Part shown: one piece after another, positions 1 through 42,743 of the stretch | How the letters are laid out: each line of letters begins with the position of its first letter | How positions within the stretch are numbered: the stretch's first letter is position 1 | Sequence record: ON470579.1 | Source of the DNA: Escherichia phage vB_EcoM-606R2 | Length of the DNA: 42,743 nucleotides | Strand: one strand, 5' to 3' | Notes under the pieces: model-generated | What the model was told of the DNA's origin: nothing | Seen by the model: the letters and a program-made list of their open reading frames with translations, nothing else | The model's database searches: none | Position numbers and translations under genes: made by a program

Positions 1-549
<549 letters not shown>

Positions 550-561
550 CTATGCTTTACT

Positions 562-1197
562 CTATTCCAGTTGCTGGAGTTCACCGCGCGGGGTTACTCG
601 CCAACGATGCTGACAGAAATAAAGCAGCGGGTTGTCCTGATTACTGTCGCTATAGCCACTGTACAACCGCAGTGGCGTGCCGATTTTACGCTCCAGTTGC
701 GCGACCTTCTCATGCCCGAGGCAACGCATCGTCAATACCCAACCACCATAGCCACGCTGAATCTGACTGGCGATAAGATTAACCCGCGGCAGCCAGGGCG
801 TATCGAAATAAACCGCTTCAACCAGCGGCTGCGGAGAGCCGGTAATCAACCAGATATCAGCATCGGAACTTAACAGGTAGGTGGTTAATCGCTCCTGAAC
901 CAGCGGAAAGGCGGTAACATTGTCACGAAACCAGCGTACGAAATCGGCCTGCAACGCCTGCAAACGCGCTTCATTGTGACCAAAAGTGCATCCCCACAGA
1001 AGCAGACTCATCGGCCAGCGTGCCGCACGGCCTTTTATCAATAACGCAATGGCTATGATCGGCAACAACGGCAGGACAAGCAACGCATTCAGCGGTTGGC
1101 GCCGCAGTAAATAACGCAAAAAACTGCCGAACATATCCTGCTGATGCAATGTTCCATCTAAGTCAAAAAACACCACACGACGCTCGTGAGTTGCCAA
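562..1197 (-). CDS. pgpC: phosphatidylglycerophosphatase C, HAD-family membrane phosphatase
   Basis: 211-aa ORF with the HAD motif FFDLDGTL and hydrophobic segments. Its position between tadA and yfhH matches the E. coli K-12 gene order as recalled. Confidence 0.82.
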   Translation of the reverse strand: MATHERRVVFFDLDGTLHQQDMFGSFLRYLLRRQPLNALLVLPLLPIIAIALLIKGRAARWPMSLLLWGCTFGHNEARLQALQADFVRWFRDNVTAFPLVQERLTTYLLSSDADIWLITGSPQPLVEAVYFDTPWLPRVNLIASQIQRGYGGWVLTMRCLGHEKVAQLERKIGTPLRLYSGYSDSNQDNPLLYFCQHRWRVTPRGELQQLE

Positions 1198-1405
1198 ACC
1201 ATACTCCTCTGGACTGAAACATCCTGATTAATTTTCGCTACTACATAGCCTAACAGATAGATCATCACTTTTCCGGCAACAATCGACCGCATCATGGCTA
1301 ACTGGAATTTTTAATTCATGGAAATTAGCGGCAATGGAATATAAAATTCACTCGCGTTTGTCTCATATTGCCTGTTGTCGCCACTATTTCATCGCGAGGA
1401 AAGAT

Positions 1406-2254
1406 ATGAACGGCTTACTTCGTATCCGTCAGCGTTACCAGGGGCTTGCCCAGAGTGATAAAAAACTGGCGGATTATCTGCTGCTACAACCTGATACGGC
1501 GCGCCATTTAAGCTCTCAGCAACTGGCCAACGAAGCCGGAGTCAGTCAGTCCAGCGTCGTGAAGTTCGCGCAAAAACTCGGCTATAAAGGTTTTCCGGCG
1601 CTTAAGTTGGCGTTGAGTGAAGCGCTGGCAAGCCAGCCGGAATCGCCCTCCGTGCCCATTCATAACCAAATCCGCGGTGATGATCCGTTACGGCTGGTCG
1701 GCGAAAAACTGATTAAAGAAAATACTGCCGCTATGTACGCAACGCTAAACGTTAATAGTGAAGAGAAACTGCATGAATGCGTAACAATGTTGCGCTCTGC
1801 GCGGCGGATAATTCTGACCGGTATTGGCGCTTCGGGTCTGGTGGCGCAAAACTTTGCCTGGAAGCTGATGAAGATTGGCTTCAATGCTGCCGCAGTGCGC
1901 GATATGCATGCGCTACTCGCTACCGTACAGGCGTCGTCCCCTGACGATCTGTTATTAGCCATTTCTTACACCGGTGTACGACGCGAGTTAAACCTGGCGG
2001 CAGATGAGATGCTGCGAGTGGGCGGAAAAGTGCTGGCGATTACCGGCTTTACTCCGAATGCCCTGCAACAGCGTGCTTCTCATTGCCTGTATACCATTGC
2101 CGAAGAACAAGCGACAAACAGTGCTTCAATCTCTGCTTGTCACGCGCAGGGAATGTTAACGGATTTGCTGTTCATTGCGCTGATTCAGCAGGATCTGGAA
2201 CTGGCTCCAGAACGTATTCGTCACAGTGAAGCGCTGGTGAAAAAACTGGTCTGA
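1406..2254 (+). CDS. yfhH: RpiR/MurR-family transcriptional regulator (HTH plus SIS domain)
   Basis: Track ORF 1334..2254; the likely true start is the ATG at 1406, preceded by GAGGAAAG. The translation has an N-terminal HTH and a C-terminal SIS-like region, and sits in the K-12 position of yfhH. Confidence 0.8.
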   Translation: MNGLLRIRQRYQGLAQSDKKLADYLLLQPDTARHLSSQQLANEAGVSQSSVVKFAQKLGYKGFPALKLALSEALASQPESPSVPIHNQIRGDDPLRLVGEKLIKENTAAMYATLNVNSEEKLHECVTMLRSARRIILTGIGASGLVAQNFAWKLMKIGFNAAAVRDMHALLATVQASSPDDLLLAISYTGVRRELNLAADEMLRVGGKVLAITGFTPNALQQRASHCLYTIAEEQATNSASISACHAQGMLTDLLFIALIQQDLELAPERIRHSEALVKKLV

Positions 2255-2309
2255 GTAAAGAATGCGCGTATAATGCCCGCCCGGTTTGTGTTGTTTTGAG
2301 AGTTTCCTT

Positions 2310-2357
2310 ATGGCGCTGTTAATCACTAAAAAATGCATCAATTGTGATATGTGTGAA
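2310..2357 (+). pseudogene. yfhL: 5' fragment of ferredoxin-like gene yfhL, interrupted by prophage insertion
   Basis: ATG at 2310 encodes MALLITKKCINCDMCE, the recalled N-terminus of the 4Fe-4S ferredoxin YfhL. The frame then diverges into AT-rich sequence and stops after two more codons. Confidence 0.65.
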
Positions 2358-2395
2358 ATTAAATAAAAATACATTTATTTTCATGGTGATGCAGT

Positions 2396-2419
2396 AATGT
2401 GTTATTGAATGTGTTATTG
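2396..2419 (+). repeat. tandem 12-bp direct repeat AATGTGTTATTG x2 near the prophage/host junction
   Basis: Read directly from the sequence; lies about 40 bp inside the presumed phage end. Confidence 0.85.
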
Positions 2420-2564
2420 AATTTATGGTGCAAAAAAATTTTGCATACGTTCAGCAACACAAAGAGCTCCCCTTTCTATAAAGGTTCATTTGAGACTCCC
2501 CCTTGACTCCCTCTTCGAAATTGAAGACCATTAACTGTACATAATTACAGTCCTGGATAATATT

Positions 2565-2831
2565 ATGCGCAGAAAAGAATCAAACGTTAGCAGTTTGCCG
2601 GAACTCACCAATTTTGAGGTAAGCTATTCCCTAGTTACCAATGAAGTTTACTTGTCTGCATCCTTCACTGATAACATGGCCTGTATACCAAACTGGCCCT
2701 TACAAGAATTTCCGGATCAACTAATATGCATTTCTCGAGCAAAAGCTATTGCCCTAATCGAAGAGCTCCAGAAGACCATCGACTATATGGACGCAGGAAT
2801 CGATCGACAATCAGGTAGCCTGCTCCAGTAG
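2565..2831 (+). CDS. hypothetical protein, AT-rich terminal cargo
   Basis: 88-aa ORF in an AT-rich region with a weak ribosome-binding site; no recognisable motif. Confidence 0.35.
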   Translation: MRRKESNVSSLPELTNFEVSYSLVTNEVYLSASFTDNMACIPNWPLQEFPDQLICISRAKAIALIEELQKTIDYMDAGIDRQSGSLLQ

Positions 2832-2964
2832 CTGGCGAGTTTTATACTCGTTCCCTGCAACAATGGGCTTTTGGTAAGGCACTCACAAATAAGGAATTCG
2901 TTAAGGCTTTTGTTCTGGAGACTCTGAAAGATACAAGGAATCAGTTGATGGCTGGTTTGATCAT

Positions 2965-3005
2965 ACTAATTAATATATTGTCAAACTCACAATATATTAA
3001 TTAGT
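2965..3005. repeat. perfect 16-bp inverted repeat (ACTAATTAATATATTG / CAATATATTAATTAGT) with 9-bp spacer
   Basis: Read directly from the sequence; lies between the 88-aa and 281-aa cargo ORFs. Candidate operator or AT-rich terminator hairpin. Confidence 0.8.
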
Positions 3006-3132
3006 GGTAGAACATAAAACCGAGTTCTTGACTTTCAATAGCTATTATATGCGATCAACAACCTTAACCATCTCCTTATATTTTATGAGATACTCAAACA
3101 ATTTAAATTTATGAGCAAAGGAAAATAATAAA

Positions 3133-3978
3133 GTGAATAAAAATCCCTGGGATATTCCAGCATGGCACGCTCTGGGCCGAGAAGCATCTTTAGTTACACA
3201 GCTCATTGGTTCTGGGGCAACAGCCATAGGTAAAGCCAATTATGCAGACAAAATAGGTGAATATTACACAGCATTTTTTGGGCTTTCTGTAGGTTTTGAG
3301 AGACTTGCTAAACTAATACTTGTTGCACACTATGCCATTGAACACAAAGGGAAAATGCCTGATGAGAATATTGTAAGAAAATTTGGACATAAGCTCATTG
3401 AATTAACCAACGAGGTTGATAGTATTTCTAAAAAAATGCAACTATCTCTGAGATATTCACGTCCTACACATAAAATTACCTACAAAATACTTGAATGTTT
3501 AGATTCCTTTGCTGATGCCCGACGGGGACGTTACGCAAATTTCTCCTCATTAAGCAGCCCCAATTTAACCAATAATGAACCTATTAATAAATGGTGGGGA
3601 GAAGTAGCCGAGAGTATCCTTGAAAAACATTATTATTATACAGTTGAACAAAGACGTGTTGAAGAAAATGCTAGGTTTATCAATGCCACTCTTTCACCGT
3701 ATACAACGGTCATGTATATGAATGAAAGTACCAACATTATGCAAGACCTTATATCAGCCTCCATCCGTACTGGACAAAATACCATTGTTCAAAAGTGGGG
3801 AAGATTCTATTCTCTTAGCATCGCTCGTTGGCTTGCCACAGTATTAGCAGAACTGTCTGATATAGCTTCTCATAAATATGGAATAATTAGTTTTTATGGC
3901 CTTAGTGAACATTGTTGCAGTTATATAGTTGAAGATAGTTTTTTAAAAAACAGAAAAATATGGCCACTTCGCCAATAG
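3133..3978 (+). CDS. hypothetical protein, AT-rich accessory gene at the prophage terminus
   Basis: 281-aa ORF with a GTG start 11 nt after AAGGA. Its composition is strongly AT-rich compared with the phage core. It sits next to the truncated invertase. Confidence 0.6.
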   Translation: MNKNPWDIPAWHALGREASLVTQLIGSGATAIGKANYADKIGEYYTAFFGLSVGFERLAKLILVAHYAIEHKGKMPDENIVRKFGHKLIELTNEVDSISKKMQLSLRYSRPTHKITYKILECLDSFADARRGRYANFSSLSSPNLTNNEPINKWWGEVAESILEKHYYYTVEQRRVEENARFINATLSPYTTVMYMNESTNIMQDLISASIRTGQNTIVQKWGRFYSLSIARWLATVLAELSDIASHKYGIISFYGLSEHCCSYIVEDSFLKNRKIWPLRQ

Positions 3979-3982
3979 TTAA

Positions 3983-4333
3983 CTAGAAAATCTGCATAAG
4001 GGGGAGAAATCCCCCACCTGTAATAACATAACTACTAAAATTAACACCTTGTTCGCACAACTCCTCCACCAGCACGACAAGATGCCGCACACTGCGCCCC
4101 AGCCGATCCAGCTTCCAGACAACCAGAGTGTCACCTGCCGATAATGTCCTGAGCAGTTTTTTCAGTCCCGGCCTTTCGGACTTTGTACCGCTTATCTTGT
4201 CTTCAAAAAACAGCTCGCATCCTGCACAGTTCAGCGCATTACGTTGTAGATCTGTGTTCTGGTCATTTGTTGACACACGTACATAGCCAATAAGCATAGT
4301 GGATCCCTCTGACAAAAGCAGGAATGATGCCAT
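3983..4333 (-). pseudogene. Hin/Gin/Pin-family serine DNA invertase, 3'-truncated
   Basis: The N-terminus MLIGYVRVSTNDQNTDLQRNAL...DRLGRS carries the serine-recombinase catalytic motif. The ORF is only 116 aa and ends in unrelated residues; the HTH DNA-binding domain is missing. Confidence 0.75.
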
Positions 4334-4722
4334 TTGCTCGTTATTTCTGCATTTTCATAAACGTTGGTTTGGGAGAAGCGGCAAAACGGAATGTGGGCAC
4401 AGGAGATAATCAGATACCGGATATGGGAGCATTCGCTTCTGGTTCGGGATGGTTCAGGCTACCAGGTGGATATATTGTTCAGTTTGGCACTTTTTCAGGA
4501 AACACGACCCGCTTTATCAGTGGACACTTCCCTATACCATTCCCTAATCAGCCGATGATTTCAGTCAGTGTTATGTCTGATGCCGTTCAGTCAGACCCGT
4601 CGAATCCTGCCCCGCAGGTTTTGTCTGTAAATTTTGAACATATCAGTAATTCAGCGTGGCGTGTGGCAACCAGTGATATCTCACAGCAATACAGATTCAG
4701 TTATATTTCGATAGGACGGTAG
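4324..4722 (+). CDS. alternative tail-fibre C-terminal variable segment (silent orientation)
   Basis: The ORF shares the crossover-site residues GLGEAAK with the expressed tail-fibre gene and is followed by an assembly gene. It would be fused to the constant N-terminal part only after inversion. Confidence 0.5.
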   Translation: MMPFARYFCIFINVGLGEAAKRNVGTGDNQIPDMGAFASGSGWFRLPGGYIVQFGTFSGNTTRFISGHFPIPFPNQPMISVSVMSDAVQSDPSNPAPQVLSVNFEHISNSAWRVATSDISQQYRFSYISIGR

Positions 4723-4724
4723 AA

Positions 4725-5165
4725 ATGCAGAAATATATTTTCAGTGCCGATAAAAATGCGTTTTTCCCTGTGGAGCTTAAAATCGCTTATCAGGAATCCG
4801 GCGAATGGCCCGATGATGGAATCGAAATTGACGACACTGTTGCTGCCGAATTTATGAAGGAAGCACCAGAAGGAAAATACAGAGGTGTCATCGACGGAAT
4901 GCCTGCATGGATTGATATTCCACCGCCAACTCATGAGGAACAAATTGCCGCAGCCGAACTGAAAAAGCAGCAATTGATTAATCAGGTCAACGAATACATA
5001 AACAGTAAGCAATGGCCTGGTAAAGCGGCGATTGGTCGCCTGAAAGGTGAGGAACTGGTGCAATATAATTTGTGGCTGGATTATCTGGACGCACTGGAAC
5101 TGGTCGATACTTCCGGTGCGCCAGATATTGAATGGCCTACGCCTCCGGCAGTTCAGGCCAGATGA
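4725..5165 (+). CDS. tail fibre assembly protein (alternative copy)
   Basis: 146-aa ORF with the conserved Tfa-type C-terminus ending WPTPPA, immediately after the alternative fibre segment. Confidence 0.7.
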   Translation: MQKYIFSADKNAFFPVELKIAYQESGEWPDDGIEIDDTVAAEFMKEAPEGKYRGVIDGMPAWIDIPPPTHEEQIAAAELKKQQLINQVNEYINSKQWPGKAAIGRLKGEELVQYNLWLDYLDALELVDTSGAPDIEWPTPPAVQAR

Positions 5166-5733
5166 CATCCGGCGCGGTGCTGGTATCTGTTGCCGTCACC
5201 GCGTCAATGTAATCCAGCACAGCGTTAAGCCGGGTTGTTTCTGCCTGCGTCAGTTTCCGCCCGGCTTGTAATTTCAGCTGAATCAGACTAATGGAAGCCA
5301 TTGCTGCATCAATCAGTGACTGGCGCTGTGCTTCTGACGCGTCTACTGCGGCGCTATGCTGTGCCTCGGTATCCGTCACCCATTTCTCACCATCCCATTT
5401 ATCGTATGGCGTTAACGGTGAAAGCGTGACATAACCATCTTTGATGGCACCGATATAATCCACTGTAACAGCTGCGCCATTTTCGATTGAGTAAACAGTC
5501 TCATTGCGATGGTCCTCTTCATGGCTCCATCCCTTACCTGTAAATACAGCCACTTTTCCCGGAATGTTTTCGCCAGGGTTAATTCCAGTGGAACAGGCGG
5601 GCATACTTACGCCAGTATTAATATATTCATCAGACCAGCCCGTATACTCAGATGTTTCAGCATCATAATAAAAACAACGCATATCGCCCGGCACTGTAGC
5701 CAGTCCATTTTCATCAAAAATTGGGGTCATCAT
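5137..5733 (-). CDS. tail fibre assembly protein
   Basis: 198-aa ORF with a Tfa-like C-terminus ending IWPELPEA, downstream of the expressed tail-fibre gene. Confidence 0.7.
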
Positions 5734-6542
5734 TTAGCCCTCACCAGAAAGTTAAATGCAATATTTCGCGGTCTGACGGCAACAAAATTCACACCATCAC
5801 CCACAGAGTTACTGGTGAAATTAAATCGTGAAAATCCTGGCTGATTTCCGGCGATACCATCATGAAAATTAATTGTGTGGCCCGCACCATCGCCTATATT
5901 CCCGGCAAACTGAGAAAAGTTTGTAGCTGCCTGCCAGCTTAATAATTCGCGACCACCGTCTGCACCTCGCCCGTCATCCCAGATACGAATGAAATCACCG
6001 CGGGCTTCAGGTAATACCAGCGAAGGAAACACTTTCGCCAGCACAGGGTAATCAGAGGCAGAAAATTTCGCCCCGTTAAACTTCAAAAACACCATACCGG
6101 ACCAGCTGTCGATGACAGAATTTGGCATTGCAGCGGACGGCCAGAAGAACGGAACGCCAATAGCTGGGGCACCTTCTCCCAAACCAAGGTTTTCGAGAGC
6201 TGTTTTCACCGTGCCGTCCGATTTGATATCGCCAAACGGATTCTTGCGGCTCAGGTATTCAACAGCAAACCCCGATCCCAGCAATTCAACAAAACCGGGC
6301 AGATCACCATTATCAAGCACATCCCGTTGCGTTTTATCACTTACAAACTGGGCCAGAGCTGCAGCAATAAAGCTGGCCTGCCGAATAACCTTATTGACTT
6401 GCGCACTGGAGGCTTTCCCTGCTGTAAATCCAGATAAAAGCGCGGGCAACGCTTCCCATTCCTCCTGCGATATAACATTGGCATTTCGATCCGTTGCAAA
6501 CGCTTTAAAGTCATTTTTCGCCATCAGAGTAATACTCCCCAT
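5730..6542 (-). CDS. tail fibre protein (constant N-terminus plus variable C-terminus)
   Basis: 270-aa ORF at the end of the baseplate operon; it contains the crossover site and is followed by an assembly gene. Confidence 0.7.
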
Positions 6543-7204
6543 GCTCCTACATCAAAACCACTGATGAATTCGTTATCCATATCAAAACCAAAAAATTTTG
6601 AGCCTTCCGATGGGGTTTCCACCGAAGGTGTTTCAATGCCACCCGCCCATACCCCGGCGGCTTTTACTGTGAGATACCCCTGTTTAATTGCCGCAATTAA
6701 CTCACGCGATACATCTGAAATATCAGTATCAGGAAAGACCCAGACCGATATCGTCATGTCCTGGTTATCGACTATCTGCATTCGCAGCCCGGATCCTGCT
6801 GTTGCCGCGTCAAGAATTGCCGGAAGCGAATCATTCCGTCCGTCCCAGTTATTAATCGCAATCTTCGCTTTAAGAATGACACGATAAGTTTCATCGCTGA
6901 GATACATGTATCCTGAATCAGGATCGTATGGTCCCTGCCATACCCCCTGATCATATCCAAGCCCGTCGGTATCCCAGCTGAAATAGACACCTGAGATAGG
7001 CTGGCTGACAACACGGCTACGTCCGATCCACAATCCAAGGATGTCAAGTTGCACACCAACCGCAGAGTCAATATCAAATGCACTAATCAGCCCTCTGGTG
7101 GCAGCCGCAACATCAATAAGTGGCCGGGTCATCAGATCAACATGCGCAAGAAATTTAGGTTTGGTGGCGTGGTAGTTCGTGATTAGTTCGGTGTATTTGC
7201 TCAT
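6524..7204 (-). CDS. baseplate/tail protein (Mu gp48 / P2 gpI-like)
   Basis: 226-aa ORF between the J-like baseplate gene and the tail fibre; call rests on position and size. Confidence 0.5.
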
Positions 7205-8400
7205 GACTCCACCGTTATAACGATATTTTTCGGGGTACAGGACGCAGATTCGTTGTATCTGATATCAATGTTTGATGACGACAAAGCCCCCGGGGATTTC
7301 CCAATCGTCAGTTCCTGAATATCGTAATAGCGTGCATTCCCGCCACTCACCACGCCAAGATTCGCCGGTGAGTAAATGCGACTTAAAAGGACCGAATCAC
7401 CAATCATCAGACTATTGATATAGTCGGAAATAGCCTGCTGGATCTGCTGCCCTATCTGTGAGGTATAACCCGTAAAAACTTTTAATTTAATCAGGGCATA
7501 AACAGGCACATCACTGGAACGCGAGAATTTGATTACATGGGGATTGCCGTATTTATCCGGAACCGTAACGGATGTTGTACCGTGAGTGGCTGTCCCCTGG
7601 CCTTTATTCCCTCTGATAGCCTGAGCAATATCCGTTACATCACCGCCATCCACAATTACAGCAACAGAGTGTGGCGGTAACCCGTTACCGTCCTCCGAAC
7701 CAGTATCGTTTTCATAGAGTTTGTGGCGGGTTACACCGGTAACATTAGAAACAGCACCATCCAGTGCTTCAAATGGGGTTATTGATGGCAACGCAACACT
7801 TTGCGACTGGCGGATACGTAACTCAGCGTCAGTTTCTGCCGGAGTGCCCACAGTGGCTGCAGCAGGATTGGTTACCGAAACCCAGCCACGGGTTGGCGTA
7901 TTAATTTCAGTGATAGTTCCAGCCAGCGCCGCCACTGCACCACTGACGGAACATGTTGCGGTCACCATCACTGTACCATCCACGCCTACCACCACTGAAG
8001 CAGGCAAACGCCATATCACATTATTACTGTCTTTCACGCTGCCATTAATGATGGTTGTTCCGGCAGTTCCTGTAAGAAGCAAATCAACCGTAGAGTTCGT
8101 CGCGCCTTTACGTGAAATACCATTTATTTTCACGTTACAGGTCAGTGCAGCCCCATAGCCGGTTGCCGGTGAAAAACAGTTGTAGACAGTTATCGCAGTA
8201 TTATTGGCATCATGAATCGCCAGCGCCATCAGAGCCACCATCTGGCCGTCTTTGCTGTCCGGTTCGAGGTAGGCATCACTGCCATAAATCTGCTGAAAAT
8301 AGCTAATCAGGGTGCTGAGTATCGTCTGATAATCAGGCGCACTGATCCCCTCCGCGGTTACCTTTGCAGATAAACCGAGAGAATCAAGGTTCAGAGCCAT
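7201..8400 (-). CDS. baseplate J-like protein
   Basis: 399-aa ORF in the conserved baseplate order W-J-I-fibre. Confidence 0.6.
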   Translation of the reverse strand: MALNLDSLGLSAKVTAEGISAPDYQTILSTLISYFQQIYGSDAYLEPDSKDGQMVALMALAIHDANNTAITVYNCFSPATGYGAALTCNVKINGISRKGATNSTVDLLLTGTAGTTIINGSVKDSNNVIWRLPASVVVGVDGTVMVTATCSVSGAVAALAGTITEINTPTRGWVSVTNPAAATVGTPAETDAELRIRQSQSVALPSITPFEALDGAVSNVTGVTRHKLYENDTGSEDGNGLPPHSVAVIVDGGDVTDIAQAIRGNKGQGTATHGTTSVTVPDKYGNPHVIKFSRSSDVPVYALIKLKVFTGYTSQIGQQIQQAISDYINSLMIGDSVLLSRIYSPANLGVVSGGNARYYDIQELTIGKSPGALSSSNIDIRYNESASCTPKNIVITVES

Positions 8401-8753
8401 TACGCCTCCGATGTAACAGTCGTTATTCCATAAAGAGTGTCGATTTCAGCGGAAAACATGACACGTCGGGTCGTGGTATCCAGCGTCGTATTGAAAGAGA
8501 GGATTGATTTAACGCCCTGCGTTTCGAGGATGCGCTTACGGATCGCCAGGTTGTAGGTTTCCGGCTTCTGCTTACCGAGTACGGACTGGATCCACGGAGT
8601 CCCCTCGGTGGTGTCGAGAAACCATTGCCCATACCACAATTCGAATCGCGTTTTTACCGCCTGCGCCACGGCCTCCGGTGAGTTAATCAGCCAGGTGTCA
8701 TCACCGCTGCCAAAGGTGTAATCGCCATCGGCGTCTTCACGTCTGTATCGCAT
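8400..8753 (-). CDS. baseplate protein, gpW / GP46-like
   Basis: 117-aa ORF immediately upstream of the J-like gene, with coupled start/stop overlap. Confidence 0.55.
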   Translation of the reverse strand: MRYRREDADGDYTFGSGDDTWLINSPEAVAQAVKTRFELWYGQWFLDTTEGTPWIQSVLGKQKPETYNLAIRKRILETQGVKSILSFNTTLDTTTRRVMFSAEIDTLYGITTVTSEA

Positions 8754-9505
8754 CAGTTTACCCCGTCGGTACTGCTTCCACCGCGCTGAACACCACCATG
8801 AGTGTGCGTATCATCGATTGGCTTGCCGTTAGCCTTCACGCTCCCCAAAAACTCAACAGCACCAGTGATTTTTGAAGCCACACCAGAAACCACAGACCCC
8901 ACCATGCCCCCCATCCAGGTTAACAGGCCATGAATGGTTACTTTCTCAGAAAAATCAGCCAGGGGGGCAACCACATCAAGCCCCCCCGGAGCGACAATTT
9001 TAATTTTCCTGGTATCAGGATTAAGCTCAAAATAGGTGCTGCCGTCGTCACTACGCAACTGTGTGGCACTGGTATTAATACCGCTAATCTTCCTAGCCTG
9101 CGACTGGGGACCGACAATACAAAACGCATCCGATAAATCATGCATTCTGTCATCAACCGTCTCCTGTATCCCGCCGCTCTGCCACCAGAAATCAATACAA
9201 CGATCGGCAAAAACGACAAGACACTCATCCCCAGCTTTTACCGGAAAAGTCAACGTACAGCCTCCGCCGCGCGGGAATACCACTGGCACATCCACCAGCA
9301 ATGGGTAATTTTTGGTAATGCGGTTACCGTCGTTATCCTTTTCAACTGACCGGATAGCTGGCTGCACAACCGCCGTCACCGCGTCAGGATCGAATGACTG
9401 AATAATGCCAGGCAAGGCGACACGGATCTGGTTCTTTGTTGTTTCCCGTTCAGATTTAAATGTTTCGGCAAGATCGCCACTGCGGGTCTGGTCAGTTACT
9501 GCCAT
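8753..9505 (-). CDS. baseplate spike / assembly protein V-like
   Basis: 250-aa ORF with a C-terminal HTHGG-type apex motif, in the position expected for a gpV-like protein. Confidence 0.55.
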   Translation of the reverse strand: MAVTDQTRSGDLAETFKSERETTKNQIRVALPGIIQSFDPDAVTAVVQPAIRSVEKDNDGNRITKNYPLLVDVPVVFPRGGGCTLTFPVKAGDECLVVFADRCIDFWWQSGGIQETVDDRMHDLSDAFCIVGPQSQARKISGINTSATQLRSDDGSTYFELNPDTRKIKIVAPGGLDVVAPLADFSEKVTIHGLLTWMGGMVGSVVSGVASKITGAVEFLGSVKANGKPIDDTHTHGGVQRGGSSTDGVN

Positions 9506-9520
9506 TGGTAGGCTCCAAAA

Positions 9521-9541
9521 AGCAAAAAACCCGCCGGGTGG
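9521..9541 (-). terminator. putative intrinsic terminator downstream of the moron pair
   Basis: On the minus strand, a short GC hairpin (ACCCGGCGGGT) is followed by TTTTTT, directly after the stop of the 170-aa ORF. Confidence 0.3.
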
Positions 9542-9565
9542 CAGGTTTTATCTCATGAAGAATGA

Positions 9566-10078
9566 CTATCGGTGGATAGTATTAAAGTATTCAGAAAGCT
9601 GATTATCAGTTATCAAACACAACTGCATCAAATAAATAGAGTATTTCAATAACTTTTCATCACGAACGGGGGCGGGACGTAAATACTTCCCGCCGTGAAA
9701 GAGATTATTTCTTATATACGGGATCTGCTTTAATGCTTCAGCAAGAGAATGAGGTTCGATTGGAGGTTTATCCTCCCACGAAAAATCATGCCTCTGCTGC
9801 TTCACAGGTTGCTGACATAGATACTCAACTGCCCTATCGACATTTCTATTTCCAGTAGGATATAAAGGCCGCGTATCATCAGTAGCGTAGCGGCTCCAGT
9901 CAGCACCGATTAGATAATTTCTACGATCAGTTTTTTTGAAATTAATTCTTTTTAACGCATATTCGAAACGCGAAAAATAATTAAAAAACCTTATAACAAG
10001 AGTAATATCAATTCCGCCGAGAAGTTCCTGAAAGTCAGGGTCTTGAAATGAATTCAAAGGATCATCATCAACTGTCAC
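9566..10078 (-). CDS. hypothetical protein with HEPN-like Rx4H motif (moron in baseplate operon)
   Basis: 170-aa AT-rich ORF containing IRNNLFHGG (R-x4-H). It interrupts the otherwise conserved baseplate gene order. Confidence 0.5.
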   Translation of the reverse strand: MTVDDDPLNSFQDPDFQELLGGIDITLVIRFFNYFSRFEYALKRINFKKTDRRNYLIGADWSRYATDDTRPLYPTGNRNVDRAVEYLCQQPVKQQRHDFSWEDKPPIEPHSLAEALKQIPYIRNNLFHGGKYLRPAPVRDEKLLKYSIYLMQLCLITDNQLSEYFNTIHR

Positions 10079-10410
10079 TTGCTGCTCACTTTTTTACACG
10101 GGAAAGATCCAATGATTTTCGGCGCGTCCATGCTGTTCTGCAGCAGCTGGACGTTCAGGAAAGCTTTTCCGTTACGTTTCACAAACTCAAAGCCGTAATT
10201 GTTACCATCACGGGAAGGCATCAGGCCCATGTCCATTTTCATGTTTGAATAGTCACCATCTTTTCCCAGAAATTTTATCTTCTGTGATGTGACAGTTTCA
10301 CCGTTAATAACAGTCATTCCGTCACCGGTCATCGTGTAGTTGCCGCACTGAATTGCAGCCATCGCCGGAGCAGTAACCATCATAACTAACGCCAAACATA
10401 ACCGTTTCAT
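10075..10410 (-). CDS. secreted/periplasmic hypothetical protein
   Basis: 111-aa ORF with a typical N-terminal signal peptide (MKRLCLALVMMVTAPAMA). Its stop overlaps the start of the HEPN-like ORF. Confidence 0.55.
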   Translation of the reverse strand: MKRLCLALVMMVTAPAMAAIQCGNYTMTGDGMTVINGETVTSQKIKFLGKDGDYSNMKMDMGLMPSRDGNNYGFEFVKRNGKAFLNVQLLQNSMDAPKIIGSFPCKKVSSK

Positions 10411-10829
10411 TAAAGCCCTCTTTCCCTCGCTGATGAGGAAACAAGATCCGCCGCGCCACGCGCTTCACACATCATATCCATGTACCACGCCTGGCCCCTT
10501 GTGTCGCCAGTGTACATAATCCCGCGCACAATATAAACGCCATCCGTTGCGATGCTGGCAGGCTGCGATGTGGTGCCGCTGAGCGTGATATTTCCGTCCG
10601 TGTTCTGGTCGGTGATCTGACCACCAGCCATCGCAATATCGTTGTTCGACAACGCGGTACGATAGACGGAAGCCTGATCCAGCTGAATGAGCCCGTTAAC
10701 CCGGATGTTCGGATTAATAAGCGCGCGGACGTTTACGCCGTTACCGATAGTCTGCTGCGGCATTCCAATAAGCCCGGTAGCGCTGTTGAGCACAATCGCT
10801 TCGTGAACATATTCGTTATTCACCACCAT
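10410..10829 (-). CDS. tail/baseplate protein
   Basis: 139-aa ORF within the tail operon; call rests on position only. Confidence 0.45.
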   Translation of the reverse strand: MVVNNEYVHEAIVLNSATGLIGMPQQTIGNGVNVRALINPNIRVNGLIQLDQASVYRTALSNNDIAMAGGQITDQNTDGNITLSGTTSQPASIATDGVYIVRGIMYTGDTRGQAWYMDMMCEARGAADLVSSSARERGL

Positions 10830-10835
10830 CTGGCG

Positions 10836-11474
10836 CTAACCGTCCACGAATTGCCATGTTGCGCCACATTGTCCGGCTACGTTATCCATTAGATGCCGCG
10901 TCATGCCAAAGAGTACCCGCCCCCGGGGGAATACAGTAGCAGGCATTTCAGGCGTCAGGCCTTCGGTCGCGCCTTTGGCTTCGAAGTCTTTCATCAGCGC
11001 ACGGTTCACATCAGCGACCGTGTAACCGGCAGCCAGCGTCTGTGAGGTTATACTGGTAGCAAAAGCCAGATCAGTATCTGCTGCCTGAATCAGGACGTAG
11101 GTATCAACCGGACTGTCTTTTCCTGTGACCGAGTAGCGAATTTCACCGCTGAAAATCAGTCCGTAGTTGCGGCCATCTCTCTGGCCCACGTCCGCCGCGT
11201 CAACTTCCCGCACGGTCCCTACGTCGCTTGCTGACACCTCCGGCGCGATACCGTCGTAACCGGCAATCAGACGCACTTTCGAAAACTCCTGCCCGGTAAT
11301 TCGGTTCACAGTATCTGCCGAGAGGTTATAAATTTTGATAGTCCCTACCCGGGACGCGCTGCTGATGTTGAACCAGTCGATCGTAAAGGTGACTTTGAAA
11401 TCACTTAGCTCAATTCCCTGACCGTTCCCGTCCACAAGCTGCAGCTCGAAATGTCTCATCCAGTTCTGTGACAT
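10836..11474 (-). CDS. tail/baseplate protein (hub-like position)
   Basis: 212-aa ORF within the tail operon; call rests on position only. Confidence 0.45.
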   Translation of the reverse strand: MSQNWMRHFELQLVDGNGQGIELSDFKVTFTIDWFNISSASRVGTIKIYNLSADTVNRITGQEFSKVRLIAGYDGIAPEVSASDVGTVREVDAADVGQRDGRNYGLIFSGEIRYSVTGKDSPVDTYVLIQAADTDLAFATSITSQTLAAGYTVADVNRALMKDFEAKGATEGLTPEMPATVFPRGRVLFGMTRHLMDNVAGQCGATWQFVDG

Positions 11475-11476
11475 GC

Positions 11477-11779
11477 TTACTCCGTTGATACCAGTAAATG
11501 GCTGCGACCGCCCAGGTCAGTTTTTGTGGGGTAATCCTGTGTGTTGTCATCACAGACCACCACCAGCTTAAAACCAAGCCCCATACAGGCGTACTGCGCC
11601 AGCAGGTCAGCACCAGTGACGAGAGGAATACCGGAGATTACCGGCTCCCCTCTGTCGTTCTGCAGGTCCATAATCCAGTACAGATCGCGCCATATGATGC
11701 TAATCCGCCAGGTGACACCACCCAGGACGATGCTGAACTGCTGGTTGTCCGCTGTCAGCGGAATTTCCTGAATTGTCAT
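11477..11779 (-). CDS. tail protein
   Basis: 100-aa ORF, translationally coupled to its neighbours. Confidence 0.45.
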   Translation of the reverse strand: MTIQEIPLTADNQQFSIVLGGVTWRISIIWRDLYWIMDLQNDRGEPVISGIPLVTGADLLAQYACMGLGFKLVVVCDDNTQDYPTKTDLGGRSHLLVSTE

Positions 11780-12366
11780 TAGCCGCCCCCCAGTAATGAC
11801 GCCACGTTACCCGTGATGCTTTTCAGCAGTGAAGTATCTGGAGGCTTTGTGGTTTTGTTGCCGCTGTTCTGTACCGCCGACGTGCTGGCCCCTTCCTTCA
11901 TGTTGGTTTTATCCGCGACGGTAATCTGCTGTGTCCGGGAGATAATGACCTCCCTCAGGGTGAGGACGGCGGACAGGACGTTTTCGGTTGTCTTGTCCGT
12001 CGTCACTTCCAGCGCCCGGATCAACATGTTGCTGTACAGCCGTTTACCGGTTACCACATCGAAGGGGATACGGCTTTCCTGCAGACCCAGTAGCTCCTGA
12101 TACGTCTGCTGAGGACTCAGGCCGAGCAGGCTGGTAGCCGTCAGGTTACTGGCAAAATCCAGCAATGCGCCGCCACCGGCGAAACCAACCTCCATCACCA
12201 CTTCTGACGGTTTTTTATAGGCATGATCAGCGACAGCGGCCCCGACCTCTACCGGATGCTCTGTTATTTCAAGCATATCTGTATGCTTCTCTGAAATAAC
12301 AACACTGGGAACAATCATTCCTATTTTTCTGCTCTGCTGATGAAAAAGTGTAGAGAGAATATCCAC
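11779..12366 (-). CDS. tail protein downstream of tape measure
   Basis: 195-aa ORF; start/stop overlap with the tape measure gene. Confidence 0.45.
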   Translation of the reverse strand: MDILSTLFHQQSRKIGMIVPSVVISEKHTDMLEITEHPVEVGAAVADHAYKKPSEVVMEVGFAGGGALLDFASNLTATSLLGLSPQQTYQELLGLQESRIPFDVVTGKRLYSNMLIRALEVTTDKTTENVLSAVLTLREVIISRTQQITVADKTNMKEGASTSAVQNSGNKTTKPPDTSLLKSITGNVASLLGGG

Positions 12367-14351
12367 TAACCCACCCTCACCTGATTACTTCGCATGACCT
12401 GAGCATTTGCAGACTGTTGCCGACGTGCAACCTCATTACCGACAGCGTGCGGATCTCCGCCACCGTAAATGTGGTAGGTATTTTGCTGGTTAACCTCTGT
12501 CACTTTGCCACTAATTCCCGCCACGGCAGCCTTATTAATCAGCTCTCGAGAATAGATATTTCTTCCATTCTCATGCTGGATAATGCTGCTCATCAATGCT
12601 GACATGGTTTGCGGATCGCTCATATTCAGGGCAGCCCGGGGATCCACTCCCAGTCGTTGCGATACAGCCCTGATATACGCTGTTGTGTTGTTATTATCAG
12701 ACGCAGGTGCCCAGGTAGAGATAATTTTCTCCACACTGTTTATTCCCCGTCCGGCGTACAGCATTAACTGACGAGCAAGAGCCCGTAATCCATCAAAGGC
12801 AGTTTCAAATCTGGCAAATCGCCCGCCCGGGCGTTCAAGAGAAGCCCCTGCCTGACCAGCAAAATTAAGGTTTCCCGGATTGTTATTCCGTTCTCCTCGT
12901 TTCGTAGCCTGTGCATATTGTTCCGGCTCAGCACCTGGAATATCTGACTGAATATTTGCGCCTTTTACGGTATGAGGATTACGACCAAAATCGGTATCAA
13001 TGCCAAGCCAGCGCAATGAATCTCCAATATTTTGTTTCGTGTAATCCCAGGATGACTTCGCACTGGCACCAATATTTTCGCGATCAGAGTACAAATACGC
13101 AGCATAAGCCATCCAGCCTTTTAACCACGGCGGGACCGGCAAACCTGATATTTTCCCGAAAGCCCCCAGAACCCTGGATACCCAGACACCCGCGATGAAT
13201 GTACCAAGGATTTCCAGTGCATTTTGCCAGCCGCCAACACCATCTTTTAGTTCCAGAAGGTGATCACGAAGCCAGGTGATCGCATCCTTCGCTTTATCTA
13301 TTGCCGGTTGCCATTTTTCCCAGTCGATAAGACTGTTACCGCCTTCTTTCCATGTTTTGTAGTCTTCCCACAAGAGACCGAGAGCCACGATCAGACCGGT
13401 AATCAGCCCTATAGGTGACATCCAGAAAGTAGAGTTAAGTATCCGCATGGCGACAACCAGACCGCCGATAACCTCTATCAGGGTTTTCGTTTCGGCATCC
13501 AGTTTCCCCCACCACTCGATGATATCTCCGACACCATCGACTATCCGAAATGCTACCCGCCCGACTATCTCACCCAGCCAGAGGATCCCCTTTATGACCT
13601 TTGTGATGGTGACTTCAATTTTGGGAAAATTTTCAATTATCTTTTTGCGCAGGTTATCAATCTGCCCCGCCAGTCCGTCCGCAAGATTCGATCCGATTTT
13701 GTCCCGCGCCATCCTGGCCATTTCACCGAGCGATTTCAGCGAGGTCATAAACCGGTTTGACGATAAGGCAGCCTGATCGGCATTAAATCCGATCGCTTTC
13801 ACCATTTCTGAATACTGAGCGCTGAACTGCCCCACTCCGCGACGCATAGCCATCAGGGTATTTTCGTCAATGCCCAGCATCTGCGCATACTGGTTAGCCC
13901 GGTAATACGGCATGCTGCTGAGTTTCTGTCCAACGCCCGTAAAGATAGCAGCCATGTCACGCATGTTACCGCTGGCATCACGGGTCTGTACGCCCAGGCG
14001 ATTCAGAAAGCCTTCTGCTCCGGGATTGTTACGAATAAACCGGGAGAGGCTTTCCAGAGAAGATCGCGCAGCGTCCACACTGCCGCCAACCTGCGAAACC
14101 GCATAGCCAATAGACTGAATTCCCTGGACCGTCGCGCCGGTGCGCTGTGACGCCCAGTAAAGATTATCCAGGCCGGAGGCGATCTTAGCCGTGAAGGCCA
14201 CCACGGACAGCGCAGCCCCTTCAACAGCCAGCCCCATTTTGATGACATTTGCAGTTGTACCGGCGAGGACAGAACCGAACTTTTTCGCTCCTGCATCATC
14301 CACACGGAAGCCAAGCGAGACGAGGAAATCTTTAATAGTTTCAGCGTTCAT
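12366..14351 (-). CDS. tail tape measure protein
   Basis: The largest tail ORF (track start is a TTG at 14372; likely start is the ATG at 14351 after GGAGAGAGG). The protein is helical and Ala/Gly-rich with central hydrophobic segments, and lies directly after the chaperone frameshift pair. Confidence 0.75.
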   Translation of the reverse strand: MNAETIKDFLVSLGFRVDDAGAKKFGSVLAGTTANVIKMGLAVEGAALSVVAFTAKIASGLDNLYWASQRTGATVQGIQSIGYAVSQVGGSVDAARSSLESLSRFIRNNPGAEGFLNRLGVQTRDASGNMRDMAAIFTGVGQKLSSMPYYRANQYAQMLGIDENTLMAMRRGVGQFSAQYSEMVKAIGFNADQAALSSNRFMTSLKSLGEMARMARDKIGSNLADGLAGQIDNLRKKIIENFPKIEVTITKVIKGILWLGEIVGRVAFRIVDGVGDIIEWWGKLDAETKTLIEVIGGLVVAMRILNSTFWMSPIGLITGLIVALGLLWEDYKTWKEGGNSLIDWEKWQPAIDKAKDAITWLRDHLLELKDGVGGWQNALEILGTFIAGVWVSRVLGAFGKISGLPVPPWLKGWMAYAAYLYSDRENIGASAKSSWDYTKQNIGDSLRWLGIDTDFGRNPHTVKGANIQSDIPGAEPEQYAQATKRGERNNNPGNLNFAGQAGASLERPGGRFARFETAFDGLRALARQLMLYAGRGINSVEKIISTWAPASDNNNTTAYIRAVSQRLGVDPRAALNMSDPQTMSALMSSIIQHENGRNIYSRELINKAAVAGISGKVTEVNQQNTYHIYGGGDPHAVGNEVARRQQSANAQVMRSNQVRVG

Positions 14352-14528
14352 TATCCTCTCTCCATTTCTCAATGCGTCGCTGGTTATCCGCTTTTACCGC
14401 CAGATGGTCATTCAAGAGAGCAATGTCATACAAATCGACAGAGCCATCTTTAAGTGCTGTATAAGGAATTAACCCGGCGTCAACCGGATTGAGAAGGTAG
14501 GACAGCCCGTCCGGCAGGCTGTTAAACG

Positions 14529-14981
14529 TCAGCCCTGTTGCAGGCTCTGCGTCGTGCTGGTAAGGGGTGTAGGCAAAAAATTTCCCAGCGAATCGGCGAC
14601 CACCCGCGCCACCAGCTGCAGCATGACCAGCAAGTCAATATCATCAAACATCAGTTCGCCCTGGGTAAATACCGGCACCCATCCGTCCATATGACGCCGC
14701 GATACCACCGCAAGACAGGGATGAATAATCGCATCGGTGTCATCTTCGGTCAGGGAAGACAGTTCCTCAGCGATACGCGGGAGCATGGTTTCAAACACCG
14801 GTTTTAACTGTTCGAATTTCACGGTGTCGATTTTGCCGTCAGCAGGCAAACGGGAGCGAATACTCCCGAAATCTGACATCATTCCTGCCAGCACCGGCAG
14901 AAGTTTGCGGGTCACTTTCAGCTGGTCAAAAACGCTGAGTTTTGCCGTGCGATATTTCACGCCTTTAATTTCGAATTCCAT
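14529..14981 (-). CDS. tail assembly chaperone (G-like), upstream partner of a -1 frameshift
   Basis: 150-aa ORF between the tail tube and tape measure genes. The slippery heptamer GGGAAAT lies 15 codons before its stop, and the -1 frame stays open to 14341. Confidence 0.6.
   Translation of the reverse strand: MEFEIKGVKYRTAKLSVFDQLKVTRKLLPVLAGMMSDFGSIRSRLPADGKIDTVKFEQLKPVFETMLPRIAEELSSLTEDDTDAIIHPCLAVVSRRHMDGWVPVFTQGELMFDDIDLLVMLQLVARVVADSLGNFLPTPLTSTTQSLQQG
14580..14586 (-). other. programmed -1 ribosomal frameshift site (slippery heptamer G GGA AAT)
   Basis: Canonical X XXY YYZ heptamer in the zero frame of the chaperone gene. The -1 frame downstream is open for about 80 codons and ends at a TGA overlapping the tape measure start. 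Confidence 0.6.
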
Positions 14982-14984
14982 GCA

Positions 14985-15425
14985 TTAAAACTCCCCGAGA
15001 ACCTGGTCAATCTTGCCGCAGTCAAACACCCACGGCATCGTATTACCGGTTTTAGCGTTGGCGTTATCCGGTTGTTTCTGGAACGCAACACTGCGTGCCG
15101 TGATGATGTCGCCGCTGACCTTGTTGCGGATAACGATAACGTTATTCCCCCATGTGGCAGAAGACTGGCTCTGTGCGTTATACGCCAGCGACAATTTTTT
15201 ATTTGTCGGTGATGTCTTCAGAAGGTTAACGGTAATCGTCCCGCTTTTATCTGCATGGAGGCTGTGCATCACTTCACCATCAGCACCGATGGTCATGGTG
15301 TTTTTAGGACCGCCCATCGCAACCACAATCCCCTCTTCAGAACTTGCCGAACCGTACCCGAGGTCAATCGAACCGGTCGGCCCGGTCAGCGTCGCAGTGA
15401 CATCCATAAAAGAATAGGTAGACAT
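14985..15425 (-). CDS. tail tube protein
   Basis: 146-aa ORF immediately downstream of the sheath gene. Confidence 0.6.
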   Translation of the reverse strand: MSTYSFMDVTATLTGPTGSIDLGYGSASSEEGIVVAMGGPKNTMTIGADGEVMHSLHADKSGTITVNLLKTSPTNKKLSLAYNAQSQSSATWGNNVIVIRNKVSGDIITARSVAFQKQPDNANAKTGNTMPWVFDCGKIDQVLGEF

Positions 15426-15435
15426 TCACTTCCCC

Positions 15436-16581
15436 TTAGCGAACAACGTTAATCTGTACGTCAGCGTAATGAACCGCGCCTGCAAGTTTTATTGCAGCCT
15501 GAATCACCGGAGCCTTACGGGCTTCACGTTCTGATTGTGCCTGTTCATCCAGCGGCTGGGCGTATACGTAATAACCTTTGGGCAGCGTGTCACCTGATGA
15601 CAACTGGCCAAGGTCGCCACCGTTCCATACGCCCGGAGCAATCAGTCCATTCTGAACGGCCTGATCCAGTGATTTTTCAACATTTGATAACAGTCGGGTA
15701 ATACCGGCTTCAGTCTGGGGAACCTTCGTGGTGCTGGTATAAAGCAGGTTATAGAGGTTGGTCTGCACATAATTCTGTAACCAGTCCAGGCCGTGGCGTT
15801 CATCAAAGAAATCGCCGTTAGCCATCACTCCCTGCTGGAGGATAGCTGTATCATTCTGGTAGTACACGAACACATTGCAGTTTTTTGCATCAAGTGCCGA
15901 TGCCTGGCTGACTGTCAGTGTTTCATACCCGACACCCGGCTCCTGCTTAAACTTGAGCGTAATCGCGGTATTACTGCCATTGAAATTAACCGTGAATGCC
16001 CGGCCAAATGCAGATAACGCAGCGAATTTATTACCCGATGAATATTGTATAAAACTGCGTGAATATCCGGCGCTTTTCAGTTTTGATGCCAAATCATCTC
16101 TGGATGCAGTCTGCAGGCATTTCTCATCGCTTGTCGTAATCGCCAGAATACGGCTTACAGAAGAGGATTCGATCGCCGCAGCCACTTTCAGCCAGTCTGC
16201 ATCCGGAATATCTGCATCGTCTGCAATCCCCAGCCCATACCATGAAGTATAATCAAGCATGGCATTCACAGCCTGCTCCAGCGTCTCAGGCGTGGCCTGT
16301 TCGCTGTCTCCCTTCGTTTTCACCCAACGACCAACAAAAACCTCCTGAGGTTTCGGTGATTGTGAGAAAAACACCTGCGCAGCTTTATATTCTGGTGATT
16401 CCACGCCAAAATCTTTTCCAATATCTTCCGCGGCAGAATAACGGCGAATGCGCTCACTTACCGGAATGATTGTGGACGGGCCGAGAATGAGTAATGCACC
16501 AAAATTTCGCCCTGATGCTGCACGCGGCGACATGATCACATCAACATTAACAACGTTTGATACAGGCAAGCCCTGTGCCAT
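15436..16581 (-). CDS. tail sheath protein
   Basis: 381-aa ORF upstream of the tube gene; size and position are typical of contractile-tail sheath proteins. Confidence 0.65.
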
Positions 16582-16584
16582 AGC

Positions 16585-17151
16585 TTAATCTCCGAAAAAG
16601 ATGACTGGTGCTTCCACCAGCGATTTAATACCGTACTCGCGCACAACCTTCCGGCGCAGGCGCACCGTCATATCGTAGCGGCGGACCCATTGCTGATTAA
16701 TAAGTTCAGGGAAGGGAGTCAGACCTGTGTAATCGCCAAGAGACAGCCCCAGCGCATTCAGTGCTGCATTGTTCTGCGGCACAGATATACCGTCACGAAA
16801 CCGGGACGCATACACCATCCCCGCCGGTCCATAAAACGAAGCCATACACTCAATCGTTTCATGCCGCCAGAGCTGAGAGCCATCATCGGTCTGTCTGGTG
16901 AATGCCGGACTGTCATCACCTGACCATCCGATAACCCCAAACGCACACCAGTTCGTTTCAACCGGTAGCAGTGGCGGCTGCTCTTTCTGCCAGCGCGGGC
17001 GAACCATCCCGGCAGACAGGCCGGAAACGTTACGCATCCACTGGCTTAACAGCCTGTCGAGCGCTTCGTCATAATCCGGATCGCCACTGGTTGGTATTAA
17101 CCATCCGCGCTCTGTACTGGTGTTATTGCTCAACCGGAGTTCCCCCATCAA
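16585..17151 (-). CDS. virion structural protein (neck / tail completion)
   Basis: 188-aa ORF between the head and tail modules. Confidence 0.45.
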   Translation of the reverse strand: MMGELRLSNNTSTERGWLIPTSGDPDYDEALDRLLSQWMRNVSGLSAGMVRPRWQKEQPPLLPVETNWCAFGVIGWSGDDSPAFTRQTDDGSQLWRHETIECMASFYGPAGMVYASRFRDGISVPQNNAALNALGLSLGDYTGLTPFPELINQQWVRRYDMTVRLRRKVVREYGIKSLVEAPVIFFGD

Positions 17152-17512
17152 ACGGCATCAACTCACAATGCGCCTGAACGAATCCGGCACCATACGCTGT
17201 ATACGGGTCGACGAAAGTCACACGATAATCACGGCCCTGATACGTCACGATATCGGCATCACGGCCAGTCTGTCCCTGTGTCAGTCGCTCAGTCGTCACA
17301 ATCAGAATTGCACCACTGATTACCTGCCCGGCCTGCATACGACGGTTTTCCAGAGAGCGATCAACAGTTACGACTCCGGCAAACTGCTTTTTAACTTCAC
17401 TGTCGCTGCCGATCCCGTCCTCATCCACCGTTTGCACTCGGCGTGTTACCCACAAATTGAAGCCGCAAAAATCGGGGTCAAAAAGCACATCTGTTACATC
17501 AAGAGTCGGCAT
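17123..17512 (-). CDS. virion structural protein (head-tail joining)
   Basis: 129-aa ORF between the head and tail modules. Confidence 0.45.
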   Translation of the reverse strand: MPTLDVTDVLFDPDFCGFNLWVTRRVQTVDEDGIGSDSEVKKQFAGVVTVDRSLENRRMQAGQVISGAILIVTTERLTQGQTGRDADIVTYQGRDYRVTFVDPYTAYGAGFVQAHCELMPFDGGTPVEQ

Positions 17513-18053
17513 CTTTATCCCTCACTACATGGGTAATAGCTCTGCGATATTGCCCGGTGTCAATTAATGGTTTCGCCAGATCGGTTCCGGGAGATTCGCC
17601 AGCAACACGCCGGGCAAGTTCCAGTGTTGCCCCCTTGCGCCCCCGACGAGCCCGGGCTTCAACAGTGCTGTCAGCAAGCGGCGTAAAGCCGGTAATAGTC
17701 ATGTAACGCCTGACGCCATTAGCGGCCAGCGTTCCGGCACGGTTGAGTGCGCGTTCTGCTCCCGCAGCATTACCATCAAGAGCAGCCTGCGCCGCGGTTT
17801 TGAGCTGCGGCACCGTCTGCTCTTCTGCCGATTTAACGCCGGGGACCAGGTGAGGTCGTGGCGGGATGTTCTGCTCTGGTGAGCCGTATTCGTTGAGGTA
17901 ACCGATGCCCGCATTACCAAACGGAACATCATCCCGCCCGCTGTCTTCCGAAGGGATGCCGACCAGCACATCTTTTTTGGTTAACGACCTGAGCGCATCC
18001 AGAATGGCCTTAGCGTTATCCACCCTCGTTGTTACACCGCTTTTGAAACTCAT
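17499..18053 (-). CDS. virion structural protein (head-tail joining)
   Basis: 184-aa ORF between the head and tail modules. Confidence 0.45.
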
Positions 18054-18457
18054 AGCTGGCGACCGCCTGCACCGAACATCGTGATCAACTGATAAAATTC
18101 AGCGCCATATCGGGTGTTATTCCAGAAACCTGCATCAGGATTCAGCGTCGCGCTGGTGTCATAGCTGACGCTTACCTTGTCAACGGACTTTGAGGACTGA
18201 ACACCATTGGTTGAACCGCCCGGCCCGCCAGCCAGCATCGCCCGGCTGTCTGCCGCCCAGAGCGTCATGTAGTGTGCAACGAACAATCCGGCAAAATACG
18301 GAAACAACTTTTTGCCGGTGACGTTTTCGCTCAGCAGTTCATCGGCCAGATTCAGACGAAACTGGATTTGCGCTTCGGGATATTTGGCAGGGTCAGCAAA
18401 CTGCGGGAAGTCGCGGCGAAAATCACTTACCGCTGGCAGATTTTGATTCTTTGGCAT
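18050..18457 (-). CDS. head-tail connector / head completion protein
   Basis: 135-aa ORF downstream of the capsid gene. Confidence 0.45.
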
Positions 18458-18644
18458 TTTTTACCTCGTTACGCGCGTCTGTGGCTTTGCCAACGGATAC
18501 TTCCGCGTGCGCACGAGTGAACCAGTGCGTGGCAACGTCTTCCTCCACAGCATGACGGCCTTTAACAAACTCGCGCCGTGAACCGTCGGGAAGCGTGAGC
18601 ACAAACGGGGTATGTACGTGTATTACTGCATTATTTTTTGCCAT
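18423..18644 (-). CDS. small phage structural-module protein
   Basis: 73-aa ORF between the capsid and connector genes. Confidence 0.35.
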
Positions 18645-18685
18645 CGGGTCATCCTTAATGGCCCCGCCAGGGGGCCATGTGGCTG

Positions 18686-19627
18686 TTAAATGCCATCAAC
18701 GTACGAAATGGTTTCTTTGTACACTGGCTCAACCGCACCCAGCTTGCCGTAGTAAGTGACGATCTGATACAGACCGCGATACTGCACCGGCACGCTCTGA
18801 AGCGGAACCAGCGGGTAGCGAACGTATTTTTTATCGTTGGTGTACGCAACCATGCGATCCTTTTTCCTCACACCACGGCCTTTCAGCCATTTAACCGCGC
18901 GGATATTCAGCGGAACACCGTTCTGGTGATAGCTGATGGTGTTGGTCTGAAGATACGTCAACAGGGACTGGTTACCCGCAGATGAAACGATGATGCTGGA
19001 CAACAGAGCAAACTGCTCAGGCGGGATCAGCAAATCACGCGGAACCACAGAGTAACCGGAAGCGGCCCACGCATCAGACAGCACCTGGTTAATGCTTGCG
19101 CGGATTTCGTCCGGTGTTGAGGTTGCCCACGTTTTGGCAGCGTTGTTGACAGGCACGCCGTCCAGGGTAACAAGGCCTTTCAGGTTTAATGCGGAATCGC
19201 CAACATATACCTGTTCATCGTTATCCATCTGCCATTTCAGTTGCATACCGTCATACTTCTGCGTATCAATCGGGCGGCCGACCTGCTGAGCAGCCTGCAA
19301 TTCTATGACCGTCCAGCCAAGTTCCATCCCCCACAGGTTCAGCGGGTTACCGGATTTGCCGATATCCACGTTCACGCCAGCAATAGCGGTTGAGTCTTTG
19401 CCTACCCAGTTTTTGCCATTCGGATTTGCACCAGTACCCGCAGCGGCGAAGCTGGTATTCGTCCAGCTGGAAATGTCATCTGCGATAGAGACATCTTCAC
19501 GCAACTGAATATCGCGGGTCCAGGTGTACCCCACCAGTGGCAGGTTCAGCGTCTGGTCGAGTCGCTCCAGCTCCCCGATGAGAAAGGCACCAGAGCTGTC
19601 AACGGTTGCCTGATCAAAAGTAATCAT
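18686..19627 (-). CDS. major capsid protein
   Basis: 313-aa ORF downstream of the protease/scaffold and decoration-like genes. Confidence 0.6.
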   Translation of the reverse strand: MITFDQATVDSSGAFLIGELERLDQTLNLPLVGYTWTRDIQLREDVSIADDISSWTNTSFAAAGTGANPNGKNWVGKDSTAIAGVNVDIGKSGNPLNLWGMELGWTVIELQAAQQVGRPIDTQKYDGMQLKWQMDNDEQVYVGDSALNLKGLVTLDGVPVNNAAKTWATSTPDEIRASINQVLSDAWAASGYSVVPRDLLIPPEQFALLSSIIVSSAGNQSLLTYLQTNTISYHQNGVPLNIRAVKWLKGRGVRKKDRMVAYTNDKKYVRYPLVPLQSVPVQYRGLYQIVTYYGKLGAVEPVYKETISYVDGI

Positions 19628-19638
19628 TCGTCTGTTCC

Positions 19639-20145
19639 TTAAATCTTCCAGGAAATTTCTGCATTGCCGTCAGCATCACCGGCACCTGTGAATTCAGCGT
19701 TGGTCAGCACCACATTTTTGCCACTGACTGACGTGGACATGAATCCCCCCAGCGGCACTTTGATGGATTCATCAGTGGAGACGACAACGTATACCGGGTC
19801 GCCTTTTTTGATGGTGCTGGCATCAAAATCAGAACCGAGATTAACAGTCACGTAGCCACGCTTCATGGCGTCGCCCGGGAAGTTCTTGCCTGTTCCCACC
19901 TGGCGAACCATGTCCGGCTGCGACGTGGTCGGATAAGGGCGCACGTAGATCCCCTTTACCTTGTCTGCGGTATCACCATCTGCCAGCGGCACGAAAAAAC
20001 CGTCATCATCGTATTTACCAGCCAGGCCATAGGCAGCGAAGGCGTTATCGGATTTAAGGACCACCGGTTCGACGGTTAAGTCCTGCGGGCGAGAGACAGC
20101 CCCGGCAATGCCAACAGGCATCCGGTACAGAAATACATTATTCAT
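19639..20145 (-). CDS. head structural protein (decoration/scaffold-like)
   Basis: 168-aa ORF immediately upstream of the capsid gene. Confidence 0.45.
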   Translation of the reverse strand: MNNVFLYRMPVGIAGAVSRPQDLTVEPVVLKSDNAFAAYGLAGKYDDDGFFVPLADGDTADKVKGIYVRPYPTTSQPDMVRQVGTGKNFPGDAMKRGYVTVNLGSDFDASTIKKGDPVYVVVSTDESIKVPLGGFMSTSVSGKNVVLTNAEFTGAGDADGNAEISWKI

Positions 20146-20148
20146 TTT

Positions 20149-21369
20149 TTACCCTTTACGGTTTGCCCAGAATTCAGCGTTTTGTTTGTTCAGGGAAGCG
20201 ATACTGGTCATGCCCATGTTTAGGCGCTGTGCATCGCCGGTGGTGGCGCGGGTGTTTCGCCCTTTGGCAATCTCAGACACGGCATTAAACGCCATGTCGA
20301 CCGATTGTTTCGGCAATTTGCGGATATCCGCATCACCGACAATCTGGCGAACCAGCGTTTTATCTGCGGAAGCCAGAACCTCGCGTTTGAACTCGGTCGG
20401 TTTCATCTTACGGCTCAGATCGATACCCGGAACGATAACTTCGGCACGCCAGGCTGAGTCACCAGTAATCGTGGTTTCCTCTTCATCGTCCTCGCCGTCA
20501 CCGGTCGGATTATCGTCAGGCTTATTATCGTTATCGCCCGTGGCATTTCCTTCCAGCTTAGCCAGCAGGGCTTTCAGTAATGTTTTGAGGTCATCATCAC
20601 TGTCGCCGGTTGGACCTCCACCCATCTCTGGTGCTTTGTCCGGTAGTGGTTGCTGCGGGGACAGGTTGATGTTGAGATTAACGCCCTGCGGCAAATCCCC
20701 CTCATCTCCTGTAACCGATGCGGGAGCCGACTCCACCAGTTCGTTCATGGTGTCGGCATCTCCTGTCTTGATGGCTGCACGCATGCGGTTCCACCAGTTT
20801 TTCTTTTGATTTGCCATTGTGTCTCTGTCTCCAATTGCACAACGATTTCCGGCTCTGCCTTTGGGGACAAGAGCCACATGGTTTCCGGTAATATCGACCT
20901 GCCCGGCTTTACCTGGCTCGGTCTGCTCGTACTCCGCGTCATAGCCGCACGACACTTCTCGCAGGCCATCTTCGATAAGCTGAATGGCGTTTTCGTCTTT
21001 GACGATAAGGTCAGCCAGCATCAAATCAGACTGCTCACCCGTCCCGCGCCGGACATTCTGGAGGTGCCCGACAGCAAGCTCTTTCCAGTTCTCGGGATTT
21101 ACCAGCCGCACATTCCCGTTTTCATCTTCAGGATGCAGGATCGTGATGCTCATCCCTTCGAATGAGGCGAGCGTGGCCGGATGGAATACCTGCTCAGGAG
21201 AACGCGTGACGACTATTTCACCGAACTTATCGGGTTTCAGTTTTGGCAGGTCATCAGCACCATAGAGCTGCTTACCTGTTCGTCCTATCGGCACGTCTTT
21301 GCACAGCAACGAGCCGTCAGCCAGCTGATAGCGGGTTTCCCCCAGCCGGGTATTGAAAAAATATTTCAT
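20149..21369 (-). CDS. head maturation protease / scaffold fusion-like protein
   Basis: 406-aa ORF with a conserved N-terminal domain and a highly acidic, low-complexity C-terminal half, located between the minor head and capsid genes. Confidence 0.5.
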   Translation of the reverse strand: MKYFFNTRLGETRYQLADGSLLCKDVPIGRTGKQLYGADDLPKLKPDKFGEIVVTRSPEQVFHPATLASFEGMSITILHPEDENGNVRLVNPENWKELAVGHLQNVRRGTGEQSDLMLADLIVKDENAIQLIEDGLREVSCGYDAEYEQTEPGKAGQVDITGNHVALVPKGRAGNRCAIGDRDTMANQKKNWWNRMRAAIKTGDADTMNELVESAPASVTGDEGDLPQGVNLNINLSPQQPLPDKAPEMGGGPTGDSDDDLKTLLKALLAKLEGNATGDNDNKPDDNPTGDGEDDEEETTITGDSAWRAEVIVPGIDLSRKMKPTEFKREVLASADKTLVRQIVGDADIRKLPKQSVDMAFNAVSEIAKGRNTRATTGDAQRLNMGMTSIASLNKQNAEFWANRKG

Positions 21370-21383
21370 GTGTTACCTGCGAT

Positions 21384-22157
21384 TCAGGCGGGATAAGAAT
21401 GGGAGGTGGGAAAAACGATTTCTTTATAACAGCGGCAATTCGGGAGCTCGCCAGCGTGACCGGTCATGCCATCAAGCGTTGGAGGTTTGCCCCATTCGAC
21501 AAATTTACCTTCCATTTCCCGATGAGAATGCCTGACGTCACCATCTTCGGCTGTACGCCAGATATAACCATTCGAACCAATTGCCAGCGCACGCGCCTGA
21601 TCCAGCGCGCCGGTTGCACGTCCAAGTTCAGTACGGGCAATCAGGTCAGCTCTGGACTTTGCTATATCACCCGATGCGGCTATTTCTTTAGCAAAATGTT
21701 CCGCTCTCCCACCGGTCACAACAGCTTCAATCGCCCGATTCTGGATGTCGTACACCCTGTCAGCCGCCTCGAGGGGTAGCGATTTAATGTACTTAACCTG
21801 TTCAGCAACGATGGATTTCATCACCTGCCCTGGCGGGGCACTGTTTACCAGATTGCGTAGCTCACGGCTGATGGTTTTGCTGTGTTTACGCCACTGCTCA
21901 TCATTCTTGCGCACAATATCGGCGGTAAAGTTTTCCGCGACCTTTGTCGCCCAGGGGGTGATGATTTCACTGTAGCGCTCCAGCGCCTCAATAATTTCCG
22001 TGATACTGTCATTTGAACCATCGTAGTGACCATTTACGATGTCCCCGACCGCCCGCGCTATCCTGCGTAGGCTGGTTCGATACCGGATTTCCGCCTGACG
22101 GTTCCTGCGGTTCGTCATCAGGTTCGCCGATGCCGGGCGGCGCTTCATCTTCGGCAT
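21384..22157 (-). CDS. minor head morphogenesis protein (Mu F / SPP1 gp7-like)
   Basis: 257-aa ORF downstream of portal with a C-terminal ELPNCRC-type motif. Its 5' end overlaps the portal gene by about 150 nt, so the true start is uncertain. Confidence 0.55.
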   Translation of the reverse strand: MPKMKRRPASANLMTNRRNRQAEIRYRTSLRRIARAVGDIVNGHYDGSNDSITEIIEALERYSEIITPWATKVAENFTADIVRKNDEQWRKHSKTISRELRNLVNSAPPGQVMKSIVAEQVKYIKSLPLEAADRVYDIQNRAIEAVVTGGRAEHFAKEIAASGDIAKSRADLIARTELGRATGALDQARALAIGSNGYIWRTAEDGDVRHSHREMEGKFVEWGKPPTLDGMTGHAGELPNCRCYKEIVFPTSHSYPA

Positions 22158-23475
22158 TCTCGATGTCCTCGTCGGTAATGGATGCCCCGATGCCGGTTAC
22201 GTCAGAATTTTCTCGCAAATCAGTCATAGCGGCTTTCAGTGTCATCAGACCATCACCCAGCGCTGTACTGATTGCGTTGGTAGTGTTTAACGCCACCGTT
22301 GAGCGATCGACATCAGACATTTGCCAGAGCGGGTTAAACTCAAACGTGAAATCGTCCGGCAGCGGCTTGCCAAGTTCCGAACGATGCATGATGTCCAGTA
22401 TCCGCCGCACCGGAAGACGTAAACGCCTCTCCTGCAACGAGCTTACCCGGTCGTAATAGTTGGCAAGGTCTGCATCGCCGGTAGAAAATCCCTTCGGGGA
22501 CTGTCCGAACAACCGCACCAGTGGGATACCAACAGCGCCACTAATCTGTTCTGCAAACTGTGAAAGGATGTCATCCAGACCACTGAAGCTGTACTGATGG
22601 GTTTCAAACTTATCCCGCGAGTCCATGAGAGTCATGCCTTCATTGCTCTGGAACTGTCGAATCAGGTCAATATTCTTCAGCAACGCTTCATACGCAGGAC
22701 CACCAAGTGCGATAAGCTCGCGTAGCTTCTCCACGCTGTAGGTACGCAAATGCGCTTTGTAGACCAGCTGCGCCGCGCCGACAGTAGCGCTGTCGAACGC
22801 GGTAAGACGATCCCAGATACGCTCTACAACCGACATTCCCCATTCGTTCTCGGTCATCTTCTGCTGAAATGGCAGCGTGACGCCATCAAAGCGAATCAGT
22901 CGACTGTGATGAATGCGCCAGGCAGGAATTCCCGTTGCTGTGGTCACCACATCGTAAAACTCAGGTTTACCCAGGTCCGGCCCCATATCTTTAATGCGGC
23001 GGGTCAGTACCGGGTCAATCATCCAGCGGTCGAGCGGGAGAATTCCCTTAAACTTGCCCTTACCGATGGTTTCGGGTCGCAGCGGGGTCATTGGTGCCTG
23101 CCCCTCAATCATGATGAAACCCACCGCGCCGCCGTAGAGGCGCGACCATTTCAGCACGTCATTCAGCGCATCCCAGATTTGCAACTCATCCAGTTGTGAT
23201 TCGAGAATGCCACGATCTTTTGCATCAATTTCCGAAGTGATGCGAATGCCTTTGCGGGTCATATCATCCGGGATAGCATCGACTGCTTCGCCGATGATCC
23301 AGGACGAACGATAGGACCATTCCACCAGCATGCGGTTACGACTGGTGAAATTAGCCCGGTAGGTGGATGCTGAGTGCTGGTTAGGTGTCTGCATCCCTAC
23401 GCGGGCAATAAAATTCTCATAACCATCAGCTGTGGCCTGCGCAGTTCGCCGCAGGGCTTGTTTGTTTCGTGCCAT
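22009..23475 (-). CDS. portal protein
   Basis: 488-aa ORF immediately downstream of the large terminase, with an acidic C-terminus. Confidence 0.65.
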   Translation of the reverse strand: MARNKQALRRTAQATADGYENFIARVGMQTPNQHSASTYRANFTSRNRMLVEWSYRSSWIIGEAVDAIPDDMTRKGIRITSEIDAKDRGILESQLDELQIWDALNDVLKWSRLYGGAVGFIMIEGQAPMTPLRPETIGKGKFKGILPLDRWMIDPVLTRRIKDMGPDLGKPEFYDVVTTATGIPAWRIHHSRLIRFDGVTLPFQQKMTENEWGMSVVERIWDRLTAFDSATVGAAQLVYKAHLRTYSVEKLRELIALGGPAYEALLKNIDLIRQFQSNEGMTLMDSRDKFETHQYSFSGLDDILSQFAEQISGAVGIPLVRLFGQSPKGFSTGDADLANYYDRVSSLQERRLRLPVRRILDIMHRSELGKPLPDDFTFEFNPLWQMSDVDRSTVALNTTNAISTALGDGLMTLKAAMTDLRENSDVTGIGASITDEDIENAEDEAPPGIGEPDDEPQEPSGGNPVSNQPTQDSAGGRGHRKWSLRWFK

Positions 23476-25097
23476 CAGGCCTGTCTCCCTAGCAGCTCCC
23501 AGATGTTCAGGGCTGAATTCATTGGGGCATAGTTGATCATCACCGAGTCGGCAAGGTTTGGCGATCGGGTTCCATCAGGCTGTTTATCAATAACTATTTT
23601 TCCCACACCATTAATGGAATAGGTCGGCTGCGAAAGCTCGATGATGAGTTTATCTTTGAGTGCCATGCTACTGCTGATTGAGATGATTTCGTCCGGGTTG
23701 TAAGCCATACCTTCAACCACGGCGCGCCAGGTATTCTGAAAAAGTTTACGTAACCGCCACCAGCTCTGGGCTTTGGCGTTAGCGAAGAAGTCCTTGTTCA
23801 GACGTGCGGCTTGCCCGTTGTCCCCGCGAACAGCTTCATCATCCGGATCAAATACCGCGCCACTACCTCGAAACGGTGTGGCAAGTATTGACGGTCGACG
23901 CGCAGCGTTACGCAGTTCGTTGATAGCGCGTGCATCGCCGCGAACGCCAGCGCCCAGCCCGTCCTCGTCAAAGCGAAACTCTTCGAGGTTGTCCTGTTCG
24001 CAAAAGCCGAAAACCTTCTTGACGGACTGATAAATGTCGCTGCCCACACCGGACCATTCCCGCACATTTTCCAGGAGGAAGCCATGACGGGTGGAAAAGG
24101 CATTTTTGTCCCTGCCTTCGTCGGCGACATCCATCGCGCCAAGTCGTTTGCCTGTTGGCTGGATACCCAGTTTGATATGCGCATCAACGGCAGCCTGTAC
24201 CCATTCGGATGGAATCAGGACGCCTTCCGCTGATGCGCTGTAGTTCAGATCAAGTTCCTGTGCCACCACCACCGGATTATCGATTTTCTCGCATTCCCTG
24301 CGATACCACTCTTCATCCTTGCGAGGATCATCCCGCCAGTGGAATGTGAATACCGGTATCTTCCCGCCATGACGCTTCTGAGCGAACGGGTTAGCCATGC
24401 CGTTAACTGAACTCAGGTCGATACGGCAACGCGTCGTTTGTGACAACGCCGCATCAATCAGCAGAGGACGCTGAAGGAATGCAGCCTCATCAACCAGATA
24501 AAGCGTGGTACGGTCACCACGACCAATATTATCGCCAGCCTCGCCTTTGATAACGGCACCAGTTTCAGGAAACTCAACACGCATATATGGCGCGTGCTTC
24601 TTCTCGCTCCACGAACCGCGAAACTCTACAGGCAGTGTTTCCACGAACTTGCGCGCCTTCCAGAACAATGCTTTCGGGTCACCGGTGCTGTCGACGTATT
24701 CCTCTTTACGGGAGCCGAAACCGATAACCATTTCTTTGTTGAAGAGACAAAGCGAACATGCCAGTCCGATCGCGGTCCAACTGAGCCCCATTTCACGGGA
24801 TTTTTCGGTAATACCATTCTCCCGATTGCCCCAGCGTTCCATAATCCAGTGGATCCACTCCTCCTGCTTAGGGAAGAGTAAAAACGGAATGGTCACCGGC
24901 AGGCCATAATCAATATTACGCGGGTCCGTTGTCATGCCCCAGTCGATGATGAACTGAGCCGGATTGGTTCGGTAAAACTGTTTTAGTGCAGGCAATATTT
25001 CAGGATTCTGGCGAATGCGCTGTAGGCGTTCCATCCGCCATTCAAAAACCATCTGGTAATCAGGATGTTTAAAATCGAAGGGGAATGGTAACGGCAT
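23475..25097 (-). CDS. terminase large subunit
   Basis: 540-aa ORF with ATPase and nuclease-like regions, between the small terminase and portal genes with coupled overlaps. Confidence 0.8.
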
Positions 25098-25099
25098 AC

Positions 25100-25672
25100 T
25101 TAGCCCATCATTTTTCTATACGCCTCTGCAGCCTGCTCCGGCGTTAAGTTGGTAATTTCTGTTCTGACTGGTCCTCCATCAGCGCCAGTCACTTCATTTT
25201 TGACGTTGTCTTTAAACGCCTGAACAGAAACATGACGCCCAAGCAACTCAAGGTTTTTAACCTTATCAGGCCACTTAATCTTTTTAAGGATCCCGACCAT
25301 TTCTCTGTCATCTCCTCGCCCCTCAAACATTTCAGCGAGGTTAAATCCACTCAGGTACCGACGCCACGATTCCGGCCACGCAGACAGAGGCTTAATACTT
25401 AAATCGTCCTCTAGGATGTCAGCCACATCGAGCCTGTCGATCTCAACCAGTCGCATCAGCACATAATTCGCATCAATGCCCAGTTGATCAATACGCTCCT
25501 GCTTTAGCTCGTTAATACGGGCGCGTATCTCAGGTTTACCGTATAGTTCAGCCCCCGTAACATGTGCTCGCCTGGAGACGTAGCCTGCGCGAATAGCTGC
25601 TTGTGTAGCATTCAGATCGACAAGAAACTCGCGACAAAACACCTCGTGTTTTGCTTTCAGCTTCTTAGTCAT
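25100..25672 (-). CDS. terminase small subunit
   Basis: 190-aa ORF with an N-terminal HTH-like region ([21 protein letters not shown]), upstream of the large terminase. Confidence 0.7.
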
Positions 25673-25733
25673 TTTATTTTCCAGTTATCAGGTCATTATC
25701 GAAGCCCCTCCTGGAAGAGCTTCTGTAATGCTA

Positions 25734-26258
25734 TTACCGGGACTGTTCTATTTGTCGGACACCAGCCAACTGGTTATTCGCCTTCTCGATGGCTGCCAAC
25801 AATGGGTTAATCCACAGAACAGCCTGGCAATATGTCAACGTTCTGGTGGTAGTGGCACGATCACCGGCTGGGTCAATGTACCCGGAATCGGCGTGCAATG
25901 CGCTGGCGCGTAAACGGTTCGCGTAGTTGAGCAACCCGACAGCAATATCAGCAGGAACAGGGAAATCACAGTTCTTTTCACGGAGCAGAACCTCACGGTA
26001 TTTGATGACTGTCTTCTCGTGACCGATGTCGACCAGAGAATTTAATCGGCTTGCGTTTTCTGCTATCTGGTTAAAACGATTGAAGTTTAATGCCTGATTA
26101 GCTATCACTTTCCCTTGATATTCAGCTTCACCTTCCGCTTTATCAGCCCGCAACTTTTCTGCCTGATACTTGCTGTGGTAATGGTTTGCAGACCAGACGA
26201 GCGCCCCAAAGGCAGAGAAGAAAAATGCCGCGATGACAATCTTATAAGTCAGCTTCAT
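25734..26258 (-). CDS. i-spanin (Rz-like) lysis protein
   Basis: An N-terminal transmembrane segment followed by WSANHY resembles lambda Rz (WAVNHY), and the gene lies immediately after the endolysin. No embedded Rz1-like frame was verified. Confidence 0.55.
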   Translation of the reverse strand: MKLTYKIVIAAFFFSAFGALVWSANHYHSKYQAEKLRADKAEGEAEYQGKVIANQALNFNRFNQIAENASRLNSLVDIGHEKTVIKYREVLLREKNCDFPVPADIAVGLLNYANRLRASALHADSGYIDPAGDRATTTRTLTYCQAVLWINPLLAAIEKANNQLAGVRQIEQSR

Positions 26259-26718
26259 TTACCACCCCACCAGCATCTTTAAACCTGGAAATCAGGTCAC
26301 CGATTTTATGTTCATACTGACCGTAACCTGCACCAGGTAACGACGCCCAGATATTGCTGCAACGGTCGATTGCCTGACGAATATCGCCACGGTCAATCAT
26401 CGGTAAAGCGCCACGCTCTTTAATCTGCTGCAGCGCCACAGCGTCCTGACTTTCTGGCGAAAAATCTTTCAGGCCAAGCTGCTTGCGGTAGGCATCCCAC
26501 CAGCGTGAAAGAAGCTGATACCGGCCTGCGGCTGTTGATTTAAGCTTCGGGTTTAGCGTGACAAGTTTGCGAGGGTGATCGGAGTAATCAGTGAACAACT
26601 CACCTCCGACGATAACGTCATAACCGTGATTACGTGTCGGTTGTCGCCCGTTATCCGTTCCTTCTGACCATGCCACCATATCCAGGAAAGCTTTACGTTG
26701 GGAATTTAGTGTCTGCAT
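26242..26718 (-). CDS. endolysin (lambda R-like lytic transglycosylase)
   Basis: 158-aa protein nearly collinear with the recalled phage lambda R sequence (QRKAFLDMVAWSEGTDNGRQ...GRYQLLSRWWDAYRKQLGLKDFSP). Confidence 0.85.
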   Translation of the reverse strand: MQTLNSQRKAFLDMVAWSEGTDNGRQPTRNHGYDVIVGGELFTDYSDHPRKLVTLNPKLKSTAAGRYQLLSRWWDAYRKQLGLKDFSPESQDAVALQQIKERGALPMIDRGDIRQAIDRCSNIWASLPGAGYGQYEHKIGDLISRFKDAGGVVNEADL

Positions 26719-26721
26719 GAA

Positions 26722-27081
26722 TTACTCCTTAGAGCCACCAAACTTGTTACCGATTACTCGCATTGCAGCCCCACGAATAGCATCGACACCGATCAGCCCA
26801 ACACCACCACCAATGGCAACAGAAAGCGATTTAGGCCATCCGACATACTCAAGAGCGGATGCAAAAGTCAGCGTCAGAGCACCACAGAGCAAAATCTCAA
26901 GCGTTTTTCGTTTCCAGCCGCCGCCACCGCCAAAATAGGCAATGCGCAAGCCAGCCATAACAATTGACATAACCACTGCGCCCAACGGCGTATCTCCACG
27001 CCACCAACTTTGTAAGAGTTCCAGTAAGTCAGGCCAGGAATGAGGAGCATTGTGCATTTTCATACTTCCCACCTCCGCCAT
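26722..27081 (-). CDS. holin
   Basis: ORF with hydrophobic transmembrane segments and a glycine run, directly upstream of the endolysin. Closely spaced Met codons near the N-terminus suggest holin/antiholin dual starts. Confidence 0.6.
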   Translation of the reverse strand: MAEVGSMKMHNAPHSWPDLLELLQSWWRGDTPLGAVVMSIVMAGLRIAYFGGGGGWKRKTLEILLCGALTLTFASALEYVGWPKSLSVAIGGGVGLIGVDAIRGAAMRVIGNKFGGSKE

Positions 27082-27163
27082 TACGGGGTGTTGTTGAAAG
27101 GCGGGCCCTGCGTATACGCCCGTAGGATTGGGTTATGAGCCGTCCTTCGGTGGGCCCTGAATA

Positions 27164-27187
27164 CAAAAAAAGTTCGCCATAGCGAAC
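27164..27187 (-). terminator. intrinsic terminator between Q and holin (tR'-like)
   Basis: Perfect palindrome GTTCGC-CATA-GCGAAC followed on the minus strand by TTTTTTT, about 85 bp upstream of the holin start. Confidence 0.5.
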
Positions 27188-27595
27188 CTTGTTAAATTTG
27201 TTAAAAAAGGAAGTTATTTAACATAATGTACGTTATAGGAACCACACGATCCCCGCTCGCAATAGATTTGCGATGAAAGGCCTATTTAATCAACTTAAGT
27301 GGTCCAGAATGACGAAATTCGAGTGAATAAAAGGTGCATAAAAAAGGGCAAAAACTGCATAGCGTTTTTTCGCAGCGAAAGCCCTGTTTTATTAACTTTT
27401 CCCCAGAATGGGGCAATAAAAAAGGCCCCCTTGCGGAAGCCTCTTCGTGATGAACTGTTTTCAACAGATATCAGGCTAATCGGCTTTTTGGAATTCCACA
27501 ACTATTTTTTATCTTACCTTGATACCTGAAGCCGTCAGGTGTTTACGGCAATCCTGAATACCATCTGATTCCCTTACGTGATTGATTACTGGATA

Positions 27596-28018
27596 TTATG
27601 CCGCCGGGCAGCTCCTTCGCAAAGTCCTGATAGCCTTAGGCTTTGACTGAACTGCTTGATCCATTTCCAGAACCACGTCCAGCATAGCCAGGCAGCCGTC
27701 GATAAATCCCTCTGCAGCCTGGAGCCTCTTCAGAACTTGAGTGTGTGATACGCCGAGCTTCACACCCATAGCCCTCACAGGCATCGCCTGGATGTAATGC
27801 CACTCAAGGAGCGTACACAGGTACGGATCTTTTTTCTTCAGGCAGTTCATAGCAGAGCTGATGATCAGACCGTCATTGTCACTGCACTTCAGCCGCCCGG
27901 CTTGCGTTGCAGGTAGCAGATTCTTAAATCCAGCGGAAACAGGTGGATAGTAGACACTGCAACCTTCGCTCGCAGCCCAGCCCCCCCATCGCTCTAAAAC
28001 CAGTCGAATATCACGCAT
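27596..28018 (-). CDS. late-gene antiterminator (Q-like)
   Basis: The N-terminus MRDIRLVLERWGGWAA resembles recalled Q-family antiterminators of lambdoid prophages, and the gene lies directly upstream of the lysis cassette. Confidence 0.55.
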   Translation of the reverse strand: MRDIRLVLERWGGWAASEGCSVYYPPVSAGFKNLLPATQAGRLKCSDNDGLIISSAMNCLKKKDPYLCTLLEWHYIQAMPVRAMGVKLGVSHTQVLKRLQAAEGFIDGCLAMLDVVLEMDQAVQSKPKAIRTLRRSCPAA

Positions 28019-28043
28019 AGCTCTGACCTCTACGTTTTGCTAC

Positions 28044-28334
28044 TTACCGTTCATCTTTCATTTTGAGGTTAGAAAGATGTTTAAGCCGCTGGCAATACGC
28101 TTTCCAGTAAGCCTCAGAGTGCATCGGGTGCTCGATATCGCTATACAGCCATACACAGTCGTCGCGCTGAGTTACCGGCGGTGGCGCCAACACATCTCGA
28201 GTGGCCTGCGTTAGTGCTCTTTTGAAGAAAAAAGCCTCCCCTAAGGGCTGGTAGTCTCTGTTGAATGCTTCCCAAGCCCCCTCAGCTGTTTTGCGGATAC
28301 CGTAAGGCATACATTGGCGGAATATCTTTGACAT
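28044..28334 (-). CDS. hypothetical phage protein
   Basis: 96-aa ORF between the primase/iteron region and the Q-like gene. Confidence 0.5.
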   Translation of the reverse strand: MSKIFRQCMPYGIRKTAEGAWEAFNRDYQPLGEAFFFKRALTQATRDVLAPPPVTQRDDCVWLYSDIEHPMHSEAYWKAYCQRLKHLSNLKMKDER

Positions 28335-28383
28335 CGTCGTATCCTCATTTAGTTATTTGCTAATTTTTTCAAGTTAATTTCCG

Positions 28384-28646
28384 GGTGACGGCTAGGTGAC
28401 GCGTAATTACATATCCGTCACCTGCTGCAAAGCGCGCCATATAAGGCCTGAAGATGTTTTAGGTGACAGGTGACGGTTGATTTTAGTTCTCTATATATAA
28501 GCGATCGTATAATACCTAAAATACACACTATCGCGTATATAGTTTTAAATTCTGCCGTCACCTGTCACCTTTAGCACATTTCCCATTGTTTTATATATAC
28601 TTTTTAAGGTGACGCTTAAGCGTTTTGCCGTCACCTAGCCGTCACC
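28384..28646. repeat. iteron array (candidate replication origin): about 10 copies of GGTGAC(GG)/(CC)GTCACC in both orientations around AT-rich cores
   Basis: Read directly from the sequence. Direct-orientation copies are at 28384, 28395, 28462, 28470 and 28608; inverted copies are at 28425, 28555, 28565, 28628 and 28639. The array lies immediately beside the primase gene. Confidence 0.7.
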
Positions 28647-28649
28647 TTT

Positions 28650-30911
28650 TTACAATCCAGATTGCAAAATTTCGCAAGATTTATATATTTCGCGCAATTC
28701 TTCGTTGCTGAAATCGTTATTTTTTACAAGAATCCAAATCCTATATACAAACCCGTCAATTTTTACGCGTACGGGTTCCCGCTTTGTTCTTTCTTTCAAA
28801 ATGCGAGTAATATGCTTCTGGTTAATTTCTACATCCATTCCTGCTTCTGCCAGTATTGCGTTAACAATTTGTTGATAAGTCATTGCTGGCACAGGCGGAT
28901 TATCCAGGATTTCAATAAGAGCAGCCTCCACATCGCTCTTATTGCTTTCAATCATCAGAAGGCGTTCTTTCGTCTCGGGGGCGCGCTGCCAGTTAAAGCG
29001 AGACAGGTCAACGCCCATCAGATACCAGTACACCTGGGCGATAAAGTCGCTGTCGCTTAGCGCACCGTACAGGCTGGCGTAATGCTCTTCAGTTGCGGCG
29101 AAGTCAGGGCCCCCCAGCACAGCGATACGTCGGTCTTCCTCTGGCAGCGCCAGCGCATCAAAGTGGTTGGTGTAGAACAGAAAGCCGGTGTATATATCCA
29201 TCGTTTTTTTGCTGCCATATTTGCGGTTCACTTCAAACCGTGGTTCTGTCAGCACGTCACGGATCTTATCGTTCACCTCATACCGCTTATCATTTTCGCG
29301 CACCTCGTCAATGGTGCATAGAAGCGTATTGTACAGATAGTCATGGAACTGGTTATCGCACAGGATCTTCATGCGAGTACGAGCACAGTTCCACGGACCA
29401 AGCACGCGCTCCATTAACTGGCTGACCCATCCTCTGCCCGTACCATGTGCGGAAGCCACATGCAGAATAGAAATCGGGCATCGACGCTCCGGACGCTGAA
29501 CCATCCACCCCAGACGGGCGATGAAAAACTCGCGCTGCCAGGCATCAGGTACCAGATACGCCATATGATTAAGGAACGTGGACACCTTACTTGTATCCGC
29601 TGTACGTGGATGCTCAGGCATATAAAATTCGTTTATCTCAAACCGCCCGTCGAAACGCTCGATAATACGTCCCGCACCGGGCTTATAGCCTGTCGTCTCA
29701 GCAATCTTCTTATGCCGATGCTCTATCCACCGTTTGGTTGCGGGAGTTGGTTGCCCTTTCCCTTCTGGCGGGAACTGGTAAGGCGCCATCAGGTTTTTGA
29801 ACGACTTCATATCCATCATGCACTGATATGGCGGTCGGCTAAGATCACATACCTGGTCACCCTCGATGACGTAGATAAAGCGTTCCAGAAAATGAGCTGT
29901 CATATCTGTATTAATATCGGTAAATTCAGGCTTATCGCCATCTTCAACCACCGTGAGATCTTCGAACAGGGATTGCGTATAGCCGTAGCCTTCCAGCCAG
30001 TCGGCATCAGTAAGCCCCGCATCGGTGTTGTGCATGCTTTTAAAATGTCCCTGTTCAAATCCCCCCGTCCCTTTTGGGAAATACTTAATGGATGTTTCGC
30101 TGCAACCGTTGCTGTATTCTGACTCATCCCGAAACGGTTTCAGATTGCGGGAACCATCAGAGCTGACTGACAGAGTCCACCCGTTCGCGTCAAGCCAGTC
30201 GGCGACATCATCTGTCGCGGAAGGATCAACACAGGAAAGATCACGCTGACGTCCTGCACCTGCGGTATAGCTGTCTTTCACGGGTAAGTTATCCGCCAGA
30301 CGCTGCCACAGGCTTTCGAGCTGTTCAGATGTAATTTTCAGAGGTTCGCCGGGCAGACCGCAGTCCCACTGAATACGTTCGCCTGCCGGATGGGTACCAC
30401 AAGCCACAAACTGCTGGCCCTTAGCGAGCAGCTCTATTTGTTTGTTTTCGCCTTCCAGGCGGTGACCACGTTTACGGTAGTCGCCATCAACAGCAATCAG
30501 GTACAGGCATTTATGACTGTCAGCCCGCCAGCGACGTGGCGGAAGTTCCCCCAGGCATGACAGGATAATATTGCGTACGATCTCCTGCATCCCGGCGTCA
30601 TTGATATCGCAGTCCAGAGCCACCACCCCGTCGCCAGTACGAACGCAAATACCGTAATCGGGTTCGTTCGACCACCGGGCAAAATCGTTTTCCGTAACAA
30701 CATAGTTAGCCCAGTCGGGGATACCAACAACCTTACGTTGGCCATTGTAGCGACTGGGGGTTTTGCCGAAATTATGAGACAGCTTGCTATTAGGCGACAG
30801 TTCTGCACAGGGATTGGACACCACAGGTAAAAGCCTGTCTGTCATCCCCAACACCAGATCGAAGTGGAACCACTCATCGGGCGTAGCTCCCCATGGTTTG
30901 TTATCAGACAT
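28650..30911 (-). CDS. primase/helicase (P4 alpha-like, D5-type)
   Basis: 753-aa ORF whose size, domain order and adjacent iterons match P4-alpha-type replication initiators. Confidence 0.7.
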   Translation of the reverse strand: MSDNKPWGATPDEWFHFDLVLGMTDRLLPVVSNPCAELSPNSKLSHNFGKTPSRYNGQRKVVGIPDWANYVVTENDFARWSNEPDYGICVRTGDGVVALDCDINDAGMQEIVRNIILSCLGELPPRRWRADSHKCLYLIAVDGDYRKRGHRLEGENKQIELLAKGQQFVACGTHPAGERIQWDCGLPGEPLKITSEQLESLWQRLADNLPVKDSYTAGAGRQRDLSCVDPSATDDVADWLDANGWTLSVSSDGSRNLKPFRDESEYSNGCSETSIKYFPKGTGGFEQGHFKSMHNTDAGLTDADWLEGYGYTQSLFEDLTVVEDGDKPEFTDINTDMTAHFLERFIYVIEGDQVCDLSRPPYQCMMDMKSFKNLMAPYQFPPEGKGQPTPATKRWIEHRHKKIAETTGYKPGAGRIIERFDGRFEINEFYMPEHPRTADTSKVSTFLNHMAYLVPDAWQREFFIARLGWMVQRPERRCPISILHVASAHGTGRGWVSQLMERVLGPWNCARTRMKILCDNQFHDYLYNTLLCTIDEVRENDKRYEVNDKIRDVLTEPRFEVNRKYGSKKTMDIYTGFLFYTNHFDALALPEEDRRIAVLGGPDFAATEEHYASLYGALSDSDFIAQVYWYLMGVDLSRFNWQRAPETKERLLMIESNKSDVEAALIEILDNPPVPAMTYQQIVNAILAEAGMDVEINQKHITRILKERTKREPVRVKIDGFVYRIWILVKNNDFSNEELREIYKSCEILQSGL

Positions 30912-30914
30912 GGG

Positions 30915-31115
30915 TTACGCCTTTTGTCTAGCTGTCACTTCCTGAAAAAGCTTTTCTATCGCACGTACTGTAGAAAAGCGAGGGTCAGAATGAACCCCGG
31001 TGAGAAGCCGACTAATAGAAGACTGCTTCACGCCTGCAATTTCGGCAATTTGGTTTTGGGTATACCCTGAATCAATCAAGCTTTTGACCATCTCTTGTGG
31101 TGTTAGTCCGGACAT
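30915..31115 (-). CDS. Cro-like HTH regulator
   Basis: 66-aa ORF with an HTH (QNQIAEIAGVKQSSISRL), divergent from the cI-like gene and first in the leftward operon. Confidence 0.65.
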   Translation of the reverse strand: MSGLTPQEMVKSLIDSGYTQNQIAEIAGVKQSSISRLLTGVHSDPRFSTVRAIEKLFQEVTARQKA

Positions 31116-31256
31116 ATTTAAGTCTCCACTTTCGTCTATAGCGCAAATTTATACGAAAACGGATTATTCAGCAATACGGCAATTCTATATCATCCTGGAT
31201 TAAAATATCCGATAACGCATAATCACCGTCCCTGTATACAACATGGATGAATCCAA
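31116..31256. promoter_or_regulatory. divergent cI/cro intergenic control region
   Basis: 141-bp AT-rich intergenic region between the divergent repressor genes. Individual operators were not confidently resolved. Confidence 0.4.
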
Positions 31257-31931
31257 ATGATTGATACTACCGATATCCTTTCTCAAAACATCAAGTACCT
31301 GATGGACAAAGCCAAGATAAGCTCGATAACTGAGCTGGCACGTCGGTTACAACTGAACCAACCAACGCTACACAGGCTGGTATCAGGAGAGGTGAAAGAT
31401 CCGAAATACGCAACGTTAAAGCAGATCGCCGACTACTTCCACGTGTCACCAATAGACCTGGCAGAAAGGAGCCTTCAAGAAATGGAGAAAGAGGACGCGA
31501 CGGGTATAAAAACGTATATTTCTCTTAGGTTTAATAAAGTACCTGTTTTGGGAAACACTCAGCTAGGCGTTGGAGGACTTTGGAGCGACACCCAATATTC
31601 AGTAGGTAGCAGTGATGGTTTCATATACTGGCCGACAAAGGATGAAGATGCATACGCCCTGAAATGTGTTGGTGATTCAATGATGCCTAGAATCAAAGAG
31701 GGTGAGTTCGTAATCGTCGAACCCAACCACGACTACACTCCTGGTGATGAAGTACTTGTGGTTACCCGGGACGGTGAGGTCATGGTTAAAACCTTCTTGT
31801 TCGAACGCGATGGCCTGTTCCATCTAATGTCTGTAAATGAAGATCATCCACCAGTCAGAGTACCACGCGAAAACATTGAAAAAATCCATTACGTGGCGGG
31901 GATCGCCAAATCCGCGCTACGCATGTACTAA
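31257..31931 (+). CDS. CI-like repressor (HTH plus LexA/S24 autopeptidase domain)
   Basis: An N-terminal HTH and a C-terminal S24 fold with the Ser nucleophile in CVGDSMMPRI and Lys in VMVKTF. Confidence 0.8.
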   Translation: MIDTTDILSQNIKYLMDKAKISSITELARRLQLNQPTLHRLVSGEVKDPKYATLKQIADYFHVSPIDLAERSLQEMEKEDATGIKTYISLRFNKVPVLGNTQLGVGGLWSDTQYSVGSSDGFIYWPTKDEDAYALKCVGDSMMPRIKEGEFVIVEPNHDYTPGDEVLVVTRDGEVMVKTFLFERDGLFHLMSVNEDHPPVRVPRENIEKIHYVAGIAKSALRMY

Positions 31932-32052
31932 CCTTTACAGTCTGATAACTTACTTCTGATCAAACCGCTCTCCACAAGGGCGGTTTTCTTATTTGCAAAA
32001 TAATTCATTTTCGTATTGACGCAAAATCCCATAACGCATATAAATACGATAC

Positions 32053-32073
32053 CGCATAATTAATGCGTTTTTT
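32053..32073 (+). terminator. putative terminator downstream of the cI-like gene
   Basis: AT-rich hairpin CGCAT-AATTA-ATGCG followed by TTTTTT. Confidence 0.4.
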
Positions 32074-32306
32074 AATACCAGCTCTTTAACAAACTGAACC
32101 GCGTGACAGGTAAGCCGCAGTACTCCTGGCAAAATGAAATGGCACCCGATGGGATCGAGGTAAGCGCCGAGTCCGTATGCGTACGGTAAGCGTAGAGGAC
32201 AACACCGCGACGAACTGATAAGTCACGCAAGTTGAAACGCCCCGACGATGGGGCGCTTAGTTCCTTTAACTCTGGGTGGCCGGAAGGGTACCCATGCTTA
32301 AAGAAA

Positions 32307-32876
32307 TTACTGGTTGTAAGGATCGTAATCCGTGATTGCCTTCCCCGGATTTTCATCTTCAGCAGGCAGTCTGGCCTCTAAAGCATTTCGGTTGAACAGA
32401 TAGGAAGCCCTACAGTGCGAACAAACCATATTAACGGCTCGCCCAAGGCCTGGCTTAATAACCAGACCTTCCGCTTGCAATATAGATTTTCTCTTTTGCT
32501 CGTAGCAATTGGGACAAATATAAACCGGAGATTGGTCAGTATCTGCAGAAAGCTTGCTGCGATAGACCAGAGTACCCCGCATAGGCTGGTAAAGTTCATA
32601 GCTCGCCGCTTCAGCGGCCCAGTTCTCTTGCTTTACTTTCTCATTTTCCAGTTCAACAATTTTCTCCTTAGCCGCAATCAGCAGCTCCTGAAGCGACATT
32701 TGCTGCATCTGAACATCCATTAGCTTATCGAGTAAGGTGTGCGTCTTCTCTTTAACTGCATAGTCGACAGTCAGATTCTGAATCTCTCTTGCTGCTCCAA
32801 CCGCGCCTTTAATTGCTCCTCCCACGCCGGATAACGATTCAGTTATCCGGGAAAGAATTCCTTTTTCTTCAGACAT
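32307..32876 (-). CDS. hypothetical coiled-coil protein with C-terminal CxxC...CxxC zinc ribbon
   Basis: 189-aa ORF antisense to the flanking operons, with a helical N-terminus and CPNC...CSHC. Confidence 0.55.
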   Translation of the reverse strand: MSEEKGILSRITESLSGVGGAIKGAVGAAREIQNLTVDYAVKEKTHTLLDKLMDVQMQQMSLQELLIAAKEKIVELENEKVKQENWAAEAASYELYQPMRGTLVYRSKLSADTDQSPVYICPNCYEQKRKSILQAEGLVIKPGLGRAVNMVCSHCRASYLFNRNALEARLPAEDENPGKAITDYDPYNQ

Positions 32877-32892
32877 ATCTAATCTCTCTCAA

Positions 32893-32937
32893 ACTGTAGG
32901 GGTGAAGAGATATTAGACGATTTCTCACTGTAGGGGT
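32893..32937. repeat. two direct copies of ACTGTAGGGGT spaced 34 bp apart (candidate operator pair)
   Basis: Read directly from the sequence; located 20-60 bp upstream of the minus-strand 189-aa gene start. Confidence 0.7.
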
Positions 32938-33006
32938 ACAAGGAGAACCACCTCGCCTGATGTGGTTAAAAGCAGGCACTCGATGATATCCATGTAATTG
33001 CTGTGT

Positions 33007-33033
33007 GTAGTCTTTGCCCGCCGCAAATGACGG
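33007..33033 (+). terminator. intrinsic terminator upstream of the rightward early operon
   Basis: GC stem GCCCG...CGGGC followed by TTTTTT on the plus strand. Confidence 0.55.
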
Positions 33034-33100
33034 GCTTTTTTATGTCTGAAAGCGCACTCGCAACAGCGCGCTCCCCGATATGAAAAAAGGAATACAACCG

Positions 33101-33250
33101 ATGAAACCTGAACACCTCTATCGACTGACGGGGCGCGATGTTCTCCGTTATCGCCGTAAAAACTTCGATTTGATGACCGGTCTGGCCGTTGCCACTGCGC
33201 TCGGTCTGATCATCACTTTCATTCTCCTTGTAGCGAGGACCACAGTATGA
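33101..33250 (+). CDS. small single-pass membrane protein (49 aa), not in the ORF track
   Basis: ATG at 33101 lies 11 nt after AAGGA. The product [49 protein letters not shown] has a C-terminal transmembrane helix, and its stop overlaps the next start (ATGA). Confidence 0.45.
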   Translation: MKPEHLYRLTGRDVLRYRRKNFDLMTGLAVATALGLIITFILLVARTTV

Positions 33251-34149
33251 GTTTAGAAACCAGTCTCGAACTTAATAATCAACTTCTGGCACAACATAAT
33301 GCGCTGCTTGAACGTCTTATCCGCACAATGGCATCAGGTATTGTTATGCATCCTGACACGATTTCACGAGTGCAGGAATGTCGGGATACAGCAACTGAAA
33401 CTGAAAATATGTCAGCGGCAATGACACTGGATGATCTGGAGTTCAGCGACGTTATCGCACTGGCTGGTTTCTACCCAGTAGCCACCCCTATCACAGAAGA
33501 CATGCTGCAACGTGCTGTTGCCTACCGTGATGCTGAAGGCGATAAACGAGTAGTTCAGATTGATGCTCTCGACAGCGCATTGCAGGGCGTCAAACGAGCC
33601 AGGGCGCTGCTTAAACCTGCTCTCCTGGACCTGTCCCGTAACATCCTTAAGTTCTGGGACGACCTGCCAACCATCGGCGAGCGACGTGCTTTTGCCGAGC
33701 AGCTACTTGATGCACCTGCGGATGGGCGTGATGAAGTTAAGCCGAAAAAGGCCAGTAACAAAGATGGAGAACGCACGGGGCCGTTTTACGTCAAAAATGT
33801 ATCCGGCACAGCAGCCAGTGAACTCCACACCTTACGCAAGTTGAACGAGATGCTGAAAAAAGGCCATATCGAGACCAACCGTGTTGAGTACCTTCAGCTG
33901 CAGGAAGAATTTGCACGCAGAGACACAGCAAATTCCAGCCAGAATAATGACGCCAAAGATGACCATACAATTGATTTCGCGGCACTACGCAAACAAGCTG
34001 AAGGGTTGATCCTCCAGTTAGCAAAAGGGGGTTACCGGGCAGAAGCTATTGCAATTCTGGAAAAACAGGGAGCCAGGAAACTTGGTGAAGTAACGGATGA
34101 AAATCTCGCTGAAGTAATCACCCTGGCTGAAAAAGCACTGGAGGGTTAA
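33247..34149 (+). CDS. hypothetical early protein
   Basis: 300-aa ORF, first large gene of the rightward operon. Confidence 0.6.
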
Positions 34150-34151
34150 TC

Positions 34152-35453
34152 ATGCCAGACGTTCATGCACAACTTTCTCCATCATCAGCGCATCGATGGA
34201 TGCGCTGCCCAGGAAGTCTGGCGCTGGAGGCCACACAACCGGATAAAGAAACAACTTTTGCAATCGAGGGCACTGCAGCGCACGCGCTTGCTGAAAAAGT
34301 TCTACGAAACAGGCAAAGCCACCCGGAACACTACGCCGGATGCAATGTTTCTATGTTTCTCGGCTCATACCCCCTTCGCGAAAATCCTGATGATACATCT
34401 GGCCCACAGGTGGATGATGAAATGGTCGAAGCCGTTGGCCGGTATGTTGATACGGTCTGGACTCTTGCACAGAATAATGAACTATTGGTTGAACAACGTG
34501 TTGATTTCTCACATATAACGGGTGTGGAAGAATCTTTCGGAACTGCCGACGGCATAATCATCGCTGGTAGCGAATTACAAATCCACGACCTGAAATATGG
34601 CAAAGGCGTCCGCATTGATGCAGAACAAAATGAGCAACTACAACTGTATGCTCTGGGTGCTCTCGAACAATTCAGCATGCTGTATGACTTTGAGACTGTA
34701 AGATTATTTATTCACCAGCCAAGGCTCAACCACGTTTCAGAATGGTCGTTAACCGTGCAGGAACTTCAGTCTTTCGGTAAACGAGCACAGGAGGCCGCAA
34801 CCAGTGCGATCCTTGTTCTCAATATTGCTGAATGCGAAGGCATTGAGACACTACCGCTGGAAAACTTCATACCTGGAGAAAAGCAGTGCCGCTTCTGTAA
34901 AGCAAAAGCTATTTGCACTGCCCAGAAAATGCAGCATTTACAAACAGCGGCCAGCGACTTTGAAGATCTGACAAAGCCTGTCAGCGAAATAATCACCAAT
35001 GCCAGCGCACGTGTACCTCTGTTAACCATTGAGCAGCTTGCGGAGATCTATAGCCAGGCCGACTTTATTGAGTCCTGGCTAAAGGCAGTACGGGACCGGG
35101 TTCACAATGAACTCAATGCCGGACATCCGGTACCGGGGTTTAAACTGGTAACAGGAAAACAAGGTAACCGGGCCTGGAGTGATGAAGAGGCAGCTCGCGC
35201 ACTTCTGAAGGACCAGTTCAGGTACAAAACTGAAGAAGTATTCGACTTTAAACTTATTAGTCCCACAAAAGCCGAAAAACTTATCAAAAAGGCCAGTCCA
35301 CGCCGTTGGTCAAAAGTCGAGGCACTGATAACACGAGCTGATGGTAAACCAACCGTCGTTCCCGAGTCAGACCCACGCCCCGCACTCAATATCAACCCTG
35401 TAAATGATTTCGACGACGTATCCGACGATACGCTAACCGCAGACCTCATCTGA
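34152..35453 (+). CDS. PD-(D/E)xK exonuclease, Cas4/RecB-like
   Basis: The N-terminal [15 protein letters not shown] signature and a C-terminal Cys cluster ([10 protein letters not shown]) match the Cas4-like phage nuclease family as recalled (DUF2800-type). Confidence 0.65.
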
Positions 35454-35468
35454 TTTAAGGAAATACCC

Positions 35469-36017
35469 ATGAAACTGAAGCTGAACAATGTTCGTCTGGC
35501 CTTCCCGTCTCTGTTTGAAGCTAAAACTGTAAACGGCGAAGGCGATCCGCGTTTCTCCGCAGTATTTTTAATGTCTCCCAAACACCCACAACTGGAAGAA
35601 ATCCGTAAAGCTATGAAGCAGGTAGCGAAGGAAAAATGGGGAGAGAAGTGGGAGCCCATTTATAACCAGCTGGAGAAAAAACTCAATCTGTGCCTGCATG
35701 ATGGTGATGAAAAAGCAGAGTATGAAGGCTTCCCCGGCAATTTCTTCCTGAATGCTGCTAACAAAGCGCGCCCAGCTGTTCTTGATCGCGATCGTTCGCC
35801 ACTTATTCAGGCTGACGGACGTCCTTATGCAGGGTGCTATGTAAACGCCGTTATCGATATCTGGGCACAGGACAATAATTTCGGTAAACGCATTAATGCC
35901 TCACTCGGCGGAGTCCAGTTCCTGCGAGACGGCGATGCATTCGCTGGCGGCGGAGTGGCAAGCGCTGACGATTTCGACGATATCAGCGAAGGTGCTGATG
36001 CTGAAGCACTAATTTAA
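35469..36017 (+). CDS. phage replication-module protein (DUF2815-like, probable ssDNA-binding)
   Basis: 182-aa ORF with an acidic C-terminal tail (DDFDDISEGADAE) typical of SSB-like proteins, following the nuclease. Confidence 0.5.
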   Translation: MKLKLNNVRLAFPSLFEAKTVNGEGDPRFSAVFLMSPKHPQLEEIRKAMKQVAKEKWGEKWEPIYNQLEKKLNLCLHDGDEKAEYEGFPGNFFLNAANKARPAVLDRDRSPLIQADGRPYAGCYVNAVIDIWAQDNNFGKRINASLGGVQFLRDGDAFAGGGVASADDFDDISEGADAEALI

Positions 36018-36038
36018 CCCTACTTCATAGACGCCCGG

Positions 36039-36057
36039 TTAAACACCGGGCTACTGA
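36039..36057. other. GC-rich stem-loop between convergent genes
   Basis: Inverted repeat GCCCGGT-TAAACA-CCGGGC; there is no clear U-tract on either strand. Confidence 0.4.
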
Positions 36058-36069
36058 TTAGGCGTATAA

Positions 36070-36699
36070 TCACTCAGGAATCTTAATCTTTCTCAATTCT
36101 TTATTTAGTTCACAGATCTTTTTCTTAGACGGGAAAGTATCATACATCCAAAAACCAACAGTCTCTAAAACTATTATCATAACCATATACACAAGATAAT
36201 TTAAAAGGCCTTCATTTTGCCCTATGGAAATAATGCAGATAATAGAAAAAAGGGTAAACAGCACAAAACACAGAAAGGAAAACAGACGACTAATAATAAA
36301 TAAAAAACCTGAAAAATCAACATTAATAAAAAACACTCCGTTATCTTTCTCTATATAATTCTGAAGCTTAATCAACTGATTTATATACTGTCTTTTTTCT
36401 AATCTATTGCAAATGTAAATAACATCTCTTCGGTTATAAGAGGATTGCAATTTCAGCGCATCACGAATAATTTTATCATTTATTCTTTTTTCTATGGCTT
36501 TCTTATCCTCCTTATCCAGATAACGTTCATACTTAATTAAATATAAAATTAACTTCTTGACATATTTAGGCTCTTTATACTTATAATTAAAAATGATCTT
36601 TCTTATCCAGACTCCCATAACAATCAAACATGAAAAAATATATCCAGCTATTTTCTCCAGATGCTCTGTATGGTCAATCAAGTATTGGATCATATGCAT
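36070..36699 (-). CDS. AT-rich integral membrane protein, antisense insertion in the replication module
   Basis: 209-aa ORF with one N-terminal and two or three C-terminal hydrophobic helices and a Lys/Tyr/Ile-rich composition; its GC content is markedly lower than the flanking genes. Confidence 0.6.
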   Translation of the reverse strand: MHMIQYLIDHTEHLEKIAGYIFSCLIVMGVWIRKIIFNYKYKEPKYVKKLILYLIKYERYLDKEDKKAIEKRINDKIIRDALKLQSSYNRRDVIYICNRLEKRQYINQLIKLQNYIEKDNGVFFINVDFSGFLFIISRLFSFLCFVLFTLFSIICIISIGQNEGLLNYLVYMVMIIVLETVGFWMYDTFPSKKKICELNKELRKIKIPE

Positions 36700-36745
36700 A
36701 ATTAATCTTTTAATCAGTTAATAGAATAAAAACCTAGGTAAACAC

Positions 36746-38809
36746 ATGTCCAATATACTATGGGGCGACCTGGAAACCTATTGCGAAATCCCTATTACGA
36801 ACGGTACCCATGCGTATGCCGAAGGCGTTGAAGTGATGCTTTTCGCATGGGCTATCAACGACGGGCCAGTAAACGTGTGGGATATCACTGCCGGTGGTGG
36901 TATTCCACACGGCTTATACGAAGCAATCGCAGACCCTGAAACCCTGCTTTATTTCCATAACTCTCACTTCGACCGCACCGTTCTGCGTTATGCAATGCCG
37001 CGACTGGCACCGCCAGTCGAACGTTGGCGCGACACGATGGTGCAGGCGCTGGCGCACGGTCTCCCGGGGTCTCTGGGGGAACTCTGCGAAGTACTAGGCG
37101 TCCCGCAAGACAAAGCGAAGGACAAAGAAGGTAAAGCGCTGATCCAGCTGTTCTGTAAGCCACGTCCGAAAAACAGCAAACTGCGTCGGGCCACCAGTAA
37201 AACCCATCCGGAAGAATGGCGGCGCTTTGTTGCTTACGCCGGACTGGATATCGAAGCAATGCGTGAAGTCTATAAACGTCTGCCGAAGTGGAATTATCAG
37301 GGGACAGAGCTGGCGCTCTGGCATCGTGATCAGCAGATCAACGACCGGGGCGTCTGCATGGACATGCAACTCGCGCGCGCTGCGATCGAAGCGGTAGACC
37401 AGGAGCAAAAGCGCCTGGCAAAGCGTACACAGGAAATGACTGATGGCGAAGTGCAGGCAGCCACACAACGGGACGCGTTGATTAAGCACATCGTTGAATC
37501 CTACGGTGTGGAGCTACCAGACATGCAACGCAGTACCCTGGAACGTCGTATGGCCGACCCCGATTTATCATCTGCCGTGAAAGAACTGCTGGCTATCCGC
37601 CTGCAAGCCAGTACTACCAGCACCAGTAAATACAAGGCACTGATGAAAGGCGTAAGCCACGACGGGCGCTTACGCGGTACGCTACAGTTCTGCGGGGCGT
37701 CACGTACCGGTCGTTGGGCCGGACGGCTATTCCAGCCCCAGAACCTTCCCCGCCCTTCACTAAAACAGGAACAAATAGACGAAGGCATCGAAGCACTGAA
37801 AGCCGGATGTGCAGACCTGCTGTTTGACAATATCATGGAACTAACCAGTTCAGCGTTACGTGGCTGCATTATCGCGCCAACAGGCAAAAAACTAGTGGTA
37901 AGTGACTTGTCAAACATTGAAGGCCGTATGCTGGCATGGCTGGCGGGAGAAGAATGGAAACTGAATGCATTCAGAGAGTATGACGCTGGAACGGGTCCGG
38001 ACTTATATAAACTGGCGTATGCAAAAGCTTTCGATATTGCACCAGATGATGTTGATAAACACATGCGTCAGATCGGTAAAGTCATGGAACTCGGTCTGGG
38101 TTATGGAGGTGGTGTATCGGCTTTCATCACTTTTGCTCTGGTTTACGGTCTCGATCTCGACGAGCTGGCGAACGCCGCACTGCCAAACATTCCCCGCGAT
38201 GTTATCCGCGAGGCAAAAAGCTGGTACGACGAATCGGTTAAGCGTAAGTCGACCTTTGGCCTGTCCGAGCGTGTATTCATCGCATGTGACTCGCTCAAGC
38301 GCCTGTGGCGCAGGGCGCACCCGGCGACCTGCGATTTCTGGTACGAGCTGGAGCGCACTGTCCGCACAGCAATCGCCACACCGCAAAAAACATTGTATTG
38401 CGGCTATCTTAAAATCCGACGTGATGGCGCGTGGCTGCGCATACAGCTACCATCCGGACGCGCTGTATGCTACCCGTCTCCGGTTATCGAACAAGGGAAT
38501 ATCACCTACATGGGTGTTAACTCTTATTCGCGTAAATGGCAACGACTCAAAACCTACGGCGGAAAGCTGGTGGAGAACGTCACCCAGGCGGCCGCCCGCG
38601 ACGTTCTAGCCAGAAACATGCCGCTGATCGAGGGTGCCGGTTACAGCATTGTGCTAACGGTACACGACGAGGTGATCACCGAAGCACCAGACACAGAAGA
38701 TTTCAACGATAAAGCGCTTTCCGCGCTTCTCTCCACTAACCCCGAATGGGCACCCGATATTCCGCTGAACGCTGGCGGCTTTGAGGCGTACCACTACAAA
38801 AAAGATTGA
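36746..38809 (+). CDS. DNA polymerase, family A, with 3'-5' exonuclease domain
   Basis: Exonuclease motif GDLET; polymerase motif A ([13 protein letters not shown]), motif B ([15 protein letters not shown]) and motif C (VHDE). Confidence 0.85.
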
Positions 38810-38873
38810 TATAACTCACCTTATCGAGCTATGGCGACATGCTGAATTCGAGTAAATTAAAGGAACAATACTT

Positions 38874-39635
38874 ATGCAGGAACTAACTGAAATGCCGATC
38901 AACTATCCATACCCGAGAGAATCTTTTCCTGACTTTTTGAGGGAGTGTGGGTTCACCAATTTTTCCCACGAACAGCGTGAGACTTATGACTGCTATCGTT
39001 TAACGAATGGCGTAATTGTTAACCTTTACACCACCCGGACCATTCAGTTTCAAGGGAACCCTCAAGAACGTCCCAATGTTGAAACTGCAATAATGTCCCA
39101 TTTAGGAACGCCCCCCACGGCAACACCACTAGCCGTAGAACAGCCATCTGAGCTTCCCAAAAAGATATTCATTGTTCACGGCCATGACCATACTGCAAAG
39201 GAACAACTTGAGCTAATCCTTCATAAACTTGGATTACCAGACCATTTCATTTTGCAGAATACGGGAGGGACTGGACTCACCATTATTGAAGAGCTTGAAC
39301 GTGAAATTGGGCAAGGACAAACTGCTACTCGTTTCGGGATTGTTCTTTTGACACCTGATGATATGGGATACTCAAAGCGCGCCGGTGAAGCAGAAATCCA
39401 ACCCCGCGCAAGACAGAACGTTGTACTCGAGATGGGTATGCTTCTTTCGTCCTTAGGGCGCAGCAATGTAGCAATCCTTCAGAAACAGCACCTAGAACAG
39501 CCTTCTGATGCTAACGGGATTTTGTATCTGAATTTCAACGACCATGTACGTGAAACAGTTCCTCGTCTAGTGCAACGGTTACAAAATTCTGGTTTCGAAT
39601 TTACACAAGCTCAAATAGCTAACGCTTCCTCGTAA
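38874..39635 (+). CDS. TIR-like domain protein (COG4271 / Cap12-type TIR-like fold) with an unknown N-terminal domain
   Basis: The C-terminal region has the pattern KIFIVHGHD ... FGIVLLTPDD ... RARQNVVLEMGMLL ... PSD, recalled as typical of the TIR-like nucleotide-binding family. Not confirmed by search. Confidence 0.55.
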   Translation: MQELTEMPINYPYPRESFPDFLRECGFTNFSHEQRETYDCYRLTNGVIVNLYTTRTIQFQGNPQERPNVETAIMSHLGTPPTATPLAVEQPSELPKKIFIVHGHDHTAKEQLELILHKLGLPDHFILQNTGGTGLTIIEELEREIGQGQTATRFGIVLLTPDDMGYSKRAGEAEIQPRARQNVVLEMGMLLSSLGRSNVAILQKQHLEQPSDANGILYLNFNDHVRETVPRLVQRLQNSGFEFTQAQIANASS

Positions 39636-39659
39636 TTACCCCCTTATTGTTGATTACAA

Positions 39660-39680
39660 CCCTGCATTGCGGGGTTTTTT
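39660..39680 (+). terminator. intrinsic terminator after the TIR-like gene
   Basis: Stem CCCTGC-ATT-GCGGGG followed by TTTTTT, 25 bp after the stop. Confidence 0.65.
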
Positions 39681-39870
39681 ATTTGGGAATAAAAACCCTA
39701 TGTCATTTAAATACCGGGACAGTCCGCTTTATTACCGGACTGCACGGGAGGCTTTGCGCCTTGAACAGTCCAGCGGGTACGACCGGGCGATGCAGGTCTG
39801 GGCCAAAGCGAACGTCGGTTTGATTTTTGTCTGATGCAGAACATGCGCGAAAAGCGTAAGGAGGTGGACG

Positions 39871-40065
39871 ATGTCTAATATCGATAATAAAGGTTGGGGG
39901 TTCCCCGCCCTGTCGAAAAAAGCACATTTCTTTAATTCGGGGGAAGCCATATCACTATGCGGAAAATGGATGTTCACAGGTATCAGGATTGACGAATGGC
40001 ATGACCATCCTGAGAACTGCGCTATCTGCATGAAGAAACGCAAAAAGCAGGAAGGCGAAAGCTAA
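39871..40065 (+). CDS. small Cys/His-rich protein (possible zinc ribbon)
   Basis: Strong ribosome-binding site AAGGAGG; stop overlaps the VRR-NUC start. Confidence 0.5.
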   Translation: MSNIDNKGWGFPALSKKAHFFNSGEAISLCGKWMFTGIRIDEWHDHPENCAICMKKRKKQEGES

Positions 40066-40349
40066 TGGCCTATGAACGTGAAAACCTAATCGAAAAGCAC
40101 CTCGTCGCTGAAGTAAAAAAGGCTGGCGGGGTTGCCTTTAAGTTCGTATCTCCCGGTCTCCGCTCGGTACCAGATCGCATTGTTCTGCTACCCGGCGGTC
40201 GCATCGTCTTTGTCGAATGCAAAGCACCAGGCAAACCACCACGACCTGATCAGTTGCGCGAGCATGAACGTCTGCGAAAACTGGGCTTTACCGTGGTAGT
40301 ACTGGATAGTAAGGAGCTTTCATGTATATTAGGCAAAAAATTACAATAG
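40065..40349 (+). CDS. VRR-NUC domain nuclease
   Basis: 94-aa ORF with the PDRIVLLPGGRIVFVECKAPG pattern characteristic of VRR-NUC as recalled. Confidence 0.65.
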   Translation: MAYERENLIEKHLVAEVKKAGGVAFKFVSPGLRSVPDRIVLLPGGRIVFVECKAPGKPPRPDQLREHERLRKLGFTVVVLDSKELSCILGKKLQ

Positions 40350-40364
40350 GAGTCTGTGTAAGCT

Positions 40365-40856
40365 ATGGCTAAGCAACAAACGAAAGAAATAAACCAAGAT
40401 GATGTAAAAGACAACAAAAATATGCCACCTCATATATGCGGCATTATTATGCCAATTGCGGACATAGAAGGTTATCCCACTGGACATTGGAGAAATGTTC
40501 ATGACATTATTTGTGAAGCATCAAATGATGCCGGATTCAAGGCAAATTTGGTAAGTTCAGATGATGATGTTGCAGTAATACAAAAACGAATTGTTCAAAA
40601 TCTTTATGAAAACCCCATAGTTGTTTGCGATATAAGTGCTCGAAACGCTAATGTAATGTTTGAATTAGGAATGCGTCTCGCATTTGACAAACCGACCGTA
40701 ATTATTAAGGACGAGCGCACTCCTTATAGCTTTGACATTTCATCAATTGAACATTTAGAGTACCCTTCGGATTTAAGATACCAATCAATCAATCAATTTA
40801 TTCAAAGAAAGACTTGCGAGCAAGATAAAAGAAACATATTTAAAGTCAGTAACTGA
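40365..40856 (+). CDS. TIR-like domain protein, N-terminal portion of a frameshift-split gene
   Basis: AT-rich ORF with the pattern PIVVCDISARNANVMFELGMRLAFDKPTVII ... PSD, parallel to the upstream TIR-like protein. The frame ends 19 codons after a (CAAT)4 tract. Confidence 0.55.
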   Translation: MAKQQTKEINQDDVKDNKNMPPHICGIIMPIADIEGYPTGHWRNVHDIICEASNDAGFKANLVSSDDDVAVIQKRIVQNLYENPIVVCDISARNANVMFELGMRLAFDKPTVIIKDERTPYSFDISSIEHLEYPSDLRYQSINQFIQRKTCEQDKRNIFKVSN

Positions 40857-41286
40857 TCCTGAATACACAACATTCCTCAAACATTTTGGCACTTTCAAAG
40901 TTGCACAACTAGACCAGAAAGAAGTATCAGAAACTGAGTATCTGGCATCTGAGATTAAAGATATCAAATCATTATTGATATCTCTTAGGGCAACAGCAAC
41001 GACAAAATCCAGATTTTTCGACTCACCGAAAAATTACTCGCAGCAGGAAATTGACAACTCTGTAGATATTATTAAAAATGGAGTTGCCAGTTATACTATA
41101 AGGAGTGAAGGATTTAGTATATCAAAATCAGCACTAGAAAAGTTACGCCAAAGACTACACAACGCAGGATTTCAAGTCGAGCAAATAGTATTGACAGGAA
41201 AAGAAGTAATTATTCATCTGTCATCACCTTTAATAAATGAAGAAGAAAATATTTTTAAAGATGCAATAGTAACAGCACTATTATAA
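40777..41286 (+). CDS. C-terminal portion of the frameshift-split gene (no ATG; open from 40777)
   Basis: A 170-codon open frame with protein-like composition. The track starts it at a TTG at 40975, but it reads continuously from the repeat tract. Confidence 0.5.
   Translation, partial: DTNQSINLFKERLASKIKETYLKSVTDPEYTTFLKHFGTFKVAQLDQKEVSETEYLASEIKDIKSLLISLRATATTKSRFFDSPKNYSQQEIDNSVDIIKNGVASYTIRSEGFSISKSALEKLRQRLHNAGFQVEQIVLTGKEVIIHLSSPLINEEENIFKDAIVTALL
40782..40797 (+). repeat. tetranucleotide repeat (CAAT)4 at the frame-switch point
   Basis: Read directly from the sequence. The +1 frame opens at 40777 and the zero frame closes at 40856. Confidence 0.9.
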
Positions 41287-41298
41287 ATAACATTTTTA

Positions 41299-41334
41299 AA
41301 ACAACAAAAGGTCTAAATTGGCCTTTTGTTGTTT
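41299..41334 (+). other. 13-bp-stem hairpin bounding the AT-rich cassette (possible terminator)
   Basis: Arms AAACAACAAAAGG and CCTTTTGTTGTTT with a 10-nt loop, immediately before the helicase ribosome-binding site. Confidence 0.4.
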
Positions 41335-41348
41335 AGGAGCCATATTAT

Positions 41349-42743
41349 ATGCCCCCAAAATATATACCTCGCCCCTACCAAGTTCTCATTATCAACCACG
41401 AAACCGAAACCCTGCGCGGCAACATCTGGGCGGGGATGGGAATGGGTAAAACCGTGGCAACGCTCACTGCGCTGGAAGATCTCTTTATGGCAGGGGCAGA
41501 AACATGCCCCGCACTGGTCCTCGCGCCGCTGCGCGTGGCTGCCAGCACATGGCCGGATGAAGCACTGAAGTGGGGACATTTGCGCAATATCGAGGTGCAG
41601 CCAATTATTGGTAATGCCAAAGCGCGCTCTATGGCGCTGACGAACAGCAACGCAAGCGTGTTCACCATCAACTACGATAACCTTGTCTGGCTGATTGAAG
41701 AATTGGGAGAACGATGGCCGTTCGGTACTGTCATTCCAGATGAAAGCACCCGGCTAAAATCCTTCCGGCTGCGCGGTGGTGGTAAGCGCGCGGCGGCGCT
41801 GGGCAAAGTGGCGCATAAGTATGTCCGGCGCTGGATAAATCTCACCGGTACGCCAGCACCGAACGGCCTGGTAGATTTGTGGGGACAATCGTGGTTTGTG
41901 GACCAGGGGCAACGTCTCGGGCGCACTTACGGCGCGTTTACCTCACGCTGGTTCAACTCGATACAGTTTCCGGGGCAGAGCTGGACCAAACTGGAGCCTT
42001 TTGCTCACTCACAGGGTGAAATACAGCGAGCGTTAGCCGATGTAACCCTCTCGCTGGATGCGGCCGACTGGTTCGATATCAAAGACCCCATCCATAACGT
42101 AATCCGCGTGGATATGCCACCGAAGGCCCGTCAGCAGTATCGTGAAATGGAAAAGGAAATGTTCCTCGAGCTGAATGGCGAAGGCATCGAAGCACCGAAC
42201 GCCGCGGCAAAGACACTGAAGTGTCTGCAAATCGCCAGCGGCGCAGTATACACAGATGACACCGGAAGTTGGTCAGAACTGCATGACACCAAACTACAGG
42301 CGCTGGACAGCATACTGACCGAAGCAGCTGGCGCACCTGTGCTGGTTGCTTATCACTGGAAACACGATCTTGAACGCTTGCTTAAAGCATTCCCTCGCGG
42401 TCGTCACCTCGACCAGGATCCACAGACACTGCGCGACTGGAATTCCGGAAAGATTCCTGTTCTCTTTGCACACCCAGCCAGCGCGGGCCACGGCCTGAAC
42501 ATGCAGGACGGCGGAAATATACTGGTATTTTTCTCACACTGGTGGGACCTGGAGCAATATCAGCAAATTATTGAACGTATCGGCCCCACCAGGCAGATAC
42601 AGGCCGGACACAATCGTCCGGTATTTATTCACCACATTATTGCTGCCGACACTATGGATGAAATGGTGATGGAGCGGCGCAACTCAAAACGAACAGTGCA
42701 GGACATCCTGCTCGATGCCATGAAAAAGAGAGGTATAGCATGA
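41349..42743 (+). CDS. SNF2/DEAD-like DNA helicase
   Basis: Motif I GMGKT, a PRPYQ-type Q motif, motif II DEST and C-terminal helicase motifs; ribosome-binding site AGGAG. Confidence 0.75.
   Translation: MPPKYIPRPYQVLIINHETETLRGNIWAGMGMGKTVATLTALEDLFMAGAETCPALVLAPLRVAASTWPDEALKWGHLRNIEVQPIIGNAKARSMALTNSNASVFTINYDNLVWLIEELGERWPFGTVIPDESTRLKSFRLRGGGKRAAALGKVAHKYVRRWINLTGTPAPNGLVDLWGQSWFVDQGQRLGRTYGAFTSRWFNSIQFPGQSWTKLEPFAHSQGEIQRALADVTLSLDAADWFDIKDPIHNVIRVDMPPKARQQYREMEKEMFLELNGEGIEAPNAAAKTLKCLQIASGAVYTDDTGSWSELHDTKLQALDSILTEAAGAPVLVAYHWKHDLERLLKAFPRGRHLDQDPQTLRDWNSGKIPVLFAHPASAGHGLNMQDGGNILVFFSHWWDLEQYQQIIERIGPTRQIQAGHNRPVFIHHIIAADTMDEMVMERRNSKRTVQDILLDAMKKRGIA

Follow-up and report, generated by a model that had tools for sequence, protein, structure and literature searches.

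In the window, the 42,743-nucleotide record of Escherichia phage vB_EcoM-606R2 (ON470579.1), a small and very AT-rich gene predicted to encode a membrane protein lies on the minus strand, inside an early replication operon that runs on the plus strand. We asked whether this gene is a component of the replication module or cargo lodged within it, and what its product might do.

An exchangeable cassette within the replication operon

The window was essentially identical (100% over 5 kb) to Escherichia phage vB_EcoM-611R5 (ON470588), a temperate myovirus-type prophage whose sequence comes with some flanking host DNA. The first-pass annotation of this DNA had described a very low-GC membrane-protein ORF of 209 aa on the opposite strand between a DUF2815 gene and the polymerase gene; coordinates, base composition and Pfam matches all agreed with that description (Table 1). 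The GC content was 0.287 for the ORF and 0.298 for the whole cassette, compared with 0.492 for the window, 0.492 for the DUF2815 gene and 0.541 for the PolA gene; set against 0.498 in the flanks, the ORF stands out in base composition from the phage genes around it. Both GenBank and RefSeq label its product 'hypothetical protein'.

Alignment of five E. coli prophage relatives gave ~98% identity up to the TAA stop codon of the DUF2815 gene and again from the ATG of the PolA gene, with unalignable DNA in between. Since similarity ends at one of these codons and restarts at the other, the entire interval constitutes one swappable cassette. We then queried 5426 complete E. coli genomes with a 2.2-kb sequence comprising the DUF2815 gene, the insert and the start of the PolA gene. 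Matches were found in 159 genomes, mostly at 95–100% identity, and 67 of these 159 flank-bearing genomes carried the membrane-protein gene. Unrelated cargo in the same slot included an Nmad5 gene accompanied by a reverse-strand gene for either an 89-aa two-TM protein or a 229-aa soluble protein, and a BRO-N gene; a further alternative, present in 13 genomes, was a reverse-strand gene for a 199-aa protein (strain 13E0725 type). The membrane-protein gene is therefore optional accessory cargo and not a component of the replication module. This agrees with its earlier reading as an insertion; conservation as part of the module in relatives would have refuted that reading, and with these counts the gene is not so conserved. 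Taken as a whole, the cassette is an accessory unit, exchanged horizontally, that occupies a variable position within the early (replication) operon of an E. coli prophage.

P2/P4-type phages possess defence hotspots that hold alternative cargo, and the DUF2815|PolA slot resembles P2 orf30, Z/fun, TO and the P2/P4 hotspots in being a fixed position filled by alternative acquired, often defensive, genes. It differs from them in lying inside an early replication operon, between DUF2815 and PolA genes, in another type of phage. We found no description of this slot in the literature searched.

The 199-aa protein of the 13E0725 type shared only 19% identity with the 209-aa protein, with the same three-TM layout and a similar C-terminal tail (FPGREVINKYNLQLLKV). 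When compared with a family profile built without it, it was nevertheless matched with an hhalign probability of 96.5% (E = 7e-10; 189 columns). P22 SieA and E. coli TolQ reached probabilities of 0.2% and 0.08%, respectively, against the family profile, so membrane composition alone does not yield a value of 96.5%. By this profile comparison, the two proteins are highly divergent alleles of one family, encoded in the identical slot and on the same strand of a backbone that is ~98% identical. Alleles this far apart (19% identity) in prophages that are otherwise 98% identical would offer a natural system for mapping specificity if the protein protects lysogens.

A second accessory gene lies nearby. 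A TIR gene (PADLOC candidate PDC-S35) sits at the PolA|ANR junction, and we considered whether it and the membrane-protein gene form a two-gene system. This was rejected on their unequal counts (37 genomes for the TIR gene vs 67 for the membrane-protein gene) and on their independent occurrence: at least one genome, HY220605, carries the TIR gene without the membrane-protein gene, each gene occurs without the other, and the relatives with alternative cargo that we examined had neither. The TIR gene is thus a cassette in its own right, not a partner. No papers were found for the phage name, the protein accessions, phrog_10579 or PDC-S35, and scanning the whole window against Rfam and for tRNAs gave no hits. 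Within the replication operon of this common lineage of E. coli prophages, DUF2815|PolA and PolA|ANR are cargo slots that could be mined for accessory genes.

Table 1. Features of the cassette, its flanks and the encoded protein, with positions in the window (aa, residues of the 209-aa protein)
Feature	Position	Strand	Basis or remark
Left conserved flank, DUF2815 / Enc34-type ssDNA-binding protein gene	35469..36017	+	Pfam Enc34_ssDNA-bd/DUF2815, E 7.6e-44
Variable cargo cassette, entire gap from DUF2815 stop to PolA start	36018..36745	.	Junction alignments, five E. coli relatives
GC-rich hairpin (7 bp) where the DUF2815 and membrane-protein genes converge	36033..36051	.	Fold
CDS of the predicted three-helix inner-membrane protein, 209 aa (630 bp, ATG start, TGA stop)	36070..36699	-	WP_000551014.1 / URC09083.1; phrog_10579
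Basic cytoplasmic C-tail (predicted)	36073..36135 (aa 189-209)	-	Conservation, charge
TM2-TM3 hairpin (predicted)	36136..36306 (aa 132-160, 165-188)	-	Hydropathy, AF2, conservation
Predicted cytoplasmic helical domain	36319..36588 (aa 38-127)	-	Four helices + beta-hairpin (AF2), charge
TM1 (predicted)	36589..36651 (aa 17-37)	-	Hydropathy; AF2 helix 11-37; conservation
Acidic N-terminus, probably periplasmic, with conserved H-x-E	aa 1-16	-	Hydropathy, conservation
Candidate sigma-70-like promoter (TGGACA, 18 nt, TATTCT)	36723..36752	-	Score 9/12, weak; overlaps PolA start codon
Right conserved flank, family A DNA polymerase (PolA) gene	36746..38809	+	Pfam DNA_pol_A, E 2.4e-14

A predicted three-helix inner-membrane protein

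The cassette contains a stop-free run of 215 codons. In 5000 shuffles of its bases such runs averaged 62 codons and never exceeded 140, so the 209-aa ORF is a real gene and not a product of chance. Full-length homologues with common motifs were found in several genera at 23–43% identity. The ORF was undamaged in all E. coli copies compared (5 of 5), which differed from one another by at most 13 substitutions, and in ETEC H10407 it remained intact even though the adjacent PolA gene is frameshifted. The more divergent pairs of E. coli copies gave a pN/pS of ~0.3–0.4, which is weak evidence because it is based on ≤13 substitutions. The ribosome-binding site of the ORF is weak. The protein matched phrog_10579 (function not annotated; E = 7e-107) over aa 28–209 only. 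Since the N-terminal 27 residues, which include part of TM1, are conserved among homologues, the 209-aa start is preferable to the shorter extent, and the member proteins of phrog_10579 are probably annotated too short.

Hydropathy analysis indicated three membrane segments (aa ~17–37, ~128–160 and ~165–186). An N-out/C-in topology, with the loop between the first two segments in the cytoplasm, is predicted from the excess of K and R in that loop (aa 33–130; 24 K+R vs 13 D+E) and from the basic character of the C-tail. An AlphaFold2 (AF2) model built from a 15-sequence family alignment (pLDDT 75, pTM 0.58) contained three long helices at the positions given by hydropathy, with the C-tail as a short helix; a single-sequence model (pLDDT 53) was too poor for use. 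The earlier description of a multi-pass membrane protein thus stands as far as membrane segments are predicted, with their number now corrected to three, and the topology prediction called for at that stage gives the N-out/C-in arrangement.

Conservation was concentrated on the predicted cytoplasmic side. The cytoplasmic domain was the best-conserved part of the protein (motifs YLxKYxxYLSxxDKxYIKxxINxEIMR and NRxxLIYI), and the motif with the highest conservation in the family, FPxxxxIxxINxELxKxKxP, is found in the C-tail and includes the invariant residues N199 and L202. It is also in this domain and the tail that the polar residues are best conserved. TM2 carries R138 at its cytoplasmic edge and is connected to TM3 by a loop of 4–6 residues. 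Of 10 family members, 7 share a membrane-embedded glutamate in TM3 (E179), which the 13E0725 allele and P0010 lack. Nearly no protein is predicted on the periplasmic side.

Searches against known families returned few leads. With the 209-aa protein, PADLOC-DB v2.0.0 gave 0 defence families at E ≤ 1, and none for the 13E0725 allele. None of 15 family members matched Pfam, including PF26849 (tested at E ≤ 5) and MotA_ExbB. A PDB sequence search gave nothing below E 2, searches of PDB and viral folds with the model gave no significant match, and no enzymatic domain was detected in the 209-aa protein. Two candidate identities were rejected. The order of helices and beta-hairpin in the AF2 model, together with a match to Rex, had suggested a winged-helix, Rex-like cytoplasmic domain. 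The Rex match (E = 0.0015) was seen only in the 209-aa protein and a 98% twin, and since it is absent from divergent members we treated it as an artefact of composition. Identity as a holin came from a PHROG match at E = 0.37, which is noise.

Solitary homologues in unrelated mobile elements

Among 1.84 billion representative proteins, searched exhaustively with phmmer, only 10 matched with E ≤ 0.001, and a word-indexed search added a Xenorhabdus subgroup of the family, recorded from several Xenorhabdus species. Family matches in the phage collection were confined to two vB_EcoM records, and a tblastn search of the plasmid collection gave none. In P2-like prophages of Rahnella and of an Enterobacterales MAG, the homologue lies between tail genes S and V, the slot of P2 orf30, and is co-directional with the late genes. 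P2 orf30 is one of three loci for horizontally acquired genes in P2-like phages (PMC3091744; PMC6823313). Four IMG/VR contigs are probably P2-like too, as judged by their 38% identity.

The remaining contexts were diverse. In a lambdoid prophage, the homologue was found directly upstream of Q and beside a dGTPase defence gene (PADLOC E 5.5e-144) and a GAPS4-like gene. In two other loci it was antisense, lying in one between a RecT gene and a PAPS-reductase-like (SspD/DndC-like) gene and in the other adjoining a DUF1367 gene near an integrase. A Serratia island bounded by an integrase carried a homologue adjoining a Septu-like PtuA/PtuB pair (PtuA E 8e-31), and others were found in a conjugative element (ICE), in a Xenorhabdus phage/Tn3 remnant and on the Xenorhabdus chromosome between a lytic transglycosylase gene and thrS (one such locus examined). 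We found no conserved neighbour or partner gene in ~10 family contexts. The GC content of the family genes was 28–40% in every context vs 42–55% in flanks or hosts, and the contrast seen at the present locus recurred in 10 other contexts. The family is thus rare, solitary and always AT-rich, a mobile family whose members turn up in different cargo slots, be it in temperate phages unrelated to one another, in an ICE or in genomic islands. It is a new and rare family of a well-known kind of element, the prophage moron encoding a membrane protein, and as such will not surprise a specialist.

Proposed superinfection exclusion and competing readings

On balance, we lean towards an anti-phage or anti-MGE protective role of one kind or another. 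Within this, superinfection exclusion that stops genomes from entering at the inner membrane appears to be the single most likely mechanism, and we put it forward tentatively by analogy with known exclusion proteins. The gene would be transcribed in the lysogen from within, and against, the repressed early operon; its product would act at the inner membrane and protect the lysogen from incoming phages by blocking entry of their genomes, in the manner of P22 SieA, HK97 gp15 or T4 Imm. The conserved cytoplasmic face and C-tail would interfere with the channel or conduit built by the invading phage.

The orientation of the gene is consistent with such a role. The early operon, which is on the plus strand and downstream of the repressor gene, is presumably silent in a lysogen. 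Since a minus-strand gene within this operon would be free of opposing transcription only while the operon is repressed, the membrane-protein gene is probably transcribed in the lysogen, as is the case for sieA. Signals for such expression were faint. The candidate promoter is weak, and sigma-70-like sites in the region were not above chance (5 vs 3.8 ± 1.9 expected). The hairpin between the convergent genes folds at -18.5 to -20.7 kcal/mol (z -2.6 to -3.7). As neither strand provides a U-run, it does not qualify as a canonical intrinsic terminator, and terminator prediction made no call.

The closest parallel in architecture was P22 SieA (Pfam PF26849; phrog_7745), an inner-membrane protein of 164 aa with three TM helices that is encoded opposite to the neighbouring gene 16 (PMC10883804). 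SieA occurs as allelic types of ~25% identity at one locus, with a conserved motif in the cytoplasmic C-terminus (PMC10883804). Like SieA, the present protein is a small, solitary prophage membrane protein with three TM helices and a TM2-TM3 hairpin. In both, a K/R/E-rich cytoplasmic helical segment follows TM1, and a short basic C-tail directly after TM3 bears the most conserved motif of the family. Both genes lie on the strand opposite to their neighbour, and both occur as allelic types ~20–25% identical at one locus. The differences were equally clear: the tail motif is FxRYPxEAxxFNK in SieA and FPxxxxIxxINxELxK here; the cytoplasmic domain is ~40 aa longer here; and sieA sits between gene 16 (ejection protein) and gene 9 (tailspike) of P22-like prophages, unlike the present gene between DUF2815 and PolA, whose family in addition spans P2-like, lambdoid and other contexts, also outside phages. 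Homology was rejected, with an hhalign probability of 0.2% for both a single sequence and a 9-sequence profile, and with PF26849 unmatched. The protein may therefore work like SieA without being a member of the SieA family.

HK97 gp15 and T4 Imm are small inner-membrane proteins, encoded by a moron or expressed early, that block entry of phage DNA. The likeness lies in a small membrane protein encoded by an optional extra gene inside a conserved phage module; both proteins are much shorter than ours and lack its 90-aa cytoplasmic domain, and no Pfam or PHROG cross-match linked either of them to the 209-aa protein. The HK97 gp15 moron paper is among the works cited in PMC11436027.

Several lines of evidence favour the entry block. 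The gene is accessory (67 of 159 genomes), is replaced by alternative cargo and sits in a cassette with borders at the flanking stop and start codons. Divergent alleles share one locus, the pattern reported for SieA (PMC10883804). Solitary, AT-rich homologues occupy other cargo slots, some beside defence genes. The architecture and opposite-strand placement are SieA-like, the ORF is intact beside a frameshifted PolA gene with a pN/pS of ~0.3–0.4, and neither an enzymatic domain nor a partner was found. Against the entry block stand the promoter-like site that is weak and not above chance, the hairpin lacking a U-run, and the lack of sequence or fold similarity to characterised exclusion or defence proteins (PADLOC, Pfam, the SieA profile and fold searches). 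It also speaks against a block of entry that hardly any of the protein would face the periplasm. Each classical Sie protein belongs to a single phage type and a single locus; since this family is spread over several phage types that are unrelated, over an ICE and over the Xenorhabdus chromosome next to thrS, a generic effector would fit its distribution better than a lock-and-key block of entry.

Such an effector could be an abortive-infection protein, in which the cytoplasmic domain would sense a phage cue and the TM2-TM3 hairpin, with its buried glutamate, would oligomerise into a pore or ion leak, depolarising and killing the infected cell ahead of progeny production. We regard this as unlikely, yet it is the strongest competitor. 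It would account for a family that is independent of the type of mobile element (unrelated phages, an ICE, islands, a chromosome) and whose homologues adjoin Septu-like and dGTPase defence genes, and it would give a role to the conserved polar residues of the cytoplasmic domain and tail and to the membrane glutamate seen in 7 of 10 members. However, that glutamate is missing from the 13E0725 allele and P0010, no PADLOC effector or Abi model was matched, and fold searches gave no assignment for the cytoplasmic domain. Lambda RexB and P22-lambda SieB are prophage membrane proteins of abortive-infection systems, expressed in the lysogen and acting at the membrane. The present protein resembles them in being a prophage-encoded membrane protein; RexB, by contrast, requires RexA, whereas the gene studied here has no conserved partner, and no Pfam or PADLOC match connects the two. 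RexA and RexB are listed in PMC11436027. Taken together, the SieA-like architecture and the allelic pattern favour the entry block, while independence of phage type and the defence-island neighbours somewhat favour abortive infection.

If the protein is protective, a new and very rare family joins the short list of membrane-level exclusion and defence proteins, and a compact single gene of 630 bp with natural variants makes a good candidate for a new membrane-level anti-phage protein. A more far-reaching proposal, which is possible but which we hold to be doubtful, is that the family comprises single-protein immunity determinants of the inner membrane that are unrelated in sequence to SieA, SieB, Imm and RexB and are exchanged as cassettes among at least four unrelated types of temperate phage and defence islands. 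The 209-aa protein would be the founding member; members would act through an infection-triggered ion leak involving TM2-TM3 and the buried glutamate or as TolQ/ExbB-like decoys that disable energised routes of phage entry, and DUF2815|PolA and PolA|ANR would be a previously undescribed pair of defence hotspots in a replication operon.

Lysogenic conversion apart from defence, through effects on envelope physiology, tolerance of stress or colicins, or the activity of a host membrane complex that help the host in some niche, is less likely again than abortive infection. The Xenorhabdus chromosomal locus between a lytic transglycosylase gene and thrS (the one examined) and the presence of the family in several Xenorhabdus species would suit a function of this kind, as would an ORF that stays intact in a decaying prophage and has no mechanistic tie to phages. 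On the other hand, the family recurs in phage cargo hotspots and beside defence systems, and such strong divergence between alleles of a single slot is more characteristic of genes in an arms race. If there is no protective role, the gene is one more uncharacterised prophage moron.

A function in the lytic cycle is improbable. The position of the gene within the replication operon, and the P2-like homologue that is co-directional with late genes, would be in keeping with anchoring of replication to the membrane, timing of lysis or exclusion during lytic growth. Yet more than half of near-identical prophages lack the gene and carry unrelated genes instead, during lytic growth transcription of the early operon would run against the antisense gene, and homologues are found at unrelated positions and outside phages.

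TolQ and ExbB carry an acidic residue (Glu) in TM3, and a decoy of the TolQ/ExbB/MotA type could compete in Tol-Pal or TonB-ExbBD complexes and thereby block the phages and colicins that depend on them. The 209-aa protein is close to TolQ (230 aa) in size and shares its layout of TM1, a ~100-aa cytoplasmic loop, a TM2-TM3 hairpin and a cytoplasmic tail, as well as the TM3 glutamate and a P...N motif after TM3, and ZorA and ExbB appeared among the Foldseek matches, although these were non-significant (E 3–9, TM-scores 0.18–0.31). Homology to TolQ/ExbB stators was nonetheless rejected, with an hhalign probability of 0.08% against E. coli TolQ and no MotA_ExbB match in 15 members. Unlike TolQ, ExbB, MotA and ZorA, the family has no TolR-, ExbD-, MotB- or ZorB-type partner adjoining it in ~10 contexts, and we consider the decoy very improbable.

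Lastly, taking the ORF to be decaying or without function, within junk DNA that is AT-rich, would explain the missing known domain, the weak ribosome-binding site and the weak promoter evidence, but this reading is effectively refuted by conservation, given a stop-free run of 215 codons against a shuffle maximum of 140, full-length conserved homologues, an intact ORF in every copy examined and a pLDDT of 75 for the AF2 model from the 15-sequence alignment.

Cargo around the polymerase gene

In E. coli prophages with the same DUF2815 and family A DNA polymerase (PolA) flanks, we found other genes in the slot that holds the 209-aa membrane protein gene in the window (see table). With the window's own gene counted, membrane proteins accounted for three of the four reverse-strand occupants.

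Beyond PolA, the window carries the gene for a TIR-domain protein, followed by a frameshifted ANR-family regulator gene. The TIR protein matched both the Pfam CAP12/Pycsar TIR family (E 2.9e-31) and the PADLOC model for PDC-S35, a candidate single-gene system (E 1.2e-108). Because the ANR gene lies 5 bp after PolA in the alternative-cargo relatives examined, the PolA|ANR junction is a second cargo slot. Among complete E. coli genomes, 37 carried the TIR gene, which occurred independently of the membrane gene.

A gene in a low-GC patch, flanked by a VRR-NUC nuclease gene on one side and an SNF2 helicase gene on the other, encodes a 305-aa hypothetical protein that had no Pfam match and matched the PADLOC CBASS 'Effector TIR' model weakly (E 1.1e-6). 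After the membrane and TIR genes, it may represent the third piece of cargo in this operon.

Features of the window and of related loci (L numbers denote loci in other genomes)
Feature	Location	Strand	Remarks
189-aa protein gene	window about 32307..32876	-	between repressor gene and early-operon start
47-aa protein gene	window about 31989..32132	-	between repressor gene and early-operon start
TIR-domain protein, 253 aa	window 38874..39635	+	Pfam, PADLOC
305-aa hypothetical protein	window about 40365..41282	+	low-GC patch (0.35-0.38)
Low-GC patch (0.35-0.40)	window 2500..4000		adjoins DNA invertase and tail-fibre genes
199-aa divergent homologue of membrane protein	L003 2244..2843 (E. coli 13E0725)	-	13 genomes
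89-aa two-TM protein	L004 2976..3245	-	Nmad5 gene alongside
229-aa soluble protein	L005 2904..3593	-	Nmad5 gene alongside
BRO-N protein	L006 2926..3828	+	same DUF2815|PolA slot
Membrane-protein family member	L008 8001..8639 (Xenorhabdus indica)		chromosomal
Prophage DNA polymerase and adjacent membrane ORF	L021 1446..2211 (E. coli ETEC H10407)		polymerase annotated frameshifted

Possible persistence of the membrane gene

In ETEC H10407 the membrane ORF is intact and adjoins the frameshift-annotated prophage polymerase, a hint that the cargo gene survives longer than phage functions. The X. indica family member has a lytic transglycosylase gene on one side and thrS-infC-rpmI-rplT on the other, and its surroundings contain no phage genes; members of its subgroup are on record in several Xenorhabdus species. 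Since the gene is chromosomal there and free of phage neighbours, this one examined locus, together with the spread of the subgroup, suggests that a once-mobile gene has been retained vertically in Xenorhabdus.

Repressor region and left end

The two reverse-strand genes by the repressor, whose products lacked matches in Pfam or PADLOC, occupy the position that rexAB holds in lambda. The low-GC patch on the invertase side encodes hypothetical proteins of 281 aa and 88 aa, for which nothing matched in Pfam or PADLOC. The host genes tadA, pgpC/yfhB and yfhH lie within window 1..about 2300 (the reverse of ON470588 40486..42739), and also inside that 'phage' record, that of the near-identical vB_EcoM-611R5. 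The sequence is therefore that of a prophage with adjoining chromosomal DNA and does not represent the end of a packaged genome.

Follow-up and report, generated by a model that had tools for sequence, protein, structure and literature searches.

Two independent cargo genes for TIR-like and TIR/NDT-like proteins, candidate anti-phage effectors, among the replication genes of a temperate Escherichia coli phage

Two independent genes, here called A and B, lie in the DNA-replication operon of a temperate E. coli phage; they are variable cargo of anomalous composition and not core genes. Both were found in a stretch of 42,743 nucleotides from Escherichia phage vB_EcoM-606R2 (ON470579.1); the whole stretch is referred to as the window. 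With moderate confidence, we consider them to be single-gene cargo ('morons') lodged in two separate slots, gene A encoding a TIR protein that would sense infection directly and gene B a protein that would combine an effector with a sensor. A defence role is plausible for both, and the two products may be regarded as putative anti-phage 'suicide' enzymes, probably NAD- or nucleotide-cleaving.

Two cargo cassettes in a conserved replication operon

The backbone of the operon (polymerase, ANR, VRR-NUC and helicase) is conserved and has a GC content of about 0.54 (0.541 in the polymerase and 0.546 in the helicase gene). As the earlier note on this DNA had described, it is interrupted by two AT-rich insertions, each ending in its own hairpin. 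Their boundaries were fixed by blastn: for slot 1, comparison with prophages L004 and L005 puts the last backbone position at 38809 and the first one after the insert at 39699, and for slot 2, comparison with related prophages gives 40312 and about 41367. Each insert holds one gene and one hairpin. The features of the region are as follows.

38810..39698, slot-1 insert, 889 bp, GC 0.441, from the DNA polymerase stop to the ANR gene
38874..39635, + strand, gene A, 253 aa, intact
[quoted passage not shown]
39162..39539, + strand, TIR domain of gene A (aa 97-222), Cap12/PycTIR class, PF10137 E 2.9e-31
39658..39686, + strand, terminator-like hairpin (39658-39676) and T-run closing cassette 1
39700..39834, + strand, truncated ANR-family regulator of the backbone, 44 aa versus about 72 aa when intact, NF033650 E 3.5e-7
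39871..40065, + strand, 64-aa backbone gene, phrog_2358, kept in related prophages
40065..40349, + strand, VRR-NUC / PD-(D/E)XK nuclease of the backbone, PF08774 E 0.0021, so annotated by RefSeq in related prophages
40313..41366, slot-2 insert, 1054 bp, GC 0.340, from the VRR-NUC 3' end to the helicase gene
40365..40856, + strand, gene B 5' part, 163-aa truncated product
40782..40797, + strand, (CAAT)4 tract, frameshift at codon 143, one unit more than in the intact allele, which has (CAAT)3
40786..41286, + strand, 3' part of gene B, read in the +1 frame, an open frame from 40786 up to its stop
41299..41334, + strand, perfect 13-nt inverted repeat with a 10-nt loop closing cassette 2

In the hairpin of cassette 1, the stem has 8 pairs, 5 of them GC, and TTTTATTT comes directly after it (-13.4 kcal/mol, z -2.6). 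The inverted repeat of cassette 2 lies immediately 5' of the helicase ribosome-binding site and reaches -20.8 kcal/mol (z -4.75), a stability equalled by none of 200 shuffles. Rfam and tRNA scans across the window gave no matches. A sigma-70 scan returned 11 sites versus 9.5 expected by chance, with none upstream of gene A, and no convincing promoter belonging to either cassette was detected. Since no promoter signal rises above chance and gene B starts only 15 nt past VRR-NUC, both genes may be expressed solely from the lytic replication operon and not in the lysogen.

Among 139 related E. coli prophages, gene A was present in 37 and gene B in 24, and 13 genomes had A without B. Thus, the outcome that the earlier note had set against its own reading, namely conserved core genes with no compositional anomaly, is not what was found. 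Other prophages use the same sites for other genes: an Ant antirepressor gene in slot 1, and either Arc/Arc/Rha genes or a reverse-strand gene of 265 aa in slot 2. Both cassettes resemble phage morons in their exact insertion between conserved backbone genes, deviant GC content, own terminator-like hairpin and presence or absence in sister prophages, and differ from them in that no promoter of their own could be detected. An identical copy of the gene A protein occurs on at least 1000 contigs, and intact gene B likewise on at least 1000. The replication operon of this common E. coli prophage family offers three swappable cargo slots, which should be useful for further cargo searches.

It should be noted that the span 38874-41340, which had been proposed as one locus, also takes in backbone genes, namely the ANR remnant, the 64-aa gene and VRR-NUC. 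The remnant is about 40 nt shorter than its counterpart in prophage L005; in prophages with gene A, RefSeq labels ANR 'frameshifted', and all of these prophages have it as a pseudogene.

Gene A, a PDC-S35 protein with a Cap12-type TIR domain

By sequence comparison, gene A is a full-length member of PDC-S35, a family already listed as a defence candidate (PADLOC model PDLC05003, E 1.2e-108, residues 10-253 on positions 3-245 of the 245-position profile; phrog_16442, E 7.5e-107). It agrees with that family over its whole length and as a stand-alone single gene, and no difference in sequence could be observed. The PDC families go back to genes that lie within BREX, DISARM or type I RM systems, and the 145 PDC systems of Payne et al. 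are candidates only (bioRxiv 10.1101/2024.01.29.577857). Gene A is thus already known, being both annotated as a TIR protein and listed as a defence candidate. A literature search on PDC-S35, the phage name and tested integron cassettes resembling gene B found no direct report.

The TIR-like character that had been read from the letters of gene A was borne out by its PF10137 match, by profile matches to Cap12 (structures 7un8 and 9lmq, E 3e-4) and PycTIR (structure 8jsj, E 6e-3), and by Foldseek, in which 9lmq was the best match of the predicted model. The TIR domain was modeled with moderate confidence (pLDDT 55-80). It follows about 85 aa of other sequence, as had been described before, and has many invariant positions across divergent family members. 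In the alignment with the Cap12 and PycTIR structures, NVVLEMG lies over NVVFEFG and PSD (aa 210-212) over P(S/T)D; Glu186 (codon 39429-39431) is invariant in 60 homologs and would be the retained glutamate of catalytic type.

The N-terminal domain was predicted to have a beta-alpha-beta4-alpha topology (pLDDT about 90) and is joined to the TIR domain by a flexible linker of variable kind. Its reading as a TBP-like domain is what the present work adds to PDC-S35, and draws on weak profile matches and the predicted model. Of 60 family members, 13 were matched by PF15935, at best with E 8.5e-4, and 4 by PF11858, and among PDB sequences the family profile reached LsoA at E 0.055 and RNase HIII at E 0.057 through a common TGTxQxQGK motif. 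Both the strand motif and the predicted topology are shared with RnlA/LsoA and RNase HIII, although none of these matches is strong (E 1e-3 to 6e-2), and the effector part of gene A is a TIR domain in place of a HEPN RNase or an RNase H. The TBP-like domain of RNase HIII binds RNA:DNA hybrids (PMC3710099).

Cap12, the TIR-STING effector of CBASS, shares the PF10137-type TIR domain with its conserved glutamate, but gene A has the TBP-like domain in place of the cyclic-dinucleotide-binding STING domain, and the Cap12 equivalog NF050171 scored only 34.8 bits versus a cut-off of 450, over the TIR part alone. Similarly, the PycTIR model of PADLOC (Pycsar effector) matched at E 1e-8 over positions 188-272 of 288, again the TIR part only, and gene A lacks a cNMP-binding domain. 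No CD-NTase was found in the flanking genes or the other unknown proteins of the window, no Pycsar cyclase near genes A and B, and no match of the ThsA/ThsB models to A, B or their neighbours. This agrees with the earlier statement that the arrangement is unlike Thoeris, CBASS and Pycsar, as none of their partner genes is present. Without second-messenger partners, the sensor of gene A would have to read infection directly. We propose that the TBP-like domain may recognize an infection cue such as an RNA:DNA hybrid, another replication intermediate or a phage protein, upon which the TIR domains would self-associate and hydrolyze NAD+, leading to abortive infection with no cyclic-nucleotide messenger involved. 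If so, gene A would represent second-messenger-free TIR immunity, in which a TIR NADase is wired directly to a TBP-like sensor of nucleic acid or protein, and RNA:DNA hybrids or replication intermediates would be testable triggers. Gene A homologs were also found in a V. cholerae integrative element and, in Vreelandella, in the company of DUF4062 and reverse transcriptase genes and of toxin-antitoxin pairs.

Gene B, its family and its broken copy in the window

Gene B is intact in two phages and in 24 E. coli genomes, where its product has 305 aa. Its TIR/NDT-like core (aa 23-135, nt 40431-40769) contains an invariant Glu100 (codon 40662-40664) and precedes about 170 aa, so the order described earlier, a TIR-like part N-terminal to a domain of about 160 aa, was essentially correct. 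The 3' part in the window corresponds to aa 143-305, comprising a conserved helical segment and a hypervariable C-terminal alpha/beta domain, and in its frame it reads identically to the full 305-aa product of phage 611R5.

The copy in the window is a null or truncated allele created by the gain of one CAAT unit. The (CAAT)4 tract is the only tetranucleotide run of at least four units in the window; alignment with the near-identical phages 611R5 and 689R2 showed (CAAT)3 and an intact gene in both, and all 24 full-length matches in complete E. coli genomes are 4 nt shorter, with (CAAT)3. The slip shortens the protein from 305 to 163 aa, including a 21-aa out-of-frame tail. The four-unit allele was found on 7 contigs versus at least 1000 for intact gene B. 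In E. coli, the gene is also broken by IS1 and by another split, which points to plain loss of function. Such repeated inactivation fits a costly or toxic gene, and it fits a dispensable one equally well.

The family of gene B is large and broad. At E <= 1e-30 it comprises 1391 clusters of 50% identity, and it spans Proteobacteria, Bacteroidota, Verrucomicrobiota, Acidobacteriota and Firmicutes. Over the N-terminal core, some 200 aa long, its members are 50-66% identical across many phyla; this core is followed by the hypervariable domain of about 90 aa. The latter was predicted with a pLDDT of about 90, is unalignable across the family and returned no homologs when used alone as a query. The family has no model of its own in Pfam, NCBIfam or PADLOC, and neither single sequences nor the profile gave a meaningful match to PDB sequences. 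Its members occur in a lambdoid prophage accessory slot, in a small Pseudomonas integrative island, as an integron cassette of V. parahaemolyticus near a BstA_C cassette, on at least 159 viral contigs and also at solitary chromosomal sites.

The earlier note had called gene B TIR-like, and this holds in part. Its predicted fold matches the Cap12 TIR domain, but is equally near to nucleoside 2-deoxyribosyltransferase (NDT) and DNPH1 (Foldseek probability 1.0 for both), with MilB also among the matches, and all sequence scores are below threshold: E 0.01-0.03 for PF10137, and 13-15 bits for PF05014 versus a cut-off of 28.8, the latter with weak matches in 69 of 76 members (best E 0.0035). In the model, the glutamate also appears to occupy the same position after strand 4 as in NDT, DNPH1 and MilB. 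An NDT-like domain can serve as a defence effector, as in retron Ec86, where it depletes nucleoside derivatives. Gene B differs from that system in having no retron reverse transcriptase or ncRNA, and the retron effector models of PADLOC did not match it.

A parallel in architecture is Evangelion/Eva01, a single-protein DUF4062 TIR-like defence in which NAD+ drops on infection and infection is abortive (bioRxiv 10.64898/2026.06.25.731849). It resembles gene B in having a TIR-like core that is N-terminal, conserved and equipped with a putative catalytic glutamate, in its highly divergent C-terminal region and in its occurrence as a single gene on mobile elements. On the other hand, none of 76 gene B family members matched PF13271 (DUF4062) at E <= 1; compared with Eva01, gene B has one more conserved helical segment, and its C-terminal domain, of about 90 aa, is longer. 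By analogy, gene B might work as an effector-plus-sensor, in which a core of TIR/nucleoside-deoxyribosyltransferase-like N-glycosidase fold with E100, followed by the helical segment, would cleave NAD+ or a nucleotide, and the variable domain would set the trigger specificity. We tentatively raise the further possibility that gene B is the founder of a widespread single-gene anti-phage family, whose N-glycosidase core, intermediate between TIR and NDT, would be activated to cleave NAD+ or nucleotides by a swappable C-terminal sensor. If this is true, a large and phylogenetically broad family would be added to the single-protein effector-sensor defences, and gene B would help to show where TIR NADases end and deoxyribosyltransferase-like nucleotide hydrolases begin.

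Around gene B in 41 diverse genomes (285 ORFs), all-against-all BLAST revealed no conserved partner and the neighbours were mostly housekeeping genes, with scattered strong defence matches (AbiU, type II RM, AriAB, PD-T4-6 and PDC-S05). Recurrent mad3, mad8 and AriA neighbours were rejected, as they are ordinary ABC-transporter ATPases. Because many PADLOC matches among the neighbours are such cross-hits, the association of gene B with defence islands is weak. In Klebsiella prophages, an Acb2/Tad1-like gene accompanies the gene B homolog.

Relation of the two genes and other readings

The two proteins had previously been interpreted as paralogs forming a single defence locus. A common signature is indeed visible directly as NVxxExG...PSD (...PRARQNVVLEMG...EQPSD in gene A and ...ISARNANVMFELG...EYPSD in gene B), and both genes lie in the same operon. 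However, profile-profile comparison by hhalign aligned 32 columns only, with a probability of 14.5%, and BLASTP returned short motif matches only, so paralogy was rejected. A weak hhalign match between the C-terminal domain of gene B and the N-terminal domain of gene A (probability 24%) is too weak to read. A single system was also rejected: tblastn of each protein against the homolog loci of the other found no A homolog within 8 kb of a B homolog elsewhere, three backbone genes separate A from B in the operon, and 13 genomes carry A alone. Since they never co-occur elsewhere, A and B are two independent cargo genes and not one locus. The idea that the CAAT repeat serves as a reversible switch of the second gene found no sufficient support. 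The four-unit allele is real, recurring on 7 contigs, and removal of one unit restores the frame; on the other side, only three and four units were seen, every one of the 24 complete genomes has three, the tract codes for YQSIN, a peptide conserved in the gene B family, and the gene is lost by IS1 and other breaks as well. The limited range of units and the coding constraint point to a slippage null allele and not to an evolved switch. Taken as a whole, a two-gene defence locus of paralogs with a phase-variable second gene is very improbable.

Independent cargo need not defend the host, and three other roles were weighed against the one that we favor. The two genes might serve the phage itself, as TIR/NDT-like hydrolases that are expressed with the early replication operon and, during lytic growth, destroy immune signals of the host (cADPR isomers, cyclic nucleotides) or rewire NAD or nucleotide pools. 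Their place inside the replication operon, with promoter-like signals at chance level, the number of viral contigs with gene B, its fold near DNPH1, MilB and NDT, a DUF4406 (NDT-like) gene adjoining VRR-NUC in a sister prophage and the Acb2/Tad1-like gene of the Klebsiella prophages are all in line with this. We nevertheless consider it unlikely, as the TIR domain of gene A belongs to the class of cell-killing effectors (CBASS, Pycsar), PDC-S35 was defined from genes within bacterial BREX, DISARM or RM loci, gene A homologs lie in non-phage islands with DUF4062, reverse transcriptase and toxin-antitoxin genes, and gene B was found both in the form of an integron cassette and at solitary sites in chromosomes; moreover, a hypervariable C-terminus would be unexpected in a signal-degrading enzyme of fixed substrate. 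We also give little credence to gene B being an ordinary deoxynucleotide N-hydrolase or deoxyribosyltransferase of the replication module with no role in conflict, which would leave gene A as the only defence candidate. Its Foldseek and widespread PF05014 matches, its position from nuclease to helicase and the nucleotide-related Nmad5 and DUF4406 genes of related prophages suggest such an enzyme, but its PF05014 scores are far under the cut-off, its GC content is 0.34 versus 0.54 in the flanks, it is missing from 115 of 139 related prophages, and its family has a hypervariable domain and also occurs outside phages (integron cassette, island cargo). Selfish or decaying cargo, that is, addiction toxins that stabilize the prophage or leftovers without function in the current host, is similarly improbable. 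The independent breaks of gene B by CAAT slip, IS1 and another split, the neighbouring ANR pseudogene in every A-carrying prophage and the lack of an evident partner antitoxin would agree with this, whereas the many contigs with intact copies of either gene and the strong purifying selection on both families (invariant positions in the TIR domain of A, core identity across phyla in B) argue against it. On the ordinary side, the copy of gene B in the window is a dead allele, and gene A had already been annotated and listed as a candidate.

Cargo slots in a prophage replication operon

Escherichia phage vB_EcoM-611R5 and the window are nearly identical (42,739 bp versus 42,743 bp), and the window is also matched by a prophage present in many E. 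coli chromosomes. Comparison with ON470588 showed that positions 1-2254 belong to the host chromosome, with tadA, pgpC and a gene for a yfhH-like regulator, and position 42743, at the opposite end, is the stop codon of the helicase, with the integrase not reached. Thus, the 'phage genome' record should be regarded as a prophage region rather than a packaged genome. The relevant features are as follows:

35.4-42.7 kb, plus strand: replication operon (DUF2815/Enc34 ssDNA-binding protein, family A DNA polymerase, ANR small regulator, a 64-aa product, VRR-NUC and SNF2 helicase)
36018-36745: third cassette, GC 0.30, between the ssDNA-binding gene and the polymerase; its gene at 36070-36699, minus strand
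38874-39635, plus strand: gene A, 253 aa, intact
39700-39834, plus strand: truncated ANR-family regulator, 44 aa, ~40 nt shorter than in prophages without gene A
40365-40856, plus strand: gene B, frame 1, 163 aa, ending early
40782-40797, plus strand: (CAAT)4 tract, cause of the gene B frame split
40786-41286, plus strand: remainder of gene B, open in the +1 frame

Insert boundaries were set by blastn of the window against sister prophages. Backbone conservation ended at the polymerase stop codon (38809) and restarted at 39699, and ended again at 40312 and restarted near 41367, leaving two inserts (38810-39698 and 40313-41366) whose GC contents were 0.441 and 0.340, compared with 0.541 for the polymerase and 0.546 for the helicase. 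A hairpin was found 3' of each gene: a GC-rich stem followed by a T-run in cassette 1 (39658-39676; -13.4 kcal/mol, z -2.6) and a perfect 13-nt inverted repeat in cassette 2 (41299-41334; -20.8 kcal/mol, z -4.75). The earlier note's description of two AT-rich insertions in the replication operon, each ending in its own hairpin, was therefore accurate.

Carriage of the two genes was surveyed in 139 complete E. coli genomes having this prophage backbone: 24 contained both A and B, 13 contained A without B and ~102 had neither. In other prophages, slot 1 could hold a phage antirepressor (Ant) gene, and slot 2 either Arc/Arc/Rha regulators or a reverse-strand 265-aa gene. With patchy carriage, alternative slot content and deviant GC, genes A and B are cargo and not conserved core genes. 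The refuting case set out in the earlier note, core genes of unremarkable composition, therefore does not apply. The promoter scan of the cassettes gave no signal above chance and gene B starts 15 nt past VRR-NUC, so that cassette expression in the lysogen is only putative.

Two additional observations concern the same operon. The product of the third-cassette gene (209 aa, phrog_10579) is hydrophobic and possibly a membrane protein, and its slot is filled by different genes in sister prophages. The ANR gene was labelled 'frameshifted' by RefSeq in all inspected prophages carrying A.

Gene A: a TIR protein with a candidate sensor domain

Residues 97-222 of A form a CAP12/PycTIR-type TIR domain (PF10137, E 2.9e-31). 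The family profile matched the solved structures of Cap12 (7un8 and 9lmq) and PycTIR (8jsj), with QNVVLEMG of A opposite NVVFEFG/NVHLEFG and PSD opposite P(S/T)D of Cap12/PycTIR, and the top Foldseek match was the TIR-STING structure 9lmq. Glu186, the HGHD motif and the PSD motif were invariant in 60 A homologs. A differs from the CBASS, Pycsar and Thoeris systems, since no STING, cNMP-binding or SAVED domain could be identified in A, and no CD-NTase, cyclase or ThsA gene within the window. Thus, A would act in the manner of a Cap12/PycTIR effector but belongs to none of these systems, in agreement with the earlier note, which had matched the arrangement to none of them.

The PADLOC model for PDC-S35 covered the whole A protein, end to end (E 1.2e-108). 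This family is one of 145 'phage defence candidates', which were put forward since their members sit inside BREX, DISARM or type I RM loci (bioRxiv 10.1101/2024.01.29.577857). Homologs of A elsewhere were stand-alone genes, including one inside a V. cholerae integrative element and one in Vreelandella that adjoins a DUF4062 gene, a reverse transcriptase and toxin-antitoxin pairs.

The earlier note had recognized an N-terminal domain of ~85 aa and called it unknown; it can now be read as a TBP-like domain, on the basis of individually weak but agreeing matches. The structure model has a beta-alpha-beta4-alpha topology (pLDDT about 90), and Pfam RnlA_toxin was matched by 13 of the 60 family members (best E 8.5e-4) and DUF3378, the RNase HIII N-domain, by four of them. 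Searching the PDB with the N-domain profile retrieved LsoA and RNase HIII via a common TGTxQxQGK motif (E about 0.06 each). In RNase HIII, the TBP-like domain binds RNA:DNA hybrids (PMC3710099). A adds a member to a family already listed as a defence candidate, and its N-domain can now plausibly be assigned as the sensor. The TBP-like domain would directly sense a nucleic-acid intermediate or a phage protein, and sensing would lead to TIR self-association, NAD+ depletion and abortive infection. Beyond the domain identities, we infer this mechanism from the action of Cap12/PycTIR effectors, to which A is likened by its TIR domain.

Gene B: a large family and an inactivated allele

The B copy in the window is inactivated. 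In phages 611R5 and 689R2 the tract is (CAAT)3 and B is intact, at 305 aa, and this also applies to every one of the 24 full-length matches in E. coli. The exact 163-aa product was recorded on 7 contigs versus at least 1000 for intact B, indicating that the (CAAT)4 allele, though rare, does exist. Its repeat codes for Y-Q-S-I-N within the family-wide motif DLRYQSINxFK and, judged from this, is a by-product of coding sequence. Only three or four units were observed, and B is also broken in other ways, by IS1 near codon 40-47 in E. coli JNEC-KY203 (L026 2066-3760) and, independently, by a split into 40-aa and 244-aa fragments in other E. coli (proteins P0243, P0245 and P0247 for the B breaks). 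Thus, we read the change as a null allele arising by slippage; phase switching was not supported.

B is the more interesting of the two, representing a very large unannotated family of proteins that likely combine effector and sensor. A word-indexed search gave 4466 matches and an exhaustive search 1391 clusters at 50% identity (E <= 1e-30), and no dedicated model for the family was found in Pfam, NCBIfam or PADLOC. Conservation is striking over the first ~200 residues, with 50-66% identity among members from Proteobacteria, Bacteroidota, Verrucomicrobiota, Acidobacteriota and a Ruminococcus. The last ~90 residues are unalignable across the family. The structure model (mean pLDDT 74) has three parts:

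residues 23-135: core, beta-alpha Rossmann-like
residues 139-210: conserved helical segment
residues 231-300: compact beta-beta-alpha-beta-beta-alpha C-terminal domain, pLDDT about 90

Foldseek of the core favoured nucleoside 2'-deoxyribosyltransferases and DNPH1, and sub-threshold matches to PF05014 occurred in 69 of 76 members and to PF10137 in 23 of 76. In addition, the PADLOC CBASS TIR-effector model matched five divergent members (8e-8 to 8e-6). TIR and deoxyribosyltransferase-type N-glycosidases share a catalytic Glu after strand 4, whose predicted counterpart in B is the invariant E100. The B core thus appears to lie between these two groups, and the label 'TIR-like' is only half right.

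The signature noticed in both A and B is present, but profile-profile comparison aligned only 32 columns (probability 14.5%), and paralogy was rejected. The proposal of a single locus did not hold either, because loci of A homologs lacked B homologs and vice versa, and three backbone genes separate A from B in the window. A and B are two independent acquisitions. Overall, the insertions, hairpins and motif of the earlier note were confirmed, and its interpretation was partly supported, as to the cargo status and the TIR domain of A. The C-terminal domain of B (aa 253-283) also shows weak similarity to A aa 14-44 / 226-245 (hhalign probability 24% over 31 columns; BLASTP E 0.01 over 20 residues), which probably reflects a generic helix-GF-strand pattern.

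Genomic context and possible roles of gene B

Guilt-by-association analysis of B covered 41 diverse genomes, in which 285 ORFs located up to about 4 kb from B were examined. Most were unrelated housekeeping genes, and no recurrent partner was found among them. PADLOC suggested mad3, mad8 and AriA as recurrent neighbours; these were rejected since the matches were ordinary ABC-transporter ATPases. It should be noted that mad3, mad8, AriA and HEC-02A cross-match such ATPases at E 1e-10 to 1e-59 (L030 6192-7070, L041 14497-15213, L072 10881-12533 and L056 8752-10410), which inflates defence neighbour counts. A handful of strong defence neighbours remained (AbiU, a type II RM pair, AriAB, PD-T4-6 and PDC-S05), which are compatible with B being a defence gene, without proving so.

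The case for a defence role of B is circumstantial. A conserved N-glycosidase core would be under the control of a C-terminal sensor that can be swapped. Among experimentally tested systems, Evangelion/Eva01 is nearest to B in layout. Its TIR-like core, of the DUF4062 type, contains a putative catalytic Glu and is joined to a divergent C-terminal region, and NAD+ falls upon infection (bioRxiv 10.64898/2026.06.25.731849); B differs in not being DUF4062. An NDT-like fold, akin to the B core, can also serve defence, as in the retron Ec86 effector, which acts by nucleoside-derivative depletion. On the other hand, the genes may serve the phage itself, by degrading signals or NAD or by acting in nucleotide metabolism; in sister prophages, this module also contains DUF4406 and Nmad5 genes.

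B homologs were identified on at least 159 IMG/VR viral contigs and at the border of a small Pseudomonas integrative island. Another is a cassette in a V. parahaemolyticus chromosomal integron (L019 7849-8893), flanked by attC-like 71-nt repeats of a 24-copy family; a BstA_C cassette lies 4 kb from it. In Klebsiella lambdoid prophages, B homologs occupy an accessory slot flanked by replication genes and NinB/Q genes. These prophages (L006-L009, ~14156-15130) also encode, ~6 kb downstream, a PF24729 Acb2/Tad1-hairpin protein, of a family of anti-CBASS/anti-Thoeris sponges. Finally, in Providencia alcalifaciens (L027 5876-10702), a B homolog lies downstream of an Enc34/DUF2815 ssDNA-binding gene, at a distance of 3.6 kb; a replication module of this type thus carries B outside Escherichia too.

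Follow-up and report, generated by a model that had tools for sequence, protein, structure and literature searches.

Organization of the locus

The DNA considered here, referred to as the window, is a stretch of 42,743 nucleotides from Escherichia phage vB_EcoM-606R2 (ON470579.1). On its + strand an open reading frame at 38874..39635 (ATG start, TAA stop), referred to below as the TIR gene, encodes a 253-aa protein of the PDC-S35 family that consists of a TBP-like N-terminal domain (the N-domain), a linker, and a C-terminal TIR domain. The gene is preceded by that of a 687-aa family-A DNA polymerase (PolA; 36746..38809, + strand), recognized from its ORF and its annotation as a DNA polymerase and forming part of the prophage replication operon, and is followed by the remnant of an ANR-family regulator gene (39701..39834, + strand), designated a frameshifted pseudogene in RefSeq; a 64-aa ORF and a VRR-NUC gene are its other neighbours. 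The replication module as a whole is ordered DUF2800, DUF2815, slot 1, PolA, slot 2, ANR, slot 3, VRR-NUC, slot 4, and SNF2, where the slots are sites of variable content and the TIR gene occupies slot 2. As originally noted, the GC content of the TIR ORF (45.1%) falls below that of its neighbours: the PolA gene (36746-38809) has 54.1% and the SNF2 helicase gene 54.6%, while the window as a whole averages 49.2%.

Comparison with related prophages places the TIR gene within an inserted accessory cassette (about 38810..39700, + strand) that comprises a spacer with a ribosome-binding site, the gene itself, and a terminator, and that is absent from relatives with an empty site. The left boundary of the cassette is the PolA stop codon (38807-38809), exactly where homology between prophages breaks, and the right boundary is the ANR ATG at 39701, just past the terminator, the same start sequence being found directly after the polymerase at empty sites. 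Specifically, in strains UPEC957C and 96_1414P (loci L003 and L005) the ANR gene starts 5 nt past the PolA stop codon. The predicted insertion of the gene between the polymerase and the next gene is thereby confirmed, and a gene that comes and goes at one exact intergenic position, in phage genomes that are otherwise collinear, behaves as a moron does. No direct or inverted repeats were found flanking the cassette.

Distribution within a temperate prophage family

Read in reverse complement, the window matches Escherichia phage vB_EcoM-611R5 (ON470588), a phage for which no papers were found, at 99.9% identity, and the interval 38300-40350 is 100% identical to prophages in several complete E. 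coli chromosomes, where an integrase gene lies just beyond the SNF2 gene. With a repressor, a cro-like gene, a Q antiterminator, lysis genes, and myovirus-type structural genes, the element is a temperate E. coli phage. Both GenBank and RefSeq already annotate the gene as TIR or TIR-like, the product in ON470588 being named "TIR-like domain-containing protein".

The 3' end of PolA was found in 159 of 5,426 complete E. coli genomes. The window allele of the TIR gene is present in 37 of these 159 and a second allele (72% protein identity) in a further 10, giving an occupancy of approximately 30%. In IMG/VR, all 39 of the 39 loci with a full-length relative place the gene approximately 60 nt past a PolA of the same family, and a Serratia marcescens prophage carries a TIR gene at the same place. 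The TIR gene is, then, syntenic wherever it is present and is carried by only approximately 30% of relatives, and the concern raised with the original prediction, that the gene might be a universally conserved and syntenic component of the replication operon in this phage family, is contradicted by its presence in 37 plus 10 of the approximately 159 related prophages.

Slot 2 is one of four such sites within the replication module. Among relatives, slot 1 holds a SIR2 protein, Nmad5, DUF4145, or genes of no known function; slot 2 holds the TIR gene or others, such as an uncharacterized ORF with YfbU; slot 3 holds DUF7446, a SAM methyltransferase, or DUF4406; and slot 4 holds BstA (PADLOC E 1.4e-115), Dcm, or DUF6338. 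All four sites are hotspots for cargo among these relatives. In the window itself, slot 1 contains the gene of a 209-aa protein with a GC content of 29%, and slot 4 contains a second, weaker TIR-like gene.

Expression signals

An AGGA motif, read from the sequence, lies 9 nt 5' of the ATG of the TIR gene. No sigma-70-like promoter was detected by a crude consensus scan of the 64-nt spacer upstream of the gene (38810-38873), and inspection of 38780-38873 by eye yielded weak matches only. Downstream, a terminator-like hairpin and T-run occupy 39658..39686 (+ strand; AACCCTGCA-TTG-CGGGGTT). The hairpin proper (39658-39676), located 23 nt past the TIR stop codon, has an 8-bp stem with 5 G-C pairs, a 3-nt loop, and the tail TTTTATTTGG, and is the sole terminator-like site that a scan identified near the TIR gene on the + strand. 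Its predicted folding energy of -13.4 kcal/mol (z = -1.2) is not statistically significant when taken alone, and the scan returned 5 terminator-like sites against 8.1 +/- 3.1 in shuffled sequences. A homologous hairpin and T-run is present 3' of the second, 72% identical allele in prophage L006 (L006 4351-4380), and it is because of its position and this conservation that the terminator is accepted as part of the cassette. A search of the whole window against Rfam gave no match.

These findings qualify the original description of the locus in two respects. The clean intrinsic terminator that had been claimed is present as a hairpin and T-run with a homologous counterpart after the second allele, but as a structure considered by itself it is not exceptional (z = -1.2). 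Similarly, the typical moron layout holds with respect to the accessory nature of the gene, its own terminator, and its deviant base composition, but not with respect to a promoter of its own, none having been detected in the 64-nt spacer. Since no promoter was detected and the TIR gene runs in the direction of the replication operon, its expression may be limited to lytic growth or to induction or infection; in what follows, expression in lysogens is presumed. The position of a terminator in mid-operon, upstream of the conserved VRR-NUC and SNF2 genes, implies read-through or antitermination.

The TIR domain

The C-terminal domain (39159..39632, + strand; aa 96-253) is a TIR domain of the CAP12/PycTIR type. 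With an E of 2.9e-31 and 108.4 bits (cut-off 24.7), Pfam PF10137 aligns positions 1-118 of its 119 to aa 97-222, so that the TIR-like signature originally noticed near the C-terminus proves to lie far beyond chance, and phmmer matched Cap12 (7un8) at E 4e-4. An AlphaFold model of the TIR protein, built from 46 homologues, displays a flavodoxin-like TIR fold in this domain, the absence of which had been named as grounds for abandoning the prediction; the TIR part of the model is of moderate confidence (pLDDT 48-87). Additionally, strands 163-165 and 176-178 of the model form a beta-hairpin that lies between strand C and helix C, where SfSTING has its CC-loop insertion.

The active site of SfSTING is formed by R78, N80, and the catalytic E84, together with D110 contributed by the opposing subunit (PMC9402430). 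These residues align with R180, N182, E186 (codon 39429-39431), and D212 of the TIR protein, the predicted active-site residues, each of which is invariant in the 46 homologues. At the level of aligned sequence, the domain thus retains every residue of the NAD-hydrolase set of TIR-STING, among them the aspartate that completes the site of the neighbouring subunit. Such a residue set suggests that the domain has NAD+ glycohydrolase activity and, by analogy with TIR-STING, that it is catalytically competent yet active only when TIR domains pack against one another. The accompanying suggestion of a nucleotide-signalling, Thoeris-like role is unlikely, no partner effector being present.

The N-domain

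The N-domain (38898..39107, + strand; aa 9-78) adopts a beta-alpha-beta4-alpha arrangement in the model and is separated from the TIR domain by a variable, probably disordered linker (39108..39158, + strand; aa 79-95; pLDDT 33; mean pairwise identity 14%). It folds confidently both within the full-length protein (pLDDT approximately 90) and when modelled alone (pLDDT 86.5, pTM 0.70), and the fold, a monopartite TBP-like one, resembles the RNase HIII N-domain and the TBP domains of RnlA. Comparison of a profile of 26 N-domains with PDB sequences returned, as the best two matches, RNase HIII (3vn5; E 0.076) and the RnlA homologue LsoA (E 0.18), both sub-threshold, in an alignment that passes through a Y-x-TG-x-x-x-QG motif. 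Pfam RnlA_toxin likewise matches 8 of the 26 N-domains (best E 1e-4) and DUF3378, the RNase HIII N-domain, 2 of the 26, all at sub-threshold levels, and one homologue (P0104) carries a precomputed RnlA_toxin match. Among predicted structures of viral proteins, Foldseek found no match to the N-domain at E <= 0.001. Taken together, the four independent lines of fold and profile evidence converge on one homologous fold for the N-domain; because all evidence at the level of sequence is sub-threshold, the likeness claimed is one of fold and not of family membership.

The conserved positions of the N-domain are R/K42, G46, N50, an aromatic residue at 52, T54, T56, Q58, Q60, and G61, of which R/K42, N50, T54, T56, Q58, and Q60 alternate along two strands. 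Ta-RNase H3 uses the open face of its sheet to read RNA/DNA hybrids, with Glu27 and Gly52 contacting the 2'-OH and with His28 and Tyr43 stacking on deoxyribose, and the isolated domain binds hybrids only (PMC4132731). Aromatic 52 and G61 are present in 46 of 46 PDC-S35 homologues at the same 9-residue spacing as Tyr43 and Gly52, a correspondence that spans these two of the four residues Glu27, His28, Tyr43, and Gly52. By analogy, the alternating residues N50, Y52, T56, Q58, and Q60 are consistent with an open sheet face of the kind used by RNase H3. The net charge of the N-domain is about neutral (-2 in the window protein, with a range of -6 to +4), unlike that of typical nucleic-acid binders.

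The two domains have also diverged to different extents. Mean pairwise identity within PDC-S35 is 36% for the N-domain vs 73% for the TIR domain, and between the two E. coli alleles the N-domain is approximately 47% identical while the flanking PolA is 90-98% identical.

Occurrence of the N-domain with other effectors

A profile search with the N-domain against 1.84 billion cluster representatives retrieved 861 proteins at E <= 1e-3, and the architectures described here are those of the best 150 of these 861 matches. Among them, the N-domain is found at the N-terminus of anti-phage dCTP deaminases (P0223, P0218, P0189, and P0178), of which the 617-aa P0223 matches PADLOC dCTPase at E 7e-173 as well as Pfam dCMP_cyt_deam_1. 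The N-domain is also fused to a protein with about seven hydrophobic, presumably transmembrane, segments (P0215), occurs in tandem (P0187 and P0163), and is found in recurrent proteins of approximately 160 aa with a small C-terminal domain of no known function. A word-indexed protein search with the N-domain of P0223 produced no match.

Its fusion to dCTP deaminases and to a multi-pass membrane effector, as well as to TIR, is the reason the N-domain appears, from comparison of architectures, to be a portable sensor, and such shuffling of effectors combined with rapid divergence is as expected of a sensory or regulatory module in a conflict system. The original idea of an N-terminal sensor domain is in this way strengthened, since the domain forms a separate and confident TBP-like fold (pLDDT approximately 90) that recurs fused to other defence effectors. 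That the N-domain might act as a homotypic adaptor, by pairing with another copy encoded in cis, was considered and rejected, as the window contains only one.

Family membership and genomic contexts

The TIR protein matches the PADLOC model PDLC05003 (PDC-S35) at E 1.2e-108, with aa 10-253 aligned to profile positions 3-245 of 245, and phrog_16442, a family whose function is not known, at E 7.5e-107. Searches identified 2703 homologues of the TIR protein, the hosts of which include Enterobacterales, Vibrio, Halomonadaceae, Guyparkeria, and Acidobacteria-like MAGs, and the settings of which include ICE-like or integrase-bearing elements and chromosomal islands, near IS elements, integrases, Mrr, and PemK. 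No neighbour is conserved across the prophage, Vibrio ICE-like, integrase/Mrr island, and Guyparkeria contexts, as befits a single gene acting without a partner. Small ORFs of 86 aa and 70 aa that precede homologues in two contexts were considered as a candidate partner gene; they are mutually unrelated and have no counterpart in the window, and the candidate was rejected. By profile match and gene content, the TIR protein is a single-gene member of the PADLOC candidate system PDC-S35.

PDC systems are predictions that derive from the embedding of genes in BREX, DISARM, or type I RM loci (Payne et al., 2024, bioRxiv 10.1101/2024.01.29.577857). In the searchable literature, no published experimental test, mechanism, or description of the N-domain was found for PDC-S35; one published study testing PDC systems does not have PDC-S35 among them, and none of the papers found that mention PF10137 or TBP-like domains describes an architecture of N-domain plus TIR. 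Among TIR proteins of the PF10137 clade, Dictyostelium TirB and TirD are reported to bear 'partial KH' domains at their N-termini.

Proposed function and alternatives

The observations above are probably best explained if the locus is cargo that a temperate E. coli phage may carry or lack, a cassette encoding a single-protein anti-phage abortive-infection effector composed of an N-domain sensor and a TIR NADase. Under such a model, the protein would be monomeric or loosely associated, and inactive, in the resting lysogen. Upon infection by another phage, the N-domain would bind a trigger, most likely a nucleic acid such as an RNA/DNA hybrid or a structured RNA, with a phage protein as the main alternative. 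Several copies assembled on one ligand would allow the TIR domains to pack together, and the packed domains would form composite active sites, with E186 in cis and D212 in trans, leading to depletion of NAD+ and abortion of the infection. Ligand-driven TIR packing as the mode of activation, abortive infection as the outcome, and the identity of the ligand are all steps that we infer from related proteins, and a nucleic-acid trigger is favoured because of analogy with the only two characterized homologous domains. Weighing against the model are the near-neutral charge of the N-domain, the lack of a detected promoter, and the moderate confidence of the TIR model; moreover, a sensor of replication intermediates risks being set off by the prophage's own replication.

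A possible, if somewhat doubtful, variant retains the same defensive TIR NADase but has the N-domain recognize a phage protein, whether structural or involved in replication. SpbK, which recognizes the SPbeta portal protein YonE, offers a precedent, and a protein trigger would account for the rapid divergence of the N-domain no less well than a nucleic-acid trigger. On the other hand, the only two characterized homologous domains bind nucleic acids, and the aromatic-x8-Gly element that RNase H3 uses in hybrid recognition is conserved. The alternation of the conserved polar residues N50, Y52, T56, Q58, and Q60 on two strands would likewise be consistent with an open sheet face like that of RNase H3.

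A protein serving the lytic growth of the phage itself, through counter-defence or host takeover, would be a different matter. Such a protein might, for example, destroy or sequester NAD+ or the immune nucleotides of the host and be expressed together with the replication genes, as could be expected from the placement of the gene inside a same-strand replication operon without a detectable promoter, and the slots of relatives do hold likely anti-restriction or DNA-modification genes as well (Nmad5, Dcm, and SAM methyltransferases). This role is nonetheless improbable given that PDC-S35 is widespread outside phages (2703 homologues, including those in ICE-like elements and in chromosomal islands by integrases, Mrr, and PemK) and is defined by embedding in defence loci, that the N-domain is common to an anti-phage dCTP deaminase, and that a bona fide defence gene, bstA, occupies the same slots. 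Least probable of all is a nucleotide- or nucleoside-processing enzyme of phage DNA metabolism, akin to nucleoside 2-deoxyribosyltransferase or the MilB hydrolases and tethered by its N-domain to replication intermediates, for in sequence and in structure the protein is closest to NADase TIR domains that have the complete SfSTING set of residues, approximately 70% of related prophages do without the gene, and PDC-S35 is found in many non-phage contexts.

Returning to the abortive-infection effector with an N-domain sensor, a broader and more tentative proposal can be put forward. The N-domain, at approximately 70 residues, might be a widespread and previously unrecognized portable immune sensor derived from the RNase HIII N-domain/RnlA TBP fold, one that detects an infection-specific nucleic acid (an RNA/DNA hybrid or a structured or labile RNA) and is coupled to interchangeable suicide effectors, namely TIR NADases, dCTP deaminases, and membrane proteins. 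Were a shared sensor module of this kind to hold, the N-domain would represent a new general sensing module of bacterial immunity.

Defences that consist of a single TIR protein are common, and for few of them is the trigger known. The TIR-like annotation of the gene and the listing of PDC-S35 were already available; what is new is that the N-terminal module has been identified and found fused to other defence effectors, and that the prophage hotspot has been described. PDC-S35, a candidate family of thousands, now has a testable anatomy, a set of residues to mutate (E186, D212, Y52, and G61), and a candidate class of ligand. In addition, the slots in the replication operon of this common E. 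coli and Serratia prophage family, the contents of which in relatives include BstA, SIR2, HEPN-like DUF4145, TIR genes, and methyltransferases, provide a convenient hunting place for further defence and counter-defence genes.

Comparison with known systems

The closest likeness is to PDC-S35 itself, with which the window gene shares a full-length HMM match and a single-gene organization, the difference being that the gene resides in a prophage replication operon and not inside an RM or BREX locus. With respect to the TIR domain, a close characterized relative is the Cap12 TIR-STING protein of CBASS (SfSTING, PDB 7UN8; 9LMQ). That system possesses a STING domain and a CD-NTase, neither of which is present here, and the sensor of the window protein is instead N-terminal and TBP-like. 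The NCBIfam Cap12 models, with a cut-off of 450 bits, give the protein 34.8 and 30.5, and the PADLOC models for the CBASS TIR effector and for PycTIR match over the TIR domain only. A PADLOC scan of all 57 annotated prophage proteins revealed neither a cyclase nor ThsA. Membership in CBASS, Pycsar, or Thoeris was rejected on the grounds that a cyclase, a cyclic-nucleotide sensor domain (STING, SAVED, or cNMP-binding), and ThsA are all lacking; the narrower reading, in which the domain would work like the TIR of TIR-STING, stands.

With respect to the N-domain, the RNase HIII N-domain (DUF3378) and the TBP1 and TBP2 domains of RnlA and LsoA share the fold with sub-threshold sequence likeness, and are fused to RNase H or HEPN whereas the domain described here is fused to TIR. 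SpbK and other standalone sensor-TIR abortive-infection proteins are unlike the window protein in both their N-terminal domain and their TIR subfamily. In SPARTA, composed of a short pAgo and TIR-APAZ, an RNA-DNA duplex drives TIR oligomerization and the depletion of NAD+. If the N-domain reads RNA/DNA hybrids, the same logic would apply here, but within a single 253-aa chain and with no Argonaute, APAZ, or guide RNA; purely hypothetical as this analogy is, PDC-S35 would, if it were true, do in minimal form and without a guide what SPARTA does, a nucleic-acid duplex serving as the scaffold for TIR oligomerization. Finally, some members of the anti-phage dCTP deaminases (PADLOC dCTPase; AvcD-type) share the N-domain, though their effector depletes nucleotides by deamination and no deaminase is present in the window. 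The occurrence of this domain in both the TIR protein and dCTP deaminases points, from sequence comparison, to a common sensing or regulatory module.

Low-GC genes in two further slots

Between the VRR-NUC and SNF2 genes lies a second cargo gene (40365-41286, + strand) with a low GC content of 34%. The product of this gene matches phrog_3634 and displays a weak TIR-like match to a PADLOC TIR effector (E 1e-6), together with weak nucleoside-deoxyribosyltransferase-like matches; its Pfam hits are sub-threshold. In related prophages, the same slot is filled on the opposite strand by bstA, a known defence gene (PADLOC E 1.4e-115).

Within 36000-42743, the window differs from ON470588, the 99.9% identical annotated record of Escherichia phage vB_EcoM-611R5, at a single site, and that site falls inside this gene. 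Specifically, a 4-bp CAAT is duplicated at 40782-40785 relative to ON470588 (window, CAATCAATCAAT; ON470588, CAATCAAT), such that the 305-aa gene annotated in the latter is split into ORFs of 163 and 103 aa in the window. Either slipped replication across the short tetranucleotide repeat or a difference in assembly may account for the duplication.

The slot between the DUF2815 and PolA genes contains a 209-aa ORF (36070-36699, - strand) of very low GC content (29%), the product of which has a hydrophobic C-terminal half and matches phrog_10579, a group of unknown function. Relatives carry in this position a gene encoding a SIR2 protein, Nmad5, or a DUF4145 (HEPN-like) protein.

The ANR gene downstream of the TIR cassette

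Directly 3' of the cassette containing the TIR gene is a truncated gene for an ANR-family regulator (39701-39879, + strand), labeled in RefSeq as a frameshifted pseudogene. The ANR gene is intact (71-76 aa) in relatives without the TIR allele of the window, and is also intact in L006, a related prophage carrying a second TIR allele.

Prophage end and possible invertible segment

Coordinates converted from the ON470588 annotation place host-like genes and a DNA invertase region at ~1-2254 and ~3983-4297. Apparent genes of the host chromosome (tadA, pgpC and a yfhH-like regulator gene) are included in the "phage" record and hence in the start of the window, which places the true end of the prophage within the window. 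The DNA invertase gene adjoins tail-fibre and assembly genes of opposite orientation, an arrangement that suggests an invertible host-range segment.

The TBP-like N-domain outside TIR proteins

A profile search also recovered the TBP-like N-domain of PDC-S35, the candidate PADLOC family of the cassette protein, beyond the TIR proteins (P0223, P0218, P0189, P0178, P0215, P0187 and P0153-like). It is found at the N-terminus of anti-phage dCTP deaminases and likewise heads a protein with ~7 transmembrane segments, occurs in tandem copies, and is joined to an unknown C-terminal domain in a recurrent family of ~160-aa proteins. In Dictyostelium, TirB and TirD contain PF10137-clade TIR domains of bacterial origin as well as a small N-terminal domain termed a "partial KH domain" (bioRxiv 10.64898/2026.04.30.722052), which may correspond to the TBP-like module of PDC-S35.

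Follow-up and report, generated by a model that had tools for sequence, protein, structure and literature searches.

Does a reading frame that breaks exactly at a short tandem repeat mark a genetic switch, or is it the trace of an ordinary mutation? This question is raised by a gene near the 3' end of the 42,743-nucleotide sequence of Escherichia phage vB_EcoM-606R2 (ON470579.1; the whole of this stretch is called the window below), where two reading frames meet at four tandem CAAT units (CAATCAATCAATCAAT). The original prediction, made from the letters of this DNA, was that the two frames belong to a single gene, that the repeat may act as a slipped-strand phase-variation switch of a defense or exclusion function, and that a programmed ribosomal frameshift is the alternative.

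Architecture of the split gene

The features of the locus and of its immediate flanks are collected in Table 1. The description of the locus in the original prediction proved accurate, as there is one gene, its break falls exactly at (CAAT)4 and all of the coordinates given for it are correct. The 5' ORF encodes a 163-aa product in which residues 1-143 are authentic and are followed by a 20-aa out-of-frame tail, QFIQRKTCEQDKRNIFKVSN, while the +1 frame is open from 40777 to a TAA at 41284-41286, with the portion downstream of the tract having the same sequence as the intact allele. The number of units sets the frame, with three units giving a 305-aa ORF and four units giving the 163-aa truncation; zero or six units would also be in frame. 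Specifically, removal of one CAAT fuses both frames into a single 305-aa ORF with the junction ...YQSINLFKERLASKIKETY..., and addition of two units gives a single 309-aa ORF, both of which agree with what had been predicted. In the intact allele (CAAT)3 is read as the codons CAA-TCA-ATC-AAT that encode Q140-S-I-N143. The 305-aa gene is annotated as one hypothetical protein both in Escherichia phage vB_EcoM-611R5 (ON470588.1; protein URC09077.1) and in RefSeq chromosomes (WP_001551510.1).

That both frames read like real protein was likewise borne out. A match to phrog_3634 covers residues 24-254 of the fused protein and thus runs across the junction, and a search with the fused protein returned ~4466 homologues at E-values of up to 1e-3; of these, the 120 that were listed are mostly ~280-320 aa long and come from Enterobacterales and other Gammaproteobacteria. 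The match across the junction together with these full-length homologues indicates that both halves are real protein and that they form one gene.

Just 3' of the stop codon there is a hairpin with a minimum free energy of -21 kcal/mol (z = -5.9; 0 of 200 shuffled sequences were equally stable). This stem-loop was not called by a terminator scan because it has no canonical U-tract, and it may serve the inserted module as a terminator or in stabilizing its RNA. A promoter scan gave promoter-like sites at chance level (6 versus 6.6 expected).

Table 1. Features at and around the disrupted gene (window coordinates).
Feature	Position	Strand	Remarks
VRR-NUC / PDDEXK nuclease gene	40065..40349	+	Upstream flank, left side of the variable cargo slot
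Whole disrupted gene	40365..41286	+	Prophage cargo gene in its frameshifted form; the intact 305-aa product is WP_001551510.1 / URC09077.1
5' ORF, 163 aa	40365..40856	+	Frame 0, TGA stop; product known in public data
(CAAT)4	40782..40797	.	Site of the +4 insertion; the intact allele has (CAAT)3
3' part of the gene	40798..41286	+	Corresponds to residues 144-305 of the intact product; shifted into the +1 frame in this allele
Stem-loop	41300..41336	+	Just 3' of the stop codon, inside the low-GC insert, just before the helicase ribosome-binding site
SNF2-family helicase gene	41349..42743	+	Downstream flank, right side of the slot; the window ends at its stop codon

Repeat number and other inactivating changes in relatives

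Comparison of the window with its closest relative shows that it is the reverse complement of ON470588.1 (42,739 bp) plus one extra CAAT. The two records share an identical prefix of 40,793 nt and an identical suffix of 1,946 nt, which sum to 42,739, the full length of ON470588.1. As the CAAT tract is the sole difference in 42.7 kb, it is therefore the most mutable site of this element on this timescale. At least 12 complete E. coli chromosomes also match the window over 24.9 kb with a 4-nt gap as the sole difference.

The original prediction had proposed a count of CAAT units in related prophages, and when this count was made the fused version turned out to be the overwhelming norm. The related loci that were read first consist of 2 phage records, 24 complete E. 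coli chromosomes, 4 IMG/VR contigs and 1 metagenome contig (the IMG/VR and metagenome contigs being read by a flank-and-variable-gap scan), and in all of them (31/31) the tract is (CAAT)3 and the 305-aa gene is intact. Matches in the phage records and chromosomes span 977 nt relative to the 981-nt query, with the gap located inside the tract in every locus that was read directly. A split shared with the same four units by all homologous loci, which the original prediction had linked to two independent genes or a fixed pseudogene, is thus not what the relatives carry.

We also counted exact products in a protein collection with 15 billion entries. At least 1000 contigs encode the intact 305-aa protein in exact form (three units) and 7-11 contigs encode the exact 163-aa product (four units), with none of the products predicted for 0, 1, 2, 5, 6 or 7 CAAT units present in this collection. 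The four-unit allele is therefore rare, as no more than ~1% of the contigs with this gene have it, and no other length variant was seen. The flank-and-variable-gap pattern had no match in a contig set with one genome per species because such sampling misses this prophage.

The 163-aa product is represented by URC08730.1, MCL5216174.1, HFT0648450.1 and HHQ7501799.1 among GenBank/NCBI TPA proteins, and it is also found in the Logan assemblies SRR21246332 and ERR15242874 and in NCBI GCA_051429905.1. Three of the four-unit carrier loci were read as DNA; they contain (CAAT)4 and differ from the window by no SNP. Given that the 163-aa product occurs on 7-11 contigs from independent sources, this allele is no artifact, and it is real and heritable. 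SNP comparison of the four-unit carriers over up to 5.4 kb revealed 0 SNPs, so a single origin and multiple origins are alike compatible with these sequences; several independent origins would strengthen the case for an elevated rate. Two of the three carrier contigs that were read end ~175-195 nt downstream of the tract. Furthermore, the public records of the 305-aa protein include many "partial" copies (231-300 aa) from contigs of 4-5 kb or ~30 kb, indicating that draft assemblies often break inside this low-GC gene. These breaks likely arise from low coverage of AT-rich DNA in Nextera-type libraries.

The gene is interrupted by insertion sequences as well. In strain JNEC-KY203 an IS1 is inserted after nt 122 of the 305-aa gene (777 bp including the target duplication), and this insertion yields a 47-aa product that is present on 9 contigs; in the NZ_AP045179.1 locus the IS1 copy is at 3148-3924. 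Another genome has a second IS1 after codon 32 in the opposite orientation, resulting in a 40-aa product whose tail, GDAANLLI, is the translated IS1 terminal repeat. The presence of two independent IS1 insertions indicates that this gene is dispensable and has been repeatedly knocked out, a pattern that fits relaxed selection, a cost of carriage or an AT-rich target preference of IS1.

Predicted protein and its cargo slot

The homologues carry no informative annotation other than a few that are named "RNA helicase" by their source. The AlphaFold model of the 305-aa protein (mean pLDDT 74, with 10-residue block means of 63-92 for residues 21-160) is predicted to have an N-terminal alpha/beta domain at residues 23-133, a long helix at 139-162 that begins exactly at the frameshift site, a second helix at 188-208 and a small, variable C-terminal beta-beta-alpha-beta-beta-alpha domain at 232-299. 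When the N-terminal domain was compared with the PDB by Foldseek it matched MilB, nucleoside 2'-deoxyribosyltransferases (NDT) and DNPH1/Rcl with E-values of 3e-5 to 1e-3 and probability 1.0, and all of the family members tested (116/116) matched the PADLOC TIR effector profile PDLC00733 with a best E-value of 1e-8. On this model, the N-terminal domain is predicted to be Rossmann-like, of an NDT/DNPH1/MilB- or TIR-like kind.

No family in Pfam or NCBIfam was called at cut-off, with the Pfam profiles CAP12-PCTIR_TIR and Nuc_deoxyrib_tr scoring 16.2 bits (cut-off 24.7) and 13.2 bits (cut-off 28.8), respectively, and a profile search of PDB sequences gave nothing meaningful. An hhalign comparison of the family profile with the neighboring TIR protein was dropped as homology evidence as it had a probability of only 2.5%. 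In the family alignment the Glu100 residue of ...NVMFELG... is invariant, and judging from the motif it may be equivalent to the catalytic Glu. The 163-aa product retains the complete N-terminal alpha/beta domain including Glu100 of the FELG motif.

These features suggest a predicted role as a nucleotide or NAD+ N-glycosidase-type effector. Among 76 homologue loci no partner gene was conserved outside of related phage groups, the highest count being 15 of the 76, and the gene was therefore treated as a stand-alone module. We take the intact form to be a candidate stand-alone NDT/TIR-like effector. With MilB, DNPH1/Rcl, NDT and the CAP12/Pycsar TIR effectors the family would share the predicted fold, the PADLOC TIR profile and the invariant Glu, but its helical linker and variable C-terminal domain have no identified relative.

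The disrupted gene has a GC content of 0.33-0.37 versus ~0.55 in the flanking genes, and by its composition and placement it forms a low-GC cargo module of one gene. Related prophages that share the same integration site have variable cargo in the slot flanked by the VRR-NUC nuclease and helicase genes (40350-41348); the O55:H7 DEC5E prophage has a Dcm methyltransferase and a 309-aa hypothetical gene in this slot, and the IAI1 prophage has a 265-aa hypothetical gene on the opposite strand. The prophage with the cargo gene studied here occurs for the most part in E. coli chromosomes that form a near-clonal set.

Several other features of the window were observed in its annotation and in comparison with relatives. 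A gene at 38874-39635 (+), located between the DNA polymerase and ANR regulator genes, has a 253-aa product in which the CAP12/Pycsar TIR domain is strong (Pfam E-value 2.9e-31) and which matches PDC-S35, a candidate single-gene defense system of PADLOC, with an E-value of 1.2e-108. The IAI1 prophage also has this gene; the DEC5E relative lacks it and instead has a DUF4406 gene in the vicinity. The ANR-family regulator gene at 39700-39871 (+) is a fixed pseudogene with a 40-nt deletion relative to the intact 71-aa DEC5E gene, and RefSeq flags it as "frameshifted" in all relatives checked; this pseudogene is stable and has a different origin from the CAAT allele. At ~3983-6542, a gene annotated in ON470588.1 as a DNA invertase adjoins tail-fiber and tail-fiber-assembly genes in opposed orientations. 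The arrangement resembles an invertible host-range segment of the Gin/Cin type, in which case the window would have a genuine switch at another place; the invertase, with only 104 aa, looks truncated. The window itself is a PHASTER-style cut and not a true phage genome, as positions 1 to ~4300 contain host genes annotated tadA, phosphatidylglycerophosphatase C and YfhH, and its 3' end at 42743 coincides with the helicase stop codon, leaving out the HTH gene and integrase that follow in chromosomes.

Origin of the four-unit tract

We addressed how often such tracts occur by chance with Markov simulations (n=150) of windows with the same composition. For tetranucleotide tracts with at least three units the expectation is 0.45-0.83 per window, compared with 2 observed, and for a four-unit tract it is ~0.004 per window, with none in the 150 simulations. 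The other tract of three units is (AGTC)3 at 1540-1551, inside an intact YfhH-like regulator gene, and it is unchanged in ON470588.1. It serves as an internal control in that three-unit tracts arise by chance and are stable in this window.

The CAAT tract lies mid-protein in ...YPSDLRYQSIN..., a conserved ungapped segment of the family alignment with D136, L137 and R138 being invariant and I142 at least nearly invariant. Codons at the tract position were compared in the 52 more distant IMG/VR homologue loci where this motif could be located, and in these loci the position is occupied by non-repetitive codons, also in those that retain the QSIN peptide (such as CAAAGTATTAAT and CAGTCCATAAAT). 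A CAAT tract was present in no homologue outside of this E. coli allele. The chance-level count and the non-repetitive codons of the homologues thus indicate that the ancestral (CAAT)3 is an accident of codon choice, and the four-unit tract would be a one-step slippage product of this chance three-unit tract.

We consider it probable, with good confidence, that the split is a spontaneous replication-slippage (Streisinger-type) frameshift that involves no programmed device. In this mechanism, the ancestral (CAAT)3 would gain one unit during replication, and the resulting +4 shift would stop translation after the 143 authentic and 20 aberrant residues. The conserved helical segment and the C-terminal domain would be lost and the N-terminal NDT/TIR-like domain would be kept intact. 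Reversion by loss of one unit would be possible in principle, and this, like the position of the sole difference in 42.7 kb inside the tract, counts against the reading as a plain mutation. Slippage as the means by which the CAAT was gained is suggested by analogy with known repeat hotspots, and the 163-aa allele presumably has lost function. Nothing indicates that the tract changes at a switch-like rate or that it evolved as a switch, and we see in this allele an unremarkable case of a mutational mechanism that is already known.

The most substantial alternative is that the CAAT tract is a slipped-strand phase-variation switch that usefully toggles a prophage defense or exclusion gene ON with three units and OFF with four. 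Consistent with this reading, a change in unit number flips the frame, the OFF allele exists without any other change and is present in several assemblies of different origin, and the gene is plausibly a defense-type effector, as judged from the uniform match of its family to the PADLOC TIR profile, that sits in a cargo hotspot. CAAT is moreover the classical unit of Haemophilus contingency loci (PMC2651432). However, the tract has 3-4 units versus 5-51 in the H. influenzae CAAT loci (PMC2651432), all 24 of the complete genomes have three units, and the protein collection contains no number other than the common three and the rare four. In addition, the tract is located mid-gene within a conserved motif, is missing from all homologues and, at three units, is at chance level. 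We therefore regard this switch as improbable, and the claim of the original prediction was not sustained given that the ancestral tract has three units, that only two states exist and that homologues lack the tract. More doubtful still is a low-rate reversible 3/4 switch by which lysogens would silence, and later re-awaken, a costly NDT/TIR-like effector. If this were true, then the two IS1 knockouts would be the irreversible form of the same selection, and the locus would be a minimal-length contingency locus in E. coli that resides in a defense-type gene. Even if every one of the ~1% carriers were an independent event, the rate would be orders of magnitude below that of contingency loci, a rough upper bound that rests on supposing ~1% carriers in a young, nearly SNP-free lineage, and it would be lower still if the four-unit carriers form one clade.

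The remaining readings have much smaller probabilities. Translational recoding, in which full-length protein would be regained from (CAAT)4 mRNA through either a +4 hop or a +1 ribosomal frameshift, draws on the fact that each tract triplet recurs 4 nt downstream, so that re-pairing of the peptidyl-tRNA from AAU at 40791-40793 to AAU at 40795-40797 would be expected to give the wild-type sequence. Unstimulated ribosomal hops are generally very inefficient, and our reading of 40777-40856 revealed no known +1 signal, with neither a shifty stop with an upstream Shine-Dalgarno-like element nor a homopolymer run. Furthermore, the split is a recent 4-nt insertion in an otherwise identical genome, all 76 homologous viral loci have a single ORF (240-380 aa), and the family alignment is ungapped at the junction, which with the near-uniform length of the listed homologues argues that there is no conserved frameshift. 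Recoding is thus very unlikely, and the programmed frameshift put forward in the original prediction is contradicted on the sequences compared. We give an equally small chance to the extra CAAT being a sequencing or assembly artifact of the record. The study that gave ON470588.1 consists of Illumina/SPAdes draft assemblies with PHASTER-cut prophages (bioRxiv 10.1101/2022.06.29.498070), specifically prophages predicted from UK carbapenemase-producing E. coli, and this record differs from the window at this repeat alone. The window most likely comes from this project too, judging by its boundaries, which are identical to those of ON470588.1, and by the accession URC08730.1 of the 163-aa product. 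Nevertheless, the tract of 16 nt is far shorter than an Illumina read, and the four-unit product recurs in independent runs, with (CAAT)4 seen directly in the three loci read as DNA. Two independent adjacent genes that merely resemble one have next to no probability. The 163-aa ORF is annotated as a protein by gene callers and a TTG-initiated 103-aa ORF is present at 40975-41286, but this reading is refuted by the family alignment as homologues align without a gap at the junction at the length of the fused protein, the phrog_3634 match includes both halves, and no homologue has anything corresponding to the 20-aa tail of the 5' ORF.

The probable slippage frameshift makes this locus a useful calibration case, in that a tetranucleotide tract at a frameshift mimics a contingency locus and comparison with relatives shows an ordinary slippage mutation. 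The disrupted gene also draws attention to a large unannotated family with an NDT/TIR-like domain, the intact form of which is a candidate defense effector, and it is located next to the PDC-S35 TIR gene in a prophage cargo hotspot.

Two known systems frame this interpretation. The H. influenzae CAAT loci (licA, lic2A, lic3A) have the same repeat unit, a tract located inside an ORF and a frame that shifts with unit number. These loci contain 5-51 units and vary in nearly every strain, as listed in a table of 28 loci, and they typically have >10 units and switch at ~1e-4 per generation (PMC2651432). In contrast, the CAAT tract described here hardly varies in unit number, is placed in the middle of the gene where it encodes part of a conserved motif, and is unconserved among homologues. 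The closer likeness is with the (CTGG)3 spontaneous hotspot in lacI of E. coli (Farabaugh et al., 1978), where single-unit losses or gains via replication slippage dominate the mutations recovered (PMC12606429), and which has been reproduced in P. putida (PMC3485313). Both loci have three tandem tetranucleotides in a coding region and mutants that are off by exactly one unit, with a frameshift knockout attributable to replication slippage that is reversible in principle. They differ in that the lacI hotspot is defined by measured mutation spectra and the CAAT locus is known from counts of natural alleles, and in that lacI gains or loses a unit whereas only a gain (3 to 4), and no loss (3 to 2), is seen at the CAAT locus. 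The CAAT tract would thus be a natural counterpart of the lacI (CTGG)3 hotspot, which in this case separates two deposited prophages.
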